NCBI RefSeq assembly: GCF_055900595.2
Contig: NZ_CM148325.1
Direction: 5' to 3' (one strand)
Length of the DNA stretch: 64,000 nucleotides
Shown: positions 1-64,000 of the stretch, piece by piece
Layout: each line of letters begins with the position of its first letter
Position numbering within the stretch: position 1 is the first letter of the stretch
Program-made: the position numbers and the translations under genes
Notes under the pieces: generated by a model
Seen by the model: the letters and a program-made list of their open reading frames with translations, nothing else
Told to the model about the DNA's origin: nothing
The model's database searches: none

Positions 1-9423: not shown

Positions 9424-10728
9424 ATGCACGCACGTTCAGCGAGAGAGATTAATCAATGCTACCGGACATTACGTCCGCGATTGCTGATGTGCATGATTAT
9501 TGGCTACGCCGCATTTTATCTGACGCGAAAAAGCGTGAATTACGTCCTTCCGGCGCTGCAAACCGACCTCGGACTGGATAAAGGCGACATTGGCCTGCTG
9601 GGTTCGCTGTTTTATCTCAGCTACGGATTGTCGAAATTTACCGCCGGACTGTGGCATGACAGCCACGGACAACGCGGTTTTATGGGCGTCGGCTTGTTCG
9701 CCACTGGGCTATTGAACATGGTGTTTGCCTTTGGCGAATCACTTACGCTTCTGCTTGTGGTCTGGACACTGAACGGTTTTTTTCAGGGCTGGGGATGGCC
9801 ACCGTGTGCCCGCTTACTGACCCATTGGTACTCCCGTAATGAACGTGGTTTCTGGTGGGGCTGCTGGAATATGTCGATCAACATTGGCGGAGCGATTATT
9901 CCGCTGATTAGCGCCTTTGCCGCCCACTGGTGGGGCTGGCAGGCCGCGATGCTGACACCGGGGATTATCAGCATGGCATTAGGGATCTGGTTAACGCTAC
10001 AGCTTAAAGGCACACCCCAGGAAGAGGGATTACCGACGGTGGGTCAGTGGCGTCACGATCCGCTGGAATTACGTCAGGAACAACAAAGTCCGCCGATGGG
10101 GCTGTGGCAAATGTTGCGAACCACAATGCTGCAAAATCCGATGATCTGGCTGCTGGGTGTCTCTTATGTACTGGTTTATGTGATCCGGATTGCGCTAAAC
10201 GACTGGGGCAATATCTGGCTGACGGAAAGCCACGGCGTCAACCTACTCAGCGCCAACGCCACGGTAATGCTGTTTGAAGTGGGCGGCTTACTCGGCGCGT
10301 TATTTGCCGGATGGGGTTCGGATTTGCTGTTTAGCGGGCAGCGAGCCCCCATGATTTTGCTGTTTACCCTTGGGTTGATGGTTTCGGTCGCTGCACTCTG
10401 GTTGGCACCGGTTCATCACTATGCCCTTCTGGCTGTGTGCTTTTTTACTGTGGGCTTTTTTGTCTTTGGCCCGCAAATGCTGATTGGACTTGCGGCAGTG
10501 GAATGTGGACACAAAGCTGCGGCGGGTTCAATTACCGGATTTCTCGGCCTGTTCGCCTATCTCGGTGCGGCGCTGGCAGGCTGGCCGTTGTCGCTGGTTA
10601 TCGAACGCTACGGCTGGTCAGGAATGTTCAGTTTACTCTCGGTCGCCGCAGTACTTATGGGTTTACTGCTGATGCCGTTACTGATGGCGGGCATCACCAC
10701 CACTCACGCTCGAAGGATAAAACAATGA
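9424..10728 (+). CDS. MFS-family sugar-phosphate sensor/transporter homologue, UhpC-like
   Basis: ORF 9412-10728; strong similarity to UhpC (e.g. FGPQMLIGLAAVECGHKAAAGSITGFLGLFAYLGA); start set at ATG 9424 which has a GGAGA SD, 9412 is the alternative. Confidence 0.8.
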   Translation: MHARSAREINQCYRTLRPRLLMCMIIGYAAFYLTRKSVNYVLPALQTDLGLDKGDIGLLGSLFYLSYGLSKFTAGLWHDSHGQRGFMGVGLFATGLLNMVFAFGESLTLLLVVWTLNGFFQGWGWPPCARLLTHWYSRNERGFWWGCWNMSINIGGAIIPLISAFAAHWWGWQAAMLTPGIISMALGIWLTLQLKGTPQEEGLPTVGQWRHDPLELRQEQQSPPMGLWQMLRTTMLQNPMIWLLGVSYVLVYVIRIALNDWGNIWLTESHGVNLLSANATVMLFEVGGLLGALFAGWGSDLLFSGQRAPMILLFTLGLMVSVAALWLAPVHHYALLAVCFFTVGFFVFGPQMLIGLAAVECGHKAAAGSITGFLGLFAYLGAALAGWPLSLVIERYGWSGMFSLLSVAAVLMGLLLMPLLMAGITTTHARRIKQ

Positions 10729-11756
10729 AAATGCCCCTTACCTCTACTCTGATTGCTTCTGCCGTTGCGCTGGCAACCTTAACGGGTGCCGCACAAGCGA
10801 AAGGTCGACTGGTGGTCTATTGCAGCGCCACTAATGAAATGTGTGAGACCGAAACCAAAGCGTTTGGCGAGAAATATGATGTGAAAACCTCGTTTATCCG
10901 CAACGGCTCCGGTAGCACCCTGGCAAAAGTCGATGCTGAAAAGAAAAACCCACAGGCTGACGTCTGGTACGGCGGCACCTTAGACCCGCAGTCGCAGGCC
11001 GGCGAGATGGGCCTGTTACAGGCATATAAATCGCCTAACCTTGAACAGATCATGGAAAAATTCCGCGATCCGGCAAAAGTGAAAGGAAACCTTTCCTCCG
11101 CCGTTTATGTGGGGATCCTCGGGTTTGGCGTCAACACAGAGCGTCTGAAAGAGAAAAACCTGCCTGTGCCGAAGTGCTGGAAAGATCTCACCAAACCTGA
11201 ATATAAAGGCGAAATTCAGATTGCCGATCCACAAAGTTCCGGTACCGCCTACACCGCGCTGGCTACCTTTGCGCAGCTGTGGGGGGAAGATCAGGCCTTT
11301 GATTATCTAAAACAACTTAACACCAACGTCTCCCAGTACACCAAATCAGGCATTGCCCCGGCACGTAACGCCGCCCGCGGCGAAACGGCGATTGGTATTG
11401 GCTTCCTGCATGACTACTCGCTGGAAAAAGAACAGGGTGCGCCGCTGGAGTTGATTTCCCCGTGTGAAGGTACGGGCTACGAAATTGGCGGCGTCAGCAT
11501 TCTGAAAGGCGCGCGCAACCTCGACAACGCCAAACTGTTTGTGGACTGGGTATTATCAAAAGAAGCTCAGGAACTGGCGTGGAAGAAAGGGAAGTCTTAT
11601 CAGATCCTGACCAATACCACCGCCGAAACGTCGCCAAATTCGCTGAAGCTCGACGACCTGAAATTAATCAACTACGACATGGATAAATACGGTTCCACGG
11701 ATGTTCGTAAGGCATTGATTAATAAATGGGTCAGCGAAGTGAAGATGGGTAAATAA
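10725..11756 (+). CDS. afuA: ABC transporter periplasmic binding protein, AfuA/FbpA family
   Basis: 344 aa with signal peptide MKMPLTSTLIASAVALATLTGAAQA; AAGGA SD upstream; ATGA overlap with the UhpC-like stop; the track's longer ORF from 10437 is a frame extension. Confidence 0.8.
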   Translation: MKMPLTSTLIASAVALATLTGAAQAKGRLVVYCSATNEMCETETKAFGEKYDVKTSFIRNGSGSTLAKVDAEKKNPQADVWYGGTLDPQSQAGEMGLLQAYKSPNLEQIMEKFRDPAKVKGNLSSAVYVGILGFGVNTERLKEKNLPVPKCWKDLTKPEYKGEIQIADPQSSGTAYTALATFAQLWGEDQAFDYLKQLNTNVSQYTKSGIAPARNAARGETAIGIGFLHDYSLEKEQGAPLELISPCEGTGYEIGGVSILKGARNLDNAKLFVDWVLSKEAQELAWKKGKSYQILTNTTAETSPNSLKLDDLKLINYDMDKYGSTDVRKALINKWVSEVKMGK

Positions 11757-11824
11757 ACCCGCATTGCGTGCATTTGCCGGGCGCAGCACAAACGCCTGCC
11801 CCGGCCAACCATACCGGAACTGCT

Positions 11825-13903
11825 ATGTCACAGACACTTGCACTCCATCCCGTGAAAAAGCGGGATGCGATTTTCCTTTGGGTTTTGCTGGGCTGGCTGG
11901 CATTTATCCTGTTGCCGAGCTGGAGCCTCGATTATGGCCTGCTGGAGTCCACGAGTGATGAGATCCTCGAGGCTTATGGCTGGTCGCATTTTAATATCAG
12001 CTGGCTGTGGTATTTATTACCGAGTCTGTTGCTGGTTCGTCCGTTTCGTGAGGCCACACGCGAACAGCGTAGTCGTCATTATTTTGATGCCAGTTGGGCA
12101 TTGCTCTGTATGGCGTTTATCGTCATCAGCGCCACCGTGGCTGGACGCGGTTTAGGCTACGCCGCCATCGTGCTGTTTATCGAATTAAGCGCGATAATGA
12201 CGCTGGCCTTAACCCGCCTCGAATGGCTGGGTGGCGACCGCTTTGTGATCGGCTCGCTGATTGCGATTGTGGCGCTGATTGGCATTTTTATCGTCTGGCC
12301 GAGCATCGCCATTTTTATCCCGATGTTCACCAACGACGCGGGAGAGTTCGCCCCACTGGCGTTTATGAATGTGCTCTCGCAGGCCCATATCATTCAGGTG
12401 ATCGTCAACTCTATCGTCTTATCGATAGCGGTGGGTATTGGCTGTACTTTCTTCGGTCTGGTGCTGGCGATATATACCACGCGCATCGCTAAACGCAGCG
12501 CCGTAATCGGCCGCATCTTTTCCATTCTGCCAATTGTCACGCCACCGTTTGTGGTCGGCTTAGGCGTTACGCTCATGATGGGGCGCTCCGGCTACATAAC
12601 GGAATTTATGGTGGAGTGGTTTGGGCTGACCAACACCAACTGGCTGTATGGTTTTACCGGGATCTGGCTGGCACAGGTCCTGGCATTTACGCCAATGGCT
12701 TTTATGATCCTCGATGGGGCCATTAAAACCATTCATCCCTCGCTGGAAGAAGCCTCCTACACCCTGCGCGCCAGCCGCTGGCAAACCTTTAACGGTGTGT
12801 TTGTGCCGTTGTTAAAGCCCGCGCTTGCCAATGCCTTTTTAATCGTTGTGGTGCAGTCACTGGCTGACTTCAGTAACCCGCTGGTGCTTGGCGGCAACTT
12901 CGACGTACTGGCGACGCAAATTTACTTCTACATTACCGGCTCGCAGCTGGATTATCAGGCCGCCAGCACCCTTGGCGCTTTCCTGCTGCTGTTCTCGCTA
13001 CTGGTGTTCTGCGTCCAGTATATGTGGATTGGTAAACGCTCTTACGTCACGGTTTCCGGAAAGTCCTACCGCGGCGATGTCCAGCCACTACCGGTCACCC
13101 TGGTGTGGAGCGTGGTCGCCATACTTGCGATATGGATTGCCTTTAACGCCCTGCTCTATGGCAGCATTTTCTACGGCAGCTTCACTGTGAACTGGGGCGT
13201 TGACTACACCCTGACGCTGGATAACTTTATCAAGTTATTTGGTCAGGGGATGAGCGACGGCGCGTGGCCTTCACTGTTAGATACCTTGCTCTACGCCGGG
13301 ATTGCCGCCCCCATTACCGCTATCTTTGGCCTGCTCATCGCCTGGGTGGTGGTGCGCCAACAATTCAAAGGCAAAAAGACCATAGAGTTCACCACCATGT
13401 TGTGCTTTGCCGTACCGGGTACAGTGGCGGGTGTCTCGTATATTCTTGCCTTTAATAGCGCCCCGGTCTATCTCACCGGAACGGCAGCAATTGTGATTAT
13501 TTCGATGGTGATGCGCAACGTTCCGGTGGGTATTCGCGCCGGGATTGCAGGTCTGGGGCAGATCGACAAATCGCTGGATGAAGCCTCACTTAGCCTGCGT
13601 GCGGGTTCCCTGCGAACCATTACGCACATTTTACTGCCGTTGTTACGCCCAGCTATTCTCTCGGCCCTGATTTACAGCTTTGTGCGGGCTATCACGACGG
13701 TCAGCGCCATCGTCTTTCTCGTCACGCCGGACACACGCGTGGCAACCGCCTACATCCTTAACCGCGTAGAAGACGGCGAATATGGCGTAGCCATCGCCTA
13801 CGGTTCGATTCTGATCGTGGTGATGCTGGCGATTATTTTCCTCTTTGACTGGCTGATCGGTGAAGCACGTATTTCCCGTTCTAAAGCCAAAAACCAGGCG
13901 TAA
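11825..13903 (+). CDS. afuB: ABC transporter permease with two fused permease domains, AfuB/FbpB family
   Basis: About 692 aa polytopic protein; start chosen at ATG 11825 (MSQTLALHP), GTG 11768 is the alternative. Confidence 0.75.
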
Positions 13904-14961
13904 TGGAGCGCACTATGAGTCAGAAAAATTTTGTGGAACTGCGCAACGTCACTAAACGATTCGGCAGTAATAGGGTTATCGACAATATCAATCTCACCAT
14001 CCCACAAGGGCAAATGGTGACGCTGCTCGGTCCTTCCGGATGCGGCAAAACCACCATTCTGCGTCTGGTTGCCGGGCTGGAAAAACCGAGCGAAGGGCAA
14101 ATTTTTATAGATGGCGAAGATGTCACGCATCGTTCCATTCAGCAACGCGATATCTGCATGGTGTTTCAGTCATACGCTCTGTTCCCACATATGTCGCTGG
14201 GCGAAAACGTTGGCTATGGGCTGAAAATGCTTGGCGTGTCGCGTAGTGAAGTGAAGCAGCGGGTGAAAGATGCGCTAGCAATGGTGGATCTGGAAGGATT
14301 CGAAGACCGCTATGTCGACCAGATTTCCGGTGGTCAGCAACAGCGTGTGGCTCTGGCCCGTGCGTTGATCCTTAAGCCTAAAGTGCTGCTGTTTGATGAG
14401 CCGTTAAGTAACCTCGATGCCAACCTGCGTCGCAGCATGCGCGATAAAATCCGCGAGCTGCAAAAGCAATTTAACATCACTTCGCTCTATGTGACTCACG
14501 ATCAAAGTGAAGCTTTCGCGGTGTCCGACACCGTGTTGGTGATGAATAAAGGTCACATCATGCAGATTGGTTCACCGCAGGATCTCTATCGTCAGCCCGC
14601 CTCCCGCTTTATGGCAAGTTTTATGGGCGACGCCAACCTGTTCCCGGCGAACTTTAGCGAAGAGTATGTCGATATCTACGGTTATCGCCTGCCGCGCGCG
14701 GCGCATTTCCCGGCGCAAGGTAGCGGCACCGTCGGCGTTCGCCCGGAAGCCATCACCTTAAGCAATCACGGCGAAGAGAGTCAGCGTTGTGTTATTCGCC
14801 ATGTCGCCTACATGGGGCCGCAGTACGAAGTGACCGTAGAATGGCATGGTCAGGAGATTTTATTGCAAGTCAACGCCACCCGTTTACAGCCCGATATTGG
14901 TGAGCACTATTACCTCGAAATCCATCCTTACGGGATGTTTGTTTTAGCGGATGCGGCATAA
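13903..14961 (+). CDS. afuC: ABC transporter ATP-binding protein, AfuC/FbpC family
   Basis: 352 aa; Walker [10 protein letters not shown], signature [15 protein letters not shown], Walker B LLFDEP; TAATG overlap with afuB. Confidence 0.85.
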
Positions 14962-14973
14962 AAATAGCACATA

Positions 14974-15010
14974 AACGGTCCCAACCTGTCTTGAGGGACC
15001 GTTCACCTGT
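14974..15010 (+). terminator. Hairpin after afuC (AACGGTCCC / GGGACCGTT, 12-nt loop) followed by CACCTGTTT
   Basis: 9-bp perfect stem 13 bp after the afuC stop. Confidence 0.45.
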
Positions 15011-15045
15011 TTAGACGTCGGACAACAATTATTCTCAGGTGTTAT

Positions 15046-15094
15046 ATACTATAGGGGGGTATGCATTGACATATAGCATACCCCCCTATAGTAT
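15046..15094. promoter_or_regulatory. frmR operator/promoter: 19-bp perfect inverted repeat with G6/C6 tracts around TTGACA
   Basis: ATACTATAGGGGGGTATGC-N11-GCATACCCCCCTATAGTAT; centre holds consensus -35 TTGACA; lies 27 bp upstream of frmR ATG. Confidence 0.7.
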
Positions 15095-15120
15095 ATTGCG
15101 TGCAGATGATGAGGTGCGAA

Positions 15121-15396
15121 ATGCCCAGTACTCCGGAAGAGAAGAAAAAGGTCCTTACTCGAGTTCGTCGTATTCGGGGGCAAATTGATGCTCTGGAACG
15201 GTCGCTGGAGGGTGATGCCGAATGCCGTGCCATACTCCAACAGATCGCTGCCGTTCGGGGCGCGGCTAACGGGCTGATGGCAGAAGTGCTTGAAAGCCAT
15301 ATCCGGGAAACGTTTGACCGAAATGACTGCTACAGCCGCGAAGTCAGCCAATCCGTTGACGACACTATTGAACTGGTTCGTGCCTATCTTAAATAG
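15121..15396 (+). CDS. frmR: Formaldehyde-responsive transcriptional repressor (CsoR/RcnR family)
   Basis: 91 aa [31 protein letters not shown]...; the track ORF from GTG 15100 adds a 7-aa extension I do not use. Confidence 0.92.
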
Positions 15397-15400
15397 CTGA

Positions 15401-16540
<1,140 letters not shown>

Positions 16541-16632
16541 TTTCCCGCAGGTTTTACCCCGTCCAGTTCAGGCGGGGTTATTAATACTCTCCCCGGGCAG
16601 CCGTCCGGGGATTAACCATGAGATAATGACTG

Positions 16633-17466
16633 ATGGAACTCATTGAAAAACATGCCAGCTTTGGCGGCTGGCAAAATGTGTATCGGCATTATTCCCAATT
16701 ACTGAAATGTGAAATGAATGTCGGCGTCTATCTCCCACTAAAAGCCGGGAATGAAAAATTGCCGGTACTGTACTGGCTTTCGGGCCTGACCTGTAACGAG
16801 CAGAATTTCATTACTAAATCGGGGATGCAACGTTACGCGGCTGAGCACAACATTATTGTTGTTGCGCCAGACACCAGTCCGCGAGGCAGTCATGTCGCAG
16901 ATGCCGACCGTTATGATCTCGGGCAAGGTGCCGGGTTTTACCTGAACGCAACGCAAGCGCCGTGGAATGAACATTACAAAATGTATGATTATATCCACAA
17001 CGAGCTGCCGGATTTAGTGATGCAACATTTTCCGGCAACGGAAAGAAAGTCAATCGCGGGTCATTCAATGGGCGGCCTGGGCGCGCTGGTGCTGGCGTTA
17101 CGTAACCCAGATGAATATGTCAGCGTCTCGGCATTTTCGCCCATTGTCTCCCCATCGCAAGTACCGTGGGGACAGCAAGCCTTTGCCGCGTATCTTGGTG
17201 AAAATAAAGAAACCTGGATGGATTACGATCCGGTGAGCCTTATTTCACAAGGTCAACGCGTTGCGGAAATCATGGTTGATCAAGGATTGAGTGATGATTT
17301 TTACGCAGAACAGCTGCGGACTCCAAATCTTGAAAAGATCTGCCAGGAGATGAATATCAAAACGTTAATCCGTTATCACGAGGGTTATGATCACAGCTAT
17401 TATTTTGTCTCCAGTTTTATTGGCGAGCATATTGCCTACCACGCCAATAAACTGAATATGCGTTGA
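16633..17466 (+). CDS. frmB: S-formylglutathione hydrolase (esterase)
   Basis: 277 aa with GHSMGG serine-hydrolase motif. Confidence 0.92.
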   Translation: MELIEKHASFGGWQNVYRHYSQLLKCEMNVGVYLPLKAGNEKLPVLYWLSGLTCNEQNFITKSGMQRYAAEHNIIVVAPDTSPRGSHVADADRYDLGQGAGFYLNATQAPWNEHYKMYDYIHNELPDLVMQHFPATERKSIAGHSMGGLGALVLALRNPDEYVSVSAFSPIVSPSQVPWGQQAFAAYLGENKETWMDYDPVSLISQGQRVAEIMVDQGLSDDFYAEQLRTPNLEKICQEMNIKTLIRYHEGYDHSYYFVSSFIGEHIAYHANKLNMR

Positions 17467-17467
17467 G

Positions 17468-17785
17468 CATCCGCGCACGCCAGCCGGATGCGGCGTGAAC
17501 GCCTTATCCGCCTACATTTCGCCCATAAACCGTAGGCATGATAAGACGCGCATAGCGTCGCATCAGGCATCTGCGCACAGCTGCCGGATGCGGCGTGAAC
17601 GCCTTATCCGCCTACATTTCGCCCATAAACCGTAGGCATGATAAGACGCGCATAGCGTCGCATCAGGCATCTGCGCACAACTGCCGGATGCGGCGTGAAC
17701 GCCTTATCCGGCCTACATTTCGCCCATGAGCCGTAGGCATGATAAGACGCGTCAGCGTCGCATCAGGCATCTGTGCACGGCTTAT
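17468..17785. repeat. BIME cluster: three tandem ~102-bp units of REP palindromes
   Basis: Unit GCCGGATGCGGCGTGAACGCCTTATCCG...GCATCAGGCATCTGCGCAC repeated three times with point differences. Confidence 0.85.
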
Positions 17786-17791
17786 CGATGA

Positions 17792-18331
17792 TTACCACAT
17801 CAAATCATCAGGCACTTTAAAGTCGGCATACGGATCGTCTTCATCCTGCTCTTCGGCGCTGAGCGCGCTGTGCAACACAATACTGCTGGCATCACGCTGA
17901 GCAATTTTATCGGCAACGCTGGCGGGAATAATGGCGTATTCACCTTCGCTATTGTTATCGACCAACAAGCGGGCAATCGCCAGACGACCATTAATCAACT
18001 GCGCTTGCGTGAGCTTATCGACAAAGATTTTCTTAATCAGATTACCGTCAATGAAGTTAAAACCAATATCGCCATTAGCAATGGTGATCCGGTTCATTTC
18101 AATGAGCTGCTTCACCTGGGCTTTATATTCTTTCGCCAACGCCGCTTGTTTTTGCTGCTCGCTAAGCTGTTTATCACGCTCAAGCTGTGCCTTTTTATTT
18201 TCTTCTACCGCCGCCCGAGCTTCACGCGCCTGAACGCGCGATTTTTTCGCCGTTCTCTCGACCTTCGCCGCTTTTTTGCTGGTGACTAATCCTGCTTTGA
18301 GCAACTGCTCTTGTAAGGTAAGTTTTGCCAT
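17792..18331 (-). CDS. yaiL: DUF2058-family nucleoprotein/polynucleotide-associated protein
   Basis: ORF 17792-18343; lysine- and alanine-rich N-terminus MAKLTLQEQLLKAGLVTSKK...; start at internal ATG gives 179 aa. Confidence 0.8.
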   Translation of the reverse strand: MAKLTLQEQLLKAGLVTSKKAAKVERTAKKSRVQAREARAAVEENKKAQLERDKQLSEQQKQAALAKEYKAQVKQLIEMNRITIANGDIGFNFIDGNLIKKIFVDKLTQAQLINGRLAIARLLVDNNSEGEYAIIPASVADKIAQRDASSIVLHSALSAEEQDEDDPYADFKVPDDLMW

Positions 18332-18432
18332 CTTTGTTTCCAAACCCGCTGAATAATTTTTAGCGAGTATACCTGTAAACGCCGTAGGTGTATTGGGGGC
18401 AAGTCCCTTTCGCCCCTACCTAATAAGGCGCG

Positions 18433-19644
18433 TCAGGCATCGGCGCACGGCTGCATTCGTGATTTTCGACTCATCAAAATAAACACCGCTAATCCAGCAA
18501 CAAGAATACCCGGCGCAGATGCGGCCATTACGCCAACCGTGCCAGTGCCTAATGCCAGCATTTTCCCTGCCAGCAACGGGCCGCTCATGGCACCCAGACG
18601 CCCAATCGCCACGGCGGTTCCCACGCCGGTTGCGCGGATCTGCGAACTGTAAAACAACGGAGCCAATGCATACAAAACGCTTTGCCCACCTGTTGCAAAC
18701 AACCCTGCGACGAATCCCGCCAGCAACATACCGTTAAATGATGACACTGTTCCCAGCGCTAACAGCGAAGCTAACATACCGCTATAAATCAGTAGCGACA
18801 TGGTCATTGGACGCAGTTTATCCATCAGTGCGCCCAATATTAACGTCCCGCTTGCCGCCCCCATTTGTAGTGCAAACATCACCCCTGCCGCCTGCGATGG
18901 CTGGAATCCTTGTTCCACTAAAAGCAGCGGTAGCCAGTTGATCAACATGTAGACCACCAGCAAAGTGAAGAAATAACACAACCACAGCAGCAGCGTTGCG
19001 GTTGCCGTGTCGGGCGCAAATAACGCACGCAGCGGCGGCGCAGCCTGTTTTTCGCCAGCGAACACCATCGACTCCGGCAGCCAGCGCATTAACAGCGGCA
19101 CCAGAATCAACGGCACCACACCACCTACCCAAAACACCGTTTGCCAGGCTAAGTTTGCCCCCGCGAAACCCAGTGTCGCCGCCAGCGCCGCGCCAATGGG
19201 AACACCGCAATACATCAGGCTCACTGCCCTCCCACGAAAACGTGGACCCGCGGCTTCAGACGTCAGGGCGATAAGATTCGGCAACGCCGCCCCCAGCCCG
19301 ACACCGGTCATCAGCCGCGCAAAGACCAGTGAGGGGAAATCCCAGGCAATCGCCGTTGCCAGTGAGAACAAACCAAACAGCGCAACTGAGCCAATCAAAA
19401 TGCGCTTGCGACCATAACGGTCCGCCAGCATTCCACCAACCAACGCGCCGGGTAGCAAACCGAGTATTCCGGCGCTGAATATCCAACCCATTTGCATTTT
19501 ATCGAGTGCAAAAGCCTGGGCGATGCCACCCGCCGCAATGCCAGCCGCCTGAAGATCCAGTCCTTCCATCAGAGCGACCAAAAAACAAAGCCCGATGGTC
19601 AGCATCAGGCGGGATGAAGATGATGAAGGGGTACGAGTCGACAT
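18433..19644 (-). CDS. mhpT: 3-hydroxyphenylpropionate MFS transporter
   Basis: ORF 18433-19713; start set at MSTRTPSSSSSRLMLT... giving 403 aa; 12-TM MFS. Confidence 0.88.
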   Translation of the reverse strand: MSTRTPSSSSSRLMLTIGLCFLVALMEGLDLQAAGIAAGGIAQAFALDKMQMGWIFSAGILGLLPGALVGGMLADRYGRKRILIGSVALFGLFSLATAIAWDFPSLVFARLMTGVGLGAALPNLIALTSEAAGPRFRGRAVSLMYCGVPIGAALAATLGFAGANLAWQTVFWVGGVVPLILVPLLMRWLPESMVFAGEKQAAPPLRALFAPDTATATLLLWLCYFFTLLVVYMLINWLPLLLVEQGFQPSQAAGVMFALQMGAASGTLILGALMDKLRPMTMSLLIYSGMLASLLALGTVSSFNGMLLAGFVAGLFATGGQSVLYALAPLFYSSQIRATGVGTAVAIGRLGAMSGPLLAGKMLALGTGTVGVMAASAPGILVAGLAVFILMSRKSRMQPCADA

Positions 19645-19724
19645 AAGATGAACCTCGTTGCGAATGCAGGTGAATCGCGGCTGATACATTGCCAGCCGCG
19701 TAATCAAAACCATTTAATGACTGC

Positions 19725-19818
<94 letters not shown>

Positions 19819-19843
19819 GGATGGGTATACAAAATGCACGTTG

Positions 19844-20865
19844 TCAGCAGTCACATGATTTGTTGTTGCGCAGATCCAGCGCCACGTCGACGATCATATC
19901 CTCCTGGCCGCCGACCATCCGGCGTTTACCCAGCTCAACGAGAATATCCACCGCGCTTAAACCATAACGCGCCGCCGCCGTTTCACAGTGACGCAAAAAG
20001 CTTGAGTAAACACCAGCGTATCCCAGCGCCAGCGTTTCGCGGTCGACACGTACCGGACGATCCTGCAACGGACGCACCAGGTCGTCAGCGGCATCCATTA
20101 ACGCATAGAGATCGGTCCCATGCTGCCAGCCCAGTTTATCCGCGGCGGCAATAAACACTTCCAGCGGTGCGTTACCTGCACCCGCGCCCATCCCCGCGAG
20201 GCTAGCGTCGATGCGGTCACAGCCCTCTTCCACCGCCGCGATAGAGTTCGCCACACCAAGACTCAGGTTATGGTGAGCATGCATGCCAGTTTGCGTTTCC
20301 GGTTTGAGCACCGCTTTCAGGGCGCGGAAACGGTCGCGGATATCGCTCATGTTCATCGCACCGCCAGAATCCACCACATAAATACAGGTCGCACCGTAGC
20401 CTTCCATCAGCTTTGCCTGCTTTGCGAGATTCTCCGGCGTGGTCATGTGGCTCATCATCAGAAAGCCAACGGTATCCATTCCGAGTTCGCGGGCATACTG
20501 AATATGCTGAGCGGAAACATCAGCTTCGGTGCAGTGCGTAGCCACACGCACCACCCGCGCGCCAGCCTGCCAGGCATTTTTCAGATCGTGAATAGTGCCA
20601 ATTCCTGGCAGCAACAACGTCGCGATTTTGGCGTGCTTCACCACATCCGCCGCCGCTTCAATCCATTCAAGGTCGCTATGTGCGCCGAAACCATAGTTAA
20701 AGCTGGAACCCTGCAAACCATCGCCATGGGCCACTTCAATCGAATCCACGCGGGCATCATCCAGTGCTTTGGCAATCTGGCGGACATTTTCAAGTGAATA
20801 CTGATGACGAATGGCGTGCATACCGTCACGCAACGTGACGTCTGAAATATAAAGTTTTTTACCGT

Positions 20866-20869
<4 letters not shown>
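19844..20869 (-). CDS. mhpE: 4-hydroxy-2-oxovalerate aldolase
   Basis: 341 aa [25 protein letters not shown]...; DmpG/MhpE family. Confidence 0.92.
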
Positions 20870-22631
<1,762 letters not shown>

Positions 22632-23498
22632 TTAAGGACGTGCGAGGAAATTCAGTACCAGTTGATTGAAAGCGTCGGCATGTTCCCACTGAGCCCAGTG
22701 ACCACAGTCGCGGAAGATATGCAGCTCAGAACCGGCGATGCCAGAAAGCAGACGCAGCCCTGCGTCCATCGGCACAAAACGGTCGTTACGCCCCCAGACA
22801 ATCAGAGTTTGCGCTTTGATTTCCGCCAGACGTGGGCCAAAATCCGGGAACTGTTTCGGATTGGCTTCCAGGCTCTTAACGAAGTTTTCCAGGTGATCGC
22901 GACGCGACAGCATATTATTCAGGCGCGCTTCAAACAGGGCGTCAGTCAAATCGCTGGTATCGAAAACGAAGATATCCATCATCAGCTTCAGATTTTCGAT
23001 AGTCGGCTGGCGATAAAGCTGATTCAGTCGCTTAATGCCTTCAGTTGGCATCGGCGTAAACAAACTCATGCCACCTGTACCGCCGCCCATCAGCACCAGT
23101 TTGCCGACGCGCTCCGGCCAGTTAAGGGTGAACGCCACAGAACTGTGGCCGCCCATCGAGTTGCCCAGCAGGTGGATTTTGGCGATATCCAGTTGATCCA
23201 CCACGCTTTTCAGGATGCGCGCATTGAGATCCGATCGCGAACCACTGTTAACGATCGAATCGCTCTTACCCCAACCAGGACAATCCAGCAGGATCACCCG
23301 ATAACCCGCTTCTACCAGCGGATCGATATTGCGGCTGAAGTTCGCCCAGCCCGTAGCCCCCGGGCCGGAGCCGTGCAGCAGGACAACGGTTTCGTCGCCT
23401 TGACCGCAGTCATTAAAATGGATGCGCAGCGTTTTACCCGCTTCTTCTACATTTAGAAAACGGCTGGTGGCGGCTTCGGTTTGTGGCTGATAACTCAT
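22632..23498 (-). CDS. mhpC: 2-hydroxy-6-ketonona-2,4-dienedioate hydrolase (alpha/beta hydrolase)
   Basis: ORF 22632-23561; start set at [14 protein letters not shown]... giving 288 aa; GNSMGG nucleophile motif. Confidence 0.88.
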
Positions 23499-23515
23499 CA
23501 TCTTCTCCTGCATAT

Positions 23516-24460
23516 TCAGTTCTCTGTTCTGGCGCTTAACGAGCCAAATCCGGCAATCCACTCCGGGATCGGGCGGTAATAACGCCCTTCGCTACGCCAG
23601 TTGCCAAACGCAGAAATAGCGGCAAAAGCAGCGACCCAGGTTTTGATTTCATGTGTCGACTTTCCTGCAATGGCGGAAAGCTCTTCGTTACTGACGGCAT
23701 CCAGTTCCTGTATGCGTCCCTGCTCCAGCAAAGACATGAACTGGTTATCCCAAATCGGGTTGAGCGGATGCAGAGTTCTCTGATCCTCAACAAACCTCTC
23801 AGCGGCGCTAATCACCCGTTGCTGGCGCATTTCGCGCTCATTGGCGGGCAAATCTTTCCCGCTACCCAACAGACGATCGCGCATATGGGCATCCGCTTTC
23901 GCCAGTTCTGGCACTGGCGGCTGATGGGAAAGCCCACCGGAACCCAGGAACAGCACGCGCTTATTCAGCGTGCTGGTGAAACGTCCAATGGCTTCACCCA
24001 ACATGCGGGTACGCTGAAAACCAGGTAGCGGCGTGGCGACACCGTTGATGAATACAGGTAGGACCGGCACCTTATCCAGCCCACCGAGCAAGAACTCCAG
24101 CGGCTGGGCGAACCCATGATCCACCTGCATACAGTAAGAAACGGCAAGATCAATCCCGCTCTTCATGACGGCATGTGCACAATCCTCCGCCAACTCCACA
24201 GGCACAGGAAGCTCTCCTGCCGCACTGCCGAAATCGCCAATTGCCGTCGCCCCAACGCCTAAACAGAAGGGTGGCATCACGTCATAGAAAAAACCGTTGT
24301 AATGATCTGGCGCAAACAGCACCACCAGTTCAGGGGAGAAGGCCGCAATACGCTCGCGGGCACTGGCAATCACGCCATTGACCTCATCGAGTATCTCTTG
24401 CGCCGGGTCGACATACCCTACCAGCGGCGAGTGGGAAAGACAGTGAAGATAAGCGTGCAT
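23516..24460 (-). CDS. mhpB: 3-(2,3-dihydroxyphenyl)propionate extradiol dioxygenase
   Basis: 314 aa [19 protein letters not shown]... Confidence 0.92.
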
Positions 24461-24461
24461 A

Positions 24462-26126
24462 TCAGGCTACCTTTTCGACAGAAACGTCGACATCAGGGCG
24501 GTTGAGTGTCATCACGGACGCCAGTTTATTCAGCGTATTACCCAGAGTTTGCGGAATGGCGATGGCGGCAACAAAGCGATCCGGGCGCATCACCACTAGC
24601 GAAGCATTATGTTGTGCGAACCAGCTACGCATGCGACCTTGCGTATCGCCCACGCGCAGCACGCCGTCGTAGTTATCCTGCGCGGTATGAATTTGCACAT
24701 CCGGCACCACCTGAATGAAGCGAGTACCCAGCGCGCGCCATTGCTGGATTTGCTCATCGCTCATCCCCCACAGTGGATTGCATCCCCAGCCAATTACCGC
24801 GAAGTTCGCGCCGATCGCGTTATCGAGCAACGTCACGTCGCCGTTTTCCAGCGTAACTTTCGGCTGAATAAACATCTTGCCGACCGGAGAGTGTTTCGCT
24901 TCGCCTTCACGCACCAGCGCACCGGCGTAATATTGCGGCATCGGCTTGAAGCGCATTTCGAGAAAGTAGCGTTTTACTGGCGGCAGATAATTCAGCAGCC
25001 AGGAAACACCGTCACGTAACGTACCCTGCCAGCGTTTCGGCGGAGCCAGTACGTTGCCCGCCGTCACCGACAGATCAATCATCGCTTTGGCGTGATCGCG
25101 ACGTTCTTGTTGATAGGTATCGAGCAGCGCATCGCGAGCTTTCCCCTGGATAACCAACGCCAGTTTCCAGGCGAGGTTAAAGGCGTCGCGCATACCACTG
25201 TTATAGCCCTGCCCCTGCCACACCGGCATGATATGTGCGGCATCGCCCGCCAGCAGTACGCGGTCAATACGAAAACGTTGTGCCAGTCGCGCGTTGTGGG
25301 TGTAGACACGCTGGCGAATCAACTCGACGTTGTCCGGATTAGGCAGCACTTTGCTTAACAGCTTGCGCATATTTTGCGGCTCGCGGAGCTGTTCTTCGGT
25401 TTCGCCCGGCATCACCATAAATTCAAAGCGACGTACCGCATGAGGCAGAGCCGCAGAAACATACGGGCGCACCGGATCGCAACACAAATAGATATGCGGC
25501 GTACTTAACGGATCGTTGGCGATATCCACCACAATCCACTGATTTGGTGCGGTTTTACCTTCAAACGGCACATTCAGGGTGCGCCGGACAAAACTTGCTC
25601 CACCGTCACAGGCTACCAGCCACTGGGCTTTGACCGTTTCCCGCTGCCCTTCTGCCGTTTTCAGATACAAGGTCACTTCGTCATCTTGCTGGCTGAAGGC
25701 CTCCAGCTCGCGGGAAAACAGGCAGCGCACATTCGGAAACCGCGACAACCCTTCCAGCATCACCGCATCGACCTGCGGCTGAATAAAGGCGTTACGACGC
25801 GGCCAGCCAAATTCATCGGTCATTGGCTGAATATCAGCAAAACAGCGGCCTTTTGGGGTAAGAAAACGCATCGCATGCCACGGCGTAGTGTGCGGCAGAA
25901 CATTATCGACAAGGTCAACCGACTGCATGGTGCGCAGCGCCTCGTCATCAATTCCAATCGCGCGTGGATAGTCGATCAACTTATCGAGTTTCTCCACCAC
26001 CAGCACGTCAATGCCCATCTGGCCGAGATAGTTCGCCATCATCAGCCCGACCGGACCGGCACCAGCGATCGCCACCTGAACGCAATGGTTAATAGCAGGC
26101 TGGATGTCAGGGTGTTGTATTGCCAT
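24462..26126 (-). CDS. mhpA: 3-(3-hydroxyphenyl)propionate hydroxylase (FAD monooxygenase)
   Basis: 554 aa with N-terminal GAGPVG FAD-binding fold. Confidence 0.92.
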
Positions 26127-26267
26127 TTCAGTACCTCACGACTCGGAAAAAATGCCGTTGCGCGCACAGTTCAACGCAACTTATTTTGTTAAAAACATGT
26201 AAATGATTTTTTATTGTGCGCTCAGTATAGGAAGGGTGTTTTCGGCTACAATCAAAACATGCCTGAG

Positions 26268-26284
26268 TGTGCACCAGGTGCACA
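26268..26284. promoter_or_regulatory. 17-bp perfect palindrome TGTGCACC-A-GGTGCACA in the mhpR-mhpA divergent region, candidate MhpR (IclR-type) operator
   Basis: Perfect 8-bp arms around a central base, 33 bp upstream of the mhpR ATG. Confidence 0.55.
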
Positions 26285-26316
26285 ACGTTGTTTTAAATAT
26301 AGAAATGTCAATTAAT

Positions 26317-27150
26317 ATGCAGAAAGATGAGCAGACGGAATACAAAACCGTGCGCGGCTTAACCCGCGGTCTAATGTTATTAAATATGTTAAATAAACTC
26401 GATGGCGGTGCCAGCGTCGGGCTGCTGGCGGAGCTCAGCGGCCTGCATCGCACCACTGTGCGGCGACTGCTGGAAACGCTGCAGGAAGAGGGATATGTCC
26501 GGCGCAGTACCTCCGATGACAGTTTTCGTCTGACCATCAAAGTGCGGCAATTAAGCGAAGGATTTCGTGACGAACAATGGATTTCTGCACTGGCAGCCCC
26601 GCTGCTGGGCGATCTGTTGCGCGAAGTGGTATGGCCGACAGATGTGTCCACGCTGGATGTTGATGCAATGGTGGTACGCGAAACCACCCACCGTTTCAGC
26701 CGTTTATCTTTTCACCGGGCAATGGTCGGACGGCGTTTACCGCTCCTGAAAACCGCCTCGGGACTGACCTGGCTGGCCTTTTGCCCGGAACAAGAACGCA
26801 AGGAGTTAATCGAAATGTTAGCCGCCCGCCCCGGTGATGACTATCAACTGGCACGGGAACCGTTAAAGCTGGAAGCCATTCTGGCGCGCGCACGCAAAGA
26901 GGGTTACGGACAGAACTACCGTGGCTGGGATCAGGAAGAGAAGATCGCCTCCATTGCCGTGCCCCTACGCAGTGAACAACGGGTGATTGGCTGTCTGAAT
27001 CTGGTGTATATGGCAAGCGCAATGACCATCGAACAGGCAGCGGAAAAGCATCTTCCGGCGCTACAACGGGTAGCAAAACAGATCGAAGAAGGGGTTGAAT
27101 CGCAGGCTATTCTGGTGGCCGGACGGCGAAGCGGCGTGCATTTACGCTAG
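26317..27150 (+). CDS. mhpR: IclR-family transcriptional activator of the mhp operon
   Basis: ORF 26203-27150; start set at MQKDEQTEYKTVRGLTRGL... giving 277 aa. Confidence 0.88.
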   Translation: MQKDEQTEYKTVRGLTRGLMLLNMLNKLDGGASVGLLAELSGLHRTTVRRLLETLQEEGYVRRSTSDDSFRLTIKVRQLSEGFRDEQWISALAAPLLGDLLREVVWPTDVSTLDVDAMVVRETTHRFSRLSFHRAMVGRRLPLLKTASGLTWLAFCPEQERKELIEMLAARPGDDYQLAREPLKLEAILARARKEGYGQNYRGWDQEEKIASIAVPLRSEQRVIGCLNLVYMASAMTIEQAAEKHLPALQRVAKQIEEGVESQAILVAGRRSGVHLR

Positions 27151-27252
27151 TTGCGCCAATGTGTAATTTGGCCCATTCTCATCGTTATTCGCCCATTTGC
27201 CCACATGCACAGTACGGGCTGCACGCTACGCTAATGCCATCAATACTGTGAT

Positions 27253-28041
27253 GTGGAGCAAATCATGAAAATTACTCAAATTCGTAATGCCACCCAAATT
27301 ATCCAATACGCTGGCAAAACATTTCTTATTGACCCGTTACTCGCGCCTAAAGGAAGTTATCCGGGTTTTGCCGGAACGGCACGCGCAGAAATCCGCAATC
27401 CAACGGTAGAATTACCGTGCGATTTAACAACGTTACTCAACGTTGACGCCCTAATAGTGACCCATTTGCATGAAGATCATTGGGACGAAACAGCCTCCCG
27501 CGTCGTCCCCAAAGATAAACAGATTTATGTGCAAAATGAGCAAGATGCTGAATCACTGCATAAACAAGGATTTACGCATCTTACCGTACTTGCCGACGAG
27601 ACTAAATTTGGCGATATTACTCTGCATAAAACGACAGGGCAGCACGGCTCCGATCGCACCTATGCAGACCCGGCTATGGCGAAGCGTTTAGGCGCAGCCT
27701 GCGGCGTTGTTTTCCAGCACCCGACAGAGAAAACGCTCTATCTGGCTGGCGATACCCTCTGGCGTGATGACGTCGAGGCTACAATGCTAACTTTCCAACC
27801 AGAAGTGGTGGTGTTGAATGCCGGATTTGCGCATGTTCTGGGGCATGGCGCGATAATTATGGGAGCTGAAGATATTCTCAAAACACATTTTACCCTGCCA
27901 GAAGCGCAAATTGTCGCGACACATATGGAGGCCGTAAACCACTGTTTGCTGACGCGTGATGCGCTCAAGGAATACGCCAGAGATAATCAAATTATCGAAT
28001 TTGTGAACGTACCAGAAGATGGTGAAACGTTGACATTCTAA
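27253..28041 (+). CDS. MBL-fold metallo-hydrolase
   Basis: 262 aa with the HxHxDH signature THLHEDH; start could be ATG 27265 (MKITQ). Confidence 0.75.
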   Translation: MEQIMKITQIRNATQIIQYAGKTFLIDPLLAPKGSYPGFAGTARAEIRNPTVELPCDLTTLLNVDALIVTHLHEDHWDETASRVVPKDKQIYVQNEQDAESLHKQGFTHLTVLADETKFGDITLHKTTGQHGSDRTYADPAMAKRLGAACGVVFQHPTEKTLYLAGDTLWRDDVEATMLTFQPEVVVLNAGFAHVLGHGAIIMGAEDILKTHFTLPEAQIVATHMEAVNHCLLTRDALKEYARDNQIIEFVNVPEDGETLTF

Positions 28042-28060
28042 TTCGGAGATAAAGAGTGTT

Positions 28061-29014
28061 ATGCGCCCGCTAACTGTTGCCATTATCGCCGTTGCCGGTT
28101 TTAGTCCTTTTCACCTTTCCGTACCGTTTATCGTGTTTAGCGAAAAAATGGCGGAGAAAAAACGCTTTCATGTAATTATCTGCGCTGAAAAGCCGGGAAA
28201 TGTGGACTCTGCCGATGGGTTTTCCGTAACCGCCACCCATGACTATACGGCAGTCATCCAGGCGGATATTGTGATAATTCCTTACTGGGGAACAATTACA
28301 CAAAAACCGCCACAAAAACTGCTGGAAGCCTTAACGATCGCACGAGATAACGGGGCACAGATTGTCGGGCTTTGCCTGGGCACGTTTGTGCTCGGCTATG
28401 CAGGTTTACTGAACAATAAGCGTGCTGCCACGCACTGGGAGTTCGAGCGTGAATTTCAGGCACGTTTTCCACAAACACATCTGGATATTAACGCGTTGTA
28501 TGTAGACGATGATGGCATTATTACCTCTGCCGGTACTGCCGCGGCGCTGGATTGCTGTTTGTATATTGTTCGGCAACATTTTGGCAGCGACTATGCTAAC
28601 CATATTGCCCGACGGATGGTCGTACCGCCATATCGCACCGGCGGTCAGGCGCAGTTTATAGAGCAACCGGTGCCGAAAAATACCCATGATGAACGCATTA
28701 ACCTCCTGCTGGATTACCTGCGGCAAAACATTGCGCAACAGCATGATCTCGACTCGCTGGCTCAGCGAGTAATGATGAGTCGCCGCACACTAACCCGTCA
28801 TTTTATGAAAGCGACCGGTTCGAGTATCGCCGAATGGCTCATCACTGAACGCTTACGCCGTAGCCAGGAACTGTTGGGATCCAGTCAGTTGCCCGTTGAG
28901 CGGATAGCGGCTGAGGTGGGTTTTCTCTCACCTGTGACCTGGCGTCAGCATTTTAAATCTCACTTCGGCGTCAGCCCCGCAGAATGGCGCAAAACCTTTC
29001 GTGGTATGGCATGA
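28061..29014 (+). CDS. GlxA-type transcriptional regulator (DJ-1/PfpI-like N-domain plus AraC-family HTH)
   Basis: 317 aa; C-terminal AraC-type HTH region (SRRTLTRHFMKATGSSIAEWLITERL...); 3' end overlaps the lacI promoter. Confidence 0.75.
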   Translation: MRPLTVAIIAVAGFSPFHLSVPFIVFSEKMAEKKRFHVIICAEKPGNVDSADGFSVTATHDYTAVIQADIVIIPYWGTITQKPPQKLLEALTIARDNGAQIVGLCLGTFVLGYAGLLNNKRAATHWEFEREFQARFPQTHLDINALYVDDDGIITSAGTAAALDCCLYIVRQHFGSDYANHIARRMVVPPYRTGGQAQFIEQPVPKNTHDERINLLLDYLRQNIAQQHDLDSLAQRVMMSRRTLTRHFMKATGSSIAEWLITERLRRSQELLGSSQLPVERIAAEVGFLSPVTWRQHFKSHFGVSPAEWRKTFRGMA

Positions 29015-29015
29015 T
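28987..29015 (+). promoter_or_regulatory. lacI promoter: -35 GCGCAA at 28987-28992 and -10 CATGAT at 29010-29015
   Basis: Matches the canonical lacI promoter sequence GAATGGCGCAAAACCTTTCG-GGTATGGCATGATAGCGCC; here it lies inside the last 10 codons of the upstream ORF. Confidence 0.75.
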
Positions 29016-29050
29016 AGCGCCCGGAAGAAAGTCAATTCAGGGTGGTGAAT

Positions 29051-30126
29051 GTGAAACCAGTAACGCTATACGATGTCGCGGAGTATGCCGGTGTCTCTTA
29101 TCAGACCGTTTCCCGCGTGGTGAATCAGGCCAGCCACGTTTCAGCGAAAACGCGGGAAAAAGTGGAAGCGGCGATGGCGGAGCTAAATTACATTCCCAAC
29201 CGCGTAGCACAACAGTTAGCGGGCAAACAGTCGTTGCTGATTGGCGTTGCCACCTCCAGTCTGGCCCTGCACGCACCGTCGCAAATTGTCGCGGCGATTA
29301 AATCTCGCGCCGATCAACTGGGTGCCAGCGTGGTGGTGTCGATGGTAGAAAGAAGCGGTGTCGAAGCCTGTAAAGCGGCAGTACACAATCTTCTCGCGCA
29401 ACGCGTAAGTGGTCTGATCATCAACTATCCGCTGGATGACCAGGATGCCATTGCTGTGGAGGCAGCCTGCGCTAATGTTCCGGCGCTATTTCTTGATGTC
29501 TCTGACCAGACTCCCATCAACAGTATTATTTTTTCCCATGAAGACGGTACGCGGCTGGGCGTAGAGCATTTGGTCGCATTGGGTCACCAGCAAATCGCGC
29601 TGTTAGCGGGCCCATTAAGTTCTGTCTCGGCGCGTCTGCGTCTGGCGGGCTGGCATAAATATCTTAAACACAATCAAATTCAACCGATAGCGGAACGGGA
29701 AGGCGACTGGAGCGCCATGTCCGGTTTTCATCAAACCATGCAGATGCTGAATGAGGGCATCATTCCTACCGCGATGCTGGTTGCCAACGATCAGATGGCG
29801 CTGGGTGCAATGCGCGCCATTACCGAGTTCGGGCTGCGCGTCGGCGCGGATATCTCGGTAGTGGGATACGACGATACCGAAGACAGCTCGTGTTATATCC
29901 CGCCATTAACGACCATCAAACAGGATTTTCGCCTGCTTGGGCAAACCAGCGTGGACCGCTTGCTGCAACTCTCTCAGGGCCAGGCGGTGAAGGGCAATCA
30001 GCTGTTGCCCGTCTCACTGGTGAAACGAAAAACCACCCTGCCACCCAATACGCAAACCGCTTCTCCCCAGGCGTTGGCTGATTCCTTAATGCAGCTGGCG
30101 CGACAAATTTCCCGACTGGAAAGCGA

Positions 30127-30133
<7 letters not shown>
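29051..30133 (+). CDS. lacI: Lactose operon repressor
   Basis: GTG start at 29051 (MKPVTLYDVAEYAGVSYQTVSRVVNQ...), 360 aa; the track ORF begins 9 bp earlier. Confidence 0.96.
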
Positions 30134-33330
<3,197 letters not shown>

Positions 33331-33336
33331 TAATAA

Positions 33337-34635
<1,299 letters not shown>

Positions 34636-34644
34636 GCAATCAAT

Positions 34645-34675
34645 GTCGGATGCGGCGCGAGCGCCTTATCCGACC
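34645..34675. repeat. REP element between lacY and lacA
   Basis: GTCGGATGCGGCGCGAGCGCCTTATCCGAC palindrome. Confidence 0.7.
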
Positions 34676-34700
34676 AACATATCAGGACGGAATGATCAAA

Positions 34701-35312
34701 ATGAACATGTCGATGACAGAAAGAATAAAAGCAGGAAAGCTATTTACCGATATGTGCGAAGGCTTACCTGAAAAAAGACTTCGTGGGAAAACATTAATGT
34801 ATGAGTTTAATCACTCGCATCCAGCGGAAGTTGAAAAAAGAGAAAGCCTGCTTAAAGAAATGTTTGCCACGGTAGGGGAAAACGCCTGGGTTGAACCACC
34901 TGTCTATTTCTCTTACGGCTCCAACATCCATATAGGCCGCAATTTTTATGCAAATTTCAATTTAACCATTGTCGATGATTACACGGTAACGATCGGTGAT
35001 AACGTACTGGTTGCCCCCAACGTTACCATTTCCGTTACGGGACACCCTGTACACCATGAATTAAGAAAAAACGGAGAGATGTACTCTTTTGCGATAACGA
35101 TTGGTAATAACGTCTGGATCGGCAGCCATGTGGTCATTAATCCAGGCGTCACCATCGGGGATAATTCTGTTATTGGCGCGGGAAGTGTCGTCACAAAAGA
35201 CATTCCACCAAACGTCGTAGCTGCTGGCATTCCTTGTCGGGTTATTCGCGAAATAAACGATCGGGATAAGCAATATTATTTCAAAGATTTTAAAGTTGAA
35301 TCGTCAGTTTAA
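34701..35312 (+). CDS. lacA: Galactoside O-acetyltransferase (hexapeptide-repeat)
   Basis: ORF 34650-35312; start set at MNMSMTERIKAGKLFTDM... giving 203 aa. Confidence 0.93.
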   Translation: MNMSMTERIKAGKLFTDMCEGLPEKRLRGKTLMYEFNHSHPAEVEKRESLLKEMFATVGENAWVEPPVYFSYGSNIHIGRNFYANFNLTIVDDYTVTIGDNVLVAPNVTISVTGHPVHHELRKNGEMYSFAITIGNNVWIGSHVVINPGVTIGDNSVIGAGSVVTKDIPPNVVAAGIPCRVIREINDRDKQYYFKDFKVESSV

Positions 35313-35324
35313 ATAAGCAAAATT

Positions 35325-35400
35325 GCCTGATGCGCTCCGCTTATCAGGCCTATAAGTTCAGTGATCTACGTAGGCCGCATCCGGCGTAAACAAAGCGCAG
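35325..35400. repeat. REP/BIME between lacA and cynX
   Basis: GCCTGATGCGCTCCGCTTATCAGGCC and GTAGGCCGCATCCGGCG units. Confidence 0.75.
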
Positions 35401-35414
35401 GAACGAGCGTCGCA

Positions 35415-36569
35415 TCATGCCTCTTTGACCCACAGCTGCGGAAAACGTGCTGGTGCAAAACGCAGGGTTATGATCATCAGCCCAACGACGCACAGCGCAT
35501 GAAACGCCCAGTCCATCAGGTAATTGCCACTGATACTACGCAGCACACCAGAAAACCACGGAGCAAGCCCGGCAATGATAAAACCGATCCCCTGCATAAA
35601 CGCCACCAGTTTGCCAGCAATAGCGGGTTGCGCAGAGTGATCGAGCGCCAGCAGCAAACAGAGCGGAAATGCGACACCCAGACCTAACCCACACACCATT
35701 GCCCACAATACCGGCAATTGCAGCGGCAGCCAGATAAAGCCGCAGAAACCCACCAGTTGTAACGCCAGTGCCAGCATTAATAGTTTGCGCCGATCCTGAT
35801 GGCGAGCCATAGCAGGCATCAGCAATGCCCCTGCGGCTTGACCAAGCGTCATCAACGCCAGCAAGGAACCGCTGTACTGCGTGCTGGCACCGATCTCAAT
35901 ATAGAAGGCGGGTAACCAGGCAATCAGACTGGCGTAACCGCCGTTAATCAGACCGAAGTAAACACCCAGCGTCCAGGCGCGGGGAGTGAAGACTACGCGA
36001 ACCGGAGTGGTTGTTGTCTTGTGGGAAGATACGACCTCGCGGGAGCTTTGCCACCACCAGGCAAAGAGCGCAATAATGGCAGGCAGCGCCCACCAGGCGA
36101 GAGTCTGGAACCAAATCTCGCTGTGTTGAACTAACCAGGGCGTCAGGGCGGCACCAAGTCCACCGCCGCCCATCAGAGCCGCAGACCACAGCCCCATCAC
36201 CAGTGGCGTGCGCTGCTGAAACCGCCGTTTAATCACCGAAGGCATCACCGCCTGAATGATGCCGACCCCCACTCCACCGAGCAGTGCGCTGCTAAGCAGC
36301 AGCACACTTTGAGGGTAAAGCTCTCGCATCAATGCGCCGACGGCTATCAACAACAAACTGATGGCGACGCTGCGACGTTCGCTGACATGCTGATGAAGCC
36401 AGCTTCCGACCAGCGCCAGCCCGCCCATGGTGACCACCGGCAGAGCGGTCAACAGGGCAGCCACGCTAAAGCTCATTCCGCTCGCCTGGCGCAATTGCGG
36501 TAGCAGTGGCCCGACGGAGGTGAGCAGTGGTCGCATATTAAGACCAATCAGCACCAGAACCAGCAGCAT
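35415..36569 (-). CDS. cynX: Cyanate MFS transporter
   Basis: ORF 35415-36596; start set at MLLVLVLIGLNMRPL... giving 384 aa. Confidence 0.88.
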   Translation of the reverse strand: MLLVLVLIGLNMRPLLTSVGPLLPQLRQASGMSFSVAALLTALPVVTMGGLALVGSWLHQHVSERRSVAISLLLIAVGALMRELYPQSVLLLSSALLGGVGVGIIQAVMPSVIKRRFQQRTPLVMGLWSAALMGGGGLGAALTPWLVQHSEIWFQTLAWWALPAIIALFAWWWQSSREVVSSHKTTTTPVRVVFTPRAWTLGVYFGLINGGYASLIAWLPAFYIEIGASTQYSGSLLALMTLGQAAGALLMPAMARHQDRRKLLMLALALQLVGFCGFIWLPLQLPVLWAMVCGLGLGVAFPLCLLLALDHSAQPAIAGKLVAFMQGIGFIIAGLAPWFSGVLRSISGNYLMDWAFHALCVVGLMIITLRFAPARFPQLWVKEA

Positions 36570-36601
36570 CGTGAACGTCTTTTGATGGTCGCGCATGGCT
36601 G

Positions 36602-37090
<489 letters not shown>

Positions 37091-37102
37091 TTAAAAATAA
37101 GG

Positions 37103-37762
37103 TTACGCTGCGGCCGGCTGGCGTAGCGGTATGGCACAAACGCAAGGATTAGCGGCCAGTGGCACAAACTGGCGGGTTGCGCCGTCAAAGGCTGCGATAC
37201 TTCCGCTTTCAATGTCGTAGACCCAGCCGTGCAGAGCGATCCGCCCCTCTTCGAGCGCCAGGCGCACCGATGGATGAGTTTGCAAATTAGCCAACTGAGC
37301 AATGACGTTTTCACGTACCATCGCCGCAGCTTTTGACGCTAAATCGGAATGCGGGCGCGCCTCATTAACGACGCGAGCTGAATCGGCATAACGCAGCCAG
37401 TGGGAAACAGCTGGCATATGGTCCATGCACTGACAGCTGGCAATGGCAGTCATCGCGCCACAGTTGGAATGACCGCAAATCACAATGTCAGATACCCGAA
37501 GCGCAGCGACGGCATACTCCACCGAAGCAGAAACGCCACCAGGTTCCGGTCCGTAGGAAGGGACGATATTGCCCGCGTTGCGAATCACGAACAGATCGCT
37601 AGGTTCGCGTTGCGTCACCAGCTCAGGGACCAGACGGCTGTCGGAGCAGGAGATAAAAAGTGTGCGCGGGCTTTGCTGTGTCGCCAGCTGTTTAAACAAG
37701 GCTTCCCGCTTCGGAAATGCCTCGCGCTGGAATTTAAGGAATCCATCAATAATCTCTTTCAC
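37103..37762 (-). CDS. cynT: Beta-class carbonic anhydrase
   Basis: 219 aa [43 protein letters not shown]... Confidence 0.94.
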
Positions 37763-37871
37763 CGTTAACCTCTGTCTGTCTCTGGAATGAGAGGCAGACT
37801 ACTCGCCGATTGCCATAAGGTAAAAGACTCATTTATGATTAGTTCTATTGGATTTACTTATAGGTTGGCGA

Positions 37872-38771
37872 ATGCTCTCTCGACATATCAATTACTTTCT
37901 TGCCGTGGCTGAACATGGCAGCTTCACCCGTGCCGCCAGTGCGTTGCATATCTCCCAGCCTGCGCTTTCCCAGCAGATTCGCCAGTTAGAAGAGAGTTTG
38001 GGCGTACCGCTGTTTGACCGTAGCGGGCGAACGATTCGTCTCACCGATGCGGGAGAAGTCTGGCGACAGTACGCCAGCCGTGCGTTACAGGAACTGGGGG
38101 CGGGTAAACGGGCGATTCATGATGTTGCCGATTTGACGCGAGGATCGCTGCGCATCGCCGTCACCCCCACCTTCACGAGCTACTTTATCGGCCCTTTAAT
38201 GGCGGATTTCTATGCGCGTTATCCCGGCATCACGCTCCAGCTACAGGAAATGTCACAGGAGAAAATCGAAGATCTGCTTTGCCGCGACGAGCTGGATGTT
38301 GGGATTGCCTTCGCGCCGGTGCATTCGCCGGAACTGGAGGCAATACCTTTACTGACAGAAAGTTTAGCGTTAGTCGTGGCGCAACATCATCCACTGGCAG
38401 CCCATGAACAGGTGGCGTTGAGTCGCTTGCATGATGAAAAACTGGTACTGCTCAGCGCGGAATTTGCCACCAGAGAGCAAATTGACCACTACTGCGAGAA
38501 AGCGGGGCTACATCCACAGGTGGTGATAGAGGCGAACTCAATTAGCGCAGTTCTGGCGCTGATTCGCCGCACTTCCCTTTCCACATTGTTGCCAGCAGCG
38601 ATTGCCACACAACATGACGGGCTTAAAGCTATTTCTCTTGCCCCACCGTTACTGGAGAGAACGGCGGTTTTGTTGCGGCGGAAAAATAGCGGGCAGACAG
38701 CCGCCGCAAAGGCATTTTTGCAAATGGCGTTGGATGAATGTGCGGTTGTTGGCGGGAATGAATCACGGTAG
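37872..38771 (+). CDS. cynR: LysR-family regulator of the cyn operon
   Basis: ORF 37848-38771; start set at [34 protein letters not shown]... giving 299 aa. Confidence 0.9.
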
Positions 38772-38792
38772 CCGCTGACACAGGTCAGCGGC
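38771..38792 (+). terminator. Hairpin GCCGCTGAC-ACAG-GTCAGCGGC at the cynR stop
   Basis: 9-bp perfect stem, 4-nt loop, overlapping the stop codon; no clear T-tract. Confidence 0.35.
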
Positions 38793-38799
38793 TGGAATT

Positions 38800-38866
38800 G
38801 CCTGATGCGCGACGCTTATCAGGCCTACGAGTTCAGTGCAAGGCGTTCAAGCCGCATCCGGCATAA
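38800..38866. repeat. REP element between cynR and codA
   Basis: GCCTGATGCGCGACGCTTATCAGGCCTAC ... GCCGCATCCGGCAT. Confidence 0.75.
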
Positions 38867-38891
38867 ACTACGCTCGCTGCAACCCAGCCGA

Positions 38892-40175
38892 TTACCGTTT
38901 GTAATCGATGGCTTCCGGCTGCTCCAGATACACGGTGGTTTGTGCCGGTTGCGTGGTGGCAATCACCTTACCACCACGTACCGAATAGCGTACCGGAACC
39001 TGACGGCGCAGCGCATCAAACCCATTTTCAGCCGGCAGGATAATCAGGTTAGCGCTGTTTCCGGCGACTATGCCGTAATCCTGCAAATTCAACGTCCTGG
39101 CGCTATGGTGGGTGATTAAATTCAGGCCGTCGTTAATCTGCCCGTAGCCCATCAACTGACAAACATGCAGCCCCATATGCAGCACTTGCAGCATATTCGC
39201 CGTTCCCAGTGGATACCACGGATCGAAGACATCATCGTGACCAAAGCAGACGTTAATGCCGGACTCCAGCATCTCTTTAACGCGCGTAATACCGCGACGT
39301 TTTGGATACGTATCGAAACGCCCTTGTAGATGAATATTGACCAGCGGGTTGGCGACAAAGTTAATACCGGACATTTTCAGCAAACGGAACAGGCGCGAGG
39401 TATACGCCCCGTTATAGGAGTGCATTGCCGTGGTGTGGCTGGCGGTGACTCGCGCGCCCATGCCTTCACGGTGAGCCAGGGCGGCAACGGTTTCGACAAA
39501 GCGCGACTGTTCGTCATCGATCTCATCACAGTGAACATCGATGAGACGGTCGTATTTTTGCGCCAGGGCGAAGGTTTTATGCAGCGACTCCACGCCATAT
39601 TCACGGGTAAATTCAAAATGCGGAATCGCCCCCACTACGTCAGCCCCTAAGCGTAACGCCTCTTCCAGCAACGCTTCACCGTTGGGATACGACAAAATCC
39701 CTTCCTGCGGGAAGGCGACGATTTGCAGATCAATCCACGGCGCGACTTCCTGCTTCACTTCCAGCATCGCTTTTAGCGCAGTCAGGGTTGCATCCGAAAC
39801 ATCGACATGGGTACGCACATGCTGAATGCCGTTGGCAATCTGCCATTTCAGCGTTTGCCATGCGCGTTGTTTCACATCGTCATGGGTTAATAACGCTTTG
39901 CGCTCGGCCCAGCGTTCAATGCCTTCAAACAGCGTGCCGGACTGATTCCAGTTCGGTTGCCCGGCGGTTTGCGTGGTATCCAGGTGAATATGCGGCTCCA
40001 CAAACGGCGGTAAAACTAAACCTTGCTCGGCATCCAGGCTGTTTTCTGTTACGGGCATCACGCCGGATTGCGCATCAATGGCGCTGATTTTTCCGTCCTG
40101 CAGATGAATCTGCCACAGCCCCTCTTTGCCAGGTAACCGGGCGTTAATAATTGTTTGTAAAGCGTTATTCGACAC
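38892..40175 (-). CDS. codA: Cytosine deaminase
   Basis: ORF 38892-40190; GTG start at [25 protein letters not shown]... giving 427 aa; 11-bp overlap with codB. Confidence 0.93.
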
Positions 40176-41424
40176 TGTTAGCCTCCACATGCGTCATTGC
40201 TGCTGTCGTTTTACGATTCAAAATCGGGTTAAGGATCAGATAGCTCAGCGCACCACCTAATACCGCGTTGACAGGAACAATACCCGGTAACCAGTGGCCT
40301 GCGGCAATCCCCAGCGCGACCGCCAGAATCGCCACCCAATTGACACTCATCATACGCGTGGTCGCAAAGTGCTCATAGCGGCGACGGTTCATCAGATAGT
40401 CGGCGATGATCACGCCACCCACCGGAGGAATAGCAGCCGAAAGGAAGGTTAGCCAGCCGACAAAATTGTTATACAGCCATAGTGCGCAGACCGTGCCGAT
40501 AATACCGTTGATTACTGAAAGAGTTTTGCTCGACATACCGGTAATGTTGGCGAAACCTAAACCCGACGCATAGAGTGCGTTATCGTTGGTGGTCCAGATA
40601 TTCAGCCCCAGCACCACAATCGCAGGCAGCAGCAGGCCCTGAGCAATCATCACATCAGAGATATCCGCCATCCCCAGTGCTGCAGCGCCCGCTGCACCGA
40701 AAATAAACATCAACGAGTTGCCGAGGAAAAAGGCCACCATCGCCACCAGCACCGCCAGTTTGGCATTGCGACCAAAGCGGACAAAGTCAGCGGTGAGCGT
40801 GCCCGCGCTGATAAATGACCCCACAACCAGCGCCAGCGCGACATTGAAATCTAACGGTTGTGCGGGAACGACCGCTTTTAATGCGTCCAGGCCGCCCATG
40901 CCGTTAACGGCCAGCCACACGGAATAACCGCCAAGACAGGCGATAGCCGGAACCGCAATCACCGAAAGAACTGTCAGCGCCGAAATGCCAAAGAAGACGG
41001 TGACGGTCATCAGTAAACCGGAAACGGCAATCAGCAAATTAATATCCAGCCCGGTTGCCTTGCCCACCGGAATAGCAAACATCGCCACGCCAACGCCAAA
41101 CCAGCCAACCTGAGTGCCGCCCAGCAGCAGTGAAGGCAACCATGAGCCTTTAACACCAAACGAGAAGCGAGCAAGAAGATGAGTGGTCAGGCCGGTTTTT
41201 GCGCCAATGTAACCAAGAAATGAAGTGTAAATACCGAGGAGAAGATTACCGATGAGGACTGCGAGGAAGAAATCATGATAGCTAAGACCGGTTCCGAGAG
41301 TGCCGCCGGTCCACATACTGGCGGAAAAGAAGGTTAATCCCAGCATGACGAACGTCAATGCCAATACCCCTTTCCGCGCCGACTGCGGGACTGGCCCCTG
41401 GCTAAAGTTGTTATCTTGCGACAC
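40165..41424 (-). CDS. codB: Cytosine permease
   Basis: 419 aa [30 protein letters not shown]... Confidence 0.94.
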
Positions 41425-41584
41425 GAAATTCCCCCTTTTTGCTGTTTGAAACCCAAAAAATCCGCCGCATTCTATTCATCTGAAGATAAAAAGCAATCGT
41501 TTTCGTGGGGGAATATATTTTTTATATGAATGAGTGCAAAAAGGTGGGGGAAAAATTATCGGTGTAAAAACAGTGGGTAGGCAT

Positions 41585-41658
41585 AATAAGACGCGGTAAG
41601 CGTCGCATCAGGCATCGGCGCATGGTGTCGGATGCGCCACACGACACATCCGACAATA
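41585..41658. repeat. REP-like palindromes downstream of prpE
   Basis: GCGTCGCATCAGGCATCGGCGCA and GTGTCGGATG...CATCCGACA hairpin just 3' of the prpE stop. Confidence 0.6.
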
Positions 41659-41660
41659 CC

Positions 41661-43547
41661 TTACTCTTCCATCGCCTGGCGGATCTGATCCAACGACGCA
41701 GGATCATCAATAGTCGTCAGATCTCCCGGATCGCGTCCTTCACAAATCGCCTGGATCGTGCGGCGCAGCATTTTTCCGGATCGCGTTTTCGGTAATTGCG
41801 AGACAAACCAGACGTGCGCCGGGCGACCAAAGTTGCCAATCTGGCTGTCTACCAGCGCCATAATCGCCTTCTCTTGCGAGTGCGCCACCTCACGGTCTTC
41901 AAGACTGTCGCTTTCTTTCGGAATGACAAACGCCACCGCCACCTGCCCTTTCAGCGCATCTTTCACCCCAACCACCGCCACTTCAGCAACGTCCGGATGA
42001 CTGGAGATACTCTCTTCAATCTCGCGTGTGCCAAGCCGATGCCCGGCAACATTAATCACATCGTCAGTGCGCCCGAGAATAAAGTGATAACCGTCAGCAT
42101 CGCGGATGCCCCAGTCAAAGGTGGCGTACACCGGACGGGAAAACAGCGACCAGTACGTCTTCACAAAACGGTCGTCGTCGCCCCAGATGGTCTGAATACA
42201 GCCCGGCGGCAATGGCCCTTCCACCACCAACATCCCTTTCTCATTGACGCCGCACGGTTCGCCGGTGACTTCATTGAGCAACTGCACGTTGTATCCATAC
42301 ATCGGCACGCCGGGGCTTCCCAGACGTGTCGGCCTGTCGTCCAGACCGCGAGCAATCGCCATAATCGGCCAGCCGGATTCGGTCTGCCAGTAGTTGTCGA
42401 TGACCGGCACATCCAGCGTATTGCTCACCCAACTGGCAGTCGGCTCATCCAGCGGTTCTCCCGCCAGATAGAGCACTTCCAGCGACGAGAGATCGTGTTT
42501 GCGAATTTCAGCGGTAGGGAATTTTTTCAGCACGCGGATGGCGGTCGGCGCTGAGAACATCCGGCTCACCTGATATTTCTCGACGATTTTCCACCACACA
42601 CCGCAGTCAGGATAAGTCGGCAATCCTTCGTAAACGATAGTCGCCATCCCCGCCAGCAGCGGCGCGTAGACGATATACGAATGCCCAACTACCCAGCCGA
42701 TATCCGACGCACAGAAGAACACACCGCCCGCTTTACCGCCAAAAATGGTGTCCATTGAGGTCGCCAGCGCCACCGCATAACCGCCGACGTCACGCTGTAC
42801 ACCTTTTGGTTTGCCGGTCGTGCCGGAGGTGTAGAGAATGCAGGAGGTTTCGTTGGATTCCAGCCACGCCACCGGTACCCGCGCACCGATGTGTTGATGG
42901 CGCAACGACGCGAAATCGACATCCCGCCCGCTGACGCGCGCCATTTTCGCCAGCCCGCGATCCACCAGCAAAACATGGCGCGGTTGATGCTGCGCCTGGC
43001 TTATCGCATCGTCGAGCAATTTTTTATAGGGAATGATTTTGCCACCGCGCGCTCCGGCATCTGCCGAGACAATCAGCACCGGTTTAGCGTCATCAATCCG
43101 CGCAGCCACGCTGTGCGAGGCAAATCCACCAAACACTACCGAGTGAATAGCGCCAATGCGCGCGCAGGCCAGCAGGGTAATATGCGCTTCGGCAATCATC
43201 GGCATATACACCAGCACCCGATCGCCACGCCGTACGCCCAGTGAGCGCAGCATTGACGCCACCGCGTTCACTTCGTCATGCAACTGGCGAAAGGTAAAGA
43301 TGCGCTCTTCTTCTGTTTCCGAAGAGACGGCAATTAATGCCAGCGCCTCTGGCTGTTTCTCCAGCCAGCGGTCGATGGCGTTGTGGCACAAATTGGTTCG
43401 GCCTTCACAAAACCAACGGGCAAACGGCGGATTGCTGTGATCGAGCGTTTGCGTAAAGGGCGTCTGCCAGTCAATACGCCGGGCCTGCTCGGCCCAGAAT
43501 TGCTCCGGTTCGTTAATCGAACGCTGATAAAATTCGCTAAAAGACAT
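41661..43547 (-). CDS. prpE: Propionyl-CoA synthetase
   Basis: 628 aa acyl-CoA synthetase MSFSEFYQRSINEPEQFWAEQARRIDWQTPF... Confidence 0.93.
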   Translation of the reverse strand: MSFSEFYQRSINEPEQFWAEQARRIDWQTPFTQTLDHSNPPFARWFCEGRTNLCHNAIDRWLEKQPEALALIAVSSETEEERIFTFRQLHDEVNAVASMLRSLGVRRGDRVLVYMPMIAEAHITLLACARIGAIHSVVFGGFASHSVAARIDDAKPVLIVSADAGARGGKIIPYKKLLDDAISQAQHQPRHVLLVDRGLAKMARVSGRDVDFASLRHQHIGARVPVAWLESNETSCILYTSGTTGKPKGVQRDVGGYAVALATSMDTIFGGKAGGVFFCASDIGWVVGHSYIVYAPLLAGMATIVYEGLPTYPDCGVWWKIVEKYQVSRMFSAPTAIRVLKKFPTAEIRKHDLSSLEVLYLAGEPLDEPTASWVSNTLDVPVIDNYWQTESGWPIMAIARGLDDRPTRLGSPGVPMYGYNVQLLNEVTGEPCGVNEKGMLVVEGPLPPGCIQTIWGDDDRFVKTYWSLFSRPVYATFDWGIRDADGYHFILGRTDDVINVAGHRLGTREIEESISSHPDVAEVAVVGVKDALKGQVAVAFVIPKESDSLEDREVAHSQEKAIMALVDSQIGNFGRPAHVWFVSQLPKTRSGKMLRRTIQAICEGRDPGDLTTIDDPASLDQIRQAMEE

Positions 43548-43586
43548 AATGCTCTCCTGTTGAACTTACGCCTTACCGCCGTTTAC

Positions 43587-45038
43587 TTAAATGACGTACA
43601 GGTCGAGATACTCATTGACCGGCATCTGTTCCAGGCGAGCTCTGTCGAGAGAAACCTCCAGAATGCGCTGCTGTTGGCGAGTCGGGAACTGGCGCGCGAG
43701 ATTGATTTTGAATTTATCCACCAGTTTTGGAATACCATCCTGACGGCGGCGAGCATGACCAATTGGGTACTCCACCACCACTTCTTCAAATCGCGTGCCG
43801 TCGGTGAACTCAAGGGTTATGGCATTGGCGATGGCGCGTTTTTCCGGGTCGTGGTAGTCAGCGGTAAATGCCGGATCTTCAAAGCAATTGATCTTCTCGC
43901 GCAGGGCGTCGATGCGTTTATCTTGCGCAACGTTGTCTTCGTAATCTGCCGCCGTTAAGCGCCCGAATAACAGCGGGATCGCCACCATGTACTGAATGCA
44001 GTGGTCGCGGTCAGCCGGGTTATTGAGCGGCCCTTTTTTGTCGATGATGCGAATACAGGCTTCGTGGGTGCGAATGGTCACTTTTTCGATATCCGCCGCC
44101 GTTTTGCCTGCTGCCTGCATCTGTTCATAGAGCGTCATCGCCGCTTCAACTGCCGTCTGAGAGTGGAACTCCGCCGGGAAGGAGATTTTGAACAGCACAT
44201 TCTCCATGACGTAAGAACCGTACGGACGCTGGAAGCGGAACGATTCACCTTTAAAGGAGACGTCGTAGAAGCCCCATACCGGCGCGGTCAGGGCTGACGG
44301 GTAACCCATTTCGCCCGTTTTCGCCATCAGTGCCAGACGTACCGCGCGGGACGTGGCATCGCCCGCCGCCCAGGATTTACGCGTGCCGGTGTTCGGCGCA
44401 TGGCGATAGGTGCGCAGCGACTGACCGTCCACCCACGCCAGCGAAACAGCGTTGAGAATTTCCTCGCGGGTCAGGCCAAGCATTTCGGCGACCACGGCGG
44501 TGGAAGCCACTTTCACTAACAGAACGTGGTCGAGGCCAACGCGGTTAAAGGAGTTTTCCAGCGCGATGCAGCCCTGAATTTCATGGGCTTTGATCATTCC
44601 GGTTAGCACCTGTTTCATGGTCAACGGCGCTTTGCCGCTGGCGACCGCGTTGCGCGAAAGCCAGTCCGCCGTTGCCAGAATGCCGCCGAGGTTGTCGGAA
44701 GGATGGCCCCACTCCGCCGCCAGCCAGGTATCGTTGAAATCGAGCCAGCGGATCATCGCGCCAATGTTAAATGCCGCCTGGACGGGGTCGAGCTGGAACT
44801 GAGTTCCGGGAACGCGCACGCCGTTAGGTACGACGATGCCAGGAACAATTGGCCCCAGCAGTTTTTTACAGGCCGGGTATTCGAGAGCTTCAAGACCGCA
44901 GCCGAGGGTGTCGAGCAGGCAGTAATGTGCGGTGTCGTAGGCTACTTTGGAGCTAATTTCGTAGTTCATGACGTAATCGACAATATCAATAATTTCGCGG
45001 TCGAATTCCGGGCGGATGTTGTTGATTTGAGCTGACAT
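43587..45038 (-). CDS. prpD: 2-methylcitrate dehydratase
   Basis: 483 aa [23 protein letters not shown]... Confidence 0.93.
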
Positions 45039-45071
45039 TGGGTACGTTTCCTTCTTGTTATTCGTAGAGGT

Positions 45072-46241
45072 TTACTGGCGCTTATCCAGCGCGACAAACT
45101 GGCGGTCTTCAGGGCCAACATAATTGGCGGAAGGACGGATAATTTTGTTGTCCTGACGTTGTTCGATAATGTGCGCCGCCCAGCCGGTGACGCGGGCGAT
45201 AACAAACAGTGGCGTGAACATCTCGGTGGGAACGCCCATCATGTTGTAGGAAACAGCGGAGAACCAGTCGAGATTGGGAAACATTTTTTTGCTCTCCCAC
45301 ATCACCGTTTCCAGGCGATCGGCGATGTTGTACATCTTCAGCGAGCCGCCTTCCTGCGAGAGCTGCTTCGCCACACGTTTGATCACCTGATGACGCGGGT
45401 CGGCGATGGTATAAACCGGATGGCCAAAACCAATCACCACTTCTTTGTTTTCAACCCGCTTGCGGATATCGGCTTCGGCTTCGTCCGGCGTTTCGTAGCG
45501 TTGCTGGATCTCCAGCGACACTTCATTCGCCCCGCCGTGCTTCGGCCCGCGCAGTGCACCAATCGCGCCAATAATCGCGGAATACATATCAGAGCCGGTG
45601 CCCGCAATCACCCGGCTGGTAAAGGTGGAGGCGTTAAACTCGTGTTCGGCGTACAGCACCAGCGAAATATGCATCGCCTTTTCCCAGCTTTGCGACGGCT
45701 TTTCGCCATGCAGCAGATGCAGGAAGTGACCGCCGATGGAATCGTCATCGGTTTCCGGCTGGATGCGTTCGCCGTTGTGGCTGTAGTGATACCAGTAGAG
45801 AAGAATCGAGCTCAGCGACGCTAATAATTTGTCGGCAATATCCCGCGCGCCAGAGACGGTATGCCCCTCTTTTTCTGGCAGCGTGCAGCCGAGCGCGGAA
45901 ACGCCGGTGCGCATGACATCCATCGGATGCGACGCCGCTGGTAAGGCTTCCAGCACGGTACGCACGTTAGCCGGTAAACCGCGCAGGGCTTTCAGTTTTG
46001 TTTTGTAGGCGGCGAGTTCGTCACGGGTCGGCAGTTTGCCGTGGATCAGCAGATGCGCCACTTCTTCAAATTCGCAATGTTCCGCCAGGTCAAGAATATC
46101 GTAGCCGCGGTAATGCAGGTCATTGCCACTTTTACCCACGGTGCAGAGCGCCGTATTGCCCGCCGGAACGCCAGAAAGTGCCACAGATTTTTTCGGTTTA
46201 ATGACATGGGTACTGTTTTGCAGGATCGTTGTGTCGCTCAT
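45072..46241 (-). CDS. prpC: 2-methylcitrate synthase
   Basis: 389 aa citrate-synthase-family protein. Confidence 0.93.
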
Positions 46242-46285
46242 GTTGTCCTCGTCATTTGTAGGGTCGAGATATTTTTCGTTGTGTT

Positions 46286-47176
46286 TTATTTCGTCTGGCT
46301 ACGGGCAAACAGGTCGTCGAGCTTTTCTTCGTACTGGTAGTAGTTAATGCTTTCATACAGCTCGTTGCGGGTCTGCATGGTGTCGATGACGCTTTTCTGC
46401 GTGCCTTCCTGGCGCAGGACGTTGTAGACATGTTCAGCGGCGCGGTTCATTGCGCGGAAAGCAGAAAGGGGATACAGCGCCATTGCGACATGGGCGCTGC
46501 GTAATTCGTCGGTGGTAAACAGCGGCGTGGCACCAAATTCAGTAATGTTGGCAAGGATCGGCACCTGCACCGCATCGGCAAACTGGCGGTACATGGCGAG
46601 TTCGGTAATTGCTTCCGGGAACAACATCTCGGCACCCGCTTCAACATAGGCCTGCGCACGCTCGATCGCCGCATCCAGCCCCTCTACCGCCAGCGCATCG
46701 GTGCGCGCCATGATCACAAAATCAGGATCGGTTTTCGCATCCACCGCCGCGCGGATCCGATCCACCATCTCTTCTTTCGAGACGATCGCTTTGTTCGGGC
46801 GATGACCGCAGCGTTTTGCTCCAACCTGATCTTCAATATGTAAGCCCGCCGCACCGGCTTTAATCATCGATTTCACGGTGCGGGCAACGTTAAAGGCCGA
46901 AGAGCCAAAACCGATATCCGCATCCACCAGCAGCGGCAGCGAGCAGACGTCGGTGATACGACGAATATCAGTCAACACATCATCAAGAGTAGAAATACCG
47001 AGATCCGGCAACCCCAGCGAACCTGCCGCCACACCACCGCCGGAGAGATAAATCGCCTGATATCCGGCACGCTGCGCCAGCAGCGCATGGTTGGCGTTAA
47101 TGGTGCCGACAATCTGCAATGGATTTTCTTTAGACAGTGCAGCGCGAAACGCTTTACCTGGAGAGTGTAGAGACAT
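46286..47176 (-). CDS. prpB: 2-methylisocitrate lyase
   Basis: 296 aa [28 protein letters not shown]... Confidence 0.93.
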
Positions 47177-47222
47177 AGCCCATCCTTTGTTATCAACTTG
47201 TTATTTACGTTGATAAACTCAA

Positions 47223-47238
47223 AGCAAGGGGTGTGCCA
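47223..47238 (-). promoter_or_regulatory. sigma54 promoter for prpBCDE: TGGCAC-ACCCC-TTGCT on the minus strand
   Basis: Perfect match to the -24/-12 consensus TGGCAC-N5-TTGCW, about 47 bp upstream of the prpB ATG. Confidence 0.8.
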
Positions 47239-47313
47239 CAATTACCTGGATGAAATTAAATGTTATATTTCAATTTGTTATAGATAAAGCCATGAAGTAA
47301 TCCGCAAATATGC

Positions 47314-47371
47314 GTTTCAGTTAACGTTTCAGGCAATGTTTCACTGCGTTTCATTGCAACAATTATGAAAC
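47314..47371. promoter_or_regulatory. Array of GTTTCA hexamers (four direct, one inverted as TGAAAC): candidate PrpR enhancer
   Basis: GTTTCA at about 47314, 47326, 47338, 47348 with 10-12 bp spacing and TGAAAC at 47366; sits 75-135 bp upstream of the sigma54 promoter. Confidence 0.4.
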
Positions 47372-47414
47372 AAGACTAAACCCAATATTCGGTTTCTTAA
47401 CTTTGCGGTGCGCT

Positions 47415-49001
47415 ATGGCACATCCACCACGGCTGAATGACGACAAACCGGTTATCTGGACGGTATCTGTAACGCGGCTGTTCGAGCTGTTTCGCGATAT
47501 CAGTCTCGAGTTTGATCACCTGGCGAATATCACCCCTATTCAGCTTGGCTTTGAAAAAGCGGTGACCTACATCCGCAAAAAACTGGCCAGCGAACGCTGC
47601 GACGCCATCATTGCCGCTGGCTCTAACGGTGCGTACCTGAAAAGCCGCCTGTCGGTACCGGTGATTCTGATAAAACCGAGTGGCTACGATGTGTTACAGG
47701 CGCTGGCAAAAGCCGGAAAACTCACCTCTTCTATCGGCGTTGTCACCTATCAGGAAACCATTCCGGCACTGGTAGCGTTTCAAAAAACCTTTAATTTGCG
47801 CCTCGACCAACGTAGCTACATTACCGAAGAAGACGCACGCGGGCAGATTAACGAGCTAAAAGCTAACGGCACCGAAGCGGTGGTCGGTGCGGGGCTGATT
47901 ACCGATCTGGCAGAAGAAGCCGGAATGACCGGAATTTTTATTTATTCCGCCGCCACCGTGCGCCAGGCGTTCAGCGATGCGCTGGATATGACGCGCATGT
48001 CGTTACGCCATAACACTCACGATGCCACCCGCAACGCCCTGCGTACTCGTTACGTGCTGGGCGATATGCTCGGTCAATCACCACAGATGGAACAGGTACG
48101 GCAGACTATTTTGCTGTATGCCCGCTCCAGTGCGGCGGTGTTGATTGAAGGGGAAACGGGGACGGGCAAAGAGCTGGCGGCCCAGGCGATTCATCGGGAA
48201 TATTTTGCCCGCCACGATGCGCGACAGGGCAAAAAGTCGCATCCGTTTGTTGCCGTCAACTGCGGGGCGATTGCTGAATCTCTGCTGGAAGCGGAGCTGT
48301 TTGGCTATGAGGAAGGAGCGTTTACCGGCTCGCGACGCGGAGGACGCGCCGGGCTGTTTGAAATCGCCCACGGTGGCACGCTGTTTCTTGACGAGATAGG
48401 CGAAATGCCGCTGCCGTTGCAGACCCGGCTACTGCGGGTGCTGGAAGAAAAAGAGGTCACTCGCGTCGGCGGGCATCAGCCTGTTCCGGTGGATGTGCGG
48501 GTTATTAGCGCCACTCACTGCAATCTCGAAGAGGATATGCAGCAAGGGCGTTTTCGCCGTGATCTGTTTTATCGACTGAGTATTTTGCGTCTGCAATTGC
48601 CGCCGCTACGCGAGCGGGTGGCGGATATTCTGCCGCTGGCGGAAAGCTTTTTGAAAGTGTCACTGGCGGCACTTACTGCGCCTTTTTCTTCCGCGTTACG
48701 TCAGGGATTACAGGCAAGTGAAACTGTGCTATTGCGCTACAACTGGCCGGGAAATATTCGTGAACTGCGCAATATGATGGAACGACTGGCGCTATTTTTA
48801 AGTGTGGAACCAACGCCGGATTTAACGCCGCAATTTTTGCAGTTGCTACTGCCGGAACTGGCGCGCGAGTCGGAGGAAACTCCCGCTCCACGTTTACTGA
48901 CGCCACAACAGGCACTGGAGAAATTTAATGGCGATAAAACTGCCGCGGCCAATTATTTAGGTATCAGCCGAACGACATTCTGGCGGCGGCTGAAAAACTG
49001 A
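47415..49001 (+). CDS. prpR: Sigma54-dependent transcriptional activator of the prp operon
   Basis: ORF 47403-49001; start set at [22 protein letters not shown]... giving 528 aa; AAA+ sigma54-interaction domain ([14 protein letters not shown]) and C-terminal HTH. Confidence 0.92.
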
Positions 49002-49004
49002 AAT

Positions 49005-49036
49005 GCCGAATCCAGCGCGAACGCCTTATCCGGCAT
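49005..49036. repeat. REP element between prpR and yahO
   Basis: GCCGAATCCAGCGCGAACGCCTTATCCGGCAT. Confidence 0.7.
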
Positions 49037-49098
49037 AAATTTCAATAGATGATCACCGATAAACTTACGCATCGGGCATGTTTACATGGGGTGCAGAA

Positions 49099-49374
49099 TT
49101 ATTTCTTCTTATAAATATTTGCCGTGCCGTGGATCTTATTGTCAGTTTGACCAGAGGTCAGCACCAACACATCTGCCCCTTTTTCATCCGCTTTTTTGAT
49201 CAGATCTTCTTTCGCATCTGCAGTCGACATTTCATTACTGGTTGAAATATCACCTATTTTTTCGTACTGCGATGCAACTTTTTCAAATTCCGCTTTGGTC
49301 ATTAATTCTGCGGCATAAACGTTGGTAACGGCAAACGCTAACGCACCGATTAACATTTTAGAGATTATTTTCAT
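49099..49374 (-). CDS. yahO: DUF1471-family periplasmic protein
   Basis: 91 aa with signal peptide [21 protein letters not shown]. Confidence 0.85.
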
Positions 49375-49558
49375 ATTACGGCTCCAGAGTTGTTATCAAA
49401 CTATCACCCACCCATATTATTGGGTTGATTAATAATTAGTTCAGTCAGGGCATAAACGCCAGTAACCGGAAATAAGACACTTTGTGATCTCTCTCGCATC
49501 CGATTACTTTTTGTAGAAATATGATGAAGTTACTTCACTTATTTATGGATCAAATCAC

Positions 49559-50191
49559 ATGGATCCCTTGCACGCCGTTTACCTGACCGTAGGACTGTTC
49601 GTGATGACTTTTTTTAATCCGGGAGCCAATCTTTTTGTGGTGGTACAAACCAGCCTGGCTTCCGGTCGACGCGCAGGAGTGCTGACCGGGTTGGGCGTGG
49701 CACTGGGCGATGCGTTTTATTCCGGGTTGGGTTTGTATGGTCTTGCGACACTCATTACGCAGTGTGAGGAGATTTTTTCGCTTATCAGAATCGTAGGCGG
49801 CGCTTATCTCTTATGGTTTGCGTGGTGCAGCATGCGCCGCCAGTCAACACCGCAAATAAGCACACTACAACAACCGATTAGCGCCCCCTGGTATGTCTTT
49901 TTTCGCCGTGGATTAATTACCGATCTCTCTAATCCACAGACCGTTTTATTTTTTATCAGTATTTTCTCAGTAACGTTAAATGCTGAAACACCAACTTGGG
50001 CACGTTTAATGGCCTGGACGGGAATTGTGTTCGCATCAATTATCTGGCGAGTCTTTCTTAGTCAGGCGTTTTCTTTGCCCGCTGTGCGTCGTGCTTATGG
50101 GCGTATGCAACGCGTTGCCAGTCGGGTTATTGGTGCAATTATTGGTGTATTCGCGCTACGCCTGATTTACGAAGGAGTAACACAGCGGTGA
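49559..50191 (+). CDS. yahN: LysE/RhtB-family amino-acid exporter
   Basis: 210 aa polytopic protein MDPLHAVYLTVGLFVMTFFNPGANLFVVVQTSLA... Confidence 0.85.
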   Translation: MDPLHAVYLTVGLFVMTFFNPGANLFVVVQTSLASGRRAGVLTGLGVALGDAFYSGLGLYGLATLITQCEEIFSLIRIVGGAYLLWFAWCSMRRQSTPQISTLQQPISAPWYVFFRRGLITDLSNPQTVLFFISIFSVTLNAETPTWARLMAWTGIVFASIIWRVFLSQAFSLPAVRRAYGRMQRVASRVIGAIIGVFALRLIYEGVTQR

Positions 50192-50316
50192 GCAGATAAT
50201 TTACTCTCTACGTAATCAACCTGATTTGCCGAATCCCGCTCATCGGCGATGATACCCCCCGTAATGCGTGGTCCTTATTTCCGATAAGTTTACTTGAGTC
50301 TTTAGCTTCCCATTTC

Positions 50317-50346
50317 AGCCCACTCTCCCCTGTGTGGGCTTTTTTC
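50317..50346 (+). terminator. Rho-independent terminator-like hairpin AGCCCAC-N10-GTGGGCT followed by TTTTTT
   Basis: 7-bp GC-rich stem plus T6 run on the plus strand, about 125 bp after the yahN stop. Confidence 0.5.
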
Positions 50347-50417
50347 ATTTGTCTGCTTCAGTGAGTAGCTGGCCATGCTCCATCCACTCTGCAAGGATGA
50401 TAATAAGAGGATCTGAT

Positions 50418-50600
50418 TCAGAAGAGTTTTGAAAAATTGGACCGCCATCGAGGCCTCGAACCCCGTACCATACAACAATCCTGGTTGTCGTCTGCTCTTC
50501 CTGATGAGCTAATGGCGGTTTGTGATATGAGCCTTACAGCATATTGTCTGTCAGGCTTGAGTGCGATGCGTAAGATACAGAAAAGACCCCACACAAACAT
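50418..50600 (-). CDS. Hypothetical small protein (60 aa) in a low-GC intergenic stretch
   Basis: Track ORF only; no recognisable motif; may correspond to the yahM position or be spurious. Confidence 0.2.
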   Translation of the reverse strand: MFVWGLFCILRIALKPDRQYAVRLISQTAISSSGRADDNQDCCMVRGSRPRWRSNFSKLF

Positions 50601-50820
50601 GATGGAATTATGATTTTTTTCATATGAATGTCAACCAACACATTCATAAAACACTCGCACAAGTTCACTTTTTAAGCAACATGACGCCGATCACAACAAA
50701 ATATCGGCGAAAAAGGAGGGTAAATGCCATTTGACGTAGAGATAAGCAGATGAAATGATTACCCGCTTTGCGATTCACTCTCTGATGGAATAACAAATTG
50801 GAGATGGAAAAGTTTCTAAA

Positions 50821-51636
50821 CTAAAGAGTGTAGCGTATTTTAACGTGCTTATTTACAGGATAATATTTGTCACCTAATTCCTGCACTCTATTAGATACCC
50901 ATTGATTTAATCGTGCATCATCTCTGTATGTTTTCACGTTCAGAACGGAGAGCAATAACATCACTAGCGATTCAGGAAAAACAGGGTAAATATTTTTTAA
51001 GTGCAATAATAATTCATACGCAAGCGCCTGCTTAATAGGTGCGTCTGCATCCGGAATGCGCGACATTTCGCGAAGCCATTTTTCTACATGCTCACATTCT
51101 TTCCCTTCACGGAAAAGTCTCAACAAAGGCATATGGTGCTCAAGAAGAATGCATTTGCAATCTGTTCGTACTGAATCGATAAACTGCACTAATTTCTTAA
51201 GTCCGGTGAAGCGTCCGGCATGGATATTCTCTTTAATATCAAGAAACACGTCATCCTGATCATATACCCAAACGGTCCCTTTTTGATTTTCAAGTATCCG
51301 AAAAACAAACTTAATCGGGTAATCAGGGTAATCCACCCAGTCATAAACTCCAGGGAAATCATTAAACTGCACATTTATGGTAAGCGCATTGTCGGCTGCC
51401 CACTCGCAATCTCGTACGGCAGCCATGAGATAAATGAGTTTATCATCATCGACTAAATCATCACGACAATCATAAGGATAATCATAGTATTGTTTAATCA
51501 AAACCTTGAATATATCGACACAAGAAACCAGTGTACTTCTGATATCTTCAGGTAACTGATTGTTTTTAAACGTATTGTGTACGCTTTGTTTCGTATATAG
51601 CAACAAATTATTGTGCGGCGCTTTTAATGGTATCAT
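50821..51636 (-). CDS. yahL: Uncharacterised protein YahL
   Basis: 271 aa ORF in an AT-rich stretch; no domain recognised by eye; synteny between yahN and yahK. Confidence 0.75.
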   Translation of the reverse strand: MIPLKAPHNNLLLYTKQSVHNTFKNNQLPEDIRSTLVSCVDIFKVLIKQYYDYPYDCRDDLVDDDKLIYLMAAVRDCEWAADNALTINVQFNDFPGVYDWVDYPDYPIKFVFRILENQKGTVWVYDQDDVFLDIKENIHAGRFTGLKKLVQFIDSVRTDCKCILLEHHMPLLRLFREGKECEHVEKWLREMSRIPDADAPIKQALAYELLLHLKNIYPVFPESLVMLLLSVLNVKTYRDDARLNQWVSNRVQELGDKYYPVNKHVKIRYTL

Positions 51637-51805
51637 TGCGATCTCTCTTAAATAAAAATAAACGTCGCAGATAATAAAGCCCTGATTAAACCAGGCACTA
51701 TCAGAAATCGCTCATAACTAACGAGTGAAGTATTGTGTACTGGAGGGAGTTATTTTAACAATTTGAATTTACGTTATAGGTTTTACCGCTACTTTGATAT
51801 TATTT

Positions 51806-51839
51806 CGCTCTCCTTAACTAAAAAGTTAAGTGGAGAGCG
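51806..51839 (-). terminator. Hairpin CGCTCTCCTTAACT-AAAAA-GTTAAG-TGGAGAGCG downstream of yahK
   Basis: About 13-bp imperfect stem, 40 bp 3' of the yahK stop on the minus strand. Confidence 0.4.
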
Positions 51840-51878
51840 AAGTTAATATGTTAAACCACAGGGTATTTATTAATTGTT

Positions 51879-52928
51879 TCAGTCTGTTAGTGTGCGATTA
51901 TCGATAACAAAACGATATTTCACATCTCCTCGCAGCATTCGCTCATAGGCTTCATTAATTTGATCGGCCCGAATCATCTCTATATCAGCCACGATGCCAT
52001 GTTCGGCGCAAAAATCGAGCATCTCCTGTGTTTCTGGAATGCCGCCAATCATAGAGCCGGCTATCGCGCGGCGTTTCATGATCAGGTTGAAAACTTCCGG
52101 CGATTTATGCGGTGTCGCAGGCGCACCAACCAGCGTCATGGTGCCATCGCGCTTCAGCAAGGTGGTAAAATCGTCGAGATTATGTGGCGCAGCTACGGTA
52201 TTCAAAATGAAATCGAAACTCTTCACATGAGCCGCCATCTCATCGGCATTGCGCGAGTTAACAACTTCATCGGCCCCAAGGGCTTTTGCCGCTTCGCGTT
52301 TTGACTCAGACGTGGTAAACGCCACTACATGCGCCCCCATCGAGTGGGCCAGCTTTATCCCCATATGCCCCAGACCGCCAATGCCGACCACTCCCACTTT
52401 TTTACCCGGCCCGGCCTGCCAGTGACGCAGCGGCGAGTACGTGGTGATCCCTGCACACAATAAAGGCGCCACCGCCGCCAGTTGCGCTTGCGGGTGACGA
52501 ATACGCAGAACATATCGCTCGTGAACGACAATCTGTTGTGAGTAGCCGCCCAGCGTATGGCCCGGTTCGTCCGGCGTCGGCGAGTTATAGGTGCCGGTCA
52601 TGTGATCACAGTAGTTTTCCAGCCCGTCTTCACACTCTTCGCAATGTTTACAACTGTCGACAATGCAGCCGACACCGACCAGATCGCCCGGCGCATATTT
52701 TTCTACCTGATCACCAACGGCTACCACGCGCCCTACAATTTCATGGCCCGGCACGCAGGGATAAACCGTCCCCGCCCACTCGGAACGGACCTGGTGGATA
52801 TCGGAATGGCAGACGCCACAGTAAGCGATTTCAATTTTGACATCATGCGGTCCCGGTTCACGCCGGGTAATATCCATCGGTTCCAGCGGTTGTTTAGCGG
52901 AATATGCACCAACAGCTTTGATCTTCAT
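51879..52928 (-). CDS. yahK: Zinc-dependent NADPH aldehyde reductase
   Basis: 349 aa MKIKAVGAYSAKQPLEPMDITRREPGPHDVKIEIAYCGVCHSD... with GHEIVG zinc-ADH motifs. Confidence 0.9.
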   Translation of the reverse strand: MKIKAVGAYSAKQPLEPMDITRREPGPHDVKIEIAYCGVCHSDIHQVRSEWAGTVYPCVPGHEIVGRVVAVGDQVEKYAPGDLVGVGCIVDSCKHCEECEDGLENYCDHMTGTYNSPTPDEPGHTLGGYSQQIVVHERYVLRIRHPQAQLAAVAPLLCAGITTYSPLRHWQAGPGKKVGVVGIGGLGHMGIKLAHSMGAHVVAFTTSESKREAAKALGADEVVNSRNADEMAAHVKSFDFILNTVAAPHNLDDFTTLLKRDGTMTLVGAPATPHKSPEVFNLIMKRRAIAGSMIGGIPETQEMLDFCAEHGIVADIEMIRADQINEAYERMLRGDVKYRFVIDNRTLTD

Positions 52929-53014
52929 TGTGTTTACTCCTGATTAGCTATATGTATTTGGCGATGACTGAAATGCCATCGCAGCAAAACGCGTCCATTG
53001 AATATAGCCAATAT

Positions 53015-54001
53015 TTAAACCACCCGATCCAGTCCCAACATGCCGCGAGCCTGAATGAAACAGAGCAGCAACGTTCCCCATAAGGCCATCGTCAGGTAGG
53101 GGCTTATCCCGAGAATATTGAAGCCGCTTTCAATAATTTGCAGAAGAAACAGCGCCAGCACCATACCAATTATCCGCCCGCTGCCGCCGTCCGGATTAAC
53201 CCCGCCGAGTACTGCCGCGAGGATTGACACCAGCAAGTACGATTCGCCATAAGAGGCCTTAGCCGAGTTGAGTTTCGACATCATCAAAAATGCCGCTACC
53301 GCACAAAGCAAGGCGGAAATGACATACACCCATATCAGCACCCGACGCGTGTTAATACCGGAGTAAAGTGTTGCTCGTTCGTTAGAACCAATCAGATAAA
53401 TGGATTTACCGAGCGGCGTTTTCTCCAGCAATATCCACAGCCCCAGCGCCACTGCGGTAAACAACCACATCGGTAGCGGAATACCGAACCACTGTGCATG
53501 ATTCAACCACAGCACCCATGAGGGATAATTGGCAATGGCGCTACCGCCTGTCACCAGAATATTTACCCCTTTGAGCAACGTCATCATCCCAAGCGTTGCA
53601 AGAATTGGCGACACTCGAATACCGGCAATCAATACGCCATTACATAAACCAATTATCACCGCCGCACCAGCGCCCGCCAGCAGCGTAGCGACAACCGTAG
53701 TAATACCCGGCGGATACTGAGTCGCCACCCACGCCATCACCAGTGAACAGGCGTTAGCGGTAGCAATAATTGACAAGTTAATGCCGCCACAAAGCATGGT
53801 CACCGCCATAGCCAACGCCAGAATGCCCAGCACGGGCATTTGCGAAGCGACAGACTGGAAGTTACTTATCGACCAGAAAATCTCCGGCATAGTAATGCTG
53901 AACGCGGCAACAGTTAGCACCAGCAGGCCGATCAAATAAAACTCAACGTTATTACGCCACGATTTTTTCATAGCAGACTCCGGTTCTGATGCTGACTCCA
54001 C
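53015..54001 (-). CDS. Sugar ABC transporter permease (CUT2/ribose-like family)
   Basis: 328 aa polytopic protein; 34-bp overlap with the upstream permease. Confidence 0.8.
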   Translation of the reverse strand: MESASEPESAMKKSWRNNVEFYLIGLLVLTVAAFSITMPEIFWSISNFQSVASQMPVLGILALAMAVTMLCGGINLSIIATANACSLVMAWVATQYPPGITTVVATLLAGAGAAVIIGLCNGVLIAGIRVSPILATLGMMTLLKGVNILVTGGSAIANYPSWVLWLNHAQWFGIPLPMWLFTAVALGLWILLEKTPLGKSIYLIGSNERATLYSGINTRRVLIWVYVISALLCAVAAFLMMSKLNSAKASYGESYLLVSILAAVLGGVNPDGGSGRIIGMVLALFLLQIIESGFNILGISPYLTMALWGTLLLCFIQARGMLGLDRVV

Positions 54002-54939
54002 GCCGTGGCGCTAATGCTGGCAACGATGATGATGCCTGTGATCAATGTTTGCCAGTAAGACGAGACTCCCAATAAATTTAGCCCGTTTTGCATCACTGCC
54101 AACAACACCACGCCGAGCAAAGTACCGGTTAACGTGCCGCGCCCGCCGAGCAAACTAGTGCCGCCAAGCACCACCGCAGCCAGTACTGTCAGCTCATAAC
54201 CCAGAAGAGAATCGGGGGCGACAGTCATCACCGTCCACGACTGCACTACACCCGCAGCACCAGACATCAATCCCATATAGCCGTAAACGAAAAGTTGCAG
54301 TTTCAGCACGCTAAAGCCGATGCGACTGGCTGATTCACGGTTCCCGCCAAGGGCATAAATTTTGCGCCCTACACTGGTGAAATTCATGATAAACGCTGTC
54401 AGCAGCACCACCGTAATCATGGCGATCAGCGGCAGACCAAGGCCATAGTCATAGCCGTCAGCATCGGTGTACTTGAACAACATTACCCCCTGCTCAAACC
54501 ACGGCGGAAAGTCGTACAGCCACACACCTTTACTCAACCATAACAGCAGGCCATAGAAAATATTCAGCGTCGAAATGGTGATGATGATAGAAGGCACCCG
54601 TAGGCGATTAACCAGTAAGGCGTTTATTAAGCCAAGTAAAATGCCGATGCCGCCCGCCAGGGCAAACGCGACAGCAAAGTTGCCACCCATTTTTTGTAGC
54701 AACAGCACCATGCCGTATTGCGCAATGATGGTCATTGCCGGAAACGAAATATCAATTCCACCGGAAATTAACACCACAAACAAACCACAGGCGAGAATAG
54801 TCAACATGGCATAGTTATTGGCGAGATCGTACAAATTACCGAATGTCAGAAACTCGTCGCTGCGCCAGGCAAGGCCAACAAACAGCACTATAATCAGTAA
54901 TGCCAGCCAGAATTCATGGCGTTTTTTCAGTTCAGCCAT
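53968..54939 (-). CDS. Sugar ABC transporter permease (CUT2/ribose-like family)
   Basis: 323 aa polytopic protein; overlaps the ATPase gene by 8 bp. Confidence 0.8.
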   Translation of the reverse strand: MAELKKRHEFWLALLIIVLFVGLAWRSDEFLTFGNLYDLANNYAMLTILACGLFVVLISGGIDISFPAMTIIAQYGMVLLLQKMGGNFAVAFALAGGIGILLGLINALLVNRLRVPSIIITISTLNIFYGLLLWLSKGVWLYDFPPWFEQGVMLFKYTDADGYDYGLGLPLIAMITVVLLTAFIMNFTSVGRKIYALGGNRESASRIGFSVLKLQLFVYGYMGLMSGAAGVVQSWTVMTVAPDSLLGYELTVLAAVVLGGTSLLGGRGTLTGTLLGVVLLAVMQNGLNLLGVSSYWQTLITGIIIVASISATAWSQHQNRSLL

Positions 54940-56431
54940 TTACCACCTCCGCAATCCTGGCCTGAGAACTGCTGTCAGGCAGGAAGCTATGGGTGATCTG
55001 ACCTTTTTGCATTACCAAAATCCGGTGGCTTTGATACCACGCTTCTTCAATTTCATCGCAGATCATCAATACCGCAATGCCATGAGCCGCCAGATCGCTG
55101 ATAATGCCGTATATTCCTGCTTTGTTGGCGATATCAACACCGACAGTCGGGCTATCGAGAATCAACAGTCGTGGCCCAATCGCCAGCCATTTGGCGATCG
55201 ATACTCGCTGCGCGTTACCCCCGGAAAGCGTATTCACCGGGAGATGTGGGTCAGAGACTTTGATGGTCAATGCCTTAATTAGCCTGTCCACCAGGTCACG
55301 CACTTTAGCTTCACTCAGAAAGCCGAAGCGATCTTTTACCTTGTGAAAAACAGTGCTAATGATGTTGTCTTCAATAGATTGCGCCATCACCAAACCGCGC
55401 GACATGCGATCTTCCGAAACATAACCAATACCGTGGCGGATGGCGTCCTGGTTACTATGCAGTGTAACCGGCTGACCGTTGATGAGGATCTCACCAGCAT
55501 CCGGTCGGGTCATACCAAACAGACTCAGACATAATTCCGTGCGCCCCGCACCAAGCAGGCCAACAATCGACACCACTTCGCCCGCTTCCACCCGCAAGTT
55601 AATATTTTGATATTCCCCATGACGACTTAAATTACGCACCTCCAGCACTGGGGTGCTGGATTTTCCCTGCCACAACTCTCGCACCTGATATTCAAACTCC
55701 TGGCCGGTCATCAGGAAACCGAGTTGTTTTGTGGTCATCTCTGCAGCCGGAAAGGTCCCGACCAGCTCACCATCTTTCAACACTGAAATACGGTCGGAAA
55801 CTTCCATCACCTCTTCCAGACGATGACTGACGAAGACCACGCAGATCCCGCGTTCCCGCAATTGATGCACCACCTGTAATAACCCTTGCACTTCCTGATG
55901 GGTCAGCGAAGCGGTTGGTTCATCCATCACGATCAACCGTGCGTCCTGCGCCAGTGCACGGCAAATTGCCACCAGCTGACAGCGGGCAATTGAAAGCTCA
56001 GAAACGAGCGTATCCAGTGGCAATGTGACGTTAATACTGGTCATTGCCGCCTGCGCCACCTCACGCAGACGACGTCGGTTAACAAACAGTCCGTGGTGAT
56101 AGTGATTCACGGCGATATTCTCCCAGACACTCAGGTTAGGAAATAAAGAGAGGTCCTGATAAATCACCTGAATCCCCTGCGCCACCGAAGCGGCGGGTGT
56201 CAGCTTTGACCAGTTTTTCCCACCAAGCGTAATTTCCGCCCCCTCATCCGGGCGATAAACACCGGACATAATTTTAATCAACGTCGATTTACCACAGCCG
56301 TTTTGCCCGGCAAGGCAGTGCACCTCACCCGACATAAAGTCGAGAGAAACATCGCGCAGCGCTCGCGTGGCATGAAACGTTTTGTTGATATGACGAAGGG
56401 AAAGGAAGGTTTCCATAGCATCCCCTGGCAA
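54932..56431 (-). CDS. Sugar ABC transporter ATP-binding protein with two nucleotide-binding domains
   Basis: 499 aa; two Walker A motifs (GQNGCGKST and GLLGAGRTE), signature LSGGNAQR; start may be METFLSL at 56416. Confidence 0.85.
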   Translation of the reverse strand: MPGDAMETFLSLRHINKTFHATRALRDVSLDFMSGEVHCLAGQNGCGKSTLIKIMSGVYRPDEGAEITLGGKNWSKLTPAASVAQGIQVIYQDLSLFPNLSVWENIAVNHYHHGLFVNRRRLREVAQAAMTSINVTLPLDTLVSELSIARCQLVAICRALAQDARLIVMDEPTASLTHQEVQGLLQVVHQLRERGICVVFVSHRLEEVMEVSDRISVLKDGELVGTFPAAEMTTKQLGFLMTGQEFEYQVRELWQGKSSTPVLEVRNLSRHGEYQNINLRVEAGEVVSIVGLLGAGRTELCLSLFGMTRPDAGEILINGQPVTLHSNQDAIRHGIGYVSEDRMSRGLVMAQSIEDNIISTVFHKVKDRFGFLSEAKVRDLVDRLIKALTIKVSDPHLPVNTLSGGNAQRVSIAKWLAIGPRLLILDSPTVGVDIANKAGIYGIISDLAAHGIAVLMICDEIEEAWYQSHRILVMQKGQITHSFLPDSSSQARIAEVVNG

Positions 56432-56464
56432 TAAGAATCGGGGCTTTCGCCCCGAAGAAATGGA

Positions 56465-57451
56465 TTAATAAAGTGAGTCAATATTGTCTTTGTTGACCAG
56501 TAATACCTTATGGAAACGGATAATTCGCTTATCCATATCTACGTCGGCCTTACCGAGATTCTCCATTTCTAATCCAGGTTTGATCTCTTCACCCTTCAGC
56601 AACGTGCTGGCGACGGCCGCGAGTGCGTAACCTGCAGAGGCCGGATCGTAAGTAATCCCTTCGGTGATATCACCACTTTTAATCAATGATGCCGCCTGTG
56701 AAGGGATCATCATGCCATAGACTGCGACTTTATTTTTCGCCCGTTTCTCTTTCACCGCACGTCCCGCGCCAATCGGACCGTTTGAACCAAAGGAGACAAC
56801 CGCTTTCAAGTCAGGATAGGTTTTCATCAGGTCCAGTGTGGTACGACGTGAGTCATCCACACTCTCGGCAACCGGCATGCGGCGGGTAACTTCATGCATA
56901 TCCGGGTAATGCTCTTTCTGGTATTTCACCAGCAAGTCAGCCCATAAGTTATGCTGCGGCACGGTCAAACTACCCACATAAATCACATAGCCGCCCTTGC
57001 CACCCATGCGTTTCGCCATATGTTCAACATATTCAGCGGCAAATTTTTCGTTATCAATGATTTCGATATCCCAGTTAGCACTTGGCTGACCGGGGGATTC
57101 GTTGGTCAGAACCACAATTCCGGCATCTCGCGCTTTTTTGAATACCGGTTCTAGCACGTTGGCATCGTTTGGCACGATAGTAATTGCGTTAACCTTACGA
57201 GCGATTAAATCCTCAATAATTTTAACCTGTTGCGGAGCATCAGTACTTGAAGGTCCCACCTGTGACGCATTAACCCCAAAGGCTTTACCTGCCTCGACCA
57301 CACCTTCGCCCATGCGATTAAACCACGGCATACCATCGACTTTAGAGATATTCACCACGACTTTTTCCGCTGCCTGGAGCGGCGAGGAAATTAGCGCAGC
57401 GCCTAATAACAGCGAAGACACCATATTGATAACAAAACGTTTATTCATCAT
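56465..57451 (-). CDS. Periplasmic sugar-binding protein (CUT2 family)
   Basis: 328 aa with signal peptide MMNKRFVINMVSSLLLGAALISSPLQA. Confidence 0.8.
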   Translation of the reverse strand: MMNKRFVINMVSSLLLGAALISSPLQAAEKVVVNISKVDGMPWFNRMGEGVVEAGKAFGVNASQVGPSSTDAPQQVKIIEDLIARKVNAITIVPNDANVLEPVFKKARDAGIVVLTNESPGQPSANWDIEIIDNEKFAAEYVEHMAKRMGGKGGYVIYVGSLTVPQHNLWADLLVKYQKEHYPDMHEVTRRMPVAESVDDSRRTTLDLMKTYPDLKAVVSFGSNGPIGAGRAVKEKRAKNKVAVYGMMIPSQAASLIKSGDITEGITYDPASAGYALAAVASTLLKGEEIKPGLEMENLGKADVDMDKRIIRFHKVLLVNKDNIDSLY

Positions 57452-57701
57452 TTCAGCCTCATTGCAGGGTAGTCAGGAAGTGTTCGCCCAAATTAGCGCG
57501 CTGGAGAGAATAAGAATTTTCGAATATTTTTATGCAGAATAAACAGCCCTATTTCAGGCAGCTATTAAAAATTTGGTTATAAATATGGACAAAACGGGCA
57601 GTAACAATAAGTGTGACAATCATCACGTAAAAAATAGCAAAATAAACAAAATTAGCGATACTTTATGTTTATGAGCTTATTTCGCGTAGAAAAATAGTTA
57701 T

Positions 57702-58145
57702 CTACACAATGTCAATAAGGGCATATTCTTCAAAGATAACGTCCATTTCGGGTGAATAGCATCCTTCTGCCTGGAAAAAACGACGGTGTTCATTACGCCA
57801 ATATTCAAGACTGAGGTCACCTTCACCTTCCTTACGGGCAAGCTCCGCGGTGACATCAGAAAAGCGCAGTAAATGCAGGCCAATAACTCTGATAACACAT
57901 ACAGGCTCACCACGGCTATTTTCTACAATCTTATACTCACCAATCATCGGAAATGCGTTGTCTTCAATACATCCCGCCAGCGAACCACAGGAAGCTGTTT
58001 TAACACCAGTCGCAATCAACGTTGCGAGGTGATCGGCCAACGCTTCTGAATCGCCAAAAGTACAAAAGGAAGCATGGGGATATTTTTGTGAGATTTTTTC
58101 TTTTATGGTCATGAGAATATTTTCGCGATTACGGAAAAAAATCAC
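57702..58145 (-). CDS. ASCH-domain (PUA-like) protein
   Basis: 147 aa; GVKTASCG and EYWRNEHRRFF resemble ASCH-domain motifs; start may be MTIKEK at 58112. Confidence 0.5.
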   Translation of the reverse strand: MIFFRNRENILMTIKEKISQKYPHASFCTFGDSEALADHLATLIATGVKTASCGSLAGCIEDNAFPMIGEYKIVENSRGEPVCVIRVIGLHLLRFSDVTAELARKEGEGDLSLEYWRNEHRRFFQAEGCYSPEMDVIFEEYALIDIV

Positions 58146-58408
58146 ATCTTAATTACTGTTGATAACCATCAGCAAGAGGATCATTGGTTTTTCTATGTTT
58201 AATCTTTTTTATCCGAAGCAGGTCACATTTATGGCTTGATAAATACCTTTGTTAAAACTCACTTTTGTGTATTTCTCTCAAATAATCCCCTGGAAATTAT
58301 GCCGGGAGATTATAAAGTTCAGGATCATTCATTAACAAACCATTCCCGCCCCACTCCCTGGGGCTTAAATCTCTTACTATTCACCGTTGCAGGCGTTTCA
58401 AATTCGTA

Positions 58409-59791
58409 TCAACCTGCCACACTCCCCCACACCATTTGCCCTTTATGGAACGTTGCGGTTCTCGGCGAGATACGCGCCACCGCCTCGGCGGAACAGGAGG
58501 CGTCCACCAGCACAAAGCTGGCGTCATCCTGCGCTTTAGGCCAGACGCGCTCGCCTTTTTCGTTGAGCGGCAATACATCACCAGTGGCTAAAAACAGCGA
58601 GCGGGACAAATTCTGTTCGTTAGGACGAATATAGAGCTGCGCGTACAGATTGGCTTTTTCCAGCATGTCGCCCAGGCCGTAAGGCGACCAGTGGTCGATA
58701 ACGCTGTCGGTGCCGGTCATCACTTTTACGCCTTTGTCGTGCAGCTGTTTGAGCGGCATATGCAACGTGCCAATCGGCACCGTCGAGGCGATCGAGATTT
58801 GCTGCGCCGCCATCCGGTTCGCCAGTTCATCTACTTGTTGCTCGTTGAGGGTAGCCAGCGCAAAGGCGTGGCTGATGGTCAGCTTGCCTTTTAGCTGCGG
58901 CGTTTTCTCCACTGTTTCAACCATATAATTGATGGCTGCCACGCCCGCCGGAGTGGTTTCGTGCAGATGAATATCGACGCCTTTGTCGTAGTCCAGCGCA
59001 ATCTGGAACATGGTGTCGAGGGATTTTTCCATCGCGCCATCAACACTGGTCGGGTCCAGCCCGCCGACGTAATGCGCGCCTGCCTGCATTGCTTCACGCA
59101 TCAAGGGTTCCGATTTCGACAGCAGCAAACCGTGCTGCGGGAAGGCGACGATTTCACACTCGAAGCCCGCCTGACGTCGCGCCAGCACCGCCTGCAAATT
59201 TTGCAGATTTTTCAGGCCGGAAACCGGTTCGATATTGCAGTGGCTGCGGGCAATGGTGGTGCCTTTCGACTGCAATAAATCGATCAGTTTTTCTGCCCGC
59301 TCCTGCGTGTAGGGTTGCAGTTCCGGCAGCATTTTTTGCTCGAGTTTGATCATGTCCTGGATAGTGGTGCCTGCCGGGCGATTGAGCGAGCGCCACGGCC
59401 CACCGTAAAAGGTTTTGTCGAGATGAATATGCATGTCGCGGGTGGTGGGCAGCATCAGCTTACCGCCAGCGTCATAGTGCGGCAGCGTGGCGTCCGGATG
59501 CTGCTTGTTCTCGCGCAGCGCGACAATTTTGCCGTCCTGAATCTCCACGGTCTGGCGCGCCGTGCGGGTCTGCACCGCCACGCCATTTTCATAGTCAAAA
59601 CCGGTTTCCAGCAGCACGTTGTCGAGATAGTAGTGCGGGTCAGTGATTTTCATGGTGTTATTCGCGTCGCAGTGGGTGGTGCCAGAGACCTCCGCATGGG
59701 CGAATGGCACAGAGGTACCAAACAGCGCGGCGGCGGTGACCATCTTACCGCTCTGGCTCAAAAACTCACGACGGCTATTGTTTTCTTTCAT
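58409..59791 (-). CDS. yahJ: Amidohydrolase-family deaminase with twin-arginine (Tat) signal peptide
   Basis: 460 aa; N-terminus MKENNSRREFLSQSGKMVTAAALFGTSVPFAHA carries an SRREFL Tat motif. Confidence 0.8.
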   Translation of the reverse strand: MKENNSRREFLSQSGKMVTAAALFGTSVPFAHAEVSGTTHCDANNTMKITDPHYYLDNVLLETGFDYENGVAVQTRTARQTVEIQDGKIVALRENKQHPDATLPHYDAGGKLMLPTTRDMHIHLDKTFYGGPWRSLNRPAGTTIQDMIKLEQKMLPELQPYTQERAEKLIDLLQSKGTTIARSHCNIEPVSGLKNLQNLQAVLARRQAGFECEIVAFPQHGLLLSKSEPLMREAMQAGAHYVGGLDPTSVDGAMEKSLDTMFQIALDYDKGVDIHLHETTPAGVAAINYMVETVEKTPQLKGKLTISHAFALATLNEQQVDELANRMAAQQISIASTVPIGTLHMPLKQLHDKGVKVMTGTDSVIDHWSPYGLGDMLEKANLYAQLYIRPNEQNLSRSLFLATGDVLPLNEKGERVWPKAQDDASFVLVDASCSAEAVARISPRTATFHKGQMVWGSVAG

Positions 59792-59800
59792 CTTACGTCC

Positions 59801-60751
59801 TTACGTTTTAATAATATGGGTGCCCGTCTCGCCACGCAGCGCCGCGGGCAGGCATTCCGGCGTGGTGATAATCACTTCTTTGCCGCCCTGTTCTAAAAAT
59901 GTCAGGCTGGCGATGATTTTTGGCAACATGCTGCCAGGCGGGAAATGCCCTTCCTGCATATAGCGGGTCATGGTGGCAATATCCACCCGATCCAGCGCCT
60001 GCTGCTGCGGTTTGCCAAAATGAATACAGACTTTTTCCACGCCGGTGGTGATCACCAGAATGTCGGCGTGAATTTCGCGGGCCAGCAGCGCGGTGGAGAG
60101 ATCTTTGTCGATAACCGCGTCCACGCTTTGGTAATCTCCCGCGTCAGTACGCACCACCGGAATTCCGCCACCGCCCGCACCAATCACCACAAACCCTTGT
60201 TGGATCAGCGCTTTAATGGCAGGTGCTTCAACAATACGTTTCGGTTCCGGCGAGGCGACCACGCGGCGATAGCCGCGTCCGGCATCTTCAACAAAACGCC
60301 AGTCAGGGTTTGCCTTTTGTAATTCGTTACGCTGGCTTTCACTGAAGAATGCGCCAATGGGCTTGGTGGGGTGAGCAAACCCCGGATCGTTTTTATCCAC
60401 TTCCACCTGAGTCACCACAGTGACGGCTTTTTTCTCGCCGTGGCGCGCCAGCCGATTGTTCAGCGCCTGTTGGATCAAGTAGCCAATGCCGCCTTGCGTA
60501 TCTGCCACACAGTTCGCCAGCGGCGTTAAGGGCAGCCCTTCGCGCTCGTGGGCAATCTCCGCACGGCGTAGATCCAGCCCAACCTGCGGCCCGTTGCCGT
60601 GGGTCAGCACAATGTCGTAATCGGAAGCCAGCATTTCCAGCACCGTCTCGGCGACGGCCTTCACCGCCTCCGCCTGATGCTCAATCGACTGGCTGGCGTT
60701 ATCTTTGATAATGCTGTTGCCACCAATGGCAACGACCACAAGTTCTTTCAT
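59801..60751 (-). CDS. yahI: Carbamate kinase-like protein
   Basis: 316 aa MKELVVVAIGGNSIIKDNASQS... amino-acid-kinase fold. Confidence 0.85.
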   Translation of the reverse strand: MKELVVVAIGGNSIIKDNASQSIEHQAEAVKAVAETVLEMLASDYDIVLTHGNGPQVGLDLRRAEIAHEREGLPLTPLANCVADTQGGIGYLIQQALNNRLARHGEKKAVTVVTQVEVDKNDPGFAHPTKPIGAFFSESQRNELQKANPDWRFVEDAGRGYRRVVASPEPKRIVEAPAIKALIQQGFVVIGAGGGGIPVVRTDAGDYQSVDAVIDKDLSTALLAREIHADILVITTGVEKVCIHFGKPQQQALDRVDIATMTRYMQEGHFPPGSMLPKIIASLTFLEQGGKEVIITTPECLPAALRGETGTHIIKT

Positions 60752-60801
60752 GTTGTTATGTCCGCTACAGAGGGTGATGGGGTTATGACCAACGCCAGAC
60801 A

Positions 60802-61160
60802 GCCTGATGCGCTACGCTTATCAGGCCTACAGATTCTTGTGCCATTCGTAGGCCGGATAAGGCGTCCACGCCGCATCCGGCAATGGTGACAAATGCCTGA
60901 TGCGCTACGCTTATCAGGCCTACAGATTCTCGCGCCACTCGTAGGCCGGATAAGGCGTTCACGCCACAACCGGCAATGGTGACAAATGCCTGATGCGCTA
61001 CGCTTATCAGGCCTACAGATTCTTGCGCCACTCGTAGGCTGGATAAGGCGTTCACGCCGCATCCGGCAATCGTGACAAATGCCTGATGCGCTACGCTTAT
61101 CAGGCCTACAGATTCTTGCGCCACTCGTAGGCCGGATAAGGCGTTCACGCCGCATCCGGC
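60802..61160. repeat. BIME cluster: four tandem ~92-bp units
   Basis: Unit GCCTGATGCGCTACGCTTATCAGGCCTACAGATTCTTGCGCCACTCGTAGGCCGGATAAGGCGTTCACGCCGCATCCGGCAA repeated four times; track ORFs 60748-61263 and 60783-61205 run through it. Confidence 0.88.
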
Positions 61161-61183
61161 AGAGACAACGCGCACTTTGCAGG

Positions 61184-64000: not shown

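Follow-up and report, generated by a model that had tools for sequence, protein, structure and literature searches.

A Four-Gene ABC Transporter between yahK and yahJ of Escherichia coli Is Most Probably the Published D-Ribulose/L-Arabinose Importer Aau, with an Independent ASCH-Domain Gene Upstream

In the window, the whole 64,000-nt stretch of contig NZ_CM148325.1 (RefSeq assembly GCF_055900595.2) that was analysed here, the interval between yahK and yahJ holds four transporter genes and, upstream of them, a gene for an ASCH-domain protein, all on the minus strand (Table 1; the transporter genes are labelled after the published system that they match). The open reading frame listing for 53015-58145 agrees with the original prediction on this point. 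The same prediction described the four genes as co-directional and overlapping, which holds for their orientation, for aauB/aauC (8 nt) and, with the likely aauD start, for aauC/aauD (4 nt), but not for aauA and aauB, which are separated by a spacer of 33-48 nt containing a GC-rich hairpin. Hairpins of the attenuator or RNA-stabiliser kind are common downstream of binding-protein genes, and the one found here may serve the operon in either of these two roles. The open frame of aauB extends to a TTG at 56431, giving a 499-aa ORF (54932-56431), and the ATG at 56416 is likely its real start; in a record that is 100% identical, PGAP annotates a shorter ATPase of 467 aa, which we count against the reading preferred below. 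For aauD, where the ATG at 53971 is likewise the likely start, PGAP annotates a 957-nt gene in a 100% identical record. The ASCH gene had been predicted as a separate upstream gene of 147 aa. It is separate and upstream, with 250 bp between it and the similarly oriented aauA, but its product is likely 136 aa, since this is the length of most of its homologues, which favours the start at 58112. The GC content of the operon (0.48-0.53) is similar to that of its flanks.

Table 1. Genes and predicted regulatory features of the yahK-yahJ interval (positions in the window)
Feature	Position	Strand	Remarks
yahK	51879-52928		flanking gene
aauD, permease 2	53015..53971	(-)	318 aa from the likely start, ATG at 53971; ORF 53015-54001
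aauC, permease 1	53968..54939	(-)	323 aa
aauB, ATPase with two ABC domains	54932..56416	(-)	494 aa from the likely start, ATG at 56416
GC-rich hairpin with T-rich tail	56438..56455	(-)	between aauA and aauB
aauA, periplasmic solute-binding protein	56465..57451	(-)	328 aa; Sec signal peptide, predicted cleavage after LQA26
predicted AraC site	57563..57600	(-)	two 17-bp direct-repeat half-sites, 4-bp spacer
predicted CRP site	57612..57627	(-)	CGTGATGATTGTCACA; 1 mismatch to TGTGA-N6-TCACA
ASCH-domain gene	57702..58112	(-)	136 aa (likely start); ORF 57702-58145; YhfF/COG4405 type
yahJ	58409-59791		flanking gene

That the four genes encode a complete CUT2-type sugar ABC importer of ribose/AI-2-like architecture, as first proposed, is borne out by full-length NCBIfam matches to AraG/YtfR/XylG/RbsA, RbsC/AraH/LsrC/LsrD and RhaS/LsrB, all of which score below the respective equivalog cut-offs. 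AauB is a single polypeptide with two ABC domains that aligns end to end, over ~500 positions, with the AraG, XylG, RbsA and LsrA models; it also has full-length, sub-cut-off matches to YtfR and AlsA, and its best match is AraG, at 425 bits against a cut-off of 689. The permease AauC matches AraH, RbsC, GguB and LsrC/LsrD, and AauD matches RbsC, LsrD and AraH. The matches of AauA are to the RhaS, LsrB, AlsB and RbsB models and to many sugar-binding proteins of the PDB. The system thus has the RbsC/AraH-type permeases and the type I periplasmic sugar-binding protein that define CUT2 (TC 3.A.1.2). As a member of the Lsr, RbsB, AlsB, YtfQ, XylF or MglB families, AauA is ruled out by the NCBIfam cut-offs.

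The substrate, which had been judged not evident from the sequence, can now be named from published work. The binding protein is identical over its full length to PDB 9I1M at 325 of 328 positions (E = 2.7e-213), and 9I1M is AauA with D-ribulose bound (PMC12307932). It belongs to Aau ("accessory L-arabinose uptake"), encoded by Z0415-Z0419 in O-island 17 of EHEC (PMC11127945, PMC12307932; Cottam et al., Nat Commun 2024 and 2025), which consists of the same four genes at the same yahJ/ASCH-yahK locus. In O157:H7 Sakai (ECs_0374-0378) the order is again yahJ, ASCH, binding protein, ATPase, two permeases and yahK, and the aau gene order of the window recurs in 2211 complete genomes. AauA binds D-ribulose with a Kd of 1.98 uM, as against 598 uM for L-arabinose, and its ligand is contacted by K37, W43, E118, H167, E196 and S223 (PMC12307932). 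All six residues are found in AauA of the window and are invariant across 77 orthologues; the three differences from the crystallised protein are S23A, which lies in the signal peptide, D201V and E297Q. Given this 99% identity to a protein characterised by ITC and crystallography, AauA of the window would be expected to bind D-ribulose with high affinity and to serve its transport. The mature part is also ~93% identical to PDB 3D02, on which a literature search found nothing. Our preferred reading, to which we assign a probability of about 93%, is that the four genes are aauABCD, the known E. coli CUT2-family importer of D-ribulose and L-arabinose, and that the ASCH gene is an independent and older resident of the interval. 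The transporter itself is therefore already published and not new.

The copy of aau in the window comes from a non-O157 background, with a 100% match in the canine isolate Z0117EC0005, and its genes are 96.7-98.2% identical to those of Sakai at the nucleotide level. The aauB frame is intact here, whereas the Sakai allele carries a TAG at codon 87 (nt 259), a nonsense codon shared by EDL933 and TUV93-0 and matching the published aauB defect of TUV93-0 (PMC11127945). Because the ATPase is intact and all of the ligand-contact residues are present, we expect the allele of the window to be functional, in contrast to those of the O157:H7 reference strains.

Taken together with the published work, the following mode of action can be envisioned. 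AauA would be exported to the periplasm, where it would bind alpha-D-ribulose tightly and L-arabinose weakly and pass its ligand on to the permeases AauC and AauD, with the tandem ATPase AauB as the source of power. Transcription would start in the ASCH-aauA intergenic region and require AraC and L-arabinose, and the imported D-ribulose would be phosphorylated by the L-ribulokinase AraB and enter the pentose phosphate pathway. With induction by AraC and L-arabinose and phosphorylation by AraB, it follows that Aau would work only when L-arabinose is also present; in EHEC, D-ribulose uptake indeed requires the presence of L-arabinose, and the D-ribulokinase step is carried out by AraB (PMC12307932). 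In mice, deletion of aau lowers fitness 10-100-fold (PMC11127945), and Aau bears on the competition for pentoses between pathogenic and commensal E. coli in the gut, a story that has already been published. The ligand affinities, crystal structure, AraC dependence, AraB kinase step and mouse fitness are all taken from that work. The present analysis contributes the identity to AauA and the integrity of the genes, and adds to the published account the distribution among genomes, the deletion remnants in K-12, the conserved CRP/AraC promoter motifs, the neighbours of the orthologues and the lack of linkage between the ASCH gene and aau outside Escherichia.

Expression of aau depends on AraC and L-arabinose; reporter activity is given by a ~300-bp fragment and is lost in an araC deletion mutant (PMC11127945). 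The AraC site predicted here falls inside that fragment. It consists of the half-sites I1 TGCCCGTTTTGTCCATA and I2 TAACCAAATTTTTAATA with the spacer TTTA, the same layout as in K-12 araI (TAGCATTTTTATCCATA, AGAT, TAGCGGATCCTACCTGA). A strict scan for the two half-sites, allowing <=3 mismatches, found no match in the window; in a looser scan the E. coli half-sites are weak (2 + 3 mismatches, i.e. 5 in 20 specified positions), and two further sites in the 64 kb score equally well. The case for the AraC site is consequently one of position and of conservation across genera rather than of the E. coli sequence by itself. In an alignment of 10 upstream sequences from 6 genera, TCCATA is invariant, with the cross-genus consensus TAGCnTTTTTATCCATA-TTTA-TAGCAG, and the CRP-site halves GTGA and TCACA are invariant or nearly so. 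The window has 3 CRP-type sites where chance would give 1.8, so that the CRP match does not by itself exceed chance expectation, and scans for promoter and terminator consensus sequences gave results no richer than those with shuffled sequence. We infer from the araBAD-like arrangement, with two AraC half-sites downstream of a CRP site, that AraC and CRP may act directly on aau at 57563-57627; the predicted site is concrete and testable.

The regulation by AraC raises the question of whether Aau could be mainly an additional L-arabinose scavenger, with D-ribulose as a side activity. L-arabinose is the only inducer, a mutant lacking araE is rescued in part on L-arabinose when Aau is overexpressed (PMC11127945), and orthologues lie beside araC-araBA in Providencia, Budvicia, Limnobaculum and Leminorella. 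However, the affinity of AauA for L-arabinose is more than 200-fold weaker than for D-ribulose, an aau deletion mutant has no L-arabinose growth defect in vitro (PMC11127945, PMC12307932), and the six ligand-contact residues also show no variation in the clade that comes with its own FGGY pentulose kinase of the D-ribulose type, all of which makes this role improbable. Nor is Aau a second AraFGH, the canonical high-affinity L-arabinose ABC transporter, with which it shares AraC/L-arabinose regulation and a related CUT2 ATPase: it has two permease genes instead of a single araH, the AraH equivalog model scores 157.7 on an aau permease against a cut-off of 378, and AauA prefers a different ligand and is unrelated to AraF at the level of family models, RhaS and LsrB being the closest. 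An autoinducer-2 (Lsr-like) or ribose importer is suggested by the current RefSeq/PGAP product name of aauA, "autoinducer 2 ABC transporter substrate-binding protein", by the detection of LsrB structures as homologues (80-88 bits), and by the subunit layout of LsrACDB, a distantly related binding protein, a tandem ATPase and two permeases. Yet the system falls short of every Lsr equivalog cut-off (LsrA 386.9 against 586, LsrC 114.9 against 388, LsrD 146.1 against 500, LsrB 110.8 against 384), and so it does not belong to Lsr, the membership that the original prediction had named as evidence against itself; AauA likewise scores only 45 against 337 with the RbsB model. No lsrK, lsrR, lsrF or lsrG lies near aau, whose neighbours are only yahK, ASCH and yahJ, and the melting temperature of AauA shifts by only 2 degrees C with D-ribose compared with 16 degrees C with D-ribulose (PMC12307932). 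With a different ligand as well, such an importer has next to no chance of being correct, the lowest that we give to any alternative, and we regard the RefSeq name as misleading.

A further alternative would join the ASCH gene and aauABCD into one functional module, for instance one that takes up a modified nucleoside or sugar and then processes it, a tie that had been hinted at from the outset. Besides their shared orientation and spacing, the two are inherited together almost perfectly in E. coli (2213 of 5426 complete genomes carry aau, 2213 carry ASCH and 2211 carry both), and Z0414, probably the ASCH gene, rises 3.7-fold with L-arabinose, although 1187 genes changed in the same RNA-seq experiment (PMC11127945). 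The co-inheritance, however, is explained by one shared double-deletion allele, as described below. At 79 orthologous loci outside Escherichia there is no ASCH homologue within ~9 kb of the operon (0/79), Escherichia sp. E2593 has ASCH without aau, and a look for conserved ASCH neighbours in other genera showed that the homologues of Yersinia and Kosakonia lie in unrelated contexts. A joint module is accordingly very unlikely, even more so than the L-arabinose scavenger, and we take the ASCH gene to be an older occupant of the interval between yahJ and yahK, independent of aau and an ancestral neighbour of yahJ.

In other bacteria, orthologous operons occur beside araC or beside genes for pentulose kinases. 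At 26 loci the adjoining gene encodes a true AraC equivalog, scoring 355-491 bits where the cut-off is 208, and some of these loci also carry araB and araA. The AraC dependence of Aau may reflect descent from an araC-linked operon, the CRP/AraC promoter having travelled with the four-gene cassette. The Rbl locus of Citrobacter rodentium has the four-gene CUT2 architecture and D-ribulose uptake in common with Aau, and Rbl loci respond to D-ribulose (PMC12307932). In Rbl-like loci, an FGGY pentulose kinase gene and a SIS-domain gene lie directly downstream, and the binding proteins, ~60% identical to AauA, keep the six ligand-contact residues; Aau, by contrast, lacks a dedicated kinase and a dedicated regulator and makes use of AraC and AraB instead.

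In line with the original prediction, the yahK-yahJ interval contains no annotated functional gene in K-12 MG1655, where it spans 376 bp, or in BL21(DE3), where only a 75-nt pseudogene fragment is annotated. The locus is accessory in E. coli, with a carriage of 41% among complete genomes, but the implied insertion of an island relative to K-12 did not hold. The last 72 nt of aauD (53015-53086) survive in both K-12 and BL21, and K-12 keeps 70 nt around the ASCH stop codon, including the last ~48 nt of the gene. Because the "empty" site retains fragments of both genes, K-12 is a deletion derivative of an aau-ASCH locus. Flanking direct repeats, IS elements, integrases and tRNA genes were looked for, and only short repeats at chance level were found. 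In Escherichia E2593, a member of a cryptic clade, aau is deleted at nearly the same junction while ASCH is intact, which can be read as an intermediate between the state with both and the double deletion; the aau-negative E. coli examined appear to share one deletion allele. The K-12 remnants and the 41% carriage are hard to square with the published label of a "horizontally acquired pathogenicity island"; an ancestral segment deleted in K-12-like lineages is the better description of the locus. That O-island 17 is an old Escherichia segment, not a gain of EHEC, and that at the same time the ASCH gene belongs with the yahEFG-yahI-yahJ cluster, is a combined reading that we hold at slightly better than even odds.

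The adjacent yahEFG-yahI-yahJ cluster is of the AllFGH-like/carbamate kinase/amidohydrolase type. The ASCH protein (Pfam PF04266, E = 1.1e-21) has homologues in PDB 1T62 (E = 7e-19) and 3S9X (E = 7e-18), and its homologues are named YhfF in source records; one possible role is that of a deacylase of the YhfF type, associated with this cluster and not with the transporter. It shares the ASCH fold family with the YqfB-type amidohydrolases, which are N4-acetylcytidine deacetylases with the octapeptide GxKxx[E/T/S]xR and catalytic Lys/Thr, Arg and Glu (bioRxiv 10.64898/2026.02.27.708502). A sequence search with the ASCH protein as query did not retrieve YqfB at E <= 1. The corresponding octapeptide, GVKTASCG, keeps the Gly, Lys and Ser/Thr positions and has Gly in place of Arg; the YhfF/COG4405 subgroup to which the protein belongs (1T62, 3S9X) differs from YqfB in having Gly or Ser for this Arg and in a conserved EGEGD motif.

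The four-gene transporter between yahK and yahJ is the known Aau system, and the copy in the window is probably of a functional form, because of the identity of its AauA, the conserved contact residues, the gene order and the intact ATPase gene. In a search of solved structures, the binding protein was identical to PDB 9I1M at 325/328 residues over the full length, with 3D02 (~93% identical over the mature protein) and 5BRA (186 bits) also found. 9I1M is AauA of EHEC Aau, crystallised with alpha-D-ribulose (Cottam et al., Nat Commun 2025; PMC12307932), and the six ligand-contact residues listed there (K37, W43, E118, H167, E196 and S223) are 6/6 present in the window AauA. The order in O157:H7 Sakai is identical: yahJ, a 411-nt hypothetical gene that is the ASCH gene, binding protein, ATPase, two permeases and yahK. 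Nucleotide identity to Sakai is 96.7-98.3% for these genes and 95-96% for the flanking yah genes. The Sakai ATPase gene has TAG at codon 87 (the nt 259 nonsense mutation), while that of the window is intact.

The ORF list of the window places five minus-strand genes, all in one direction, between yahK and yahJ. The sugar importer architecture of the original prediction was confirmed as CUT2 by NCBIfam, with every match below the equivalog cut-off, and the ASCH domain was borne out by Pfam. The predicted co-directionality also held, as did the overlaps, of a few bases, among the ATPase and two permease genes, but not between the binding-protein and ATPase genes, which are parted by a spacer with a GC-rich hairpin. 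The likely starts were chosen because they agree with the published nt 259 numbering of the O157 mutation (ATPase), with the PGAP placement in a 100% identical record (permease 2), and with the length of most homologues (ASCH). In a 100% identical RefSeq record (L001, 8033-9436), the ATPase is annotated at 467 aa from an internal Met only a few residues ahead of the Walker A motif; in the corresponding region (window 56320-56431), the upstream ATG (494 aa) agrees with both the orthologues and the numbering in the literature.

Coordinates of the genes and predicted regulatory sites in the window
Feature	Position	Strand	Remark
yahK	51879-52928		flank
Permease 2 (aauD)	ORF 53015-54001	minus	likely start 53971
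Permease 1 (aauC)	53968-54939	minus	
Tandem-domain ATPase (aauB)	ORF 54932-56431	minus	likely start ATG 56416
Binding protein (aauA)	56465-57451	minus	328 aa
Predicted AraC site	57563-57600		upstream of aauA; cross-genus alignment
Predicted CRP site	57612-57627		upstream of aauA; cross-genus alignment
ASCH gene	ORF 57702-58145 (147 aa)	minus	likely start 58112, giving 136 aa
yahJ	58409-59791		flank

Aau ("accessory L-arabinose uptake"; Z0415-Z0419, O-island 17) is already known and well characterised. Its promoter is activated by L-arabinose alone, and deletion of araC silences it (PMC11127945, PMC12307932). The view that the substrate is not evident has been overtaken, as the published ligand of AauA is D-ribulose, with a Kd of 1.98 uM vs 598 uM for L-arabinose; D-ribulose enters only once L-arabinose has turned Aau on, and is phosphorylated by AraB (PMC12307932). 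In streptomycin-treated mice, an aau deletion mutant was 10-100-fold less fit (PMC11127945). To this our analysis adds the deletion origin of the K-12 allele, an apparent intermediate allele in a cryptic Escherichia, a predicted CRP/AraC site, araC- and kinase-linked relatives, a misleading RefSeq name and the separation of transporter and ASCH gene. In RefSeq (e.g. NZ_CP098223.1), PGAP calls AauA an "autoinducer 2 ABC transporter substrate-binding protein", and the PDB label of 3D02 is "putative LacI-type transcriptional regulator"; both are misleading, and the LsrB model scores 110.8 on the window AauA against a cut-off of 384.

In line with the original prediction, there is no functional gene in the yahJ-yahK gap of K-12 MG1655, nor in that of BL21(DE3). 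However, the picture it implies, of an island inserted relative to K-12, is the reverse of what happened. In alignments of K-12 and BL21 with the window, the empty allele still contains the 3'-terminal 72 nt of aauD (53015-53086) at 95% identity, 70 nt (57680-57749) at 93% that cover the final 48 nt of the ASCH gene plus 22 nt past its end, and a degenerate stretch aligning to the ASCH-aauA intergenic region up to and including the right half of the predicted CRP site. The aauD remnant can be taken as a true gene fragment because the AauD C-terminus that it encodes is conserved in Klebsiella, Mangrovibacter and others, in unrelated genomic contexts. Given these remnants, K-12 is a deletion derivative that lost ~4.5 kb of aau and ~0.6 kb of ASCH, and not as the uninserted ancestral state. 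Escherichia sp. E2593, where yahE-yahJ and an intact ASCH gene are followed by the aauD 3' remnant directly before yahK, with a junction at most ~10 nt from that of K-12, reads as the intermediate allele in which aau is gone and ASCH intact. In a divergent "E. coli" (L032), aauABCD adjoins yahK at 91-93% nucleotide identity, with the yahK and yahN flanks at 86-89%, a pattern that speaks for aau having been passed down vertically at this site over a long time. Around the locus in the window, there were no genes for mobility or tRNAs and no flanking repeats of note, and the GC content of aau is ordinary. An earlier acquisition by the Escherichia lineage is possible, since no other Escherichia representative (e.g. 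E. albertii, E. fergusonii) and no Salmonella were among the best 80 of 151 matches in the species-representative scan.

At 7462-9000 of L032 (E. coli SCPM-O-B-8794, which is a species representative of its own), a c-di-GMP phosphodiesterase gene resembling yahA (pdeL) immediately precedes aauA, only ~100 nt of the ASCH gene remain and the 9 kb upstream has no yahI/yahJ match; the region thus has a further, distinct deletion allele. In the window, an imperfect inverted repeat of 25 nt (53062-53086/58438-58462, 76% complementary), whose left arm stops precisely where the K-12 deletion meets the aauD remnant, is probably due to chance.

Among 5426 complete E. coli genomes, the 4.56-kb transporter segment (at least 80% coverage) was found in 2213, the ASCH gene in 2213 and the entire 5.55-kb interval in 2211; a 447-nt match span was common to all "empty" genomes sampled. 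This near-perfect co-occurrence is attributable to the common double-deletion allele, and the ASCH gene is best regarded as separate from the transporter because it was linked to aau in 0/79 non-Escherichia loci, has homologues in unrelated contexts in Yersinia canariae and Kosakonia, and occurs without aau in E2593. Its product is of the YhfF/COG4405 type (PDB homologues 1T62 and 3S9X, both sharing its EGEGD motif), with homologues of 50-66% identity common in Enterobacterales. In its ASCH octapeptide, GVKTASCG, the Gly, Lys and Ser are retained, but the Arg of YqfB-type N4-acetylcytidine amidohydrolases is replaced by Gly (bioRxiv 10.64898/2026.02.27.708502). A hydrolase role is plausible. 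In the L-arabinose RNA-seq supplement, where 1187 genes changed, Z0414 ("hypothetical protein"), which is probably the ASCH gene, was up 3.7-fold vs 26-43-fold for Z0415/Z0417 (PMC11127945).

The species-representative scan found the full four-gene operon in many Gammaproteobacteria, with binding proteins 83-92% identical in Klebsiella pneumoniae, Franconibacter, Mangrovibacter, Symbiopectobacterium and Aeromonas, 75-80% in Yersinia, Providencia, Atlantibacter, Leclercia and Budviciaceae, and 66-77% in Pasteurellaceae and Vibrio; Citrobacter amalonaticus, Pluralibacter, Cedecea, Serratia, Pantoea and Rahnella form a separate ~60% clade. Because the six ligand residues are unchanged in 77/77 AauA orthologues, the same ketopentose is probably recognised by the entire family. 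Clustering of adjacent ORFs with NCBIfam checks placed an AraC equivalog beside the operon in 26 loci (355-491 bits vs a cut-off of 208), joined by araB and araA in Providencia, Budvicia, Limnobaculum and Leminorella. An FGGY kinase follows the operon in Pasteurellaceae, and the ~60% clade has, directly downstream, genes for an FGGY pentulose kinase (695 bits; cut-off 409) and a SIS-domain protein, a layout in agreement with the published Rbl locus for D-ribulose utilisation in Citrobacter rodentium (PMC12307932). A 4.7-kb contig labelled as a Bacteroidales metagenome-assembled genome (L004, SFEK01000152.1) encodes proteins 99-100% identical to E. coli aauABCD, and is almost certainly a mis-binned E. 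coli contig.

Upstream of aauA, an alignment of E. coli, L032, Klebsiella, Franconibacter, Mangrovibacter, Symbiopectobacterium and Aeromonas (45% mean column identity) contained two invariant motifs: GTGA-N6-TCACA, a predicted CRP site, and, 11 nt downstream, the consensus TAGCnTTTTTATCCATA-TTTA-TAGCAG, in the araI1-araI2 layout as read from K-12. Both lie inside the ~300-bp fragment with published AraC-dependent reporter activity (PMC11127945). The CRP match by itself is within chance for the window; the E. coli AraC half-sites are degenerate, with 2+3 mismatches and equal scores at two further places in the window, and a stricter AraC pattern had zero matches there. The sites are thus predicted from conservation and position. 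The aau cassette would bring its own ara-type promoter, inherited from araC-linked relatives, so that a regulator-less "island" could obey AraC.

In the neighbouring yah region, Pfam matched the yahE, yahF and yahG products to AllH, HMA_AllF_N and AllG (window 58409-64000; locus L090, 1265-7681); yahI is of the carbamate kinase family and yahJ codes for an amidohydrolase that resembles cytosine deaminase and has a Tat-type signal (RREFL). The yahE/F/G/I/J cluster, with ASCH at its 3' end, has the look of a paralogous allFGH-allK branch, as known from allantoin/oxamate catabolism. Between yahI and yahG, two-frame ORFs at 60750-61260 resolve into ~four tandem copies of a ~30-aa unit (RRERLIRPTSGARICRPDKRSASGICHHCR), indicating a putative REP/BIME-type repeat cluster, which we take to be at the position of K-12 "yahH". 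yahM is marked frameshifted in the identical RefSeq record (window 50200-50800; L001 3309-3549), and yahL stands out as divergent, at 90% to Sakai and 83% to L032, and is rich in AT (GC ~0.38).

Follow-up and report, generated by a model that had tools for sequence, protein, structure and literature searches.

REP and BIME arrays have been under study since the 1980s. In the classes of Gilson and Bachellier as summarised by Ton-Hoang et al. 2012 (PMC3333891), BIME-2 elements consist of y and z2 REPs in multiple tandem copies with short linkers, whereas BIME-1 elements combine z1 and y REPs, are present as a single copy and possess a long L linker, in which an IHF site is often found. The Y1 transposase TnpA-REP cleaves and recombines BIMEs in vitro and was proposed as the source of their copy-number and linker variation (PMC3333891). 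In RNA, REP hairpins act both as a barrier against 3′ exonucleases and as attenuators, the latter in a Rho-dependent manner when untranslated (PMC12306157, PMC4765031); the intercistronic REPs of malE-malF and hisJ-hisQ stabilise mRNA (Newbury et al. 1987, cited in PMC12306157), and REP-induced ribosome stalling and translational down-regulation require less than 16 nt between stop codon and REP (PMC12306157). In DNA, BIME-2 elements are enriched in gyrase cleavage sites, mainly in their y REPs and independently of transcription (PMC6379681). The REP325 array gives rise to naRNA4, an HU-associated RNA, HU binding and nucleoid condensation being known for REP325 only (Qian et al. 2015, PMC4550694). 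The locus considered here has been described as well: between yahG and yahI of EHEC, Neuhaus et al. 2016 (PMC4765031) characterized X002 as a five-block REP23/BIME element and noted that yahH had been dropped from the annotation on account of this REP23/BIME structure, and in the y-ome review of 2024 the entry reads “yahH (filled with REP23 sites)” (PMC11551758).

The window, i.e. the whole analysed stretch of 64,000 nucleotides of contig NZ_CM148325.1, is part of an E. coli chromosome, and its segment 59800-62200 is 100% identical to NZ_CP098223.1 of strain Z0117EC0005. RefSeq annotates that record at the locus as fdrA, yahG, “hypothetical protein”, yahI and yahJ, on one strand throughout, which defines the following arrangement in the window.

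61184-62602, minus strand: yahG (DUF1116 / YlbE / AllG-family), the upstream gene, from its ORF and the RefSeq annotation of the identical record
60802-61161, no strand: BIME-2 array of four y/z2 REP pairs with a period of 93 nt (“REP23” locus of K-12), from Tandem Repeats Finder, 93-nt direct repeats and REP typing
59801-60751, minus strand: yahI (carbamate kinase family), the downstream gene, from its ORF and the RefSeq annotation of the identical record
58409-59791, minus strand: yahJ, from the RefSeq annotation of the identical record

Within the fdrA-yahG-yahI-yahJ string, the yahG stop and the yahI start are separated by a spacer of 432 nt (60752-61183). The array takes up this spacer and leaves 23 nt between the yahG TGA and the first y stem base and 50 nt between the last z2 stem and the yahI ATG. 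An earlier sequence-only reading of the window had placed it between two co-directional genes, and both the ORFs and the annotation put yahG and yahI on the minus strand. Tandem Repeats Finder reported 60802-61161 as one tandem array with a period of 93, 3.9 copies, 95% matches, 0% indels and a score of 664, and an independent repeat search returned three 174-nt copies in register at a spacing of 93 nt and with 94–100% identity. Since only two arrays with a score of at least 80, the present one included, were found by the tandem repeat scan of the whole 64-kb window, this periodicity lies far beyond chance. The periodicity check proposed in the sequence-only reading came out clearly, and its coordinates 60802-61160 agree with ours to within one nucleotide of 61161; its unit of approximately 92 bp has to be replaced by a period of 93. 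The array length of 360 nt corresponds to 4 × 81 + 3 × 12 nt, comprising eight REPs and three inter-unit linkers.

On the minus strand, which is the transcribed one, every unit consists of a y REP of 35 nt (TGCCGGATGCGGCGTGAACGCCTTATCCGGCCTAC), a linker of 17 nt (GAGTGGCGCAAGAATCT), an inverted z2 REP of 29 nt (GTAGGCCTGATAAGCGTAGCGCATCAGGC) and an inter-unit linker of 12 nt (ATTTGTCACCAT). From the yahG to the yahI side the components are the following.

61127-61161, minus strand: y REP 1, closest to yahG, TGCCGGATGCGGCGTGAACGCCTTATCCGGCCTAC, exact y consensus, RNA hairpin of −21.3 kcal/mol
61110-61126, minus strand: linker of 17 nt, flanked by the CTAC and GTAG ends, GAGTGGCGCAAGAATCT, from the unit alignment
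61017-61033, 60924-60940 and 60831-60847, minus strand: further copies of the 17-nt linker, from the unit alignment
61081-61109, minus strand: inverted z2 REP 1, GTAGGCCTGATAAGCGTAGCGCATCAGGC, exact z2 consensus, hairpin of −11.5 kcal/mol; its plus strand holds the IS621 target ATCAGGCCTAC
61069-61080, minus strand: inter-unit linker of 12 nt, ATTTGTCACGAT, corresponding to “l” in the naRNA4 model, from the unit and model alignments
60976-60987 and 60883-60894, minus strand: further copies of the 12-nt inter-unit linker, from the unit alignment
61034-61068, minus strand: y REP 2 with one stem mismatch (CCAGCC), from REP typing, hairpin of −15.1 kcal/mol
60988-61016, minus strand: inverted z2 REP 2, from REP typing and folding
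60941-60975, minus strand: y REP 3, variant GCCGGTTGTGGCG, from REP typing, hairpin of −16.9 kcal/mol
60895-60923, minus strand: inverted z2 REP 3, from REP typing and folding
60848-60882, minus strand: y REP 4 with the loop variant GTGGAC, from REP typing, hairpin of −21.3 kcal/mol
60802-60830, minus strand: inverted z2 REP 4, closest to yahI, from REP typing and folding

Four z2 REPs (plus strand) and four y REPs (minus strand) alternate in inverted orientation; five of the eight match their consensus exactly, and each deviates from it by 0–2 substitutions. All are imperfect palindromes of the 30–40-nt REP type with GTAG at the foot, end in CTAC or GTAG, and fold into hairpins with an internal mismatch and energies between −11.5 and −21.3 kcal/mol. 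An inverted-repeat search of the array returned 0 pairs, as the REP stems fall below the seed and length thresholds of that search; the palindromes were seen by folding. A CRISPR-like or coding-repeat organisation was also considered and ruled out, as the units abut, the linkers are conserved and there are no unique spacers.

With alternating y and z2 REPs, multiple tandem copies (period 93, 3.9 copies), linkers that are short as judged on their length (17 and 12 nt) and on the absent IHF consensus, an extragenic site wholly inside the yahG-yahI spacer and a copy number that differs between strains (0, 1, 2, 3, 4 and 5 units), the array corresponds to the BIME-2 family as found, for example, at sucC-sucB and tldD-yhdP, which it resembles in REP types, alternation, short linkers, tandem copies, intergenic position and copy variation. 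Gyrase cleavage has been demonstrated for BIME-2 elements at these other loci (PMC6379681), whereas the yahG-yahI array is placed in the family by sequence. We consider it very probable that the array is a non-coding BIME-2-type REP array of four tandem 93-bp units at the REP23/“yahH” locus of K-12, and the four tandem BIME units, each with paired REP palindromes, that were recognized in the sequence-only reading are borne out by Tandem Repeats Finder and REP typing as four y/z2 pairs. K-12 REP23/yahH lies at the same place between yahG and yahI, and has the same 93-nt y/z2 unit, the same two open frames and likewise four units. In contrast to the window, however, its spacer measures 421 instead of 432 nt, its yahG-side flank 13 instead of 23 nt, its last unit carries a 1-nt linker deletion, its linker variants are differently arranged, and it contains the upstream ATG start of K-12 YahH that is missing from the window; the flanking genes share only ca. 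95% nucleotide identity. The X002 locus of EHEC EDL933 contains five units compared to four in the window.

The copy number at the yahG-yahI locus was compared using spacer sequences from seven further genomes, which, together with the window, cover the following alleles.

0 units: spacer of 95 nt in SCU-105, with no REP and an unrelated 58-nt segment in place
1 unit: spacer of 142 or 153 nt in M6 and EC9682
2 units: spacer of 246 nt in AHB18
3 units: spacer of 328 nt in XH993, and of 329 nt by span in Nissle 1917
4 units: spacer of 421 nt in K-12-like strains, and of 432 nt in the window
5 units: spacer of 514 nt in O157-like strains

In two spread samples of a ranking of about 5,400 complete genomes, which comprise 36 and 54 locus-bearing rows and are therefore estimates rather than a full census, one unit was found in ca. 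40–45%, four units in ca. 30%, no unit in 11–13%, and two, three or five units in ca. 6–8% each. The strain-variable unit number anticipated by the sequence-only reading is consequently found as a range of 0–5 units in the fetched spacers and the two samples. The yahG-side flank occurs as two alleles of 13 nt (K-12, O157, M6, XH993) and 23 nt (window, AHB18, EC9682), and because each of them is seen with several copy numbers, gains and losses of units must have recurred. By analogy with other REP systems, these might proceed by unequal recombination, by slippage or by the REP-associated Y1 transposase TnpA-REP. As approximately half of the sampled strains contain no or one unit, the four-unit state is dispensable, and any influence on regulation could be minor or neutral. 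Within a small sample of 20 units from 7 strains, 17% of the columns are variable in the y REP and 7% in the z2 REP compared to 47% in the 17-nt and 42% in the 12-nt linker, only 4 of 44 paired stem columns vary, and a frame-breaking 1-nt linker deletion recurs in 4 of the 20 units. The REP palindromes are kept while the linkers vary.

The sequence-only reading had also pointed out two long ORFs at 60748-61263 and 60783-61205 and had attributed them to the repeat. Both are present, with 171 and 140 codons for amino acids, respectively, and the reading frames across the array are as follows.

60783-61205, minus strand: repeat-derived ORF of 140 aa, in the repeat frame of RefSeq “protein YahH”, from the ORF list
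60783-61148, minus strand: PGAP “hypothetical protein” within the 140-aa ORF, with a GTG start in the loop of y REP 1, from the RefSeq annotation
60748-61263, minus strand: repeat-derived ORF of 171 aa, in the repeat frame of EHEC “X002”, overlapping with the 3′ end of yahG and the start of yahI, from the ORF list

The peptides VAQESVGLISVAHQAFVTIAGCGVNALSGLR and LIRPTSGAR are examples of what the open frames of the array would encode.

Matches to the naRNA4 model of Rfam (RF02564) were obtained on the plus strand with 75.8, 71.5 and 70.0 bits compared to a gathering score of 59.5 (E-values of ca. 1e-13 to 2e-12).

60851-60920, plus strand (antisense to the operon): RF02564 match above the gathering score
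60944-61013, plus strand (antisense to the operon): RF02564 match above the gathering score
61037-61106, plus strand (antisense to the operon): RF02564 match above the gathering score

These frames and matches raise the question whether the array encodes a protein or an RNA. A true coding gene yahH, whose repeat protein would be made from the operon mRNA perhaps beside roles of the DNA and RNA (“triple function”, Neuhaus et al. 2016), would account for the two open sense frames of 140 and 171 aa, for the persistence of “protein YahH” in the RefSeq/PGAP annotation of K-12-like and O157-like strains and of a hypothetical protein in the record identical to the window, and for the ribosome footprints on EHEC X002 (RPKM 56, coverage 0.61, ribosomal coverage value 0.64), from which the authors infer translation (PMC4765031). 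The open frames, however, are expected from the repeat itself. The period of 93 nt equals exactly 31 codons, so that a frame open in one unit is open through the entire array, and openness in one unit is likely by chance: at least two open frames were retained in 62% of shuffled single units, compared to 0.2% of shuffled 360-mers of equal composition. In sense orientation, two of three frames run through the array free of stops, and all three frames of the plus strand contain them; in the second BIME array of the window, with a period of 100, every frame is interrupted by stops. Moreover, the candidate starts are not conserved and comprise the ATG of a linker variant, a GTG within the loop of a hairpin and an ATG inside a y REP, all located in or near hairpins, and no Shine-Dalgarno sequence was found upstream of any ORF start in the array. 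The 98-aa RefSeq YahH of K-12 and O157 is read in the same frame as the 140-aa ORF of the window, from an ATG created by the linker variant GAATGG; as the 17-nt linkers of the window read GAGTGG in the first three units and GAATGG only in the last, this start is missing there and PGAP selected the GTG in the y REP 1 loop. The 465-nt ORF matching published X002 (L009 1532-1996) uses the other frame (MRRERLIRPT...), and a 1-nt deletion within block 4 makes it shift frame, which implies that two distinct “YahH” proteins from different frames of one repeat go under one name. The ORF is missing or tiny in the ca. 50% of strains with 0–1 unit. Across the 20 units of the small sample, frame-breaking 1-nt deletions recur and the variable columns are distributed over the codon positions as 6, 6 and 9 without an excess at the third, variation thus following the anatomy of REPs and linkers and not codon position; neither a conserved combination of frame, start and ribosome-binding site nor a coding-type substitution pattern without frameshifts is observed. 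No Pfam family reached its cut-off with the array ORFs. In the NCBIfam scan, SidA was the sole match above cut-off, and it was ruled out as their family because it is a partial match of 13 residues summed over the repeats. Table 1 of PMC4765031 contains no mass-spectrometry peptides for X002, and, as we infer, structured REP RNA could resist nuclease without ribosomes. A genuine yahH protein is therefore very unlikely. The best explanation for the array ORFs is that they arise as by-products of a tandem repeat that stays in frame, which is the majority view but a contested one, and the CDS that RefSeq places at the array, named “protein YahH” or “hypothetical protein”, can almost certainly be regarded as such a by-product, although incidental translation may occur; the attribution of the long ORFs to the repeat in the sequence-only reading is upheld by the 31-codon period, the shuffles, the unconserved starts and the linker-centred variation.

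The three RF02564 matches, together with the y/z2 tandem arrangement between two genes that REP325 also displays (PMC4550694), would be compatible with units that act as naRNA4-like genes for y-l-z2 two-hairpin ncRNAs, with the HU binding and bridging of cruciform DNA that have been reported for REP325. The window units resemble REP325 as tandem y-l-z2 array between two genes and pass the gathering score of the covariance model, but only on the plus strand, which is not the transcribed one as deduced from gene orientation and promoter scan; in operon sense, on the minus strand, they score 47–53 bits and stay below 59.5, whereas the REP325 RNA is transcribed from the promoter belonging to the upstream gene. 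The lone promoter-like site on the plus strand near the array (60685-60712) is at chance level (one found, 0.4 expected). In addition, the second hairpin of the model is 7 nt longer than the z2 hairpin of the window, which aligns to it with 7 gaps, the REP pairs are separated by a 17-nt linker in place of the “U” motif of REP325, and ca. 12% of strains lack the array. RF02564 also matches the other BIMEs of the window at 17.5 and 19.7 kb and fits any y-linker-z REP pair, so that a match marks a BIME unit and not a naRNA4-type function, and we regard this role as highly improbable. An IHF-binding BIME-1/RIP-type element bending the DNA between yahG and yahI, IHF binding being one option offered by the sequence-only reading, would share with the array the inverted REP pair including the y REP, and in some E. 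coli BIMEs of this type the long L linker does contain an IHF site (PMC3333891). However, the array contains z2 instead of z1, linkers of 17 and 12 nt instead of the long L motif, and tandem units instead of a single copy. The IHF consensus WATCAANNNNTTR is matched six times in the window, but never within the spacer 60752-61183; at the array no site with at most one mismatch is present, the best local matches having two. With IHF sites belonging to the L linker of BIME-1 (PMC3333891), the IHF option is refuted at the sequence level and such an element is extremely improbable. Finally, the array might chiefly serve as a transcription stop that splits yahG and yahI into separate transcription units and leaves the expression of yahI to a promoter of its own, as suggested by the Rho-dependent attenuation reported for untranslated BIMEs (cited in PMC4765031 and PMC12306157) and by the 432-nt untranslated spacer, which is long for an operon junction. 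This is unlikely, because neither an intrinsic-terminator-like site (stem plus T-run) nor a sigma-70-like promoter was detected on the minus strand by a scan of 60400-61600, because EHEC data treat yahD-J as a single operon with a transcript across the array (PMC4765031), and because the 0–1-unit alleles retain both the gene order and the 37–50-nt yahI leader unchanged. On the plus strand of the same segment, one promoter-like and one terminator-like match were found, both at chance level. Partial attenuation at the array is possible and already included in the explanation that we prefer.

According to this preferred explanation, a non-coding BIME-2 array transcribed as part of the operon, the sense RNA would present eight local hairpins, for which span-limited and per-REP folds predict −15.1 to −21.3 kcal/mol for the y and −11.5 kcal/mol for the z2 REPs. 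The whole-spacer fold is more stable than that of shuffled sequences (z-score −4.97), its long-range inter-unit pairings and near-empty centroid being uninformative on architecture, for which reason the span-limited and per-REP folds were used. In analogy to other REP loci, the eight hairpins in the polycistronic transcript might block 3′-to-5′ exonucleases and/or cause partial attenuation, and either effect would favour yahG and the genes upstream over yahI-yahJ. Like the REPs of malE-malF and hisJ-hisQ, the array lies between co-transcribed genes at a position suited to shield the upstream message from 3′ exonucleases; the stabiliser role of those REPs is experimental and involves 1–3 hairpins, whereas that of the eight hairpins between yahG and yahI is inferred from these and other REP loci. 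REP-dependent translational down-regulation could apply to the 13-nt flank of K-12 type but not to the window, whose 23-nt flank exceeds the 16-nt limit. In the DNA, the y REPs may in addition act as a transcription-independent gyrase site; gyrase binding at the yahG-yahI array is plausible from the published BIME-2 data only, and the supplement text of the gyrase Topo-Seq paper (PMC6379681) does not mention yahG, yahH or yahI.

A more far-reaching scenario considers the yahG-yahI spacer as an evolvable “rheostat”, in which the unit number (0–5) and the distance from stop codon to REP (13 or 23 nt) set the ratio of yahG to yahI-yahJ and the alleles are under lineage-specific selection rather than neutral; in a radical variant, one or both repeat frames would be translated into functional peptides. 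The two flank alleles of 13 and 23 nt do straddle the published stalling limit of less than 16 nt (PMC12306157), and we nevertheless judge this scenario decidedly unlikely.

The array DNA is also a target of IS621. The natural target of this element is ATCAGGCCTAC (PMC11208160), and four of the five exact sites in the window are located inside the array. In strain 7.1994/NIST0056, a 1,279-bp IS621 is inserted at the same locus directly after ATCAGGCCT of a z2 REP. With its four exact target sites, the array constitutes a natural landing pad for the bridge-RNA recombinase IS621.

The REP23/yahH array is real, was correctly read in its essentials from the sequence and is already contained in the literature, so that it adds little new biology. 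The main value of the present analysis lies in annotation and tool hygiene, as the repeat-inflated SidA match of NCBIfam and the naRNA4 match of Rfam could mislead automated pipelines. For the biology of BIMEs, the allelic series of 0–5 units combined with two stop-to-REP spacings offers a system suited to measuring the effect of BIME copy number on operon polarity.

The yah locus that carries the BIME-2 array is, by sequence comparison, an unusually divergent allele for E. coli. The yahJ, yahI and yahG genes of the window strain (58409-62602) share only ca. 95% nucleotide identity with those of K-12, at 98-99% amino acid identity, and only 14 of the 5,581 matching records reach at least 99% identity over 59800-62200.

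The spacer between yahG and yahI occurs in several alleles. A REP-free form of 95 nt, exemplified by SCU-105 (L008 400-494), is found in ca. 12% of the sampled genomes; here, the array is replaced by an unrelated 58-nt segment holding a CCCTTCTCCC...GGGGAGAGGG hairpin, and this spacer is not a clean empty site. The distance between the yahG stop codon and the first y REP is 23 nt in the window (61162-61183), AHB18 and EC9682, and 13 nt in K-12, O157, M6 and XH993 (compared in the fetched sequence L001, 2861-2873). These two alleles fall on either side of the limit of <16 nt within which a REP is reported to make ribosomes stall at the stop codon (PMC12306157).

Strain 7.1994/NIST0056 (L003 1453-2873) carries within the same spacer a 1,279-bp copy of IS621, a bridge-RNA recombinase element, which is inserted exactly 3' of ATCAGGCCT in a z2 REP. 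The natural target of IS621 is ATCAGGCCTAC (PMC11208160), which is present in five exact copies in the whole window, four of them inside the yahG-yahI array.

IS621 target copies in the array (window coordinates)
60820-60830, exact match to ATCAGGCCTAC
60913-60923, exact match to ATCAGGCCTAC
61006-61016, exact match to ATCAGGCCTAC
61099-61109, exact match to ATCAGGCCTAC

The window contains a second BIME array.

Second BIME array (window coordinates)
17467-17782, between the convergent genes fghA (frmB) and yaiL, period 100, 3.2 copies

REP typing revealed y and z1 REPs in this array, which is therefore of the "atypical BIME" kind. At this site the record of strain Z0117EC0005 (NZ_CP098223.1), which is 100% identical at yahG-yahI, is one 100-bp unit shorter than the window; the extra unit implies that the two are either very close relatives or different assemblies. 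BIME copy number thus varies even between sources as near as these.

The Rfam naRNA4 model (RF02564) also scores above its gathering threshold at 17535-17713, within the fghA-yaiL array, and at 19740-19816, a REP pair between mhpE and mhpT. In practice, what it detects is the y-linker-z REP pair in general. A sigma-70-like match (TCGACT-16-GATAAT, 9/12) lies at 60685-60712 (+), antisense inside the 5' end of yahI, ca. 90 nt upstream of the array and in the orientation of the naRNA4-matching strand; with one match found versus 0.4 expected, it provides no promoter signal above chance.

The RefSeq "protein YahH" and the published "YahH/X002" are two separate reading frames of one repeat.

Reading frames named YahH (coordinates in L009, the sequence carrying the X002-matching ORF)
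1669-1965, RefSeq "protein YahH", 98 aa, ...AGCGVNALSGL... frame; window counterpart 60783-61205
1532-1996, "YahH/X002", published as translated, 465-nt ORF, MRRERLIRPT... frame; window counterpart 60748-61263

The repeat ORF 60783-61205 (-) scores 45 bits (cut-off 35) against the NCBIfam equivalog NF033228, a 29-position model of the cell division inhibitor SidA. An identity as SidA is rejected as a false positive because the score is a partial match of 13 residues added up across the repeats. Such a match to NF033228 on a repeat ORF could misdirect automated naming.
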